Below are positions 1 through 44,531 of a stretch of 44,531 nt of DNA, one piece after another (the first letter of the stretch is position 1; each line of letters starts with the position of its first letter). Origin of the DNA: a virus (Duplodnaviria; Heunggongvirae; Uroviricota; Caudoviricetes). The notes beneath the pieces were generated by a model, which saw only the letters and a list, made by a program, of their open reading frames with translations, was not told the DNA's origin and searched no databases. The DNA is taken from the IMG/VR virus record IMGVR_UViG_3300034980_000290, one strand, 5' to 3'. A program made the translations under genes and the position numbers.

Positions 1-1794
1 GGCGCAGTGCTCGATGACTTGAATACTCTTGGCGCTGCAAGCACTGATGGCGAGTTTTTGGTGGCCACGGGTGCTGGGGCCTTTGCATATGAATCAGGTG
101 CCACTGCCAGAACATCGATGGGTGTGGGTAGCACAGACACCCCCACCATGGCGGGGCTTACCCTCAGCCATGCCGACAATGATGTCGTGCTCAACCTGCT
201 GGCTGACACCGACAATGACGGAACCGGTGAAGCCTACATCTACATCAAGAACGGTACCACGCCGACCGTAGAGGGTTGGATTGGAACCATCCCGGCCACC
301 AACCAAGCCCCGGATGGTAGCGCCTTCACTGGCACCACCACTAACGCACTGCTCTTCGGAGTCGCCGCTGGCAACGACCCGATCATGATCGGTGGCGGCG
401 AAGTGGGCATTACCGTCTACGGTGGCAACGTCAAGCTGGGCAGTGATAGCGCCTCGCCGAACGGTGGTGTTCACATCCTGCACACCACCGACAAGACAGC
501 GCTGTTGGTTGAGGGCGATGGCACTCAGACCAGCGCCATCCTCAGTGTCATTGACTCTACCAGCAACCCATTACTCAACGTGTCTGGCAGCGCCACCAAC
601 TATGCGGTCGGTGTTGGAACAGCAACGCCTGCCGCCAGGGTCGATGTGATCAATGATACGGCGGCACAGGTTTGCTTCAGGGTGCAGGGTGCTGCTGCCC
701 AATCAAGTAGCGTGTTGCTGATTGAGAACAGCGCAGGCACAGACCTTCTGCGCTTGGCTCCTGGTGGCCAGTTGAACTACGGCTTGGCTACTGCCAGTTA
801 CCTCGGAGCCAGCGGTGAGATTTGGAGCGCCGCATCCGTCACAGTGGCCGGTATCCCATTCAACTACGTGGGCTTCTCAGATGCTGTCGATGACGGAGGT
901 TTCGTCGGCGTTGGTAACGCCACCACCACCGAATCTCGGTTCCAAACCTTCTACGACACGACCGCAGCCGTACTGAACCAGCCAAGCTGGTACGTTGGTG
1001 GTGAAAAGGGTGACATGATCATCCACCCCCGCAACACCAACCCCACCAACTTCTTTGAGATCGTCAACGTCGCTGGCAGCACGGTGTTCAACGTCGCCAG
1101 CGCGAGCAGCTACGTCAGCCTCCTGAACGGCACTGGCGTCAATGAGTTCAGCACAGACGGCACTCTTGGCGGAGACAGCGATGATGCGCTGCCCACCGAG
1201 AAGGCTGTCAAGGCTTACGTGGATGGCGCAGGGGCATTTACAGATCCTAACAGCCACCTCACAACTACCACGTTGGCAGGCATTCTTGAAGAGCTTGCAA
1301 TCGTCACCAACAACGTGGTTGACGAGTGGGACTCGGTGCCTGCGGTGGGTGCTTGGAATGCGACGGCCAGCGAAACAGTCAATGAAATCTTGTGCGCTGG
1401 TTGGCCGAACGCCAGCACAGAATCGCTGACCACCACCTTCAAGGTTCCCACATGGTATGACGGTGAGGACCTTACACTCATTGTTCACATGTCCAGCGAC
1501 ACCAGCCCGAGTCGTGATGAAGCAACCAACATTGATTGCATCATGTACGACTGGACTGATACTGGCGGTGATGGCGTCAGCATGGGCAGCAAGACCACCA
1601 CGGCCCTTGACCCCACAATCAACAGCACTTACACGGTGAACAACGTGATGGCCCGTAGCTTTACCATCAGCACTGGCCTACCCACGGCAGGAGAGATGGT
1701 TGCGGTCAAGCTCATTCGTACGTCGGGCGACGCCCACTCTGGTGACATGGCAGTGCACAAAGTCACCATTGAGTCCGGCAAACTCACTACCTAA
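1..1794 (+). CDS. Tail fibre / virion structural protein, 5'-truncated by the window edge
   Basis: Frame open from base 1. Gly/Ala/Thr/Ser-rich beta-strand sequence with motifs typical of phage fibre proteins (DGEFLVATGAGAFAYESGATARTSMG; STDGTLGGDSDDALPTEKAVKAYVD). Confidence 0.6.
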   Translation, partial: GAVLDDLNTLGAASTDGEFLVATGAGAFAYESGATARTSMGVGSTDTPTMAGLTLSHADNDVVLNLLADTDNDGTGEAYIYIKNGTTPTVEGWIGTIPATNQAPDGSAFTGTTTNALLFGVAAGNDPIMIGGGEVGITVYGGNVKLGSDSASPNGGVHILHTTDKTALLVEGDGTQTSAILSVIDSTSNPLLNVSGSATNYAVGVGTATPAARVDVINDTAAQVCFRVQGAAAQSSSVLLIENSAGTDLLRLAPGGQLNYGLATASYLGASGEIWSAASVTVAGIPFNYVGFSDAVDDGGFVGVGNATTTESRFQTFYDTTAAVLNQPSWYVGGEKGDMIIHPRNTNPTNFFEIVNVAGSTVFNVASASSYVSLLNGTGVNEFSTDGTLGGDSDDALPTEKAVKAYVDGAGAFTDPNSHLTTTTLAGILEELAIVTNNVVDEWDSVPAVGAWNATASETVNEILCAGWPNASTESLTTTFKVPTWYDGEDLTLIVHMSSDTSPSRDEATNIDCIMYDWTDTGGDGVSMGSKTTTALDPTINSTYTVNNVMARSFTISTGLPTAGEMVAVKLIRTSGDAHSGDMAVHKVTIESGKLTT

Positions 1795-1846
1795 GATCAC
1801 CTGAAAATCTCCCCGGCATGTATATGCCTAAGCGTGGGCAAGGTTT

Positions 1847-2224
1847 ATGCGTACCATCTTTGCAGCGGAACCTGAGGAAATGACCCAATCCGGCGAAAAG
1901 CCCCAGTCTGTAGTGCAAATCACGAAGCAGACGGCGGTATCCCTCGCCCTTGTAGTGGTCATCGTTACCGCAGCCGTTGGTGGCGCGGTGAGTGTAACGA
2001 CGTTGCAAAACGACGTGAAGCACCTCACTGATACCGTACAAGAGTTGAAGGTTGAGCTGGTGGCACTCCGCAAGGGGCAGACCAGCGACATCGCCAACAA
2101 CACGAGTCAGATTTCACTCCTTACAGAGCGAATGCGCGTTGCTCTCGAGCGCGAACAACAGGCGTTGAAAAAGATCCAGGATCTTGAAACACGCCTACGG
2201 GAGCTGGAGAAAACCAACAAGTAG
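1847..2224 (+). CDS. Single-TM coiled-coil membrane protein (XhlA/holin/i-spanin-like architecture)
   Basis: Hydrophobic helix AVSLALVVVIVTAAVGGAV followed by a long heptad coiled coil. Confidence 0.5.
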   Translation: MRTIFAAEPEEMTQSGEKPQSVVQITKQTAVSLALVVVIVTAAVGGAVSVTTLQNDVKHLTDTVQELKVELVALRKGQTSDIANNTSQISLLTERMRVALEREQQALKKIQDLETRLRELEKTNK

Positions 2225-2233
2225 GAGCCACCG

Positions 2234-2728
2234 ATGAGAACCGCTGTTCTACTCGCCTTGCTATTGGCGAGCTGCGCAGCGCCAGGGGACCCCAAACCAG
2301 CGGCAACGCCAACGCCGATCGTACAGGAGGCCCCCAAGCCGAATGTTCTCATCCTCTTCGAACCACGGCTCACCCCACTGGCTCAGTGGGTGTTCAAAGA
2401 GTTGCCCGCCCGTTGCAAGGAGCTGGGTATCCCGTTGCCCAAGGCTGTCTACATTGATGACGGCCCACCTGCCCGCGCCACCAAATCAGACAACGAAGAT
2501 GGCACGGTGACCTGGGAGTGGCGTGCTGGCGAGTACGGCGACAAGCAGATCAGGATCTACACACGCAGTCCGTGGGGTGGATTCCAGGAGCTTGAGTACC
2601 TCAAGACCGTGTTCTGGCACGAGCTTCTACACTACTACGATGACCTCAAGCGGCTAGAGTACAAGTGCCCAGAGGTCCACAATGACATTTTCCTGGAGCG
2701 CATCCGCAAACTTGGGTGGTCGAAGTAG
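2234..2728 (+). CDS. Lipoprotein with zincin metalloprotease motif (SprT/YgjP-like)
   Basis: Signal peptide with lipobox LASC; HELLH zinc motif plus distal HNDIF as third ligand; GGAG RBS upstream. Confidence 0.65.
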   Translation: MRTAVLLALLLASCAAPGDPKPAATPTPIVQEAPKPNVLILFEPRLTPLAQWVFKELPARCKELGIPLPKAVYIDDGPPARATKSDNEDGTVTWEWRAGEYGDKQIRIYTRSPWGGFQELEYLKTVFWHELLHYYDDLKRLEYKCPEVHNDIFLERIRKLGWSK

Positions 2729-2770
2729 ATCTGTCGTATAGCATGCTGCCAACCCAGGGAGCATGTAAGA

Positions 2771-3379
2771 ATGATCGAACAGATGAAGACGCGGCTCCAA
2801 GAAGCCGTGGCCGCTTTCCAGCAGAAGCGCAACGACCTCCAAACTGCCTCTCAGGACAGGGCGCAAGCAGAAGCGCGTATCCGCCAGCTTGAGATGGAGT
2901 GTGCGACGTTGCAGGGTCAGGTCAACACCTACGCCACCCTGATCAACGACTCGGGGGTCGACCCCAACACGGTCATCAATCGTGGCCCCACGTTGGTGCC
3001 ACAGACGCCAGAGCCCGCGCCGACCGCCCCGGCTGTTCCGCAGGCTGCACCCGCCCCGGCGGCTCCGGCACCGCCAGCGGCGGCGGCTCCCCCGGTGTCC
3101 CAGCCTGGGCCGGTGGAAGCGCCGCCCGCAGCACCAGACCCGGTGGCAGCGGCGCGGGCCGAGGGTGCCCTTGTCAGTGCGTCTGGCCAGCCCGGTGCCG
3201 TTGGCCCGCGTGCTGCCGCACCGCAGCCCGCCCTCACCGCCGATCAACTTCGTGCACAGCTCGCACGTGCCGAAGAAGCCGAGGCCGCAGGTGGCACGCC
3301 CCCTGTCGAGTTGAAAGTCGACGCTGGTCGTCCGGCACCGTACGCCGCAGTCGTCGGCGAGGACCCGCCGCCTCAGTAG
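2771..3379 (+). CDS. Hypothetical protein, N-terminal coiled coil plus Pro/Ala-rich tail
   Basis: 202-aa ORF on the coding strand, low-complexity PA region. Confidence 0.7.
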   Translation: MIEQMKTRLQEAVAAFQQKRNDLQTASQDRAQAEARIRQLEMECATLQGQVNTYATLINDSGVDPNTVINRGPTLVPQTPEPAPTAPAVPQAAPAPAAPAPPAAAAPPVSQPGPVEAPPAAPDPVAAARAEGALVSASGQPGAVGPRAAAPQPALTADQLRAQLARAEEAEAAGGTPPVELKVDAGRPAPYAAVVGEDPPPQ

Positions 3380-3443
3380 GGAATCGTTCCCTGGCATAAA
3401 GCGGTTTCACAGGGTTTCGCCTTCCACATCTGGAGTTTGATTC

Positions 3444-3848
3444 ATGTACCTTCTTGAAGGCTGGTCTGATCTCATCCCTATCGCTGTCACTCTGGTCAGC
3501 GTTGCGGGTACTGTCTTCCTGGCTTGGTTCCAGATCTGGCTCAAGAAGAAGGGTCTCAACGCCGAGGTGGTCGACAAGTTCGGCACCATCATCGACGCCA
3601 TCGGCTCCAGGATGCGGGACAAGTTCCTGATGGAGCTGGCAGAGAAGAAGGCCAACGACGGCGCCAACGAGATCACAGCCCAAGAGTTCAGCGAACTGCG
3701 GCAGAACGCTTACGACTTGCTCATGCAAGAGGTCAACGGAGCTGTACGAGAGCATGCGGCTGGGCTTGGCGAACAAGTAGTCAAGGGAATTCTGGGCAAG
3801 TACATCAGCTCGGGCACCCTCGAGATCCAAAAGGAACCCACGGAGTAG
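3444..3848 (+). CDS. Holin-like membrane protein
   Basis: N-terminal TM helix (IPIAVTLVSVAGTVFLAWFQIWL) followed by amphipathic helices, an architecture like LL-H-type holins. Confidence 0.45.
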   Translation: MYLLEGWSDLIPIAVTLVSVAGTVFLAWFQIWLKKKGLNAEVVDKFGTIIDAIGSRMRDKFLMELAEKKANDGANEITAQEFSELRQNAYDLLMQEVNGAVREHAAGLGEQVVKGILGKYISSGTLEIQKEPTE

Positions 3849-3852
3849 AACC

Positions 3853-4395
3853 ATGAAGCATCTGATGATCGCACTCACCCTGTTGGGGCTCCTGGCCGGG
3901 TGCAACAGCGCCCCTGAGATTGCTCGCCCCATCCACGACAAGGAGCAGGAGAGCTACACATACGCCGCCAATGAGCTCACGCAGTGGGGGTTGAACCTCC
4001 TGGCCACGATGGTCCAGAAGCACCTCAACGAAGCGGCTGCATTCCATCAGAGGACACAGGGCCAGATCATCGCTTCCGGCAACGCCGCCGCCGCTGTGCA
4101 GGATGAGCTCCAGTATCAAGCGATGCTCGATGAGCTCCAGAACCAAGTGCTGGCAGAGTTCGACAAGGTGGCGAAGATGCACCAGGGCATCGCCGCAGCG
4201 AACGCATTCCACAAGGTGGTGCAGCACGGATTGGCGAACGCCAACAAGGTGGACATCGATCAGGTGGTGCAGCTTGCCGACGCTGTGACCCAGGCCGTGG
4301 GGTTGGATCTTGGTCCGCTGGCCCAGGTCATCGCCAACATCAAAGCGGCCCGCAACCTCCCCGACATCGACCTGCCGTTACTCACCGGCCAGTAG
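3853..4395 (+). CDS. Helical lipoprotein of unknown function
   Basis: MKHLMIALTLLGLLAGC signal with lipobox LAGC. Confidence 0.7.
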   Translation: MKHLMIALTLLGLLAGCNSAPEIARPIHDKEQESYTYAANELTQWGLNLLATMVQKHLNEAAAFHQRTQGQIIASGNAAAAVQDELQYQAMLDELQNQVLAEFDKVAKMHQGIAAANAFHKVVQHGLANANKVDIDQVVQLADAVTQAVGLDLGPLAQVIANIKAARNLPDIDLPLLTGQ

Positions 4396-4452
4396 GGCCT
4401 TAGACGGCACATCCAGCACCGACCGAACCCCATTCTGCGCAAAGGAAGTACC

Positions 4453-4737
4453 ATGACCATCGCTGAACTCCGTGTGGCCTACGCGGCCCTCCTGAAAAAC
4501 GCTGTCGCAGCCCTCAACGCTGACGCCATTGTGCAGCAGGCAGCGGACGCCAATCCGTACTCGCGGTTCCTCCTGCCCAGTGCGGTTGTGAACCACCAGC
4601 CCGCTGACCCGCCGTACAACGAGGCCCAGGCCAACCAGATCGTCGACGACGCCATGGCCAACATGAGCGACACCGACTTCATGGCGCTCTTGCAGGGAGC
4701 CGTGGGATTTGGCCTCAGCTTGTTCCCCGGCGTATAA
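4453..4737 (+). CDS. Hypothetical protein
   Basis: 94-aa ORF with AAGGA RBS. Confidence 0.7.
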   Translation: MTIAELRVAYAALLKNAVAALNADAIVQQAADANPYSRFLLPSAVVNHQPADPPYNEAQANQIVDDAMANMSDTDFMALLQGAVGFGLSLFPGV

Positions 4738-4744
4738 CTGGGCA

Positions 4745-5026
4745 ATGCAACTGCAACGCCGCCATCAAGCTGTCGCCAACCGGCTCGCCGATGCCCTTGG
4801 CCACTGCATGACCCAGTCAGCGCATGGAGCGTTTGGCCGGGTCGATAAAGAGGCCATGGCCTCTTTGGGCCTTGGCAAGTACGACCCCGAGGAGCTGAAG
4901 GCTGGACTGTCACGCTTGTACAATCTTGAACCTGGGGAGGGCGAGATTGTCAAGGACATTGTGGTCTGGCTGGTGCAAGTGATGGAATCGAACGGCCTTC
5001 TTGCACAAAAGCCCGCAGCAGAGTAG
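4745..5026 (+). CDS. Hypothetical protein
   Basis: ORF starting at ATG 4745, 7 nt after the previous stop. Confidence 0.6.
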   Translation: MQLQRRHQAVANRLADALGHCMTQSAHGAFGRVDKEAMASLGLGKYDPEELKAGLSRLYNLEPGEGEIVKDIVVWLVQVMESNGLLAQKPAAE

Positions 5027-5091
5027 CTCACAAGCAGCCCGTGCGTATACCTTGGTGCGCGGTAGCAACCCGGCGCGTTTGCAGAAGCCAC

Positions 5092-5135
5092 AGCAGCCCT
5101 ACACCCCCACCCGGGAGTGTGGGGCTGCTTCTTTG
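5092..5135 (+). terminator. Putative intrinsic terminator ending the structural/lysis block
   Basis: AGCAGCCCTACAC pairs with GTGTGGGGCTGCT (13 bp, one G-U), followed by TCTTTG. Confidence 0.6.
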
Positions 5136-5137
5136 TC

Positions 5138-7012
5138 ATGTACCACGTAGATCTCCACGTAAAAAACCTCATTGTCATTGACAAGAGGCAGCTACCACCC
5201 CACGCACTGTTCGGGATCAAAAACAGGTTCACAGCAGAGAACCCTCAGTATCACATCATGAAGAATGCTGGGCTGAAGAACGCTGTGCCGAACAGCCACA
5301 TCCAATACTACTACGAGACCGCAGACCGCATTGCGATCCCTCGTGGCACTGGCACCTGGATACGAAACTACCTGAGCCAGCTTGGATGTACAGTGAACGT
5401 GATTGACAATCGCGTGCTGTATGAGCGCATTGACATTGATCTCAACTTCGGGGTAGTCTGCGCCAATGGCAAGACCTTTGATGGGATGCACAGCTACCAA
5501 GAGGGCGGCATCCGGTTCATGGTGGCAAGCCAGCAAGCGATCTTCAATGCAGGATGTGGCGGCGGCAAGACAGTGACCGGCATGGGGTTCATCTGTGCCG
5601 TGCAACAGCCCACCCTGATCGTAGTGCACACCGGAGACTTGGCGGCCCAGTGGCAGCGAGAGCTGGCCGAGAAAACCAAGGGGGCATACACCCTTGGTAT
5701 GGTGGGCCTCGGCCAGGAGAGCCCGGGAGATGTTACGATCGCAACCGTACAAAAGCTGGCCCGGTACAGCCCCGCCGCCAAGGAGGAGCTAATGGGCCGG
5801 TTCGGTGCCATCCTAATGGATGAGTGCTTCCCATCAGGTGCCAGGGTGTGGGCGCCCAGCAGCTTCGGCGGTGATTGGATCACCATGAAGGAGCTGTACG
5901 AAGGCGACCGTGAAAACGTGATGGCCTTCAACTTTGAGGCCCAGCGCGTTGAGTCCAAGAGGATTGTGCGCAAGATCCGCAATGAGGTCACTGGCAAGGG
6001 CAGGAAGTGGCGCACAATCAAGATGGACAAGGGTGGGAAAACCAAGCTCACCGGCACCCATAAGCACAAAGTCTTCTTGCTTGAGAAGGGCTGGACCCCA
6101 CTGGGTGAAGTAGAGCCGGGTGACTTTGTCGCTTGGTACCGCTCACCGCAGGCCATGAGGGTGATAGGGGTACGCGACACGCCCATCCCGGACGGCCTCA
6201 AGGTGTACCGATACAACCTTGAGGTGGCTGACCATCACAACTACTACTGTGATGGAGCACTGGTTTCCAACTGCCACCACGCCCCAGCCGACACCTTTGC
6301 CGACGTGCTGAACTGGAGCCCGGCCTACTACAGACAGGGCCTAACGGCCACGCCGAAGCGCAGCGATAGCATGGAGTTTCTCATGTTTGACACCATCAGC
6401 ACACGGGTGTTTGAGGTCAAAGATGAGGAGATGGTTGACAGTGGGGTACGCACGGCGCCGCCAATAGTTACGCCCATCCCCACCGGCTACCAAGATGGCC
6501 GGAACATGGGCATGAACATGCGCCAGAAGCAGTTGAGCGACCTGTCAAAGAACGCCAACCGCAACGCCAGACTGGTAGCCCAGATCAAAGCTGACTGGGA
6601 AGCTGGGTACTTCGCTCTGGCCATCTCGCAGCGCACTGAGCACTGCCGACAACTCAAGCTCTGGCTGGAGGCTGAGGGTATGACCTGCGGCCTCCTGATT
6701 GGCGATGTAGCCAAGGAGCTCAGGGCGGAGGTTATCCGGCGTGGCAAGGCCGGGGAGCTGGACATCATCATCGGCACCAAGGTGGCTGATGAGGGGCTTG
6801 ACATCCCACAGCTTGACCTGCTCCACCTTGCCATGCCTCACGGCAACGAGCACAAGCTCAAGCAGCAAGCGGGACGTATCCAACGTGATGCCGATGGGTG
6901 CAACCACCCATTGATTCGAGACTACGTTGACGGCGGTAACTTCCTCGCCAACATGTACACCAAGCGACTGAGGGCCTACCGCAAGTGGGGCTTCGACATC
7001 AGGACTACATGA
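5138..7012 (+). CDS. Superfamily 2 DExH helicase (UvsW/XPB/ResIII-like) containing an intein
   Basis: Motif I AGCGGGKT, motif II DE/CH interrupted by an intein, motif III GLTATP, motif V DEGLDIP, motif VI QQAGRIQR. Confidence 0.9.
   Translation: MYHVDLHVKNLIVIDKRQLPPHALFGIKNRFTAENPQYHIMKNAGLKNAVPNSHIQYYYETADRIAIPRGTGTWIRNYLSQLGCTVNVIDNRVLYERIDIDLNFGVVCANGKTFDGMHSYQEGGIRFMVASQQAIFNAGCGGGKTVTGMGFICAVQQPTLIVVHTGDLAAQWQRELAEKTKGAYTLGMVGLGQESPGDVTIATVQKLARYSPAAKEELMGRFGAILMDECFPSGARVWAPSSFGGDWITMKELYEGDRENVMAFNFEAQRVESKRIVRKIRNEVTGKGRKWRTIKMDKGGKTKLTGTHKHKVFLLEKGWTPLGEVEPGDFVAWYRSPQAMRVIGVRDTPIPDGLKVYRYNLEVADHHNYYCDGALVSNCHHAPADTFADVLNWSPAYYRQGLTATPKRSDSMEFLMFDTISTRVFEVKDEEMVDSGVRTAPPIVTPIPTGYQDGRNMGMNMRQKQLSDLSKNANRNARLVAQIKADWEAGYFALAISQRTEHCRQLKLWLEAEGMTCGLLIGDVAKELRAEVIRRGKAGELDIIIGTKVADEGLDIPQLDLLHLAMPHGNEHKLKQQAGRIQRDADGCNHPLIRDYVDGGNFLANMYTKRLRAYRKWGFDIRTT
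5825..6271 (+). mobile_element. Mini-intein (149 aa, no endonuclease) in helicase motif II
   Basis: Starts CFPSGARV; block B THKH; block F YNLEVADHHNYY; ends VSN before Cys+1; removal restores MDECHH. Confidence 0.9.
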
Positions 7013-7013
7013 C

Positions 7014-7382
7014 ATGACCCAACCCAAGAACCCATTCGTTCCGGGCGCCAACCAGCCCGAGATGCCTTCTGTTTCCCCGGTGCAGACGATGGTGCACCAG
7101 TACAGGAACGACACCATCCCCGCCGACGACATCGCCGACCACTTCAACGGGTTGGCCGCGGAAGGCTGGGAGGTCGTGTCACTGGTCTGGGACAAGGACA
7201 TCGGCCCCGAGGCTGACACCGTGCTGGGGCAAGAGGTCAGGGAAGGCAGGTGGCTGGTGGTGATGAGGAGACCAACCAAGGTGAGGATGCACGGCATACC
7301 CATCGAATACGACAAGCGCACCCTGCCTCCCATGCGTCCGCCGCAAAATGCTGGTGGAGGCCCCAGAAGGCCGGGACAGTAG
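7014..7382 (+). CDS. Hypothetical protein with DUF4177-like motif
   Basis: FNGLAAEGWEVVS resembles the LNxLGxEGWELV signature. Confidence 0.5.
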   Translation: MTQPKNPFVPGANQPEMPSVSPVQTMVHQYRNDTIPADDIADHFNGLAAEGWEVVSLVWDKDIGPEADTVLGQEVREGRWLVVMRRPTKVRMHGIPIEYDKRTLPPMRPPQNAGGGPRRPGQ

Positions 7383-7394
7383 GATCAAAAACCT

Positions 7395-7450
7395 CGCGCG
7401 TGTGTGCATGCGCACGCGCCAAGAGGAAGGAAGTATCCTACTAATAGTAG
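7395..7450. repeat. Intergenic palindromes: 25-nt alternating purine/pyrimidine near-palindrome and CTACTA-A-TAGTAG
   Basis: CGCGCGTGTGTGCATGCGCACGCGC at 7395-7419; perfect inverted repeat at 7438-7450. Confidence 0.8.
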
Positions 7451-7498
7451 TGTTTTCTCAGTAAGGGTTGTATCAGGTTTCTCTCAAGGGGTTCACTC

Positions 7499-8038
7499 AT
7501 GGAAGGTAGGCAGGTTCATGTGGTTGACGGCAGCGGCAAGGTGGTCGCTCAGGTTGTCTTACCGCGCTCCTGCCAACTTCGGGTCCTGAACAGCACAGGC
7601 AGTGTTGAGCTTGAGTGGCCACACGCTGACTACCTTGCCTCCCTGAACACAGTGAAGACTGCTACCACCGCGAACAGGGATTTCTGTGAAGCGTACGAGG
7701 CCAGGATTGAGTCAAAGGTGTGGACACCGATAGCTGGAATCCTGGGCAAGTTGCGAATCCGGCAAGGCGAAAAGAGGTACGCCTTCTTCACCACATTGGA
7801 CCCGCGCTTCCCTGATTTCAGCCACAGCCACCCCAAGATCTTCATCGACCTCATTGCTGATTTCATGAACAGCCATGCCTGGGCAGAGCTGGATTCACCC
7901 ATCCCAGATAAGGAGCGCAAACCACGGCTTCTCCAAAGCCTGAAGCAGTATGTGGCACAGGGGGTTGGGCAAGCCCAGGCAGCTTCTGCGAACGCTGCGC
8001 CAACAGCAGAAACGTTCACCGATGACCAGTATAAATGA
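7499..8038 (+). CDS. Hypothetical protein upstream of the loader (possible replication initiator)
   Basis: 179-aa ORF, ATGA-coupled to the DnaC-like gene; the function is a positional guess only. Confidence 0.55.
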   Translation: MEGRQVHVVDGSGKVVAQVVLPRSCQLRVLNSTGSVELEWPHADYLASLNTVKTATTANRDFCEAYEARIESKVWTPIAGILGKLRIRQGEKRYAFFTTLDPRFPDFSHSHPKIFIDLIADFMNSHAWAELDSPIPDKERKPRLLQSLKQYVAQGVGQAQAASANAAPTAETFTDDQYK

Positions 8039-8796
8039 TTGACAACCAGCAGATCATCAAACTACGCAAGGCACGGGAACGTGATGAATCGATCTACTGT
8101 GCCCAGTGTGACCATACGGGCCGTCACTACTACGTAGATGCTGACGGCCAAGTCAATCAGCGGTACTGTGACTGTTACAAGCGTCATCAGAATGCTGTGC
8201 GGTACCCGGTTCTGCTTAAGCGCAGCCAGATTCCCAACATGTCATGGGATTTTGGGTTCCGCGACTACCGCAACACCGGCACCAACGATGAGCAGAGGGC
8301 AACCAACGATCAGGCGTTGGCACAGATCAAATCGGACGCTGCTGCGATAACTGACCGCGTGAAGACTGGGAGCAACTGGTATTTTCAGGGGCAGAGCGGC
8401 ACTGGCAAGACTATTCTGGCCTGCCTGCTGGCGAAGTACGGCATGGCGGTAGGGTTGACCGCAGCCTATGTTCAGTTCCCAGTGTACGCCCAGCTCACCT
8501 TCAAAGACAACAACCGCCATGATGAGGACTGGATTGACTACCTCATGTGGTGCAAGCTGCTCATCGTGGACAATGTTGACGGCTATACGACCAGGAGTGG
8601 GTTCCATGAGAGCCTGTTTGACCAACTGGTCAGGCCAAGGGTGCAGAACAACCGCAGCGTCATCTACGTGGCCACCACACCAATGAATCACATCAGCCCC
8701 AAGCTGGGGGCAGCCAATGCAGCACTGGTTCAAGACCGCTGCACCAGAGTCACACTGATGGGTAAGGATTTCCGTGCCACCAAACCAAGTGCTTGA
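8035..8796 (+). CDS. DnaC/IstB-like helicase loader ATPase
   Basis: N-terminal CAQC...CDC zinc motif, Walker A GQSGTGKT, Walker B LLIVDNVD, TTPMN sensor, C-terminal LMGKDFR. Confidence 0.8.
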   Translation: MIDNQQIIKLRKARERDESIYCAQCDHTGRHYYVDADGQVNQRYCDCYKRHQNAVRYPVLLKRSQIPNMSWDFGFRDYRNTGTNDEQRATNDQALAQIKSDAAAITDRVKTGSNWYFQGQSGTGKTILACLLAKYGMAVGLTAAYVQFPVYAQLTFKDNNRHDEDWIDYLMWCKLLIVDNVDGYTTRSGFHESLFDQLVRPRVQNNRSVIYVATTPMNHISPKLGAANAALVQDRCTRVTLMGKDFRATKPSA

Positions 8797-10171
8797 CTTC
8801 CCAATCGACTTGCAGAATGAGCAAGTGGTGTTGGGCAACGCCCTGGCCCACCCAGAGGCCAGGGACCTGTTCCAGTCAAGCGCACAGCATGATTGGTTCC
8901 TGGACGACAAGAACAAGGTCGTCGCATGGTGCTTGCTGATCATGATGGCCCGAGACATTGAAATCACCGAGGATAGCTTCACCTTGGTGGCCGCGGAGTA
9001 CCCTGGAACGAACAAGGAGTACGGCGGAAACACCTACATCGCCACCCTGAGAAGGCTTTGCCCGAACCAGAACCCGAACTACGGGGCGCACCTCAACAAG
9101 CTGAAGACAGATCAGGTCAAGGCTACGGTGGCAAAGAGGGCACTGGTTAAGGTGATGACTGCCATGGCCAATCCGGGCACCACCTTGGCTGAGCTTGAAG
9201 ATGGCATTGAGGCTGCCCGCATTGCAGTTCAGGAGCACCGGCCAGTAGAGATTGACTTTGTGCATGGCGTTGAGCTTTATGACGCCTACATGGAGATCAT
9301 GCGCAAGCGTGCTGACACTGAAGTCGGCACATTCATGACTACTGGCTTTGAGGATCTGGACGAGCTACTCATTGAGGGCATGGCCAAGACCAAGATCAGC
9401 GTTGTGGGTGGGTTCACAGGCATGGCCAAGTCAGCCTTTGTGACCAACGCTATGGAGAGGCAAGCCGGTGAAGGGCTGAGGGTTGGGTGCACCAGCCTGG
9501 AAATGGTCAAGGAGTCGATGGTTGACCGCATGGTCAGCACCATCACCCAGTACCCGCTGGACTTGATCATCAAGAACCCGCAGGACATGACACGGGATGA
9601 GAAGCTGTTCCTGCACACCGTGGTGCAAGGCATCCGTGACACCGACCTGATTTGGATTAACGACCGGGCGGTGCAAACGCTGAACAGCATTGACGCTCAG
9701 CTTGCAATGCTCAAGCAGGCAGGCACGCCGCTTGATATCATCTACATTGACCTTTTTGGAAAGCTGGATGATGTTTCGGTGGCCGATGGTCTCGCATCAA
9801 ACATCGAGCACAAGCTGAGAAAGACACGTGAGATCGCACGCCGCCACAATGTTCACATCTGCGTGGTGGTGCAGATCAAACGCTACTTTGACATGAACAC
9901 CATCCGGCCCAACCGGCCAGTGCCACGGCCGAAGCTGGATAAGATCAAGAACAGTGGTGCGTTCGCTGAAGAGGCAGACCTTGTGCTGCTGCTTCACCGG
10001 AACAAATACTACAAACCTGACCTTGAAAACGACGTGCTTGAAATCGAGGTGGCGAAGCAAAGACAGGGGGTGATGGGTACCTATGCCTTCTTTGAATACT
10101 TGGGCGAATGCACCAAGATCCGCCGAACCGATTGGAGACCCGACGATTGGGGCGACGACGAGGCGGCGTAA
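8789..10171 (+). CDS. dnaB: Replicative DnaB-like helicase
   Basis: N-terminal EQVVLG; Walker A-like GGFTGMAKS; SLEM; IYIDLF; VVVQ; IKNSGAFAEEADLVLLLHR; EVAKQRQG. Confidence 0.85.
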   Translation: MLDFPIDLQNEQVVLGNALAHPEARDLFQSSAQHDWFLDDKNKVVAWCLLIMMARDIEITEDSFTLVAAEYPGTNKEYGGNTYIATLRRLCPNQNPNYGAHLNKLKTDQVKATVAKRALVKVMTAMANPGTTLAELEDGIEAARIAVQEHRPVEIDFVHGVELYDAYMEIMRKRADTEVGTFMTTGFEDLDELLIEGMAKTKISVVGGFTGMAKSAFVTNAMERQAGEGLRVGCTSLEMVKESMVDRMVSTITQYPLDLIIKNPQDMTRDEKLFLHTVVQGIRDTDLIWINDRAVQTLNSIDAQLAMLKQAGTPLDIIYIDLFGKLDDVSVADGLASNIEHKLRKTREIARRHNVHICVVVQIKRYFDMNTIRPNRPVPRPKLDKIKNSGAFAEEADLVLLLHRNKYYKPDLENDVLEIEVAKQRQGVMGTYAFFEYLGECTKIRRTDWRPDDWGDDEAA

Positions 10172-10182
10172 TGGCTGTCTGT

Positions 10183-10200
10183 TGCCAATGCCGCGTATAG
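10183..10200 (+). promoter_or_regulatory. Putative promoter motif TGCC-N8-GTATAG
   Basis: One of six intergenic copies of TGCC-N8-10-GTAYAR. Confidence 0.5.
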
Positions 10201-10264
10201 TAGGGTGGCCAAGCACAGCACCAGGGCACAGTTAGGAGATGGGCCGTTGAGCAGAAAGACAGGC

Positions 10265-10600
10265 ATGCAAATCCCAGCCACACTTGAGGAACTGGAGAAG
10301 GAGCTCGCCAAGCACAAGCCGCTTGATGAGAACTTTCTTTTCCGGTGCAGGTGTTGCAACCACCGGGACTATTACGATGTCATGAGAGGGTTCCAATACC
10401 CCAAGCCTGGGTGTGATGCCACGCTCGATGACATGGTGTACTTCTGCGTCAGTTGCTTGGACCAGGTCACTTACGACTTCATCATGGCAAACAAGATCGA
10501 CGTGCGCATCCTTGAGCCGCGCGAGATCGTCAACATTCAAGCCGCATACTACGATGGCAGCTATGATCGCTGGGTAGAGGAGCGGCGTGCAGAGGGTTGA
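10265..10600 (+). CDS. Small Cys-rich putative zinc-binding protein
   Basis: CRCC...C...CVSC; ATG 10265 chosen because the GTG at 10205 lies immediately after the promoter motif. Confidence 0.6.
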   Translation: MQIPATLEELEKELAKHKPLDENFLFRCRCCNHRDYYDVMRGFQYPKPGCDATLDDMVYFCVSCLDQVTYDFIMANKIDVRILEPREIVNIQAAYYDGSYDRWVEERRAEG

Positions 10601-11702
10601 TCTAACCGCCCTTGCCCGTAGCCTCAACATCCGCGAAGTTTTCGATTCCCTCGGCGTTCCTTACAAGGCACGCCTTGACGGGACAGAGTTGATGCTCGCT
10701 TGCATCAACCCAGACCACCAAGACAAATCTGGGGACAGCCTCCAGATGAACGCACGCGGTGACCAGTGGAACGGACTGTGGAAGTGTAACCCCTGCGGTT
10801 GGAAGGGGAACATCTACAAGTATCTGACCGGCGCCACAGAACAGAACTTTGGGCAGGTCATTGAGTACCTCAAGTCCCACGGCACAGTGGAGTTGATCGA
10901 TGACGAGGCAAGGGTCACACGAGACAGGGAGGCTGCCCTCGCCCTCCCTGATCAACAGGCGGAGACTCCTATCCCTGGGATGCAGATCAGCTACACCCCA
11001 TTCCAGTACAAGACGAGCTGGGATATGAGGCTCCCGCATGAGGCGGAGATGGCTCGCAGAGGTATCAGCACTGCTGTTGCCTTCAATCACAGGGTTGGGT
11101 GGGCTGAGAACTTTCTGTACAAGCCAGACCCACAGCGACCGGTCTACGCCCGCAACGCCATCGTGTTCCCCATCTACTACCAGGGCGTGCTTGTCTCATA
11201 CTTCCTGCGCTGCTGGAATGGTGTGTTCTTTGGTGATATCGGAAAGCTTTTTCCGCCTGGGGCGGTCATTGGGCAAGTCCCATACAACCTGGATGGTTGC
11301 CAATCACCTAATCCAACTGTTGTCACAGAAGGAATCATCGATGCTCAAGTCGTTGAATCAGCGGTGCGAATGTACTCCTTGGAGTATGACTCATCGTGCG
11401 CCTACTCTACCGGCATCAGCCCTTGGCACATTGATAAGTATGGGAAGCTCCCCGGCGCCCTCGTCCTAATGCCTGACCGTGATGGAGAGGCAGGAGTGCA
11501 ACTCTGCGAAGGGCTTGCGCCGCCCTTGTATCACCACAAGGATGTCTACATCGCCAACATCCCGTGGGGCAAAGATCCAGCTGATTGCACCCCGATGGAA
11601 ATCAAGAAGGCACTTGACGAGAAGCAGCTTTGGATAAGCTACACCACTGAAAACCGCATTCTTTACGGCAAACCCTACATCTTTTGCCCTGGCGCTGTAT
11701 AG
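10587..11702 (+). CDS. dnaG: DnaG-like DNA primase
   Basis: CHC2 zinc finger (CINPDH...WKCNPCG); TOPRIM motifs VTEGIIDA, PDRDGEAG, GKDPAD. Confidence 0.85.
   Translation: MQRVDLTALARSLNIREVFDSLGVPYKARLDGTELMLACINPDHQDKSGDSLQMNARGDQWNGLWKCNPCGWKGNIYKYLTGATEQNFGQVIEYLKSHGTVELIDDEARVTRDREAALALPDQQAETPIPGMQISYTPFQYKTSWDMRLPHEAEMARRGISTAVAFNHRVGWAENFLYKPDPQRPVYARNAIVFPIYYQGVLVSYFLRCWNGVFFGDIGKLFPPGAVIGQVPYNLDGCQSPNPTVVTEGIIDAQVVESAVRMYSLEYDSSCAYSTGISPWHIDKYGKLPGALVLMPDRDGEAGVQLCEGLAPPLYHHKDVYIANIPWGKDPADCTPMEIKKALDEKQLWISYTTENRILYGKPYIFCPGAV
11685..11702 (+). promoter_or_regulatory. Putative promoter motif TGCC-N8-GTATAG
   Basis: Copy of the shared motif, overlapping the primase stop codon and 40 nt before the next gene. 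Confidence 0.5.
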
Positions 11703-11742
11703 TGGCACGTGGCAACAGCAAACCAAAGCTCCGGGGGCGCGC

Positions 11743-12357
11743 ATGGGTTTCATCACAGTGGTGGGGGCGGTCAAGAATGACCCCGCGTGTGACGTATCGT
11801 TCAATGACTTGTACAAACGGTTCGCTGTCTTTATCCGGCGCACCGCACTCAACTGGTCAGCCAATCCCAAGGTGGCGAGGCTCTACCTTGTCGATGACCT
11901 TGAAAACATCTTCATAGCCAAGCTACTGGAGGTGGCGCTGGAGTTCAGGCTACCAGCAGGCAAGTCAGACCAAGAGTGTGAACGCCTATTCGCTGGGATG
12001 CTGGGGCGCTCACTGAAGAACAAGGCCATCGACCTCGATTGGCACAGCACCCGACCCAAGCGCCAACCCGACCTGCCCATCCTGGGCCTGACAATGGGTG
12101 ATAAAGAGGCGCACGAGCGGCAAGTGCCCGCGCCCACCAACTACGACATCGACTACGATCGCATGGTGGGTGTGGTGGCCAGCCGACTCACTGGGGATGC
12201 CCGCACCGTTTTCCTTGCCAGGGTGCGCGGCCACAAAGACAAGAGCATCAACACACTCTATGGCATCAAGCCATACCGGGTGGCCAATCTCATCAAAGGA
12301 CCGATCCATGAGGTGTGTGAACGCGTCATAGGGAAGGTGATAGTGCTTGACAACTGA
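11743..12357 (+). CDS. ECF-like RNA polymerase sigma factor
   Basis: Region 2-like FNDLYKRFAVFIRRTA, DDLENIFI and GMLGRSLKNKAIDL; region 4-like LTGDARTVFLARVRG...INTLYGIKPYRV. Confidence 0.6.
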   Translation: MGFITVVGAVKNDPACDVSFNDLYKRFAVFIRRTALNWSANPKVARLYLVDDLENIFIAKLLEVALEFRLPAGKSDQECERLFAGMLGRSLKNKAIDLDWHSTRPKRQPDLPILGLTMGDKEAHERQVPAPTNYDIDYDRMVGVVASRLTGDARTVFLARVRGHKDKSINTLYGIKPYRVANLIKGPIHEVCERVIGKVIVLDN

Positions 12358-12595
12358 CTACGTAGCCACCGTCAACAAGTTTGGCGGACGTATCAGTATA
12401 GCACTCAACCACTGCGACCAATCCCAGATAGACCTGGTCACTGACGTTGCCAAGGTGACGCCAATAGCTAAGTGGTTCATCATGGCGCAGGACATTGAGA
12501 AGGTCATGCAAGCAATCACTGTGTACGGCAACGCTGGCCTCAACATGAATATCATCCGTAGGGGAATCAAGGGAGGGGTGATCCATGAGCATTGA
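12347..12595 (+). CDS. Hypothetical protein
   Basis: 82-aa ORF overlapping both neighbours; TTG start. Confidence 0.5.
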   Translation: MTTDYVATVNKFGGRISIALNHCDQSQIDLVTDVAKVTPIAKWFIMAQDIEKVMQAITVYGNAGLNMNIIRRGIKGGVIHEH

Positions 12596-13181
12596 CCGTG
12601 GAAGGTTCTGTGCCGTGGCCGGGCAGGCGGTGGCCACATGGTTCAACGAGTGTCTTGTTGAGGGTGTGGCCGACAACATCAACGAGGCAGCAGCCGCCGA
12701 GCTTGTGGACGGCTACATGCGAGCCCTCACCGTCCTGAATGGCAAGAAGCCAGCCGGTGAGATCAAGACACAACTCCTCAACGCACTGCGTGATGACCAT
12801 GGACTTGACTTGGTCGGCAATGAGGCCGTCACCACAGAAGCATGGGAGTCGGCAGCGTGGGAGGCGTATTGCAAGGTGTACCCGGTGCGTTTCAACCAGG
12901 ATGCTCTCTTGGAGGCTGCCAGCCGTATACTCAGGAGCCTTGGGCTGTATGTACCCCTACCACCCGACACTTTGCGCACCCATTATCAGCCAGACCGGAA
13001 ACTGGTGGAGGCGTTTTGGTCCAAGGTCAAGGCAGGGCACTTCGGTGAGCCTACTGCACCAGATGCTCATGCAGATGGGCACCTCAAGGACCTGGATGAT
13101 GGGGTGGCAATGCAGAATGGAATGTTCCCCCTCACACTCGTCTCTTACCAAGCCGGTGAAATACCGACCGGCCCGGAGTAA
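12585..13181 (+). CDS. Hypothetical protein
   Basis: 198-aa ORF with GGAGG RBS. Confidence 0.75.
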   Translation: MSIDRGRFCAVAGQAVATWFNECLVEGVADNINEAAAAELVDGYMRALTVLNGKKPAGEIKTQLLNALRDDHGLDLVGNEAVTTEAWESAAWEAYCKVYPVRFNQDALLEAASRILRSLGLYVPLPPDTLRTHYQPDRKLVEAFWSKVKAGHFGEPTAPDAHADGHLKDLDDGVAMQNGMFPLTLVSYQAGEIPTGPE

Positions 13182-13184
13182 ACC

Positions 13185-13388
13185 ATGCCGACGAACGTAG
13201 CCCATCTGGTGTGCGTTGCACAGACAACCGTGGCCTATGCCAAGCACACGCTCGAGTCGGTGCGGAAGCAGCACGCTGAGTATCACACCAAGGACCAGGC
13301 TGACGAAGCTCTAAGGCAAGCAGAGCAAGACCTGGTGGATGCCAAAGCGCAGCTTGCCAACGTCAGCGAAATGTCACATGCACGCTGA
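13185..13388 (+). CDS. Small coiled-coil hypothetical protein
   Basis: 67-aa ORF with GGAG RBS. Confidence 0.65.
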   Translation: MPTNVAHLVCVAQTTVAYAKHTLESVRKQHAEYHTKDQADEALRQAEQDLVDAKAQLANVSEMSHAR

Positions 13389-14331
13389 TTCCTTCCTGCA
13401 TTGGCATTTACATATGGACGGCAGCAGGTTTGACGGAATGGTCACTCCTGCCGAGCTGGAAGAGGACTTGCTCAAGTATGACAAGCCCGCCCTGTGCTTG
13501 ACTGACCATGGTACCATGAACGCCGCACTGGCAGTTCACACTATTGCCAAGAAGCACGACAGGAAGTTCGTGCCGGGCAGTGAGATGTACGTGGTCAACG
13601 ACAAGGTAGAGAAGAACGACGGCCCCCGCCGCCCCAAGTTTGACAAGAAGCGTCACATTGTCGTGCTGGCCATGAACGAGGTAGGGCACAAAAACCTCAT
13701 TTACCACAGCACGAACGCCAGCATGCACTTCTTCATGAAGCCCCGTGTACAGCACGAGGACTACTTCGCCAAGAGCGAGGGGCTGATTGTTCTCACTGCG
13801 TGCATGGGTGGTGTGGTGGCAGCCCCACTGCTGTGGGATGATGCTGCTTCTCCGGCCGAGAGAGTGGCCAACGCTACCAGGGTGGCCATGCAGTATAGGG
13901 AGGCCTTCGGGGACCGCTTCTACCTGGAGATACAGCCGGTCGACAAGGCCGAACAGCTGACCCTCAACATGTTCCTCATCGGGCTGCACCGGCAGTACGG
14001 GTTCCCGCTCATCGCCACCAACGATGCGCACTACGCCAAGCCGGAACACGCTGCATTCCACAGCCGCCTGATTGCTGTGCAGAACAGATCCAATGACGGT
14101 GACGGTGAGCTTTTCTACAAGGCTGGCCACCACTTGCGTAGCTTGACAGAGATGCGTGCTGCGTTCCAGGCCAATGGGACGACAGCACAAGCGCCACAGG
14201 AAGTTGAACTGGCGATCCAGACTGCCAATGAGCTCCACCACCGAATGGAAGGTGTGAGGATCGAGCGGCAGATGCGGATCCCAAAGTACAGGGAGGTCGA
14301 CGGTGCCAGGATTGAAAACATGGGTGTTTGA
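13378..14331 (+). CDS. Stand-alone PHP domain of DNA polymerase III alpha (N-terminal half of split DnaE)
   Basis: HLHMDGSRFDG, LTDHGTM, PGSEMY, HIVVLAMN, LTACMGG, FYLEIQ, ATNDAHY; ends at the IPKY linker. Confidence 0.9.
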   Translation: MHADSFLHWHLHMDGSRFDGMVTPAELEEDLLKYDKPALCLTDHGTMNAALAVHTIAKKHDRKFVPGSEMYVVNDKVEKNDGPRRPKFDKKRHIVVLAMNEVGHKNLIYHSTNASMHFFMKPRVQHEDYFAKSEGLIVLTACMGGVVAAPLLWDDAASPAERVANATRVAMQYREAFGDRFYLEIQPVDKAEQLTLNMFLIGLHRQYGFPLIATNDAHYAKPEHAAFHSRLIAVQNRSNDGDGELFYKAGHHLRSLTEMRAAFQANGTTAQAPQEVELAIQTANELHHRMEGVRIERQMRIPKYREVDGARIENMGV

Positions 14332-15520
14332 CCGTGGGGCGCTCCAGTTTGCGCTGAACACGGCCAAGCCACTCACGGGGTCCAAGATCCAGCCGGTGTG
14401 CGACGGGGTGCGCTTCAGCCTCATCCCAAATGAAGACGGCACCAAGGCTGACGCCTACATCTACGGGACCAACACCACCAGCTTCATCTGTGTGCGTTAT
14501 GGAACCATTGAGGCACAGGGTGGCACGTACACGCCGGGTGCGCAGATCCACTTCCTGCTTGACCTTGCGAAGCTGTTGAAGATCCTTCGCGGCAGCGCCA
14601 TGGAGCAGGTGCAGATCAGGGAGACACGGGCCGCTGTGTATGAAGAGGTGGACGGCGCCCAGCAGTTGAAGCAGAATGCCCGGTACTGCATTCACACCGA
14701 GGCCAAGAACTTCCTGCAAAGCGGTGACATCTACCAGTTCCCGCACGAGGACTTCGCCGGTACTACGCTGGCCACCTACGAACCGGGCGTGCTGACCGAG
14801 CTGTGGCGGAAGGCCAGTGTGGCCAGGGGTGAGCTTGATATCACCCGCACCTGCATGCACTACAACGGAGACCTGGTCACCCTGGACCAGAGCTTCTGCT
14901 GCGCTGTCACTACACCCCTGAGCTTGCCCAAGTCTTACGCTATCAACTTAGAGAAGGGGCTCACAGATGTGGTGGCTAAGATGCAGGGTACTATCACAGT
15001 TAGCACGAACGAAGGTGCGAGCAAGGTGTATCTGCTTGATGAGAACACTGGCATTTTCTTGGTGGCTCGTCTGGCTGTGGCTACTGCTCCGCCATATGAC
15101 AAGGCGCTGACTGGGTTTGAATACCCCGGCGCTATGGTGGCACCGCGCCTCACTTTGGAGGCAGCACTCAGGCGTGCCGATGCCTTCATGGACAAGAAGT
15201 ACAGCAGCGCCGTGGTGTTCCAGACGGCACAAGTGGAAGGCGGCTGGGTGTTGAAGATCACCACGCCAGAGGATCAGTCAGGGCAGCGGTTTGAGGAGGA
15301 TGTGGCCCTCACTTCCTGCGTTGAGATCCTTGACGCTGCGTACAGTGTGATCAATCTCATCAAGGCCATGGACGCCTATGATGGCGAAGAAGTCACCATC
15401 AAGTGGCGTAAGGGGACGATGGGTACCGGGCTTGACAACAGCCTGCGACTCATCGACACCCAAGAGGGGCATGTGGTGAACTGCCTCATTCCTAACATGG
15501 CGACAGCAAGGAGAGCTTGA
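14324..15520 (+). CDS. dnaN: DNA polymerase III beta sliding clamp-like protein
   Basis: About 398 aa; N-terminus FDRGALQFAL...IQPVCDGVRF, internal PPYDKAL...RLTLEAALRR pattern and C-terminal LIPNM fit the DnaN three-domain layout. Confidence 0.65.
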   Translation: MFDRGALQFALNTAKPLTGSKIQPVCDGVRFSLIPNEDGTKADAYIYGTNTTSFICVRYGTIEAQGGTYTPGAQIHFLLDLAKLLKILRGSAMEQVQIRETRAAVYEEVDGAQQLKQNARYCIHTEAKNFLQSGDIYQFPHEDFAGTTLATYEPGVLTELWRKASVARGELDITRTCMHYNGDLVTLDQSFCCAVTTPLSLPKSYAINLEKGLTDVVAKMQGTITVSTNEGASKVYLLDENTGIFLVARLAVATAPPYDKALTGFEYPGAMVAPRLTLEAALRRADAFMDKKYSSAVVFQTAQVEGGWVLKITTPEDQSGQRFEEDVALTSCVEILDAAYSVINLIKAMDAYDGEEVTIKWRKGTMGTGLDNSLRLIDTQEGHVVNCLIPNMATARRA

Positions 15521-15723
15521 TGAAGACCTACAGTGTCACAATGCCTTTGGTTGGTTCAATCACTGTGGTGGTGGAGGCTGAGAACGAACAGGCGGCCAAG
15601 GAGGCGGCTCTTTTGGTGGACTTCGATGTCGACAATGTCGATGAGCTTGAAACCATGGAAAAGATTTGTGAGGGCAATGTCTTGTACGCCCCTTGCAGTG
15701 AAATCACAGTGCAGGAGAAGTGA
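15520..15723 (+). CDS. Small acidic hypothetical protein
   Basis: TGATG-coupled 67-aa ORF; VVVEAENEQAAKEAA is a common small phage protein pattern. Confidence 0.7.
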   Translation: MKTYSVTMPLVGSITVVVEAENEQAAKEAALLVDFDVDNVDELETMEKICEGNVLYAPCSEITVQEK

Positions 15724-15899
15724 TGCCAGGACCACCAAAGCTCACGCTGAAGGCCAAGGTCTTTACGGGCCAAGACGTACAACCCAAAGGCAAAGGCCCC
15801 AAGGTTGACAAGACCAAAATCATCCCGGCAATCGATTACCTCAATGACCGGCCAGAAGATGATAAAGAAGATCCCAAGCAACCAGAAGTACGGGGCTGA
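15723..15899 (+). CDS. 58-aa hypothetical protein (below the ORF-track cutoff)
   Basis: TGATG-coupled with GGAG RBS; MPGPPKLTLKAKVF...PEVRG. Confidence 0.5.
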   Translation: MPGPPKLTLKAKVFTGQDVQPKGKGPKVDKTKIIPAIDYLNDRPEDDKEDPKQPEVRG

Positions 15900-16227
15900 T
15901 GAAGATGGCAACATCTATTCATGCCACTCAGGAAACTGGAGGAAGCTCAAGGGTCAAGTGTTTGTTGATGGGCGCAGGCGCTTTGTTCTTTACCAGGGTG
16001 GTGAGGCCCAAGGTAAGGTGAGACCACAGCACCAACTTGTGCTTGAAGCCTTCATAGGACCTTGCCCTGAAGGGATGGAATGTTGTCACAATGATGGCGA
16101 TCACACCAACAATCACATCAGTAACTTGCGGTGGGATACAAGGTCAGCAAACACGCTTGATGCTTTCAGGCATGGGACACGAGACAATTCAGGGCCGGGC
16201 CGGGGTGCCCGGCGCGTTGCAAGATGA
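15859..16227 (+). CDS. Free-standing NUMOD4/HNH homing endonuclease
   Basis: YGADEDGNIYS (NUMOD4-like); HQLVLEAFIGPCPEGMECCHNDGDHTNNHISNLRWDTRSAN. Confidence 0.9.
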   Translation: MIKKIPSNQKYGADEDGNIYSCHSGNWRKLKGQVFVDGRRRFVLYQGGEAQGKVRPQHQLVLEAFIGPCPEGMECCHNDGDHTNNHISNLRWDTRSANTLDAFRHGTRDNSGPGRGARRVAR

Positions 16228-16811
16228 ACCAACAACGAAAGAAGGAACTGGCGGACATGGCCAGGGGGCTGGTGCCGCCCGCCAAGATTGATGTCGCAGC
16301 CCAGTTTAGACCACCAGACCTTCCAAGCGATGCTGAAATCGCCGAGGCTGTTCGGGCAAGCCCTGGGGATGAAGCTGCTGCCCTGGCAGGAGATGATGCT
16401 GGAGGCGATGGCGTCAGACCTACCGCAACACCACGTAATACTGGTGGGACGTCGGCACGGGCGTCACACTTTCACAAAACAGGTGAAGTCCCTCATCGCA
16501 TCCTACACAGCACCGAGTACCGCCACTTCATCACCAACAAGGCCAAGGGAAATCCGTACCGGGAAGAGACGCCGTCTTGGTACATCTTCAATAACATCGT
16601 GCAGGCTCAGCAGGGCTATCGGGCAGCCGTACCCCTCCCATTCCTGACACAGGTGCTGATCGCAAACCACGTTCACACCAATGCTGGTGGCGTGTTCAAG
16701 TTCCTTACGCGGCTGAGGGACTTGGTAGAAATCCTGGGGCACCCGGCAGTGGGTGCCCTTGAGTATGATGACGTCAAGTGTGCCGTAAAGATCAACGATG
16801 CCTGCATCTGA
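16224..16811 (+). CDS. Hypothetical protein
   Basis: 195-aa ORF, ATGA-coupled. Confidence 0.7.
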   Translation: MNQQRKKELADMARGLVPPAKIDVAAQFRPPDLPSDAEIAEAVRASPGDEAAALAGDDAGGDGVRPTATPRNTGGTSARASHFHKTGEVPHRILHSTEYRHFITNKAKGNPYREETPSWYIFNNIVQAQQGYRAAVPLPFLTQVLIANHVHTNAGGVFKFLTRLRDLVEILGHPAVGALEYDDVKCAVKINDACI

Positions 16812-18945
16812 GAGCCTGAAAAAGCTCGGCAAGATCTGCATTGCCAACTTGCAAGGGTTGAGGGACACTGGCAAGCTCTTCGCACCGTATCCTGACTACT
16901 GGAACCGGCTGATGTATGAGCTGCGGGTCATTGGAGACCTGGGCTATGAAGACATCTTTCTCATCACAATGCAGGCAATCCAGCATGCCAGATCTAAGGG
17001 TGTTGTGGTGGGGCCTGCTCGTGGGTCCGCTGCTGGCAGCCTCGTTTGTCATACATGCGGTATTACTCATGGCGTTGACCCCATTCGTTTTGGCCTTCGT
17101 TTTGAGCGGTTTCTCAACCCCGACCGCGTAACCAGCGCCGACATCGATGTCGACTTCAGTGACAGGGAGGTGCCGATCCAGTTTCTCATTGACACGTATG
17201 GTGAGAACAGGGTCATCTACGTAGGCACCAAGGGGCTATTCAAGATCAAGTCGGCGCTGGATGAGTTCGCAAGGGTGTTTGATGTCAACTTTGTGGACGC
17301 CAAGCGGGTCAACAAGTGCTTTGATGACAAGGGTGAGGTAGTCAAGGAGGAGGAACACGCCCGATGGAGGGCTGCCTACCCTGATTGGTTCGCAACAGCA
17401 GAGTTCTTTGCGGACAGTAAGCGTTTCCGCAACGCCAGTAGGCACCCCAGTGCGGTGATTGTTGCCGATGGGCCGGTGGGTAGAGAAATCCCATTGCAAA
17501 GCGTCACTGACAGCAAGACAAAGAAGAGGGTGCTCACCACAGAGTGGGATGGCGACGAACTTGAAGCCATTGGGTTCACCAAGTTCGACTTCCTACGTAT
17601 CAGCGTGTTGGATGTGATCCGCGACACCATCCTCATGGTCAACAATCGTTCCCCGGGCACACTACCGAGCCCCGACACGATATTCGATGATCCAGACTAC
17701 ACTGACCGCAAGACTCTGGAGCTGTTGGATGCCGCAGACCTCAATGGGGTCTTCCAGGTGTGGAAGGGTGAGCCGGTAGGGTTGTTCAGAAAGATGAATG
17801 TGCGTGGGTTTGAGGATGTGTACCACGTCACCACGGTCATCCGCCCAGGCATTGATCGCAAGGAGTACCTGGATGCCCACGCCAACCCGAACGGTGTGGT
17901 CTACCCGGCGCCCATCTTGAAGGAAATCCTGGGTGAGACTTACGGCCTCATCATGTACCAGGAACAGATCATGGACCTGTGCCACAAGATGGCAGGGTTC
18001 ACGCTTGCCCAGGCTGACACCATTCGCAAGATCATCAGCAAGACCAGCAACCTGGGTGACACGCTGAGTCTTGAACCGTACCGCGTGCAGTTCATCGAAG
18101 GCTGTGTCACCAACGGCTATGACCGGGCGCTGGCCGAGACGCTGTGGGCAGAGATCCTCAAGCGGCAGAAGTATGGATTCAACAAGAGCCACGCTGTGGC
18201 CTACTCACTCATCAGCTGGATCACTGCATACTTGAAGGCGCACCACCCGCATGAGTTCTTGGTGGCCTGCCTCAACGACAAGAATGAGGGCAGGTTCACT
18301 GACGATTTGGTAAAGCGAGGCTTTACCATCTTGCCGCCCGATGTGCAGAGCAGCAAGGTCGACCATGTTGTAGTACAGGGCGGCATGCGCTTCGGACTCA
18401 GGCACATCAAGGGTGTGGGCCAGGGCAGCAAGATCATTGAGCAGATGCAGCCCTTTGCAGATCGCGCAGACTTCACACAGCGGTGCAGGCTCAGTAGCGA
18501 TGTGATGGATGTGCTTGAGGCCGTGGGCGCCCTGGACTCTCTCCCTGATCGCGATGTGTTAGGGAACTTGGTGGCCAAGAGACAGAGTGCCGCTGGCAGG
18601 CTGGCAGCAGAGCGAGAGAACTTGGGCTACTATGTGACCGGAAACCCGCTGGACCCATTCAAAGATCAGCTTGCAGGGTCTTGCGTCAACAAGAACGTGG
18701 CAGCCAAGACCATCAAGCTGGGCGGTATTGTGACAAGGCTCAAGCCACACACAACTGGCAAGCAGAAGCTGATGGCGTTTGTAACTATTCAGACGGCAGG
18801 CGATGACATTGAGGTCATCATCTGGCCAGAGGACTGGGACCGTGTAAAGGATGTGCTCAGGCCAGACACGGTGCTTATCGGCGAGGGGAGGCGCACCGAA
18901 AGAGGCGGCTATGCTCTTGGCAGAATAACTATCCTCAGCCAATGA
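16798..18945 (+). CDS. dnaE: DNA polymerase III alpha catalytic part (palm-fingers-HhH-OB), lacking the PHP domain
   Basis: GPARGSAAGSLV, FERFLNPDR, ADIDVDF, HPSAV, KFDFL, YQEQIM, YGFNKSHAVAY, RFGLRHIKGVG, ERENLGYYVTGNP and a C-terminal OB fold. Confidence 0.95.
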   Translation: MPASESLKKLGKICIANLQGLRDTGKLFAPYPDYWNRLMYELRVIGDLGYEDIFLITMQAIQHARSKGVVVGPARGSAAGSLVCHTCGITHGVDPIRFGLRFERFLNPDRVTSADIDVDFSDREVPIQFLIDTYGENRVIYVGTKGLFKIKSALDEFARVFDVNFVDAKRVNKCFDDKGEVVKEEEHARWRAAYPDWFATAEFFADSKRFRNASRHPSAVIVADGPVGREIPLQSVTDSKTKKRVLTTEWDGDELEAIGFTKFDFLRISVLDVIRDTILMVNNRSPGTLPSPDTIFDDPDYTDRKTLELLDAADLNGVFQVWKGEPVGLFRKMNVRGFEDVYHVTTVIRPGIDRKEYLDAHANPNGVVYPAPILKEILGETYGLIMYQEQIMDLCHKMAGFTLAQADTIRKIISKTSNLGDTLSLEPYRVQFIEGCVTNGYDRALAETLWAEILKRQKYGFNKSHAVAYSLISWITAYLKAHHPHEFLVACLNDKNEGRFTDDLVKRGFTILPPDVQSSKVDHVVVQGGMRFGLRHIKGVGQGSKIIEQMQPFADRADFTQRCRLSSDVMDVLEAVGALDSLPDRDVLGNLVAKRQSAAGRLAAERENLGYYVTGNPLDPFKDQLAGSCVNKNVAAKTIKLGGIVTRLKPHTTGKQKLMAFVTIQTAGDDIEVIIWPEDWDRVKDVLRPDTVLIGEGRRTERGGYALGRITILSQ

Positions 18946-18997
18946 TCTGCCGTTTAGTAGTACGTCGGCCACGTGGGTGGCGGTATATTATTGCGCC

Positions 18998-19528
18998 ATG
19001 CCCATATGTGTTTCATGCAATGCCCAGTACATCACCAACAAGCGTCACATCTGTACGTTGCAGAGTCATGGTGAGTACAACGAAGGCATCCATAAGCGTA
19101 CCACGTTCACCTTTGGTAAGTTCAAGAACAACACCATCTGGCAGTGCGTGGAAAGTGATGACCACAGGACGCACGGCTACTTGCACTGGATGGCAGGCAA
19201 GGACTTCAAGCGTACCACCATTGAGAGTGTGCACGCCTGGACTGAACAACACGTACGGTATCTCATCAGGCAAGGGCTTGACAACGCCGCCCGCCGATGG
19301 AAGGGTGTGCGTGTTGCCCTGGCCACGGCACTTGAGCGATACGACGCTGCCGGTAAGCCCACGCCAAGGCCCCGTGAAGGACTGGGCTGGACTGATAACC
19401 AAGCAGAACAGAACGTCTTTGAAGCCGCCGACGAGAATGAGAACCGGCGGCGTGCCGCAGAAGGATTGGCGGCCCACAACCCTCCCATGACCACTGAGGA
19501 TGCACTGGACGTGCTGAACGATCTCTAA
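18998..19528 (+). CDS. Hypothetical protein with N-terminal CxxC
   Basis: MPICVSC...; ORF fills the gap between dnaE and the next gene. Confidence 0.65.
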   Translation: MPICVSCNAQYITNKRHICTLQSHGEYNEGIHKRTTFTFGKFKNNTIWQCVESDDHRTHGYLHWMAGKDFKRTTIESVHAWTEQHVRYLIRQGLDNAARRWKGVRVALATALERYDAAGKPTPRPREGLGWTDNQAEQNVFEAADENENRRRAAEGLAAHNPPMTTEDALDVLNDL

Positions 19529-20100
19529 TGCCTGCCTACGAAGAAGTGCACGAATACTACAGCGAGATGCTCAAGCTGTGGACCAACGTAGGCGAAGAGG
19601 TCACAGTGGATGCGGTCAACCGTGCGTTGTCCAACTGGCATGCTGTGGGGGTGTACCTCACGCAAGTGCAGCGGGAGTACGACGCCGAGCTGTTCGTTGC
19701 AGAGCAGGGCTTGCAGCGGAACGAAGATGTGTGGTTCAACGAGGCCACCGCCGCCCTGAAAGCCGTGAACACGGCAGCCAGTTTCTTCCCATCCAGCCGG
19801 GCAGTAGATGCCTGGGTGACTGGGGCGCACGACGCAGAACGAACGCAGCTCAGGGACAGCGTGCAGACCATCAAGGCCGCGCAGCACAGTCTGAGCCAAC
19901 TCCGTCGTACACATGAGAAGTACGCGGGTGTGCTTGCCACCCTCAGCAGCAACTTGAGGACTGATTTCATGTACGCTGGGCAGGGAACCGATCCTCTGGG
20001 CGCTGGGCAAGTAGGCGCGACATTTCCGGGTGGTGCCCGCCGACATCAGGCAGGTCGTCCTGGAGTGGATACTGACGTGGACTTCATGAAGAACGCTTAG
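19528..20100 (+). CDS. Helical protein, possibly a UvsY-like recombination mediator
   Basis: Long-helix pattern ending LATLSSNLRTDF; position just before the SSB and RecA genes. Confidence 0.35.
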   Translation: MPAYEEVHEYYSEMLKLWTNVGEEVTVDAVNRALSNWHAVGVYLTQVQREYDAELFVAEQGLQRNEDVWFNEATAALKAVNTAASFFPSSRAVDAWVTGAHDAERTQLRDSVQTIKAAQHSLSQLRRTHEKYAGVLATLSSNLRTDFMYAGQGTDPLGAGQVGATFPGGARRHQAGRPGVDTDVDFMKNA

Positions 20101-20121
20101 GGCGCCAGCTACCAAGGAGAA

Positions 20122-21462
20122 ATGAACGTGACCGGACAAGGCAACCTCGACGCAATGCTGAACACCGCCGACACTTTGGCGGCTGGTGGTCAGTATCAGA
20201 CGTACGAGCGCGCCATCCTGGGCAAGCAACACGACGGGACCTCGGTGGGTATGCTGCGAGTGAGACTGCTCCAGCCCTTCGCAGAGTTCTTCGAGTTGTG
20301 GTGTGAACAGCAGCCCGGCCCCGGCATCCAAGCCGATGCCATCGGGAAGCCGCGCCGTATTGTCAGCAAGGGATGGAAGCGCACACAGGGAGGCTCCTAC
20401 GAGCACCTCTGCCCGCTGAGCCAAACGCTCAACGACTACCGCGACAGTGATGACCCTGCCCTCGTGCAGCTGAACAAGGACTGGCGTATCACCCGGTTCT
20501 TCGCGTTCAACGTCGCCGTGCAGGATCTCCACAGCGGGGAAGTCGACCCGTGGTGCCTGGAGAATGGCCACGCCAAGCTCCTGACCCTGCACCGCTCCAC
20601 CTACGGCATCAAGGCGCAGCTGTTCCAGGCCATCGCCGATGAGCTGCGGGTGCAGAAGGGTTACAACCCGAACATCACCCTGGACGGCATCGACCTGGTC
20701 CTGACCCGTACGGGCACCGGGCTGAACACCGAGTACGGATGCTCGGCTCCGCCCAACCAGACCACCCTGGACGTGGCGCCGTTCCAGAAGTACAACTTCG
20801 ACGAGATCACGCAGCTGACTCCCGTCGCCATGATGCAGCAGATCACCGGCATTGACTTGGGGGTGGCAGCTAACGCCGCCGCCCATGCGGTCAACGCCGA
20901 CGCTCCTGGGAACCCGGTGGCGGCACAACCGCAGACCGGTCAACCCGTTGCGGCCCCACAGGCCGCAGCAACCCCGACTCCGGTCGGGGCACCCGTGGCA
21001 GCCGCCACGCCGTCCCCGGTAGCTGCGGGAGGGGCCGCTGTCGCACCAGCGGCGGCGCCCGAGATGGCAGCACCCCCAGGAGCACCTACAACGCCTGTGG
21101 TCGCACCAGCAGCAGCGGTCGCCCCGCCTGCGGCGCCGATCGCTGGAGCACCGCCGGGCAGCCCGGTCACTCCCCAAGCTACGCCAACGACACCCCCTCC
21201 GGCCACCGTGGCTCCTGCGGCTCCCGCCGAGGCTCCACAACCCGCCGCGACGGTCCCTCAAGGCAACGCAGCGGTGACACCGGAACCTGCTGCGGCAGCT
21301 CCAGCCCCGGCACCCGCACAGGAACCGGCGCCCGTCGCAGCTGAACCGGCTGCTCAGGCATGCCCGCACTGTGGCACGGCTGTCACGGTGCCCGAAGCCT
21401 TGTTGGGCAAGACGGTTGCTTGCCCGAGCTGCGCCCAGCAGTTTGAGACGGCACCCTTCTGA
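20122..21462 (+). CDS. gp32-like single-stranded DNA-binding protein with Pro/Ala linker and C-terminal zinc ribbon
   Basis: RVRLLQP, HLCPL, RFFAFNVAV, GIDLVLTRTGTGLNTEY; tail CPHCG...CPSCAQQFETAPF. Confidence 0.7.
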   Translation: MNVTGQGNLDAMLNTADTLAAGGQYQTYERAILGKQHDGTSVGMLRVRLLQPFAEFFELWCEQQPGPGIQADAIGKPRRIVSKGWKRTQGGSYEHLCPLSQTLNDYRDSDDPALVQLNKDWRITRFFAFNVAVQDLHSGEVDPWCLENGHAKLLTLHRSTYGIKAQLFQAIADELRVQKGYNPNITLDGIDLVLTRTGTGLNTEYGCSAPPNQTTLDVAPFQKYNFDEITQLTPVAMMQQITGIDLGVAANAAAHAVNADAPGNPVAAQPQTGQPVAAPQAAATPTPVGAPVAAATPSPVAAGGAAVAPAAAPEMAAPPGAPTTPVVAPAAAVAPPAAPIAGAPPGSPVTPQATPTTPPPATVAPAAPAEAPQPAATVPQGNAAVTPEPAAAAPAPAPAQEPAPVAAEPAAQACPHCGTAVTVPEALLGKTVACPSCAQQFETAPF

Positions 21463-21470
21463 GGGACTGT

Positions 21471-21511
21471 TGGGGGCCACCACTCGCATGGCCGGTGGCC
21501 CCCACTTTTTT
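21471..21511 (+). terminator. Intrinsic terminator after the SSB gene
   Basis: TGGGGGCCACC pairs with GGTGGCCCCCA (11 bp), followed by C and a T6 run. Confidence 0.75.
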
Positions 21512-21515
21512 CACC

Positions 21516-21758
21516 ATGGCAGAACCAGTCCAGTTCCCGGGTGGTAACTTCGTCTACCATGCGCCAAAGGGGCATGAGGATGAGATACAGAGCCTCCCCT
21601 GTTACCGTGACGGCAACGCTGTGCTGTCATGCTGGAAGCTGGACGGCCAAGAGTTGATGGACGTGCTTGAGACCGGCATAGTGTGGGTGTGGGTTCAGCC
21701 ACCGCCGGAAGGCATGATACCCCTCAAGGTTCAAATCAGCGACCCATTTGTAGAGTGA
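21516..21758 (+). CDS. Small conserved-looking phage hypothetical protein
   Basis: 80 aa; pattern P-x-x-F...SLPC...SCWKL...ETGIVWVWV...PP recurs in small phage proteins. Confidence 0.65.
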   Translation: MAEPVQFPGGNFVYHAPKGHEDEIQSLPCYRDGNAVLSCWKLDGQELMDVLETGIVWVWVQPPPEGMIPLKVQISDPFVE

Positions 21759-21759
21759 C

Positions 21760-22848
21760 ATGCCAGATCTCATCCACACAATACTCGCCAAGATCGAGAA
21801 GCAGTGCAAAGCCATCAAGAAGGGCTTTGATGTACCGGCGTTCATCTTGTCAGAAAACGATGACAGGTACGCCGGGACCAGGATGGCTACGGGCAGCCCC
21901 AAGATTGATGGCCTGCTGCACGGCGGATTCCCCTGCGGCAAGGTGGTTGAGATCTTCGGTGGCGAGGCCAGCGGCAAGACCACCACCTGCCTGACCATGA
22001 TTGCCGGGGCGCAACGCGCCTCCAAGAACGTGATCGTGGTGTTCATTGATGCAGAGCACGCCCTGGATGTTGATTACGCCGTGCGCATTGGGATTGATCC
22101 TGCCCGCATCGTCATCCAGCAGCCCGACTACGGGGAGCAGGCTCTTGAGTTGGTGAAGCAGGCATGCCTTGCCAAGCTCTCAGATCCAGCCTTGGCTACC
22201 TCACAGCTGATCATTGTGGTTGACAGTGTGGCTGCGCTGGTGCCAAAGTGTGAGTTCGAGGCAGAACAAATCGATGGATCAGGTGGTATGGCCTCCCAGG
22301 CACAGATGATGAGCCAAGCCATGCGTCAGATCATCGGGCCGATCAGCAACGCCAACGCTTGCGCCGTATTTGTGAACCAGACACGTGAGATGATGAACAG
22401 CAAGGCGCACACCACCCCGGGTGGCCGTGCGTTGAAGTTCTACTCTGCACTGCGGCTCAAGATGGCCCGCATTGAGAAGTGGGAGATTGGTGACGGCAAC
22501 AAGTGCCAGATGGAAGTGGCCAAGTCCAAGCTGTTCCCGCCATTCAAGAAGACCACCTTCCACATCGGCCCCAACGGAATCGACAACTGGATTGGGCTGG
22601 TTGAAGAGGGTTGTGAGCTGAAGGTGATCACCAAGAAGGGCTCTTGGCTCAAGCTGGGTGAGACCTCCATTGGGCAGGGCATCATCAAGGCACGGGACTA
22701 CATCAAGGCCAACCCGGAGGCCGCACAGGAGGTGGTCAACGGCATCGCCGCTGCCCATGCTGCGGGGGTGAAGCCCATAGCGACGGCAGCCCCAGCCCCG
22801 CCACCGGACGGTGACCTTGAAGCTGACAAGGAGCTGATGGCAGGATGA
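21760..22848 (+). CDS. recA: RecA recombinase
   Basis: GGFPCGKVVEIFGGEASGKTT, FIDAEHALD, QPDYGEQAL, VVDSVAALVPK, FVNQTR, PGGRALKFYS. Confidence 0.95.
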   Translation: MPDLIHTILAKIEKQCKAIKKGFDVPAFILSENDDRYAGTRMATGSPKIDGLLHGGFPCGKVVEIFGGEASGKTTTCLTMIAGAQRASKNVIVVFIDAEHALDVDYAVRIGIDPARIVIQQPDYGEQALELVKQACLAKLSDPALATSQLIIVVDSVAALVPKCEFEAEQIDGSGGMASQAQMMSQAMRQIIGPISNANACAVFVNQTREMMNSKAHTTPGGRALKFYSALRLKMARIEKWEIGDGNKCQMEVAKSKLFPPFKKTTFHIGPNGIDNWIGLVEEGCELKVITKKGSWLKLGETSIGQGIIKARDYIKANPEAAQEVVNGIAAAHAAGVKPIATAAPAPPPDGDLEADKELMAG

Positions 22849-23000
22849 AACCTGATACTATCTTCTGGGTTGGGACGGTGATCGCTGTCGTGTCCTGCGT
22901 CTTGCTTCAGCAAGTTATGCCTGGACCGCTTGCTGCATTTCTTTCACTCGCGATTGGCATTGGTTCTATGTGCGGGATTGCGAGGATGTGTAGGCGATGA
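22845..23000 (+). CDS. 51-aa two-TM membrane protein (not in the ORF track)
   Basis: ATGA overlaps at both ends; MKPDTIFWVGTVIAVVSCVLLQQVMPGPLAAFLSLAIGIGSMCGIARMCRR. Confidence 0.65.
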   Translation: MKPDTIFWVGTVIAVVSCVLLQQVMPGPLAAFLSLAIGIGSMCGIARMCRR

Positions 23001-24028
23001 AGATCCTATTCAGTGGTGACTGGCACCTTGGTTTGACCACACACAGCCGGGTCTTGGATGGTGTGAATACCCGGACCGCTGAGCTGCAAAAGGTCATCGA
23101 CCACATGGTGGCGTGGGCTATTGAGCACCAAGTAGACTGGTTCGTTCAGATGGGCGATCTATTCCACCGCAGCAGCCCCAGCGTTGATGACCTGGACTAT
23201 GCCATGAGGGCATTCGGCACTCTGGCAGCCAACGGCATCCGCTGCTTCATCATTGACGGCAACCACGACGCCCCGGCGCAGGAGGGTAGGGTCACACCCA
23301 TCGCGCTGATGAGGCAGGTGCATGATGAGAATGTGGTGGTGGTTGAGATGGGTGCCCCAGAGAAGTGGCCGATTCCTGGTGCCAACCAGAGGGACATGCA
23401 CCTCATCCCGTATGCGACTCCGCTGGAAGCTTTGCAGCCCACCACAAGGTCCCTTGTGGTGGGGCACACTTCCCTTACGGGGGCGGTAGCCGGGCACGAG
23501 GCCGCCCTCCTGAGCCGCTACTGCATGACAGAGGACCCGCCAGATGCAGCGTGGGTTATCTGCGGCCACTTGCACAAACCGCAGTACCTTGTGAACGATG
23601 GCCAACATTTCGTAGCATACAGCGGCAGCATCATCCAGAACGACTTTGGTGAGCGGGGGGACCAGAAGGGGTTCCTGGTGTGGGATGAGGGCGTGATGGA
23701 GTTCCACCGCACCCCGCACCATGAGCTTGTCCAACTTGATTACAACGTGCAGCCGTGGCCAACCGAATTCCTCAACGGTGAAATCGTAAAGGTGACGGGG
23801 GTGGTGGATGGATTTGTTGACACGGCAGCCATTGAGCGCACGCTCTATGAAGTGGGTGCCCACTGTGTCACCATCGACATCCGTAGCACCCACCAAGTGG
23901 CCGCACGCGATGAGAACATGACCGCAGACCAAAGCCTCGCCCAGCTCTGGGAAAGGTACTGCGCTGTTGACCAAGCCAGCCCTGAGGTCCAAGCCGCTGG
24001 GTTGCAGGTGATTGAAGGACTACAATGA
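22997..24028 (+). CDS. sbcD: SbcD/Mre11-like nuclease
   Basis: GDWHLG, GDLF, GNHD, GHT, GHLH and YSGS metallophosphoesterase motifs. Confidence 0.9.
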   Translation: MKILFSGDWHLGLTTHSRVLDGVNTRTAELQKVIDHMVAWAIEHQVDWFVQMGDLFHRSSPSVDDLDYAMRAFGTLAANGIRCFIIDGNHDAPAQEGRVTPIALMRQVHDENVVVVEMGAPEKWPIPGANQRDMHLIPYATPLEALQPTTRSLVVGHTSLTGAVAGHEAALLSRYCMTEDPPDAAWVICGHLHKPQYLVNDGQHFVAYSGSIIQNDFGERGDQKGFLVWDEGVMEFHRTPHHELVQLDYNVQPWPTEFLNGEIVKVTGVVDGFVDTAAIERTLYEVGAHCVTIDIRSTHQVAARDENMTADQSLAQLWERYCAVDQASPEVQAAGLQVIEGLQ

Positions 24029-24357
24029 GCGAAGAGCACGAAAACGCAGGCGCCCAAGACCTGTGCCCCGACAAGATTGTCCTGTTCTCCCTCGGCCCGC
24101 CTGCCGGTGAGCCTATGTACCGTCTGGTGCTGGAGATCCCTGGCATCAAGCGCATGATCGGCAACCGCCAGCAGGTGCTCGGTGAAGCCCGAGACGCCAT
24201 CATGGCGCAGCTTGACATGAAGGGCGATTGCGATCTGGCTATCAACAACCGCGCCCTGGCAGCGCGTGTGACTGAAGCCATGCGCGACGGCAACCCGCAC
24301 AGTGACCCTCAAGGCGAGGCTTACTTGAGGGACATCGCCGATGCCGCGCAGCAGTAG
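24025..24357 (+). CDS. Hypothetical protein
   Basis: 110-aa ATGA-coupled ORF. Confidence 0.7.
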   Translation: MSEEHENAGAQDLCPDKIVLFSLGPPAGEPMYRLVLEIPGIKRMIGNRQQVLGEARDAIMAQLDMKGDCDLAINNRALAARVTEAMRDGNPHSDPQGEAYLRDIADAAQQ

Positions 24358-24373
24358 AGACTTCAGCAAGCAG

Positions 24374-24985
24374 ATGGCTTTTGGCATTGACCAGAGCCAG
24401 ACTGGCTGTGGCGTTTCCTGCATCCGTGTGAGCGATGGGTACCTGTTCGGCAGCACCACGTTCGCAACCGACAAGGAGATGTGGCCCAGGGAGGAGGACT
24501 ATCTCTTCCAACTGGTGCGCGACATGAAGTCGTGGATCCAGCCGATGATGTTCAACCACGGGAGGCTGAACAGGTCGGACATCATCATCACACTGGAAGA
24601 CCACGGGTTCCAGCAGTACGGCAACGCCCACCTGAACCTCGTGCTGGCCGGGATGATCTGGTACTGGGGCATAGAAGACATGTACCTTGACCCCGGCTAT
24701 GACTTCCACAAGTGCCTGCCCGGTGTGTGGAAGAAATGGGCCAAGGTCAAGAAGCCCAAGATGGAGATGAAGAAGGCTCGCAAGAAGGGCGAGACCGATG
24801 AGGCGTTTGCGGTACGCAAACCGAGTACGAAGCTGGATGTGGAGGGGTACAAGGCGATGTACCCAGGCTTCGGCAAGAACGAGAACGAGCTTGACGCCTA
24901 CTTCATTGGGCTGTACGGCGTACACTTGTGGGGGCAGGCGCACGCAGCGCGGGCCAAGATGAAAGCGGAACAGGGGGCACCTTGA
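24374..24985 (+). CDS. RuvC-like Holliday junction resolvase
   Basis: FGIDQSQTGCG, ITLED, WKK and NELDAYFIG acidic catalytic set. Confidence 0.75.
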   Translation: MAFGIDQSQTGCGVSCIRVSDGYLFGSTTFATDKEMWPREEDYLFQLVRDMKSWIQPMMFNHGRLNRSDIIITLEDHGFQQYGNAHLNLVLAGMIWYWGIEDMYLDPGYDFHKCLPGVWKKWAKVKKPKMEMKKARKKGETDEAFAVRKPSTKLDVEGYKAMYPGFGKNENELDAYFIGLYGVHLWGQAHAARAKMKAEQGAP

Positions 24986-26964
24986 AGTTCGGGGAACTAC
25001 AGCTCACACACTATCGCTCATACCAGAGCTTGACCATTGACCTGTCCCAGCGGCAGGTCGTTGGCATTTTGGGGCGCACTGGGAGCGGCAAGTCCACGAT
25101 CATTGAGGCCATCAGGTACATCCTCTACGGCAAGGTCAGGGACAAGAATGAAGATGCTGTGATCCAGGACGGTGCAGAGGACATGGCCTGCGCCCTGACC
25201 TTCTGGCACAAGGGCCACAAGGCCAAGATTGAGCGCAAGAAGAACAGGGGTGCCACCACCCGGCTCAAGTTCTGGGTGGATGATGAGTTGCAGAACACCC
25301 ACGGTGGTGTGCGGGCAGCCAATGCCATCGTCCAAGAGTGGCTGGGCATTGATGATGACATCTTCTGTGCCGTGGCTTTTTTCCGGCAGGGCAAGGGCGA
25401 TGAGTTCATGTCTGCGACCCCCGCCAACCGGCGGCGGTACCTTGCCACCCTAATCGTAAATGATCAGCTTGGTATCGCTGCCGAGGCTGCACGCGAACGC
25501 GCAAGGCAAGCCATGGCAGCAGTGCAGCAGGCCCAGGGCGAGATGGCCGCTTACCAAGGCCAGCTTGGTGACACAGACATTGAGGAACTACGGGTTGAAG
25601 TCACCGGACTTGGGCTGACCCTGGAAACACTGACCGAACAACTGGCGGCAGCCAAGGCTCAGTGCGAGGAGTACAGGCAAGCGCGTGTTCTGTTGCAGCA
25701 TGCAAATGACTTGCAGACTGAACATGACGAATTCGTTCGCTTGCGTAAGCGGTACGTCCAGGGTGGCGATAGAGCACGCCAAGAACTTGAGTGCCTGGAT
25801 CATCAGTTCCAAACCTTGGCCGAGCAGTATGCTGTCTGGGAAGAGCAAATGAAGCTCTTTGAGCGCGATGCCCAGGCAGACCCCTTGGACTATGATGCTA
25901 TCCGTGATGAGGTCGCCAAGTCCAACGGCGCCATTGTGGCAGCTATGCTGGACTTGAGGAAACTGGAGGCTCTTGAGCCCCAGTGCCCCACCTGTCACCA
26001 ATCAATCAGCCAGCAGGTCAAGGGCGAGCTGGTGCAGCCAGCAGAAGACCTGGTGGCTCACGTGCAGGCAGAAGGGATGCGGCTTGGTGATCTATTCAAG
26101 CGTGCACAGGATCACAAGGCATGTCTTGACTCATTGGCAGAGCATCGTGGCCAACGCATCATCATGCCACAGGATACCCGGCCACTCCTGAGGGACACCT
26201 TGTCGGCAGCCCGCGACCAAGCAGGGGCGGCCCATGTACGCATTGAAAACTTGGCTGAACGGCTGGCCAAGGTGGATGTTGAGGTTACTCAGCAGCAGAT
26301 TGACCTTGCCAATGGGCTGGTCGCAACCATTGAAGGCAAGATTCGGACCGCCGAGGCCCAACGAACTGAGGCCAATACTCGTATTGATACGTGGCAACGT
26401 GTTGAATCGCTCTACACACAGGCTCAGGCTACCGTGGCAACACGTGGGCGAGAGCTGGATGTGGCCAAGGAGGTAGTCAAGGCGTTCGCTACCAAGATCC
26501 CTGCGATGGTGATTGAGAATGTGCTCGGCACAATCATGGGGTACGCCAATCAACTCCTGGCTCAGTTTGGTACTGACTTCCAGGTGGTGTTCAGCACCAC
26601 CGGTTACACGCAGACAGGCGAGGAACGTGAAACCCTCAGCGTGATTATCAGGAAGCCGGACGGAAGTGAGCGGGACTACGAGAGTTTCAGCGGGGGCCAG
26701 AAGGCCATCATCAACTTCAGCGTGAGGTTGGCGTTGGCCCACATGATGGCAGCCCGCAACGGCATTCAACTGAGAAGCATCTTTTTGGATGAGGTGTTCA
26801 GCGAGCTTGACCAAGAGAGCTTGCAGGTGATGCTGAATGTCGTCGGAGTGCTGCGTACCATGTTTGATCAGATCTTCATGGTCACACACATCGAAGCCCT
26901 GAAGGATCACTTCCCGGACACCATCCAGGTAACGATGGCCAACGAGATGAGCACCACAGCATGA
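24982..26964 (+). CDS. sbcC: SbcC/Rad50-like ATPase
   Basis: Walker A GRTGSGKST, Q-loop FFRQG, zinc hook CPTC, signature FSGGQ, Walker B/D-loop FLDEVFSELD, VTH. Confidence 0.92.
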   Translation: MKFGELQLTHYRSYQSLTIDLSQRQVVGILGRTGSGKSTIIEAIRYILYGKVRDKNEDAVIQDGAEDMACALTFWHKGHKAKIERKKNRGATTRLKFWVDDELQNTHGGVRAANAIVQEWLGIDDDIFCAVAFFRQGKGDEFMSATPANRRRYLATLIVNDQLGIAAEAARERARQAMAAVQQAQGEMAAYQGQLGDTDIEELRVEVTGLGLTLETLTEQLAAAKAQCEEYRQARVLLQHANDLQTEHDEFVRLRKRYVQGGDRARQELECLDHQFQTLAEQYAVWEEQMKLFERDAQADPLDYDAIRDEVAKSNGAIVAAMLDLRKLEALEPQCPTCHQSISQQVKGELVQPAEDLVAHVQAEGMRLGDLFKRAQDHKACLDSLAEHRGQRIIMPQDTRPLLRDTLSAARDQAGAAHVRIENLAERLAKVDVEVTQQQIDLANGLVATIEGKIRTAEAQRTEANTRIDTWQRVESLYTQAQATVATRGRELDVAKEVVKAFATKIPAMVIENVLGTIMGYANQLLAQFGTDFQVVFSTTGYTQTGEERETLSVIIRKPDGSERDYESFSGGQKAIINFSVRLALAHMMAARNGIQLRSIFLDEVFSELDQESLQVMLNVVGVLRTMFDQIFMVTHIEALKDHFPDTIQVTMANEMSTTA

Positions 26965-27401
26965 CCAACGAACAGCCAGCACCCGCCTCCAAGGACGCAC
27001 CCCCGGCTCCGGCCAAAGCACCAGAGGCGCAGCCTGTGGCCACGCCAGCAGCAGCCCCGGCCAAGGCCACTGTCCCTGAGTATAAGCCGACCGAGCAGGG
27101 GCAGGATAAGCTCAAGGAACTTTTGGCCAAGCGCGAGGAGTACACCGAGGCCCTGGCCACTCTTGAAACGATGATCATGCAGTTGCGCTACGGTTTGGCC
27201 ATGAGCGCAGGCGGCCCGACCCCAACGGAGCAGTGCAATGGCTTCGGGATCGGTTTCGATATGAGCGACTACGCATGTCGCGAACTGTGCAAGAAGGACT
27301 TGCACGCTGCTTGCAAGACCATCGTGCTGGCCAAGCAGGACGAAGCCGCCAAAGAGAAAGAACGCAGGGTGGCTGGTAACATCGCACCCTGGAGTGACTA
27401 A
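26961..27401 (+). CDS. Hypothetical protein with Cys cluster
   Basis: PA-rich N-terminus, coiled coil, CNGFG...ACRELC...AC. Confidence 0.65.
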   Translation: MTNEQPAPASKDAPPAPAKAPEAQPVATPAAAPAKATVPEYKPTEQGQDKLKELLAKREEYTEALATLETMIMQLRYGLAMSAGGPTPTEQCNGFGIGFDMSDYACRELCKKDLHAACKTIVLAKQDEAAKEKERRVAGNIAPWSD

Positions 27402-27404
27402 GCC

Positions 27405-27587
27405 ATGAGCACACCACACCAGCGAAGCAAAAAGGGTCAGGGGAATACCACCCCGTTCACCCCGGCTGACGGCAGCAAGCCAAAGAAGCCGAAGGCCCCG
27501 CCCAACCCTCGCAAGAAGCGCCAGGACGGCTTCGACATCGGTACCTTCGACCCTTCAACGGGAACGAAGGACCCGAAGAAGAAGTAG
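27405..27587 (+). CDS. Small basic hypothetical protein
   Basis: 60-aa Lys/Pro-rich ORF. Confidence 0.6.
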   Translation: MSTPHQRSKKGQGNTTPFTPADGSKPKKPKAPPNPRKKRQDGFDIGTFDPSTGTKDPKKK

Positions 27588-27590
27588 CCG

Positions 27591-28679
27591 TTGCCTGATG
27601 AGGTCATTGATCTCTTTCAGCGGTTCAAAGCAGGCGATGACGCAGCCTATTGGGGCTTCGTTCTTCATGCCCGGGTGCAACGGGTCCTACAGTATCAGCG
27701 GGGTATTACACGCTCACGGTACAAGCTCAGCGCTGGGGAGACAGAAGACTTTGAGCATGAGCTGATACTGAACTTGCGTCGACGCCTTCAAGGCTATCAG
27801 GTTGATGTAAACAAGGACGAAGTCCACCAAGCCAACGGTCTCTTCAGGTACATGCAGCTCGCCCTACTTGGCGAGTCAGATAAAGCCGCGCGATACGTCA
27901 AAGGGATGATGACCCGTGACGAGCGCGGCTACGCTTCTATCAAGGGGTTCAAGCTCTCAATAGACCATGAGGGTGATGGGGGTGAAGGCGACGCTGAAGG
28001 TGACTTCAGCATGGCCGCACACAAGGCACCCCCACCAGACCCAGCCGAGGGTGACCAAGCAGCAGCAGTTCGCCGCCTCATGTTCAACTACTTGATGCGG
28101 AATGACCAGGAGTGTTTGTACCGCGCCGTCGTATTACACTACGACAAGGGGCTGTCTTGGAACGATGTGGCCCGGCAGCTCAACCTTCGCACCACAGAGA
28201 AGCAAGCCTACGCCCGGCAGGCCGCACGCCTGATCGCGTTGGTGCGAGCCTTTCTGTTCAGCCAAACTGGTATGAAAGTGGAAGTCACAATCATGGGTGT
28301 GCACACAACGGAGTCGAATGTCTCCATGTGCATGCTCTTCAACGACAACACCGAACAAATGTGGGCGTTTGACTATGTCACACAGGATGACCTGAACACG
28401 GTTGAGGGCAAGGTGAGTGACTGGCTGCGCCAGTACGACATCACATTTGTGGTGATGAATTCACAAGAGACCAACAACCATGCTGATGTACTCATTGAGC
28501 GCATCTTGCATCGCCGCAGCATCTTGTACGAGCGCATCGACCTGATTGATCTCATCCCCAAGCTGCCGGGTGGCTACGAGAAGCTGAAGCGCAAGCGCCC
28601 GTGGGATGACAATGAGTGTGGTGCATGGGTGGTGGCGCGGGCAAAGAAGGCAGAGCTTGAGATTGCACGCAGAGCGTAA
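27591..28679 (+). CDS. ECF-like sigma factor fused to a C-terminal RuvC/YqgF-like domain
   Basis: Region 2 (FKAGDDAAYW, ETEDFEHEL), region 4 (RAVVLHYDKGLSWNDVARQLNL), C-terminal IMGVH...FVVMN...DDNECGAWVVA. Confidence 0.6.
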   Translation: MPDEVIDLFQRFKAGDDAAYWGFVLHARVQRVLQYQRGITRSRYKLSAGETEDFEHELILNLRRRLQGYQVDVNKDEVHQANGLFRYMQLALLGESDKAARYVKGMMTRDERGYASIKGFKLSIDHEGDGGEGDAEGDFSMAAHKAPPPDPAEGDQAAAVRRLMFNYLMRNDQECLYRAVVLHYDKGLSWNDVARQLNLRTTEKQAYARQAARLIALVRAFLFSQTGMKVEVTIMGVHTTESNVSMCMLFNDNTEQMWAFDYVTQDDLNTVEGKVSDWLRQYDITFVVMNSQETNNHADVLIERILHRRSILYERIDLIDLIPKLPGGYEKLKRKRPWDDNECGAWVVARAKKAELEIARRA

Positions 28680-28686
28680 GTTCTGC

Positions 28687-28704
28687 TGCCCGGTGGTGGT
28701 ATAA
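28687..28704 (+). promoter_or_regulatory. Putative promoter motif TGCC-N8-GTATAA
   Basis: Shared intergenic motif preceding the accessory/glycosyltransferase block. Confidence 0.5.
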
Positions 28705-28728
28705 CGGGCATGGCCAGGGGTGCCACGC

Positions 28729-29370
28729 ATGCCAAAGACCATTGAAATAGCAGCGCACACTATGAGGTCAGCGGGCGCATTCAGCTCGCTGTCAAAGTAC
28801 GCACGCCACCAAAAGGCGGAGCGTAACGCTGGACGCGACACTGCGGACATCATCGTATTCGCGGAGCACAACCACTTTCCCAGCGTTGAGCAGCAGGCCA
28901 AGATCAGGGCCACTGCGGGGCACCATGGGTTCGACGCCTGGACGGGCACCCACCTCAAGGTCTACTGGGACTGGCACGAGCTGCACGTGATTGTGATTGG
29001 CGTGTTCCTGCCAGAGAACGTCCCGCTGGGCAACTCCGACATCAACTCCCTGCGTTGCCTCTCAGCGTGGGCGCACGACCAGGGTGGGGCAGTCATCGGG
29101 CTGAACGTGCACATTGAGAGTGATGCTTACAACAAGAGCATCGTGCAGTACCTTGATGCGTTTGCGTACTCACAGGATTACGCCCAAGACGCTGAGGCAA
29201 TGGCCAAGCTGAACGAGGTGTGCGCCATGGCCGAACCCCCACTGCCCCTGATCAAGTGCAACAACTGCTATTATCACAAGACCTTGGACCCGGCGCACAC
29301 ATGGCAGATTCCGGACCACATTGATGACCCGCGTAAGTTTGTCACAGAACTACGGAAGGGAAGGGCTTAG
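28729..29370 (+). CDS. Degenerate PHP-family phosphoesterase-like protein
   Basis: AAHTMRSAG, VFAEHNH, HVIVIG, GGAVI, LDAF and NNCYYH follow PHP motif order with several ligands changed. Confidence 0.5.
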   Translation: MPKTIEIAAHTMRSAGAFSSLSKYARHQKAERNAGRDTADIIVFAEHNHFPSVEQQAKIRATAGHHGFDAWTGTHLKVYWDWHELHVIVIGVFLPENVPLGNSDINSLRCLSAWAHDQGGAVIGLNVHIESDAYNKSIVQYLDAFAYSQDYAQDAEAMAKLNEVCAMAEPPLPLIKCNNCYYHKTLDPAHTWQIPDHIDDPRKFVTELRKGRA

Positions 29371-29412
29371 AGGTTGGTGCCCCTTCCGGCGAAACACAAT
29401 GACTCCGGCAAC

Positions 29413-29446
29413 TGCCCGCGAAGAGCTGAAGGAGGAGAAGTGATGG
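29413..29446 (+). repeat. Direct repeat copy 1 (34 nt, 32/34 identical to 29730-29763)
   Basis: TGCCCGCGAAG-AGC-TGAAGGAGGAGAAGTGATGG. Confidence 0.9.
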
Positions 29447-29760
29447 AACGCATGACATCTGAGGAGGCGTACCGGGAGTACCGCAACCGCAAAGCAGCCC
29501 GCCACTACTTCTGGAGAAAGCTGGAAGTATACGACGCTGACGAGGTAGACCGTGAGATCAAGCGGCTGCGGGAGGCGTTCCAACGGGAGCGCGACGAGAA
29601 GGAGGCGTGTGTACGGCACAGCGAGAAGACTATCGAGCGGCTGCGGGAGGCGCTCAAGGACATCGCTGACGGGAGACTTGACGACATTCCCGCGACCCAG
29701 GCAGGTTTCGTAACATCGCTCCAGCGGGTTGCCCGCGAAGCACTGAAGGAGGAGAAGTGA
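29443..29760 (+). CDS. Modular coiled-coil phage protein (ExxRLREA repeats)
   Basis: GGAGG RBS; internal 17-nt exact repeat at 29561-29577 and 29636-29652. Confidence 0.75.
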   Translation: MERMTSEEAYREYRNRKAARHYFWRKLEVYDADEVDREIKRLREAFQRERDEKEACVRHSEKTIERLREALKDIADGRLDDIPATQAGFVTSLQRVAREALKEEK

Positions 29761-29763
29761 TGG
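29730..29763 (+). repeat. Direct repeat copy 2
   Basis: TGCCCGCGAAG-CAC-TGAAGGAGGAGAAGTGATGG. Confidence 0.9.
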
Positions 29764-30317
29764 TCAGGTTTGCTGCCTTCGTCGTGCTACCGATTACGTT
29801 CGCCGTCGCATGGTTGCTTGCAGTGACGGCGGCGTTCACGCCCGACTCCATCGAGGCCCCGGTTGAGCGTATCGTCGAGGTGCCCGTCGAGAAGGTCGTC
29901 TATGTCCAGGTGCCCGTCGAGGTCGAGAAGATCATCGAGGTGCCGTTCACGATCCCAGTCGAAGTACCTCGGCTCTCGGCACGAGGTGATCGCCTCCTTC
30001 CGCAGAGCCGCTCACGGGTCATGAGTCTGATGGGCGAACTCGAAGCTCGCCGTCGCCTCTTTTTGCGCGGTGAGTCCGACCTCGATGCCCTTGCTGATTC
30101 TGACCTATCCAGGTCCGAACGATCCAAGTCCCTTTACCAATCATTACTCGTCGAGTGCGACGGTGATGAGGGTAAACTCGCTGGTCTGCTTCTCGCCGTT
30201 GAAGAACGATACGCGGAGCGGATCAATAAGTGGCACCAAGGTGTGGCCCCAGCTCCTGGATGCTGTGGTAATGACTTTGATGCCGTTGTCTACGACCTAC
30301 TACTGAGGAAGCCATGA
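29760..30317 (+). CDS. Membrane-anchored protein with VEVPVEK repeats
   Basis: N-terminal TM or signal segment, then VERIVEVPVEKVVYVQVPVEVEKIIEVP. Confidence 0.7.
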   Translation: MVRFAAFVVLPITFAVAWLLAVTAAFTPDSIEAPVERIVEVPVEKVVYVQVPVEVEKIIEVPFTIPVEVPRLSARGDRLLPQSRSRVMSLMGELEARRRLFLRGESDLDALADSDLSRSERSKSLYQSLLVECDGDEGKLAGLLLAVEERYAERINKWHQGVAPAPGCCGNDFDAVVYDLLLRKP

Positions 30318-30691
30318 GAACCATTGCCGTATTGACTTTGCTCGCCGCGTCCGTCACCGCCCAGACCACCACGCTCAGTGGGAATGGGCAGCAGTCCGGT
30401 CCCGGTGGAACCCTCACGACCGTAGCGGTGGCGATCACCTTCCACGAGAACCCATCGACCGCAACAGCCCCGAGCAGCGTGTCGGTGATCGTGAACGTGG
30501 GTGGCTGCTCTGCGGCTGTCAGCATCCCGCTCACAAGATCCCGCAACGGCATCCGATACTACAAGGGCCGCGTCGAGGCTTGTGGCATGACCTTTGACGT
30601 GTCGGCCTTGCTCGGCCACGATCAAGGCCCCATCTCTACTGTGACCTGGGGCAACGGTGGGAGTCTCGCTGGACAGGCGGTGGTCAACTAA
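30314..30691 (+). CDS. Small secreted beta-rich protein
   Basis: Signal peptide MRTIAVLTLLAASVTAQ; two Cys. Confidence 0.65.
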   Translation: MRTIAVLTLLAASVTAQTTTLSGNGQQSGPGGTLTTVAVAITFHENPSTATAPSSVSVIVNVGGCSAAVSIPLTRSRNGIRYYKGRVEACGMTFDVSALLGHDQGPISTVTWGNGGSLAGQAVVN

Positions 30692-30718
30692 CGCCTGCGA
30701 ACGGGGGATCGGACTCGA

Positions 30719-31549
30719 ATGAGCATGCACCAACGAGGAGCACGCGAACATGACAGCATCGGGAAACTCTTCGACTACGTCGGGCACCTTGCCAAAGAGC
30801 GTGTTGAGATCAGCTTTGCAACGGGTCAGGACTTTGCTTACGACCCGCCGTGCCGCGTCATCATCTCCCCCACCCTCTTCAAAACGGACAGTTGCCAGTC
30901 TTCTGGAAAGTGCTGCAAGGTCCCATTCGACCTCGCATACACCAGTGAAGGCAAGGCCCGGCTTCAGGCCGCCGTTGGTAGATCAGATGCGCAAGGCTGC
31001 TTGGATAGGATCCGACCAGTGTCGTGTCTTATCAACGGGCGTGACGTGCCAGTATGGGTCCACTTCAACGACAAGAAGGCTCGCTACACCGACGCCAAGA
31101 CCTGCGACTTCCTTGAGAACCCACAGGACGGCCCGTTTGCCGGGAAGTTTATCTGTGGGCTCCATGGGGGTTACAATCGCCCTTGTGATAGTGCTCAGCC
31201 TTTCCATTGCATCGCTCCTCACTTCGTTGTACGGCGTAGAGGCGAAGCTCCATCAGTTACAGCGTTCATTGGACGAATGCAGTTCGGACGTAACTGGCGC
31301 TTCGGATGCCCTGTGGTCTTTGAAGAAGGAATGGCGTACTTCGACAAGGACTACCAACAAGACATCGACAAGCTCAAAATGATGCAGGGCTTGGCGAGTG
31401 ACATGGGGATCAAGACTTGGGTCCCCGAAATGTTGGACTGGATGGAAACCAACCGCTCGTATATTGAGACGATGATCCAGTCCGGCAGACTGCACCCTAT
31501 TGACATCACGGAGATCCACAGTGGCCAAGAAGACGCAAGACTCTGGTAA
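30719..31549 (+). CDS. Cys-cluster protein (YkgJ/CxxCxxCC-like, Zn or Fe-S binding)
   Basis: CQSSGKCC, CDFL, CGLH and PFHC. Confidence 0.5.
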   Translation: MSMHQRGAREHDSIGKLFDYVGHLAKERVEISFATGQDFAYDPPCRVIISPTLFKTDSCQSSGKCCKVPFDLAYTSEGKARLQAAVGRSDAQGCLDRIRPVSCLINGRDVPVWVHFNDKKARYTDAKTCDFLENPQDGPFAGKFICGLHGGYNRPCDSAQPFHCIAPHFVVRRRGEAPSVTAFIGRMQFGRNWRFGCPVVFEEGMAYFDKDYQQDIDKLKMMQGLASDMGIKTWVPEMLDWMETNRSYIETMIQSGRLHPIDITEIHSGQEDARLW

Positions 31550-31760
31550 GAAGCCAGAGCAGACGGAAGCACAGGCGGCGGAGGCCAAGAAGGTCCAGGT
31601 GTGTGGTGCCTTGGTGCCGCACATGGAGGGCATTCTGGGCAACGAGCATCCCCACCTGGGCATCCAGGGCAAGGCGTTCGGCGATGACCAGGTCGGCTTT
31701 GACAACTGGGTCGCCGCCGTCACGTCCGAGTTCTATGACAGGGTCTACGGTGGCGCGTAG
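31521..31760 (+). CDS. Hypothetical protein
   Basis: GTG start with GGAG RBS; 79 aa. Confidence 0.6.
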   Translation: MAKKTQDSGKKPEQTEAQAAEAKKVQVCGALVPHMEGILGNEHPHLGIQGKAFGDDQVGFDNWVAAVTSEFYDRVYGGA

Positions 31761-32721
31761 TCTCAAGCTGGCATTCGTCTTCCCTTGGCCGAGGGAAAAG
31801 ACCGTGGTGTCCCACCCCGAGCAGTTCTGCTCAGGTGGGTGCTGGTCGCTCATCCATGCTCTGCGTCTGCTTGGTCACCAGGTCTCGCCGGTCAACATGT
31901 ATGACGACAACAACGAGGTCAACGACCCCAAGGCCGCTGAGCAACTCCGCCACCTCCCTGAGCTAACCGAGTTGGATGCCGTGCTGGTGTTTGACACGGG
32001 CAGGGCCAAGATCAACTGGCATTCGGTGTCGGGCAGGGAAGACCTGCCCATCATCTATCACGCCGGTGATGATCCCATGCGGCACGACGCCAACACGGAT
32101 GCTATCGCCAGCGGTCATTTCGATGCCGTGCTCTGTGCGCAGCGCCCCTTCGTAGAGAAGTACGCCATGATGGAGGGCATTCAGGGGGCTGAGTGGATGC
32201 CCTACCACCATGACGGACTGCTGCACTTCCCCGAGCCGCTCATCAAGGACGAGCATCAGGTGGTGCACTCAGGCAAGGTGTACGGTCTGCGTGAACCTAT
32301 GCTGGAGGCGTTTATCGTCGCCGGGTTGCGCGTACATTGTACCAGCCAGTGGGGGCACGCCTACCGAGCTTCGCTATGCAGCGCCACCGTGGGGTGGCAT
32401 CAGGCATGGTGCGCAGAGGTGGGCTACCGCCACTTTGAATGGCCAGCGATGGGCAAGCTGCTCATCTGCGATGGACTGGAAGAGGAGTACGGGCTGAATG
32501 AACTATACCCCGACGGTACCATCGTCACGTATAGTGGGGCGAGCGACGAGGATAAGATTGGTGACGCCACCAGCAAGATCCTTCACTACGCCAACCCGGC
32601 CAACAAAGCCGAGCGAGATGCTATCGCCGCTCGGGGCCGTGATCATTCTCTGCTCCACCATGGCCCCCTCGCACGGGCCAAACAGCTCGTCGACTTCACA
32701 ATCCGTAACTTCGGATCATAA
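31750..32721 (+). CDS. Glycosyltransferase, GT-B fold, CgeB/Glyco_trans_1_2-like
   Basis: C-terminal YRASL...YRHFEWPAMGKLLICD...AERDAIAARG...HH...RAKQL pattern. Confidence 0.75.
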   Translation: MARSLKLAFVFPWPREKTVVSHPEQFCSGGCWSLIHALRLLGHQVSPVNMYDDNNEVNDPKAAEQLRHLPELTELDAVLVFDTGRAKINWHSVSGREDLPIIYHAGDDPMRHDANTDAIASGHFDAVLCAQRPFVEKYAMMEGIQGAEWMPYHHDGLLHFPEPLIKDEHQVVHSGKVYGLREPMLEAFIVAGLRVHCTSQWGHAYRASLCSATVGWHQAWCAEVGYRHFEWPAMGKLLICDGLEEEYGLNELYPDGTIVTYSGASDEDKIGDATSKILHYANPANKAERDAIAARGRDHSLLHHGPLARAKQLVDFTIRNFGS

Positions 32722-32722
32722 T
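32695..32722 (+). promoter_or_regulatory. Sigma70-like promoter for the RNA locus
   Basis: TTCACA-N16-CATAAT; the spacer ATCCGTAACTTCGGAT is itself an inverted repeat. Confidence 0.45.
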
Positions 32723-32728
32723 CAAGCT

Positions 32729-32999
32729 CTTGCTGGCACTTTCAGGGTGAAGCTGCTGGCTGTCGCGGCGATTGCCGGGCGTCATCAGTGGGGAATAGCA
32801 AAGCCAATCAAATCGCGTACCCTGCGTCGTGGTGACTGCGACGTAAACCAAGTCACTCCAGATTCTGAGCACAGTGCATATGTCGATCGAGACCAGTGGC
32901 AAGGCCCGCGCTGCCCGGTTCATGCCGGGCCGGGGTGAGCCCGGCGAGGTAAATGCGCCTGGAGCGCCGCCCCCGTTGCACTGGCGGGGGCATCCTCAC
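32729..32999 (+). ncRNA. Candidate structured non-coding RNA(s): H-type pseudoknot plus four-way-junction domain
   Basis: About 270 nt gap with no credible CDS; pseudoknot at 32825-32856; multibranch domain at 32893-32984. Confidence 0.55.
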
Positions 33000-33077
33000 G
33001 ACCCCGTAGCTCAGTTGGTAGAGCACCAGGATGCTAACGCGCCTGGAGGTCCCTGGTTCAAGTCCAGGCGGCGGTCA
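33000..33077 (+). tRNA. tRNA-like gene with 11-nt anticodon loop and bulged acceptor stem; isotype unassignable
   Basis: GACCCCG-TA-GCTC AGTTGGTA GAGC-A-CCAGG ATGCTAACGCG CCTGG-AGGTC-CCTGG TTCAAGT CCAGG-CGGCGGTC-A; no encoded CCA. Confidence 0.8.
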
Positions 33078-33119
33078 TCATGCTGTAATCAAATCGTATG
33101 CCAGTGGTAGGAGACCAAC

Positions 33120-33689
33120 ATGGCCTGGGTGGCGACAGTGAGCGGGGCCAGGATCGATTACCCCGATACCGACCCGGAGCAGATCCGGATCGAAGACATA
33201 GCCCATGCGCTGAGCCGCATGCCGCGATGGGCAGGCCACACCACTTTCCCGGTCAGTGTGGCCCAGCACTGCCTGAACTGCTCGGCAGTAGCAGAGCCCA
33301 AGGACCAGCTCGCAGCACTGCTGCACGACGCCAGTGAGGCGTACATCGCCGACCTACCCAAGCCCTTCAAGATGGTGCTCCCAGAGTACAAGGACCTTGA
33401 AGGTGCCATCATCATCGCCCTTGAGAAGAGGTTCGGTCTCACTATCATGACTGAAGGGGTGCATGAAGTGGATGCCCGCATGCTGAAGACAGAGCATGTG
33501 TTGTTCTGCCCCCAGGCCCACATTGATGCGGCCAAAGAAGACCCATACCTCGCTGGGCTGGTGCCCTACGAGCGTGAAGCATTGACCCTCCCTGGTGAGA
33601 CCGGGTGGCGGTTGGCGCGAGCCCTGTACCTTGAGAGGTTCAGGGAGAAGACAGGCGAGGACTTTGACATGGGGTTGCTACCACAATGA
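33120..33689 (+). CDS. HD-domain deoxynucleotide hydrolase (YfbR/DatZ-like)
   Basis: IEDIAHALS...RWAGHT, SVAQH, ALLHDASEAYIADLPKPFK, VDARML. Confidence 0.85.
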   Translation: MAWVATVSGARIDYPDTDPEQIRIEDIAHALSRMPRWAGHTTFPVSVAQHCLNCSAVAEPKDQLAALLHDASEAYIADLPKPFKMVLPEYKDLEGAIIIALEKRFGLTIMTEGVHEVDARMLKTEHVLFCPQAHIDAAKEDPYLAGLVPYEREALTLPGETGWRLARALYLERFREKTGEDFDMGLLPQ

Positions 33690-34819
33690 GCAAGATCAGA
33701 GTGGCACACCTGTTCACTGACGTGCCCAACGGCGGGGCGTCAGGAGCAGACTACGACAACGGCATTTGGGAGCACGTCCTTGGCGTGGAACGGGTGCCAC
33801 TGGAGAAGGGCCTCACCGACGGCCAGATCGGTAAGTGGTGTGAGGTCAACAACATTGATGTCCTCATCGCCACCATGTGGGGAACCTTCGTTGGAGGGTA
33901 CGGCAAGCCTCAGCGTGGCATGCTAACCATCAGGGAAGAGTGCCCAGACCTCAAGATCATCGGGCTGGTGGACGAGCCGCTCATGGTGGACTGGGCGCAC
34001 CGCTACGGCGGCACCGTTGACACCGTGAAGCAGGCACAGGGATACCTGGATGGGTTGGGTGATTTCGATCACATCATGACCATCAGCCGCCACGAGGACA
34101 AGTTCTACTCGCACAAGGGAGTGCCTGCCACGTTCGTGGGCCTCCCCTTCCCTGACAAGACCTACCCCTCCCTGGTGCGCAGCAATCCGAGGCCCGAAAA
34201 GGGCAACCAGATCTGGGTGGGGCTGGGTGTTGGTGGCACCGCCCACACCCGATGGGAGCGCAACTACGGCGTGTCCCTGGCAGCATTCGAGGCAGCGGTG
34301 GAGCTGGTGCGTGCCGAGGACCCAGACACGGCCGACCGCATGCGTGGCATCATGCTCAGTTGGAGCGACAAGTCCAACCAGGAGTTGATGCTGCACATCA
34401 AGGACCGCTACCCCAACGTGATGATCCAGCAGCGCCAGGACATGCAGACCTTCCTGCACTTCCTCCAGAGCTGCGACGCCTGCATCAGCACCATCCTCAG
34501 GGACACCCCGGGCCGACTGGTCGGTGAGTGTGCCTTCTTCGGCGTGCCCCTGTACGGGAGCGACGTGCCCGACATCCAGACCGAATTGTGGGGTAAGGAG
34601 ATGAGCTTCACCCCGTGGGATGTCATGGGGTACGCCCATACCGTGGCCGACCAGATCCTGTGTGGCCACACCAAGGATGAGCAGTGTGCCACGGCACGCC
34701 AGAAGCTCATCGAGTTGTACGGCATGGACCGTAGCAAGGAGAGGTTCAAGGCTATCCTGCGTAGCATGGACCTCAACGACGAGTGGGTTACGCAGGAGGA
34801 CCAAGCGGTACTGGTATGA
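33686..34819 (+). CDS. Glycosyltransferase, GT-B fold (GT4-like)
   Basis: QSCDACIS...PGRLVGECAFFGVPLYGSD resembles the GT4 E-A-x-A-x-G-x-P-x-x-x-S-D motif. Confidence 0.65.
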   Translation: MSKIRVAHLFTDVPNGGASGADYDNGIWEHVLGVERVPLEKGLTDGQIGKWCEVNNIDVLIATMWGTFVGGYGKPQRGMLTIREECPDLKIIGLVDEPLMVDWAHRYGGTVDTVKQAQGYLDGLGDFDHIMTISRHEDKFYSHKGVPATFVGLPFPDKTYPSLVRSNPRPEKGNQIWVGLGVGGTAHTRWERNYGVSLAAFEAAVELVRAEDPDTADRMRGIMLSWSDKSNQELMLHIKDRYPNVMIQQRQDMQTFLHFLQSCDACISTILRDTPGRLVGECAFFGVPLYGSDVPDIQTELWGKEMSFTPWDVMGYAHTVADQILCGHTKDEQCATARQKLIELYGMDRSKERFKAILRSMDLNDEWVTQEDQAVLV

Positions 34820-34962
34820 GCGAAGACGAGGTCAGGCAGATCAGGGACAGGCAGGCGGCTGGTGGAGTCACTCACCAACAGCTTGCCGATGAGTATGGCG
34901 TCAGCCAATCACAGGTGACACGGATCATCAATAGGAGGCGACGGTGCCACCAAAGACACTGA
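34816..34962 (+). CDS. 48-aa helix-turn-helix protein (not in the ORF track)
   Basis: MSEDEVRQIRDRQAAGGVTHQQLADEYGVSQSQVTRIINRR; ATGA-coupled. Confidence 0.65.
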   Translation: MSEDEVRQIRDRQAAGGVTHQQLADEYGVSQSQVTRIINRRRRCHQRH

Positions 34963-35810
34963 TTATCTGCCCCGTCTGGGGGGCGTGGGAGTGGGTGGAG
35001 AAAGCGTTGAAGTCGGTCAGGGAGAATACCCTGCCCGACCATTACGATTTCGCCCTCATTATCAACCCCAACCCCCAGGAGGATGAGGAGCTCCGGGCGC
35101 GTCTTGACGTGGCCACGATTGAGCATGCGTACTACGCCATGGCAGACCTGCTGCCACATGATGACATCGAGGTGTTCTTCATGCCCCAGGCCATCAACAA
35201 GGGGGTGGCACCAAGCTGGAACCTTGGTATCCGTCATGGCATGCGCAGCAAGGAGCAGTTCTATGACAGCTACCTGCTGCTGAACAGTGATGTAGAAGTG
35301 TGGCCGATGTGGCTGGCCAACATGCGACACGTGATGCGCACCAGCCGCAGTCCCAAGGACCCAAGCATCAAGCCCTTCTGCATCCAAACTGAGCTGACTG
35401 AGGGCGGCAACCCGGATCACTTCGAGATCATTGTAGCCCAGCGGAACAGCAGGGCACCACTTGCTCGCCCAGCCCACGGCATCAACGGTCCCTGCTTCAT
35501 GCTGACCCGTGAGTGCATTGATGCGGTGGGCCTCTTTGATGAGCGGTTCATCATCGGGTTCTACGAGGACAGTGACTACCTCATCCGCATGAGGGCACGG
35601 CGCCAGACCCCCATCGTGTCTACCAGAGCGTACGTGCACCACCACCATGCCAAGTCACGCAGCAGTATCCCTCACTGGCACGCGCTCCAAGAGATGAACA
35701 AGAACAGGTTCGAGCGCAAGCATGCAGTGTGCTTGGGCGGCGCCTTCGATGCCAAGAGCTTCCCCACCATCGATCAGCTCAGGCAGCAGTACGGGTACGT
35801 TGTCGGATGA
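34944..35810 (+). CDS. Glycosyltransferase family 2 (WbbL-like)
   Basis: IICPVW, SWNLGI, LLNSDVEV, GPCFMLTRECIDAVGLFDERF, YEDSDY, HHHAKSR. Confidence 0.9.
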   Translation: MPPKTLIICPVWGAWEWVEKALKSVRENTLPDHYDFALIINPNPQEDEELRARLDVATIEHAYYAMADLLPHDDIEVFFMPQAINKGVAPSWNLGIRHGMRSKEQFYDSYLLLNSDVEVWPMWLANMRHVMRTSRSPKDPSIKPFCIQTELTEGGNPDHFEIIVAQRNSRAPLARPAHGINGPCFMLTRECIDAVGLFDERFIIGFYEDSDYLIRMRARRQTPIVSTRAYVHHHHAKSRSSIPHWHALQEMNKNRFERKHAVCLGGAFDAKSFPTIDQLRQQYGYVVG

Positions 35811-36598
35811 GCTACAAGTACGGAGCCCTGGTCAGTATCAGGAATGAGCAACGCTGGATCAAGAAGTGCTTGACCCAGATTTCCTGCACGCCAGTTGAGG
35901 TCATCAGTATCACACGTGGGCTGACCTCCTGGCGCAACGGCTACACGGAGCTGGACAACACCACCAGAGAGATCCGTGATTGGCAGGTTGTGCACAGAGC
36001 CCACCCTCCTGAGATTCTGTACCAGGAGGTGCAGGCACCAGAGAGTGATGAGGCCCAGCGCAACATCTGCCTGCAAGCCCTCAAGGATGTGGGCTGTGAC
36101 TTCGTATTCATCATCGACCCCGATGAGTTCTACCACCAGCAAGACCTGGACACGCTGTTCGCATTCTGTGATCAGCATGGCCCGGAAAAGGTGGGGCAGG
36201 TCCACATCTACGCCCACTCCTACTGGCGTGGCATGCGCTACCGCTGTGGCACGGAACGGTTCGGCCCTGTGATGATGCGGTGTGATGCTGACAGCAAGTT
36301 CCACTACATCCGTGACGTGTGCCAAGACACCCAGCACACCCTTGACATGTTCCTTCACCACATGAGCGCGGTGCACACCGATAAGGAGATGGAGGAGAAG
36401 ATCAAGGGGTGGAGCCACAGCCATGAAGTCCAAGACGGATGGTTGGAGAGGGTGTGGCATGGCTGGAAGAAGGATCGCAGGGTGACCAACCTTCATCCTG
36501 TCAGCCCTGGACTTTGGCCCTGTGTGAAGAAAGTTGATCGAATCGAAATACCGGCCATTTTACATGATCACCCGCTCATGAAGAGAGACACGCTGTGA
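35807..36598 (+). CDS. Glycosyltransferase family 2-like
   Basis: IRNEQRWIKKCL, QRNICL, FIIDPDEFY, LHHMS. Confidence 0.8.
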   Translation: MSYKYGALVSIRNEQRWIKKCLTQISCTPVEVISITRGLTSWRNGYTELDNTTREIRDWQVVHRAHPPEILYQEVQAPESDEAQRNICLQALKDVGCDFVFIIDPDEFYHQQDLDTLFAFCDQHGPEKVGQVHIYAHSYWRGMRYRCGTERFGPVMMRCDADSKFHYIRDVCQDTQHTLDMFLHHMSAVHTDKEMEEKIKGWSHSHEVQDGWLERVWHGWKKDRRVTNLHPVSPGLWPCVKKVDRIEIPAILHDHPLMKRDTL

Positions 36599-37437
36599 AC
36601 CAACCAGAGGTCATCTACCTGTGCGTCAAGCGTGTTGACGACGACGAGCTTGGATTCCGGGTGCACACCGGCCCCACGGTAGATGAGACCCTGCACAGCA
36701 TCCAGACCCTACGCCGATTCCACCCTGACATTCCGGTGTACATCTACACCGACACTCCAAGCCTGTGGAAGTTGGGCATCTGGAAGGGGCTTGACCCCCT
36801 CTACTTCATGCCCATTGGTGTTGAGAGGGGGCAGCCGTTCATGTATCCGCATGAGAACTTCTGGGAGCACAGCAAGTGGCAGATCCCAGACCTGCGGATC
36901 CTGGTGGCCAAGCTGGACACAATGCTGGTCCACCCCGGTGCGTTCTTATTCCTGGACAGTGACACCGAAGTCGTGGCACCGCTGGATGAGATCTTCCAGA
37001 GTGACAGACCGGTCATGCACGCCAGGGAGTACCCACTACAGAACTCAGCCTATGACCGTGCCCTGCACATGATCGACTGGTCCAAGTACGGCATCACACC
37101 TCCGCAGGTGGCAGCCATGGACATGATCAACAGTGGGGTGGTCTGGGTGCCGTGGAAGTATCGCCAGCACCTCTACCGGGTGAAGCGGTGGCTGATCCAA
37201 GAGGCATACACCGAGGTGGGCGGGGACGGTAGCAACAGACTCAAGGAGCAGCTCGGATTGAGCGTGTTCCTGCAAGCGTTGGGTGAAGTGCGTACGTGTG
37301 AGCACCTCATCAACCATCTCTGGTGGCGGCGAAGCGTATCAGGTAAGGAGTGGATGCTTGAGGATTGGCGTTGGTATGAACAGAAGGTATCAATAGCCAA
37401 GAAGCCGCCTGCGGCTGGGACAATAGGTGCATCGTGA
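36595..37437 (+). CDS. GT-A fold glycosyltransferase (GT8 / nucleotide-diphospho-sugar transferase-like)
   Basis: VAKL, FLFLDSDT DxD motif, INSGVV, EQLGLS, HLW. Confidence 0.75.
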   Translation: MNQPEVIYLCVKRVDDDELGFRVHTGPTVDETLHSIQTLRRFHPDIPVYIYTDTPSLWKLGIWKGLDPLYFMPIGVERGQPFMYPHENFWEHSKWQIPDLRILVAKLDTMLVHPGAFLFLDSDTEVVAPLDEIFQSDRPVMHAREYPLQNSAYDRALHMIDWSKYGITPPQVAAMDMINSGVVWVPWKYRQHLYRVKRWLIQEAYTEVGGDGSNRLKEQLGLSVFLQALGEVRTCEHLINHLWWRRSVSGKEWMLEDWRWYEQKVSIAKKPPAAGTIGAS

Positions 37438-38564
37438 AGGTCCTACACGTACTTCATCAGCTTGGCATTGGTGGCACTGAGAAGACCGCTTACCTCATGT
37501 GCCAGTACCTCAACAGCTACGACGATATCGAAGCCGACGTGTACGCATTTGAAGGCGGTATCAGGGCCGGACAGTTTGTGGCGGCTGGCATTGCCACCAA
37601 GGTGGGTCCGGCCCAAGAGCTGGCAGAGTACGTGCAGGAACGTGGCTATGGCATGGTGCACGTACACCGTGGCGGCTGGGCAGAGGAGTGGTTGGACCCC
37701 CTCATTGAAACAGACGTGCCCGTGGTGGAGACGAACATCTTTGGTGATGGCGACCGCTCGGAAGCAGGGGGCCGCATCAAGGCGCACATGTTTGTCAGCG
37801 ACTACATCAAAGCGTGGTATCTCCGCGGCACGGTTGGAGAGCTGAACAATGAGGAGCGACTGCACACAGTATACAACCCCATCGCCCCACCACCCTTCAC
37901 TGATGAACAGATTGAAGGGGTTCGCGCTGACATGCGGCGGCAGCTTGATCTACCTGCCGACGCCCTGGTGGTTGGACGCATTGGTCGTGCTGACAATCAC
38001 CATGGACTGAGCGTCAAGGCATTCAAGCTGCTGTGGTCCAAGGGGGTGAACATCTTCCTGGTGGCCCTGAACCCGACCAGGGAGATGGCAGAGGGGCTCA
38101 GCGGTAACCCGCAGGTGAGGTTGATCCTTGAGCCTGCTGTTTCGCACGAGCAGGTGTGTTCTTTCTATACCATGCTGGACGGGCTGGCGCATGACAGAGT
38201 GGACGGTGAGACCTTCGGGTGCTGTCAAGCAGAGGCCATGAGCTTCGGGCTGCCCACCGTGAGCCACATCAGTCGTAAGTACCAGGGCCATCTGGAGATT
38301 ATGTCAGGGGATGCCCTGATTGCCCGGAGTACTCTCGGTATTGCGCCCGAGCGTATAGGGTTCAAAGGTGGCCGGTACAAGGAGCTTCTCGGCGGCTTCA
38401 TCACTGGCGTACAGGACCACGAAGCCTACGCCGAGTGTATCCTGTCACTGCCGGACAAGGGCATGCAGGATGGTGATAGCATGCGAGAGCTTGTTGATTC
38501 AGTCTTCCACCCGGCTATCATTGCACGGCAGGTCAGGGCCATCTATCGGAGCGTTTCCGAATGA
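37434..38564 (+). CDS. Glycosyltransferase family 4
   Basis: MKVLHVLHQLGIGGTE, VVGRIGR, ETFGCCQAEAMSFGLPTV. Confidence 0.9.
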   Translation: MKVLHVLHQLGIGGTEKTAYLMCQYLNSYDDIEADVYAFEGGIRAGQFVAAGIATKVGPAQELAEYVQERGYGMVHVHRGGWAEEWLDPLIETDVPVVETNIFGDGDRSEAGGRIKAHMFVSDYIKAWYLRGTVGELNNEERLHTVYNPIAPPPFTDEQIEGVRADMRRQLDLPADALVVGRIGRADNHHGLSVKAFKLLWSKGVNIFLVALNPTREMAEGLSGNPQVRLILEPAVSHEQVCSFYTMLDGLAHDRVDGETFGCCQAEAMSFGLPTVSHISRKYQGHLEIMSGDALIARSTLGIAPERIGFKGGRYKELLGGFITGVQDHEAYAECILSLPDKGMQDGDSMRELVDSVFHPAIIARQVRAIYRSVSE

Positions 38565-39247
38565 ACTCCATCATTGTTGTAGGGATCCTGAACCAAAACC
38601 GATTCGACTTGCTTGAGCGGACCATGTTGTCCATCACCAAGGCGCTCGGTGACAAGGCCCTCTACATCATGCACGACAACGGGTCTGACCAGCATACCAT
38701 GGGCCGCATCAGAGCGTGCCAGTGGTACAGGAAGTTCAAGCAGGTGAAGTGGGCCGGAAAGAACATCGGCATCGGCGGAGGCATGAACTCGCTGCGTGCC
38801 ATGGCCCGCAAGCTGGACGCCGCCTACTACATCCACCTGGAAAATGACTGGGAGTGCATGCGCAACGGCGATTGGTTGCAGCACTGCCTGGACATCATGA
38901 CCAACAACCCCCAGATAGGCATCATCAAGCTGCGAAAGCAGGGTGACGGGCAGTACGAGATGTACCCCGAGAATGTCTTGAAGGGTGAGGCCGAGAAGTA
39001 TTCACCCTGGTGGCTATCCCCGCTCCCTGAGTACGTCAAGCGTGGCGAAGGGTTCTGGCACTGCCAAGTTGAGCGAGGGTACACCAACAACCCCACCTTC
39101 CTACGAATGGCGATGGTGGAGGGGTGGGAGATGAAGGATGACGTTCAGGGATACGGACTCGAGGAAGAGGACTGGGAAAGCAGGCCAGCGAACGAGGGGT
39201 GGGAAACCGCCAACCTCTTTGAAGGAGTCTTCCGACATGTCGGGTGA
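38561..39247 (+). CDS. Glycosyltransferase family 2-like
   Basis: HDNGSD, NIGIGGGMN, IHLENDWE, TNNPTFLR. Confidence 0.8.
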   Translation: MNSIIVVGILNQNRFDLLERTMLSITKALGDKALYIMHDNGSDQHTMGRIRACQWYRKFKQVKWAGKNIGIGGGMNSLRAMARKLDAAYYIHLENDWECMRNGDWLQHCLDIMTNNPQIGIIKLRKQGDGQYEMYPENVLKGEAEKYSPWWLSPLPEYVKRGEGFWHCQVERGYTNNPTFLRMAMVEGWEMKDDVQGYGLEEEDWESRPANEGWETANLFEGVFRHVG

Positions 39248-39584
39248 GTCTGATACTGAGTATTTGTTTCGTCGTCATGGTGAGATCTGTGCTGCTGCCC
39301 TTGAGTTGATGGAGGCCAAGAACCACGATTACACCAACGGTCAACAGACCACTGGTGGTGCTTACGCCAACTTCATGCTTACTGAACACCTTGGTCTCGG
39401 TAGCGCAGAGAAAGGCATGGCGATCCGCATGAGTGACAAGATGATTCGCATCTGCACACTCATCAGTAAAGAGGGCAAGGTGAAGGATGAGTCTTTGGAA
39501 GACACCTTGCGTGATATGATCAACTATTCCATCCTTATGCTGACGCTGCGGGAGCGTCGCAACAGCGGTGATCTTCATAGTTAG
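39237..39584 (+). CDS. DUF1599 / nucleotide-modification-associated domain 1 (all-alpha NTP pyrophosphatase-like)
   Basis: KNHDY, IRMSDKMIRI, DESLEDTLRDMINYS. Confidence 0.8.
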   Translation: MSGESDTEYLFRRHGEICAAALELMEAKNHDYTNGQQTTGGAYANFMLTEHLGLGSAEKGMAIRMSDKMIRICTLISKEGKVKDESLEDTLRDMINYSILMLTLRERRNSGDLHS

Positions 39585-39691
39585 GCGAGAGAAAAAACAG
39601 ATAGGGTGATTTCGGTTTCTCGAGCAATCGAGCCTTTTGGCATGAGAACCCTTTCATCAGCAAACAGCGATTTGCGGAAAACGCAGTCTCG

Positions 39692-39710
39692 TGCCCGTTT
39701 TGCCGTATAA
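39692..39710 (+). promoter_or_regulatory. Putative promoter motif TGCC-N9-GTATAA heading the que operon
   Basis: Shared intergenic motif. Confidence 0.5.
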
Positions 39711-39732
39711 CGTGCAACCAAGCAGGTAACCC

Positions 39733-39990
39733 ATGCTGCACCTTGAAGACGTAGAAGCACAACTCGCAACTCTGGTCAAACGGCACGCCAAGTTGCGTAG
39801 CCGCCTCAAACAGAGCATTGACATGCGATCAGCAGCCGTTGAAGACCCGGCAAGCTGCCCACCCCCATCGCTCGAAATCACCCGCCAGCGCATGCAGCAG
39901 GAGGAGTCCATCGAGCAGCAGATGTACGGCATGGCGTTGACCATCAAGACACTGCGATGGGTGCTTGGCGAGGAGGAGAAGCCCATATGA
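39733..39990 (+). CDS. Coiled-coil hypothetical protein
   Basis: 85-aa ORF, ATGA-coupled to queD. Confidence 0.7.
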   Translation: MLHLEDVEAQLATLVKRHAKLRSRLKQSIDMRSAAVEDPASCPPPSLEITRQRMQQEESIEQQMYGMALTIKTLRWVLGEEEKPI

Positions 39991-40427
39991 GGCACTGCAC
40001 GCGCAAGATCGAGTTTGATGCGGGGCACCGGGTGCACGGCCATGAGAGCAAGTGCGCCCGGTTGCACGGTCACCGCTATGTGCTGGAAATCACCGCAGCC
40101 GCCCCTGAGTTGGACGGCATAGGCCGGGTGGTTGACTTCTCGGTGCTCAAGGGTATCCTGGGGCGCTGGGTGGATGAAACCTGGGACCACCGCACCCTAC
40201 TGTGGGAAGATGACGACATCTTGGGCAGCCACACGGATCCGCCGTGGTTTGAGCAGCATGCTGGGTTTGTCCGTGTGCCCTTCAACCCCACCGCCGAGAA
40301 CATGGCGGCGTACCTGCTTGACTTCTTCGGGGACCTGCTCCTCACCGCTGGCGTGGATGTGACCATCACCAAAGTGAGAGTGTACGAGACGCCCAACTGC
40401 TGGGCAGAGAGCGAACTGGCTCAATGA
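39987..40427 (+). CDS. queD: 6-carboxy-5,6,7,8-tetrahydropterin synthase
   Basis: FDAGHRV, KCARLHGHRY, DFSVLK, DH, PTAENMA, VYETP. Confidence 0.95.
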   Translation: MRHCTRKIEFDAGHRVHGHESKCARLHGHRYVLEITAAAPELDGIGRVVDFSVLKGILGRWVDETWDHRTLLWEDDDILGSHTDPPWFEQHAGFVRVPFNPTAENMAAYLLDFFGDLLLTAGVDVTITKVRVYETPNCWAESELAQ

Positions 40428-41203
40428 GCAAACTTGTCATCACAGAAAGCTTCCACGCCGTACAAGGCGAGGGTGTTTGGACCGGCCACCCATCATTCTT
40501 TCTGCGCACGGCTGGCTGTGGTGTCAAGTGCCCCGCTTGTGACACAATCTACTCCTGGAACAAGGAGCGGCCAGACGGTGTCGCCTCCGGCCAGTATATG
40601 GAGATCGACAGCGACGACATCGTTATGCAGATCGTGGAAAGCGGCCTTCGTTTTGTCGTTGTCACAGGCGGTGAGCCCGCCGAGCAGGCCGCCGAACTGC
40701 TGGATGTTGTTCAGCACTCACAGATGGTTCGGCGCTGGTTCACGATTGAGACCAGTGGCAACGTGGCCTTCGACCCAACGCCCTACCACCTCCTGAGCTG
40801 CTCACCCAAGATGAGCGGGATGATGCGCCGACAGGTGGGCAACGAGCGGTACACCGGCCATTTGCCGCAGATGATCCATGCCATGCTGGCGGCTGGCAAA
40901 CTTGTTCAACTCAAGTACGTCATCACCAACGAACAGGACTTCTTGGACGCCAAGAATCTCACATGGGCTGTGGTGCCGCAAGATTGCCGCAGGAACGTGA
41001 ATGTCCTGTTCCAGCCGAACAATGCGCCGTTCGTGGAAGCAGCGCGTGAACAAGAGCTTGCTGATTACTGCGCTAACCTGCGCCAGCTTACGGAAGCGTT
41101 CACCACCGACGTAAAGAAGGGTGGCATGTGGGAACACTTCCCGCTTGTCAGGCTCCAGGTGCAGCAGCACTGGCTATCCCACGGCAGGGAGAAGGGCACA
41201 TGA
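40424..41203 (+). CDS. queE: 7-carboxy-7-deazaguanine synthase (radical SAM)
   Basis: ESFHAVQGEG, FLRTAGCGVKCPACDT, VTGGEP, IETSG, CSPK. Confidence 0.93.
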   Translation: MSKLVITESFHAVQGEGVWTGHPSFFLRTAGCGVKCPACDTIYSWNKERPDGVASGQYMEIDSDDIVMQIVESGLRFVVVTGGEPAEQAAELLDVVQHSQMVRRWFTIETSGNVAFDPTPYHLLSCSPKMSGMMRRQVGNERYTGHLPQMIHAMLAAGKLVQLKYVITNEQDFLDAKNLTWAVVPQDCRRNVNVLFQPNNAPFVEAAREQELADYCANLRQLTEAFTTDVKKGGMWEHFPLVRLQVQQHWLSHGREKGT

Positions 41204-41796
41204 GATCAATGATCAAGGAGGTGCGGCCAGGGCTGCGCCTTCACCAATACTGGGGAATCACACCTGTGACCGAAAAAGAGTTTGATTTTCACACATTCTC
41301 GCAGCGGCACGCGGTGTGGATCAACCACAACTTCCCCACCACCACCCCATGGGAACAGGTGACTGGTGTGATGGAGGAAGCCGGGGAGTTGGCCCACGCC
41401 ATCCTGAAGCGCCAGCAGGGCATCAGGGGTACCAAGGAGGCGTTGGAAGCTGAGATGCAGGACGCCATTGGCGACCTGCTCATTTACTCCAACGGCGTCT
41501 GCCGCTTGCAGGCATGGCCCGCTGGCCACATCATCTTGGACACCATTGAGGCGTTCACACCCAAGGGGTTCGACATCCCCCGCATCCTGGCACGCATCAA
41601 CCACTCCCAGTCGGAGTTGATGATCAACCACGTGGGCAACAGCCTGAGCACGTGCCAGAAGGCAGTCCAAGAGCTGGTGCACTGGCTGTGTGAGCTGTGC
41701 CACTTGGAAGGTTGGAACATCATCGAGATCTTGGCCACGACGTGGCACGGGGTCGTTGAGAAGCGAGACTGGAGGGAGAGGCCCAATGGCGGATGA
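41200..41796 (+). CDS. MazG-like nucleotide pyrophosphohydrolase
   Basis: EEAGELAHAILK...DAIGDLLIY, plus a second degenerate helical repeat ending VEKRDW. Confidence 0.8.
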   Translation: MRSMIKEVRPGLRLHQYWGITPVTEKEFDFHTFSQRHAVWINHNFPTTTPWEQVTGVMEEAGELAHAILKRQQGIRGTKEALEAEMQDAIGDLLIYSNGVCRLQAWPAGHIILDTIEAFTPKGFDIPRILARINHSQSELMINHVGNSLSTCQKAVQELVHWLCELCHLEGWNIIEILATTWHGVVEKRDWRERPNGG

Positions 41797-42007
41797 TGAA
41801 GTCCCGGACGGCATGCCTAATACTGGCGGCATGGCCGAGCAGATGGCGAACATCAAGTCCATGACGGCTCAGTTCGAGCTCTGGGCAGAGACCAGTGCTT
41901 ACTTCGCCAAGCTGACCAAGGTTCGTTTCGATCAATACATCGAAGTGGGCTTCACTAAAGAACAAGCCTTGGAGATCATCAAGGCCAGAGGGGTATCATT
42001 CGGATGA
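41786..42007 (+). CDS. Small phage hypothetical protein
   Basis: 73 aa with YIEVGFTKEQALEI; GGAG RBS. Confidence 0.7.
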   Translation: MADDEVPDGMPNTGGMAEQMANIKSMTAQFELWAETSAYFAKLTKVRFDQYIEVGFTKEQALEIIKARGVSFG

Positions 42008-42777
42008 GCATTCCACTTATGGAGCGCAATCTGGCCCATGTCGTGCTGCTCTCGGGCGGCGCCGACAGCGCCACTGTCCTGGGCATAGCGGCGGCCAAGG
42101 TGGCAGCAGAGCGCGAGGCAGGGCGCACCAGCAAGCTGATCGCCTTCCACTGCAACTACGGCCAGATCACCGAGATGAGGGAGTTGTCATGCTTCCGCTC
42201 TCTGTGCGAACACTACATGATTCCGAACGAACACCGGTACGTGGTGGACATTGGATTCCTCAAGCAGATCGGCGGCAGTAGCCTCACCGACGCTTCTGTG
42301 GCGGTGGAGTCGGATGGTGATGCGATTGTCAACGCCCGAGTGCCCACCAGCTACGTGCCGTTCAGGAATGGCAACCTCCTCAGTATCGCTGCCGCCGTCG
42401 CTGCCAAGCATGACGCCACCGACATCTGGTGTGGTGTGGTAGATGAGGATGCCAGTGGGTACCCGGACTGCCGCCCCGCCTTCATCGAGTTCATGGAGGC
42501 CGCCATCAACGCCGGGCTCCCTGACGGCCACGACATCGTGATCAACGCACCGCTCATCAACGCCAAGAAGGATCAGATCATCCAGGCTGGCAATGAGATG
42601 TCGGTGCCCTACGAACTGACCTGGTCTTGCTACCAGGGTGACCAAGAGGCGTGCGGGGTTTGTGACTCATGCCGCCTGCGTGTTGCCAGCTTCCTCAAGC
42701 TGGGGCTGGATGACCCCATCAAGTACAAGGACTACGAAGCGGCGAAGGTCGCTGCCCAGGTTGCGATGCCAAGCTGA
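42004..42777 (+). CDS. queC: 7-cyano-7-deazaguanine (preQ0) synthase
   Basis: LLSGGADS, NYGQ, YVPFRN, YPDCRP, TWSCY, CGVCDSCRLR; no glutamine amidotransferase domain. Confidence 0.95.
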   Translation: MSIPLMERNLAHVVLLSGGADSATVLGIAAAKVAAEREAGRTSKLIAFHCNYGQITEMRELSCFRSLCEHYMIPNEHRYVVDIGFLKQIGGSSLTDASVAVESDGDAIVNARVPTSYVPFRNGNLLSIAAAVAAKHDATDIWCGVVDEDASGYPDCRPAFIEFMEAAINAGLPDGHDIVINAPLINAKKDQIIQAGNEMSVPYELTWSCYQGDQEACGVCDSCRLRVASFLKLGLDDPIKYKDYEAAKVAAQVAMPS

Positions 42778-42806
42778 AATCGTTCCCCGGGGGTAAGTGG
42801 CGAGCA

Positions 42807-43109
42807 ATGATCTGCGAGAAGTGCAAGACCCAGTACGTAGATGAACACGCTTGTCCGACCAAGTTCAAGGTGGGGGTTGACTTCAAAGGGTTGAGAGCTG
42901 TGGCAGAAGCTGCCACAGCTACGGATGAGATGTTCGAAGACTTCATGAAGCTGAAGGAACTCCTGGCCAAGCAGAATGAAGCTACCATAGCGATGGTCAA
43001 AGGGAAAGAAAAGCCACGTGGCCGCCGAGCCAGGATGACAGAGGAGGCTGTAGAGGGCATGGAAGTCAGGGGCAACATCGAGGACGGTACAGCGTACATT
43101 GGCACATGA
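42807..43109 (+). CDS. Hypothetical protein with N-terminal zinc knuckle
   Basis: MICEKCKTQYVDEHAC. Confidence 0.65.
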   Translation: MICEKCKTQYVDEHACPTKFKVGVDFKGLRAVAEAATATDEMFEDFMKLKELLAKQNEATIAMVKGKEKPRGRRARMTEEAVEGMEVRGNIEDGTAYIGT

Positions 43110-43116
43110 GGAACCT

Positions 43117-43713
43117 ATGAAAGAGCATTGGCCGGAACCAGTAAACTTCAGTCCCAACAGGGCTCGCCTTGAGGCTGCCTACAAGGAAATCTTGGAGTCT
43201 CTGCTTCCCGGCATGTGGGACACTGATGTCAACACCAAGGACACTCCAGCCCGTGCCGCGAAGGCCATGTGTGAGCTGACTGCGGGGTACGGCAAGAACC
43301 CTGAAGAGATCATCACCGTATTTGAGGAAAAGAAGTACGATCAGATCGTGCTGGTGAGGGGCATTGGATACTATTCACTCTGCGCCCACCACCTGCTCCC
43401 CTTCTTTGGTGAGGTGAAGATTGCCTACATCCCCCACGGGAAGGTGCTGGGACTCAGCAAGTTCGCCAGGATGGCCAACCTCTACGCCCGGCGGCTCCAA
43501 ATCCAGGAGCGCATGACACAGCAGATCGCCCTTGCCATCGAGACGCAGCTCAAGCCCAAGGGGGTGATGGTGCAGGTGACCGGCACCCATCTGTGCATGA
43601 GCATGAGGGGGGTGGAGTGTCCCGGTGCTGAGACGCTCACACAAAGCATCTCAGGGTGCTTTGAGAATGAGCCCGAGGCAAGAGCGGAGGCAATCGCACT
43701 ATTTCAGCAGTAG
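43117..43713 (+). CDS. folE: GTP cyclohydrolase I
   Basis: DTPARAAK, SLCAHHLLPFFG, GLSKFAR, RRLQIQERMT, HLCMSMRG. Confidence 0.97.
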   Translation: MKEHWPEPVNFSPNRARLEAAYKEILESLLPGMWDTDVNTKDTPARAAKAMCELTAGYGKNPEEIITVFEEKKYDQIVLVRGIGYYSLCAHHLLPFFGEVKIAYIPHGKVLGLSKFARMANLYARRLQIQERMTQQIALAIETQLKPKGVMVQVTGTHLCMSMRGVECPGAETLTQSISGCFENEPEARAEAIALFQQ

Positions 43714-43726
43714 AACGCACGCTCAA

Positions 43727-43746
43727 TGCCGCCCTGGTGGGTACAA
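43727..43746 (+). promoter_or_regulatory. Putative promoter motif TGCC-N10-GTACAA
   Basis: Shared intergenic motif, followed by T (TACAAT). Confidence 0.45.
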
Positions 43747-43781
43747 TGGCCCACGGCGCACCACGCGCCCAGGAGTAGCAC

Positions 43782-44027
43782 ATGGGAGTGTTCTTGCTTA
43801 TCGTTTTGGGTGTGTTGTTGTACGGCAGCCCGATTTGGATCCCGCTGCTGTACTTCTATCACGTAAAACCAACGAAGAAGAGATTGGAGGCGAAAGCGGC
43901 AGCACTGAAGGCAGCCGAAGACGCCAACGACCCCGAGGAGATACAGATCGATGTCACAAATCGAACGAGTGGAGAAGAATGGCGGGCAAGAGTTTCGGCT
44001 TGTCCCACAACACCCCCGCCATTTTGA
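43782..44027 (+). CDS. Small single-TM membrane protein
   Basis: AGGAG RBS; hydrophobic N-terminus; overlaps the queF start by 77 nt. Confidence 0.55.
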   Translation: MGVFLLIVLGVLLYGSPIWIPLLYFYHVKPTKKRLEAKAAALKAAEDANDPEEIQIDVTNRTSGEEWRARVSACPTTPPPF

Positions 44028-44430
44028 GACGGCTTGCCCACTCGATCCAACGCCCAACCCATACCCGAACAACCCGGCAGAGATCACGTGCACCAGCGAG
44101 GAGTTCAGCGCGGTGTGCCCCAAGTCAGGGCTCCCAGACATCTACGCCCTGAACATCAGTTACTACCCGGCGAAGTCCCTGGTGGAGCTCAAAAGCCTCA
44201 AGCTGTATCTCAATTGCTACCGACTCATCGGCATGTTCGTTGAGGATATCGCCCAGCACATCGCCGATGACTTCTGGAAAGCGGTCAATCCCCACTTCGT
44301 CCAGATCACGCTCGTGCAGGGAATGCGCGGCGGCATCATTACGCAGTCCAAGGTGTTCCGTGGGCAGATCCCCGACAACGAGAACTTCACCACCGAAGAC
44401 AAGAAAGACAAGTACGAGACCATGGGGTAG
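43951..44430 (+). CDS. queF: preQ0 reductase QueF (short unimodular type)
   Basis: NPYP, EFSAVCPKSGLPD (catalytic Cys/Asp), QueF motif ELKSLKLY, RGGI; GGAGGAG RBS. Confidence 0.85.
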   Translation: MSQIERVEKNGGQEFRLVPQHPRHFETACPLDPTPNPYPNNPAEITCTSEEFSAVCPKSGLPDIYALNISYYPAKSLVELKSLKLYLNCYRLIGMFVEDIAQHIADDFWKAVNPHFVQITLVQGMRGGIITQSKVFRGQIPDNENFTTEDKKDKYETMG

Positions 44431-44442
44431 AAGGCTTGGTCA

Positions 44443-44462
44443 TGCCCCGCCTGGGCGTACAA
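44443..44462 (+). promoter_or_regulatory. Putative promoter motif TGCC-N10-GTACAA
   Basis: Shared motif right after the queF stop, followed by T. Confidence 0.45.
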
Positions 44463-44531
44463 TGTAAGCGCACAACAAAAGCGTGTCGCCCCACCCTTCA
44501 ACTGCAATGGTCGGTGCGCACAAATACCAAT

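What the first reader, a model, noticed from the sequence alone, without database searches (positions are those of the whole stretch)
33000..33080. Near-perfect tRNA body with an 11-nt anticodon loop and a bulged acceptor stem
Seen: canonical U8-A9, D arm, 5-nt variable loop and T arm (TTCAAGT). The anticodon loop is ATGCTAACGCG (11 nt rather than 7), the acceptor 3' strand has an extra C (33072), and it ends A-TCA rather than CCA. The anticodon and T stems use the same pentamers (CCAGG/CCTGG), so alternative pairing is possible. The intact elbow with both functional ends disrupted suggests a tRNA mimic (decoy for anticodon nucleases or tRNA-sensing defences, or a processing tag releasing the upstream RNAs) rather than random decay. 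It has no GUN anticodon, so it is not a queuosine substrate.
Basis: partly seen in the sequence, partly recalled or inferred. Interest (0 to 1): 0.7.

Follow-up and report, generated by a model that had tools for sequence, protein, structure and literature searches.

The report
Non-decoding tRNA look-alike in a phage
A marine-type phage keeps a gene for a tRNA-shaped RNA whose codon-reading loop is closed off, joined to the end of a longer conserved RNA; evolution preserves its shape, so it is a working tRNA mimic (most likely an RNA-processing handle) and not a broken tRNA.

Summary
Positions 33000-33077 (+) form a cloverleaf that passes Rfam's tRNA threshold (44.3 bits; cut-off 29). ARAGORN rejects it. 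It is the only tRNA-like gene in the complete 112-kb phage genome. An independent ENA assembly is identical here, so it is not an assembly error.

I found one relative, a 1.1-kb Logan contig whose neighbouring proteins are 60-78% identical. It carries the same element at the same place.
- Five stem pairs are changed on both sides and none is broken.
- The elbow nucleotides are intact.
- The anticodon loop is again oversized, 10 nt against 11 nt.
- In both sequences the loop folds shut: 5 bp, a bulged A, 2-3 more pairs, then a 4-5-nt loop.
- The acceptor bulge and the shared stem pentamers occur only in the window.

The roughly 270 nt upstream are co-conserved as structured RNA. More distant relatives carry real tRNAs (Pro, Leu) and a tmRNA at this same gene junction.

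Best reading: a non-decoding tRNA module that is recognised by tRNA-processing enzymes and marks RNA ends, like a t-element or mascRNA. A decoy role is not excluded. The function is inferred, because no RNA data were available.

Other agents in this scan noted similar anticodon-remodelled phage tRNA mimics on other DNA, but not this family.

The parts
32695..32722 (+). Sigma-70-like promoter candidate (TTCACA, 16-nt spacer, CATAAT). It overlaps the stop codon of the upstream glycosyltransferase gene and would start transcription near 32729.
   Evidence: Consensus scan, 10 of 12 matches. This is a pattern match only. It cannot be checked in the relative, because that contig begins at the first conserved block.
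32732..32999 (+). Conserved structured non-coding RNA upstream of the tRNA-like module. It has four blocks of exact identity to the relative: 32732-43, 32788-99, 32809-22 and 32929-48. The last block is a hairpin with loop GUGAG.
   Evidence: Of seven exact-match runs of 9 nt or more between window and L005, six lie in the 345-nt RNA island (four in this stretch, two in the tRNA-like module) and one lies in about 700 nt of coding DNA. Alignment. No Rfam family matches.
32969..32991 (+). Hairpin 8 nt before the tRNA-like module. The stem covaries with the relative. The loop UUGCACUGG is conserved and is complementary to 32872-32878.
   Evidence: Window stem GCCCCCG/CGGGGGC against L005 stem GCCUACAC/GUGUAGGC. 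Loop and partner are UGCACUG/CAGUGCA in the window and GUCACUG/CAGUGAC in L005, so two pairs covary (read).
33000..33077 (+). tRNA-shaped module: acceptor stem (bulged C at 33072), D arm, anticodon arm closed into an extended helix, 5-nt variable loop, T arm and discriminator A. No encoded CCA.
   Evidence: RF00005 44.3 bits. Cloverleaf is the MFE fold. Homologue in L005 at 270-345 scores 56.7 bits. Compensatory pairs.
33031..33041 (+). The 11 nt between the anticodon-stem strands: bulged A (33031), pairs 33032-34 with 33039-41, loop UAAC (33035-38).
   Evidence: strand folding of the whole module and of the arm alone. L005 shows the same architecture: bulged A, pairs U-A and C-G, loop UGCAU.
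33087..33096 (+). Motif AATCAAATCG between the module and the next gene. It repeats 32806-32815 inside the upstream RNA. Related AAAATCG motifs sit ahead of the next gene in L005 and L022.
   Evidence: The other genomic copies lie inside coding sequence. Its role is unknown.
33120..33689 (+). First gene downstream: HD-domain deoxynucleotide monophosphate phosphatase-like protein. Its start codon is 42 nt after the discriminator (33077), and no terminator lies between them.
   Evidence: phrog_318 E 1.4e-49. No terminator-like site between 33077 and 33120.

Best explanation
The element is a conserved, non-decoding tRNA-shaped RNA module. It keeps everything that gives a tRNA its L shape: acceptor stem, D arm, T arm, the G18/G19 and T-loop elbow, U8-A14 and G15-C48. 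Its anticodon loop has been turned into a closed helix with a 4-5-nt loop, so it cannot read codons.

It sits at the 3' end of a roughly 270-nt conserved structured phage RNA, and its discriminator base is 42 nt ahead of the start codon of the HD / glycosyltransferase / 7-deazaguanine operon.

Most likely it is recognised by the host's tRNA-processing enzymes. RNase P would cut at 33000. RNase Z or an exonuclease would trim after 33077, possibly followed by CCA addition. This would fix the 3' end of the upstream RNA, separate it from the downstream mRNA, and release a stable tRNA-like by-product. Plant mitochondrial t-elements and the MALAT1 mascRNA work this way.

Shown: the fold, its conservation, the closed loop and the co-conserved flanks. 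Inferred: transcription, cleavage and every functional consequence.
For: 1. It is a real tRNA-family fold.
2. It is not an assembly error.
3. A homologue sits at the same position in L005. Pairs 2-71, 7-66, 29-41, 49-65 and 50-64 are changed on both sides, 6-67 changes to a wobble, and none is broken (and direct reading).
4. Both members have non-canonical loops of 11 and 10 nt that fold shut in the same way.
5. The discriminator differs (A against G) and neither encodes CCA, G3.U70 or G-1. A fixed amino-acid identity is therefore unlikely.
6. The upstream 270 nt are more strongly conserved in blocks than the neighbouring genes, and contain covarying hairpins.
7. Only 6-8 nt separate the last upstream hairpin from position 1 of the module. 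No terminator follows the module.
8. tRNA-like, non-canonical cloverleaves are documented processing signals for RNase P and RNase Z (PMC1920247). A bacterial tRNA-like Y RNA domain is cut by RNase P and receives CCA (PMC4201824).
Against:
- Only two family members are known, so covariation rests on a single comparison.
- A pure processing signal would not obviously need an intact D arm and a maintained, extended anticodon helix. That suggests the whole L shape is read by something.
- The window's acceptor stem has a bulged C, which could weaken RNase P recognition.
- The base before the predicted cleavage site is C or A, not the U that bacterial RNase P prefers (the preference is stated from general knowledge).
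Confidence: 0.4

Rival explanations
1. Decoy or sponge. The stable tRNA-shaped RNA binds and titrates a host factor that recognises the tRNA body. Candidates are a tRNA-targeting defence nuclease or toxin, a tRNA-modifying enzyme, or a tRNA sensor. The closed anticodon would make it uncleavable and keep it out of translation.
For: - The full L shape, including the anticodon helix, is under selection, which is more than RNase P needs.
- Relatives carry real tRNAs and a tmRNA at the same junction. This site therefore holds translation-related or counter-defence cargo.
- Phage tRNAs are proposed to counter tRNA-targeting defences (PMC10264068).
Against: - The loop sequences of the two members share only the initial AU, and both are predicted to be helical. 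An anticodon-loop-specific nuclease would have nothing conserved to bind.
- The phage encodes no partner such as Ro60, RtcB, a CCA-adding enzyme or PTH2.
Confidence: 0.25
2. Decaying pseudogene of a phage tRNA, for example a former Phe, His or Pro tRNA. The anticodon loop suffered small insertions and no function remains.
For: - ARAGORN rejects it.
- The window copy has an acceptor bulge and scores lower than the relative, 44 against 57 bits.
- Relatives have genuine tRNAs at this junction.
- The nearest real tRNAs are only about 70% identical.
Against: - Two lineages whose flanking proteins are only 60% identical keep every stem pair, through five two-sided changes.
- Both also keep all tertiary-pair nucleotides.
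- A neutral sequence would have lost the fold at that divergence.
Confidence: 0.1
3. A genuine decoding tRNA with an unusual anticodon loop. One version is a tRNA-Ser(GCU)-like molecule from which a 4-nt insert at position 37/38 is removed. Another is a reader of extended codons.
For: With introns allowed, ARAGORN formally calls the window copy tRNA-Ser(gct) with a 4-nt intron at 37/38. It calls the relative 'tRNA-???' with a 4-base anticodon tgca.
Against: - The two calls disagree with each other.
- No reading gives a shared anticodon, or a U33 with a purine at 37, in both members.
- There is no long variable arm for Ser identity.
- A 4-nt insert cannot form a bulge-helix-bulge splice motif.
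- The phage has no RtcB-type ligase.
- The discriminator base is not conserved.
- Open reading frames in the window read normally in table 11.
Confidence: 0.05
4. The roughly 350-nt composite (structured RNA plus tRNA module) is a ribosome-directed or tmRNA-replacing RNA. The tRNA handle would bring the upstream domain to tRNA-binding machinery.
For: - In relatives L002 and L038 the syntenic position holds a tmRNA.
- The upstream RNA has covarying hairpins and a candidate pseudoknot.
- In both members an open frame ends at the UGA in the conserved GUGAG loop.
Against: - ARAGORN and Rfam find no tmRNA.
- There is no G3.U70 alanine identity.
- The module is a complete closed cloverleaf, unlike a tmRNA tRNA-like domain.
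- There is no sequence similarity to the relative's tmRNA.
- The phage has no SmpB.
- The peptide of the open frame is not conserved.
Confidence: 0.06

Closest known systems
t-elements of plant mitochondria, and the MALAT1/MEN-beta mascRNA-type tRNA-like 3' processing signals
   Same: Each is a non-decoding cloverleaf embedded in a longer transcript, directly abutting another RNA's end. Each is recognised by RNase P and RNase Z to create the neighbour's termini (PMC1920247). The anticodon region is free to degenerate while the acceptor and T arms are kept.
   Different: Those are organellar or eukaryotic. This element is in a bacteriophage, and no cleavage has been shown. This one also keeps a near-perfect D arm and a maintained, extended anticodon helix.
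Ordinary phage-encoded tRNAs, including those with anticodon-loop substitutions proposed to evade host anticodon nucleases (PMC10264068)
   Same: It is phage-borne and belongs to the tRNA family by covariance model. It sits at a genome junction where relatives carry real tRNA-Pro(UGG), tRNA-Leu(UAA) and tmRNA genes.
   Different: Those keep a 7-nt loop and decode. This one has 10-11 nt that fold into a helix, and no anticodon is shared between members.
Bacterial and phage Y RNA-like YrlA (Rfam RF02553)
   Same: It is a non-coding RNA with a tRNA-mimicking domain. M. smegmatis YrlA is cut by RNase P and receives CCA (PMC4201824).
   Different: YrlA is encoded next to a Ro60/Rsr gene, and its tRNA-like domain is wired into a long terminal stem. 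This phage has no TROVE protein. RF02553 does not match. The module is a self-contained cloverleaf.
tmRNA (RF00023)
   Same: It is a structured RNA joined to a tRNA-like part, and a tmRNA occupies the same gene junction in two relatives.
   Different: There is no tmRNA call. Alanine identity is lacking. The module has D and anticodon arms that tmRNA lacks. The order of the domains also differs.

Membership tests
tRNA (Rfam RF00005) | Cloverleaf with acceptor, D, anticodon and T arms scoring above the family's gathering threshold | tested here: met
   44.3 bits against a cut-off of 29. The relative scores 56.7 bits.
tRNA (functional decoder) | 7-nt anticodon loop with U33, a 3-nt anticodon and a purine at position 37 | tested here: not met
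   The stem strands are separated by 11 nt (window) and 10 nt (L005). Both are predicted to be closed into extra pairs. ARAGORN in default mode makes no call.
tRNA (functional decoder) | Conserved aminoacylation identity (discriminator base, acceptor-stem determinants) and a CCA end | tested here: inconclusive
   The discriminator is A in one member and G in the other. There is no G3.U70, no G-1 and no encoded CCA. CCA could be added after transcription. Charging is not testable here.
Intron-containing tRNA | Insert at position 37/38 that forms a splice motif and leaves a consistent mature anticodon in relatives | tested here: not met
   ARAGORN -i gives Ser(gct) with a 4-nt insert for the window only. 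The relative gives a different, non-canonical reading. The phage has no RtcB.
tmRNA | tmRNA covariance or ARAGORN call, G3.U70 acceptor pair and a tag reading frame | tested here: not met
   No call. Pair 3-70 is C-G. No similarity to the syntenic tmRNA of L002. No SmpB.
Y RNA-like YrlA | Match to RF02553 and a neighbouring Ro60/Rsr (TROVE) gene | tested here: not met
   No RF02553 match at E up to 10. No TROVE domain in the complete genome.
t-element / mascRNA-type processing signal (functional class) | Non-decoding tRNA-like fold directly abutting the end of another conserved RNA or mRNA | tested here: met
   A 6-8-nt linker separates the conserved upstream hairpin from the module. The next start codon is 42 nt after the discriminator, with no terminator between.
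t-element / mascRNA-type processing signal (functional class) | Transcript ends mapped to the RNase P and RNase Z sites of the element | not testable with these tools
Phage PTH2-linked tRNA-mimic cassette (noted elsewhere in this scan) | A peptidyl-tRNA-hydrolase-2-like gene next to the mimics | tested here: not met
   No PF01981 match in the complete genome. The neighbours are a glycosyltransferase and an HD phosphatase.
attP / integration-site tRNA fragment | A phage integrase, and a tRNA segment identical to a host tRNA | tested here: not met
   No tyrosine integrase. The genome has direct terminal repeats. The nearest real tRNAs are about 70% identical.

The most novel reading that the evidence does not exclude
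The 350-nt composite may be a new class of phage RNA. In it, a non-decoding tRNA handle would dock a structured effector domain onto tRNA-binding machinery such as the ribosome, EF-Tu, a tRNA-sensing defence or a tRNA-modifying enzyme. It would functionally replace the tRNA/tmRNA cargo that related phages carry at the same junction.
Probability: 0.08. Interest if true: 0.85.

Novelty: new variant of a known kind. Interest (0 to 1): 0.5.

Why it matters
Phage tRNA genes are usually explained by codon supply or by replacing tRNAs that the host destroys. Here the tRNA shape is preserved while decoding has been deliberately closed off, and the shape is tied to a second conserved structured RNA. 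So the shape itself must be the useful part. If processing is confirmed, this would show that phages use tRNA-like punctuation for non-coding RNA maturation, as organelles and eukaryotic nuclei do. If the RNA instead binds a host factor, it would be a compact natural tRNA decoy. In either case such elements are invisible to standard tRNA finders and are left unannotated.

Tried and rejected
Searches for more family members all came back empty.
- Exact or degenerate pattern scans of IMG/VR with the tRNA body found nothing.
- Scans with the upstream blocks found nothing.
- The 19-nt hairpin gave 8 hits. Seven lie in GC-rich coding sequence. L009 lies in an AT-rich intergenic context, but its locus shares no protein similarity with the window and holds no tRNA-like element.
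- One metagenome scan returned only an ordinary tRNA-His(GUG) with the same D arm and anticodon stem.
- One scan of prokaryote genomes returned a single hit with no synteny. About 1.4 hits are expected by chance, so I treated it as chance.
- Protein-guided searches used the HD phosphatase, the 377-aa neighbour and the glycosyltransferase. They gave one true relative (L005) and a set of more distant phages without the element.

Isotype ancestry is unresolved. The best matches are tRNA-Phe, Met, Ile, Asn and His at 70-83% identity.

The AATCAAATCG repeat is not a genome-wide promoter motif, because its other copies are in coding sequence.

A reading of blocks 32792-32819 as an ECF-type promoter found no second copy in the genome.

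Neither is reproduced in the relative. The loop pairs better with 32872-78.

Full report
**What is there.**
The window is the last 44.5 kb (minus strand) of a complete 112,303-bp IMG/VR phage genome with direct terminal repeats. It encodes:
- a replication module: split DnaE, DnaB, primase, UvsX and SbcCD;
- a run of glycosyltransferases;
- FolE/QueD/QueE/QueC genes.

A 398-nt gap lies between a glycosyltransferase gene (31603-32721) and an HD-phosphatase gene (33120-33689). Rfam's tRNA model scores it 44.3 bits against a cut-off of 29, with the excess nucleotides placed as an insertion in the anticodon loop and two mismatches in the acceptor stem. With a bulged C33072 all seven acceptor pairs are Watson-Crick.

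ARAGORN finds no tRNA or tmRNA anywhere in the genome. The Rfam tRNA model finds only this one.

**Not an artefact.**
An independently assembled ENA contig of the same phage is 100% identical over 32722-33125.

**Conservation.**
The closest relative I could find is a 1,140-bp Logan contig (L005). Its HD protein is 60% identical, and the start of its next protein is 78% identical. It carries a homologous element 89 nt before the HD start codon, scoring 56.7 bits on RF00005.

Compared with the window:
- Pairs 2-71, 7-66, 29-41, 49-65 and 50-64 have changed on both sides and remain paired.
- Pair 6-67 became a wobble.
- No pair is broken (plus direct reading).
- U8, A14, G15-C48, G18, G19, A21 and the T-loop U54-U55-C56-R57-A58 are intact in both.

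The anticodon loop of L005 is also abnormal, at 10 nt (AUCUGCAUGA). Only the leading AU is shared with the window. In both RNAs the minimum-free-energy fold is the cloverleaf (z about -2.6). In both, the 'loop' closes in the same way: five stem pairs, a bulged A, then three pairs plus UAAC in the window, or two pairs plus UGCAU in L005.

So the codon-reading end is closed off in both lineages, while the arm keeps roughly its normal length.

Three features are not conserved:
- L005 has a perfect 7-bp acceptor stem, so the bulge is specific to the window.
- The discriminator is A in the window and G in L005.

Neither member encodes CCA, G3.U70 or a G-1.

**Surroundings.**
The non-coding stretch before the module is conserved too. 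Of seven exact-match runs of 9 nt or more between the two loci, six lie in the 345-nt RNA island and one lies in about 700 nt of coding sequence. The blocks in the upstream RNA are 32732-43, 32788-99, 32809-22 and the 20-nt hairpin 32929-48.

The hairpin at 32969-91, which ends 8 nt before the module, has a covarying stem and a conserved loop. In each sequence that loop is complementary to a segment about 100 nt upstream, with two covarying pairs. No Rfam family matches this RNA.

A sigma-70-like promoter match sits at 32695-32722. No terminator separates the module from the HD gene.

**The junction is a hot spot for RNA genes.**
In more distant relatives the content between the glycosyltransferase gene and the HD or 377-aa gene varies:

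| Locus | Content at the junction |
|---|---|
| L038 | tRNA-Pro(UGG), tRNA-Leu(UAA), start of a tmRNA |
| L002 | tRNA-Pro plus tmRNA |
| L022 | tRNA-Leu(UAA) plus a terminator |
| L003, L026, L035-L037 | no RNA gene |

The window's island shows no sequence similarity to the L002 tmRNA. The nearest real tRNAs to the module are about 70% identical. They are a tRNA-Phe(GAA) of the L002 phage and a metagenomic tRNA-His(GUG). Its ancestry is therefore open.

**What it is not.**
The complete phage genome has none of the following: Ro60/TROVE, RtcB, a TGT/DpdA-family match, a CCA-adding enzyme, PTH2, SmpB or a tyrosine integrase.

This removes several readings as supported options:
- the Y RNA reading;
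- the splice-and-ligate reading;
- the PTH2-cassette reading noted elsewhere in this scan;
- a phage-supplied trans-translation partner;
- attP.

ARAGORN with introns allowed formally calls the window copy 'tRNA-Ser(gct) with a 4-nt intron at 37/38'. There is no long variable arm, and L005 gives an unrelated reading, so I regard this call as formal only.

**Mechanism.**
The shown facts are these:
- The L shape is under purifying selection.
- The anticodon is shut.
- No aminoacylation identity is conserved.
- A conserved structured RNA is attached on the 5' side by a 6-8-nt linker.
- An operon follows on the 3' side.

These fit a tRNA-like processing and end-defining element best. That is the role documented for t-elements, which are non-canonical cloverleaves cut by RNase P and RNase Z to make neighbouring RNA ends (PMC1920247). 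It is also compatible with what a tRNA-like Y RNA domain undergoes in mycobacteria (PMC4201824).

I put this at about 0.4. A role as a body-shape decoy for a host tRNA-binding factor is about 0.25. It is favoured by the maintained anticodon helix and disfavoured by the lack of any conserved loop sequence. The pseudogene, odd-decoder and tmRNA-like readings are each 0.1 or below.

That the element is a real, conserved, non-decoding tRNA-shaped RNA I hold at about 0.85. The caveat is that this rests on a single relative.

**Novelty and context.**
Phage tRNA-like genes with remodelled anticodon arms have been noted repeatedly by other agents in this scan on other genomes (those notes are unchecked). 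This family was not among them, and it lacks the PTH2 neighbour described there.

I found no paper describing a phage tRNA mimic fused to an upstream structured RNA. The recent structural families of bacterial tRNA mimics have a different connectivity.

I class it as a new variant of a known kind, of moderate interest. The main open question is what the composite RNA does.

Noticed in passing
window 39957-43713 and the whole genome (G000): The phage encodes QueD, QueE, QueC and FolE-like genes, but the complete genome has no PF01702 (TGT/DpdA) match. How the 7-deazaguanine base would be installed is unclear. A very divergent DpdA could have been missed.
   Followed up: partly
L002 4637-5224; L038 1577-1892: Related phages carry a tmRNA at the syntenic junction, directly upstream of the HD gene. 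In L002 ARAGORN predicts the tag GKTNKVLGGAARFRKGVGSRLALVA. The tmRNA is preceded by tRNA-Pro(UGG), and in L038 also by tRNA-Leu(UAA).
   Followed up: partly
L022 2562-2637: The tRNA with anticodon UAA at the syntenic site of a TARA Oceans relative has only a short variable region (class-I shape). Bacterial tRNA-Leu normally has a long variable arm, so its amino-acid identity is uncertain.
   Followed up: no
window 33035-33045 against L038 1595-1605: An 11-nt identity (TAACGCGCCTG) links the 3' part of the window's expanded loop plus stem with the D-stem / anticodon-stem junction of the syntenic tRNA-Pro of L038. A T-arm match follows 12 nt closer in the window. This could hint that the odd loop arose by recombination or deletion between tandem tRNA genes. 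E is 0.09 in a small comparison, and the match is not shared by L005.
   Followed up: partly
window 32806-32815 and 33087-33096: The direct repeat AATCAAATCG flanks the segment from the middle of the upstream RNA to the end of the tRNA-like module. Similar AAAATCG motifs precede the next gene in L005 and L022. Its function is unknown.
   Followed up: partly
G000:C1:42980-43100 (outside the window): A tandem array of about four copies of a 17-20-nt unit (GCCGAAACAAATCCCGTGCC-like) occurs elsewhere in the phage genome.
   Followed up: no
window 32498-32938; L005 2-199: In both members an open frame runs through the upstream RNA and stops at the UGA inside the conserved GUGAG hairpin loop. The encoded peptides are not conserved, so this is probably incidental.
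   Followed up: partly
L021 1500-1574 (phage of L002): The tRNA-Phe(GAA) of the related phage has A33 instead of the universal U33 and scores low for a tRNA (49.7 bits). It is the real tRNA most similar to the window's module, at 71% identity.
   Followed up: no
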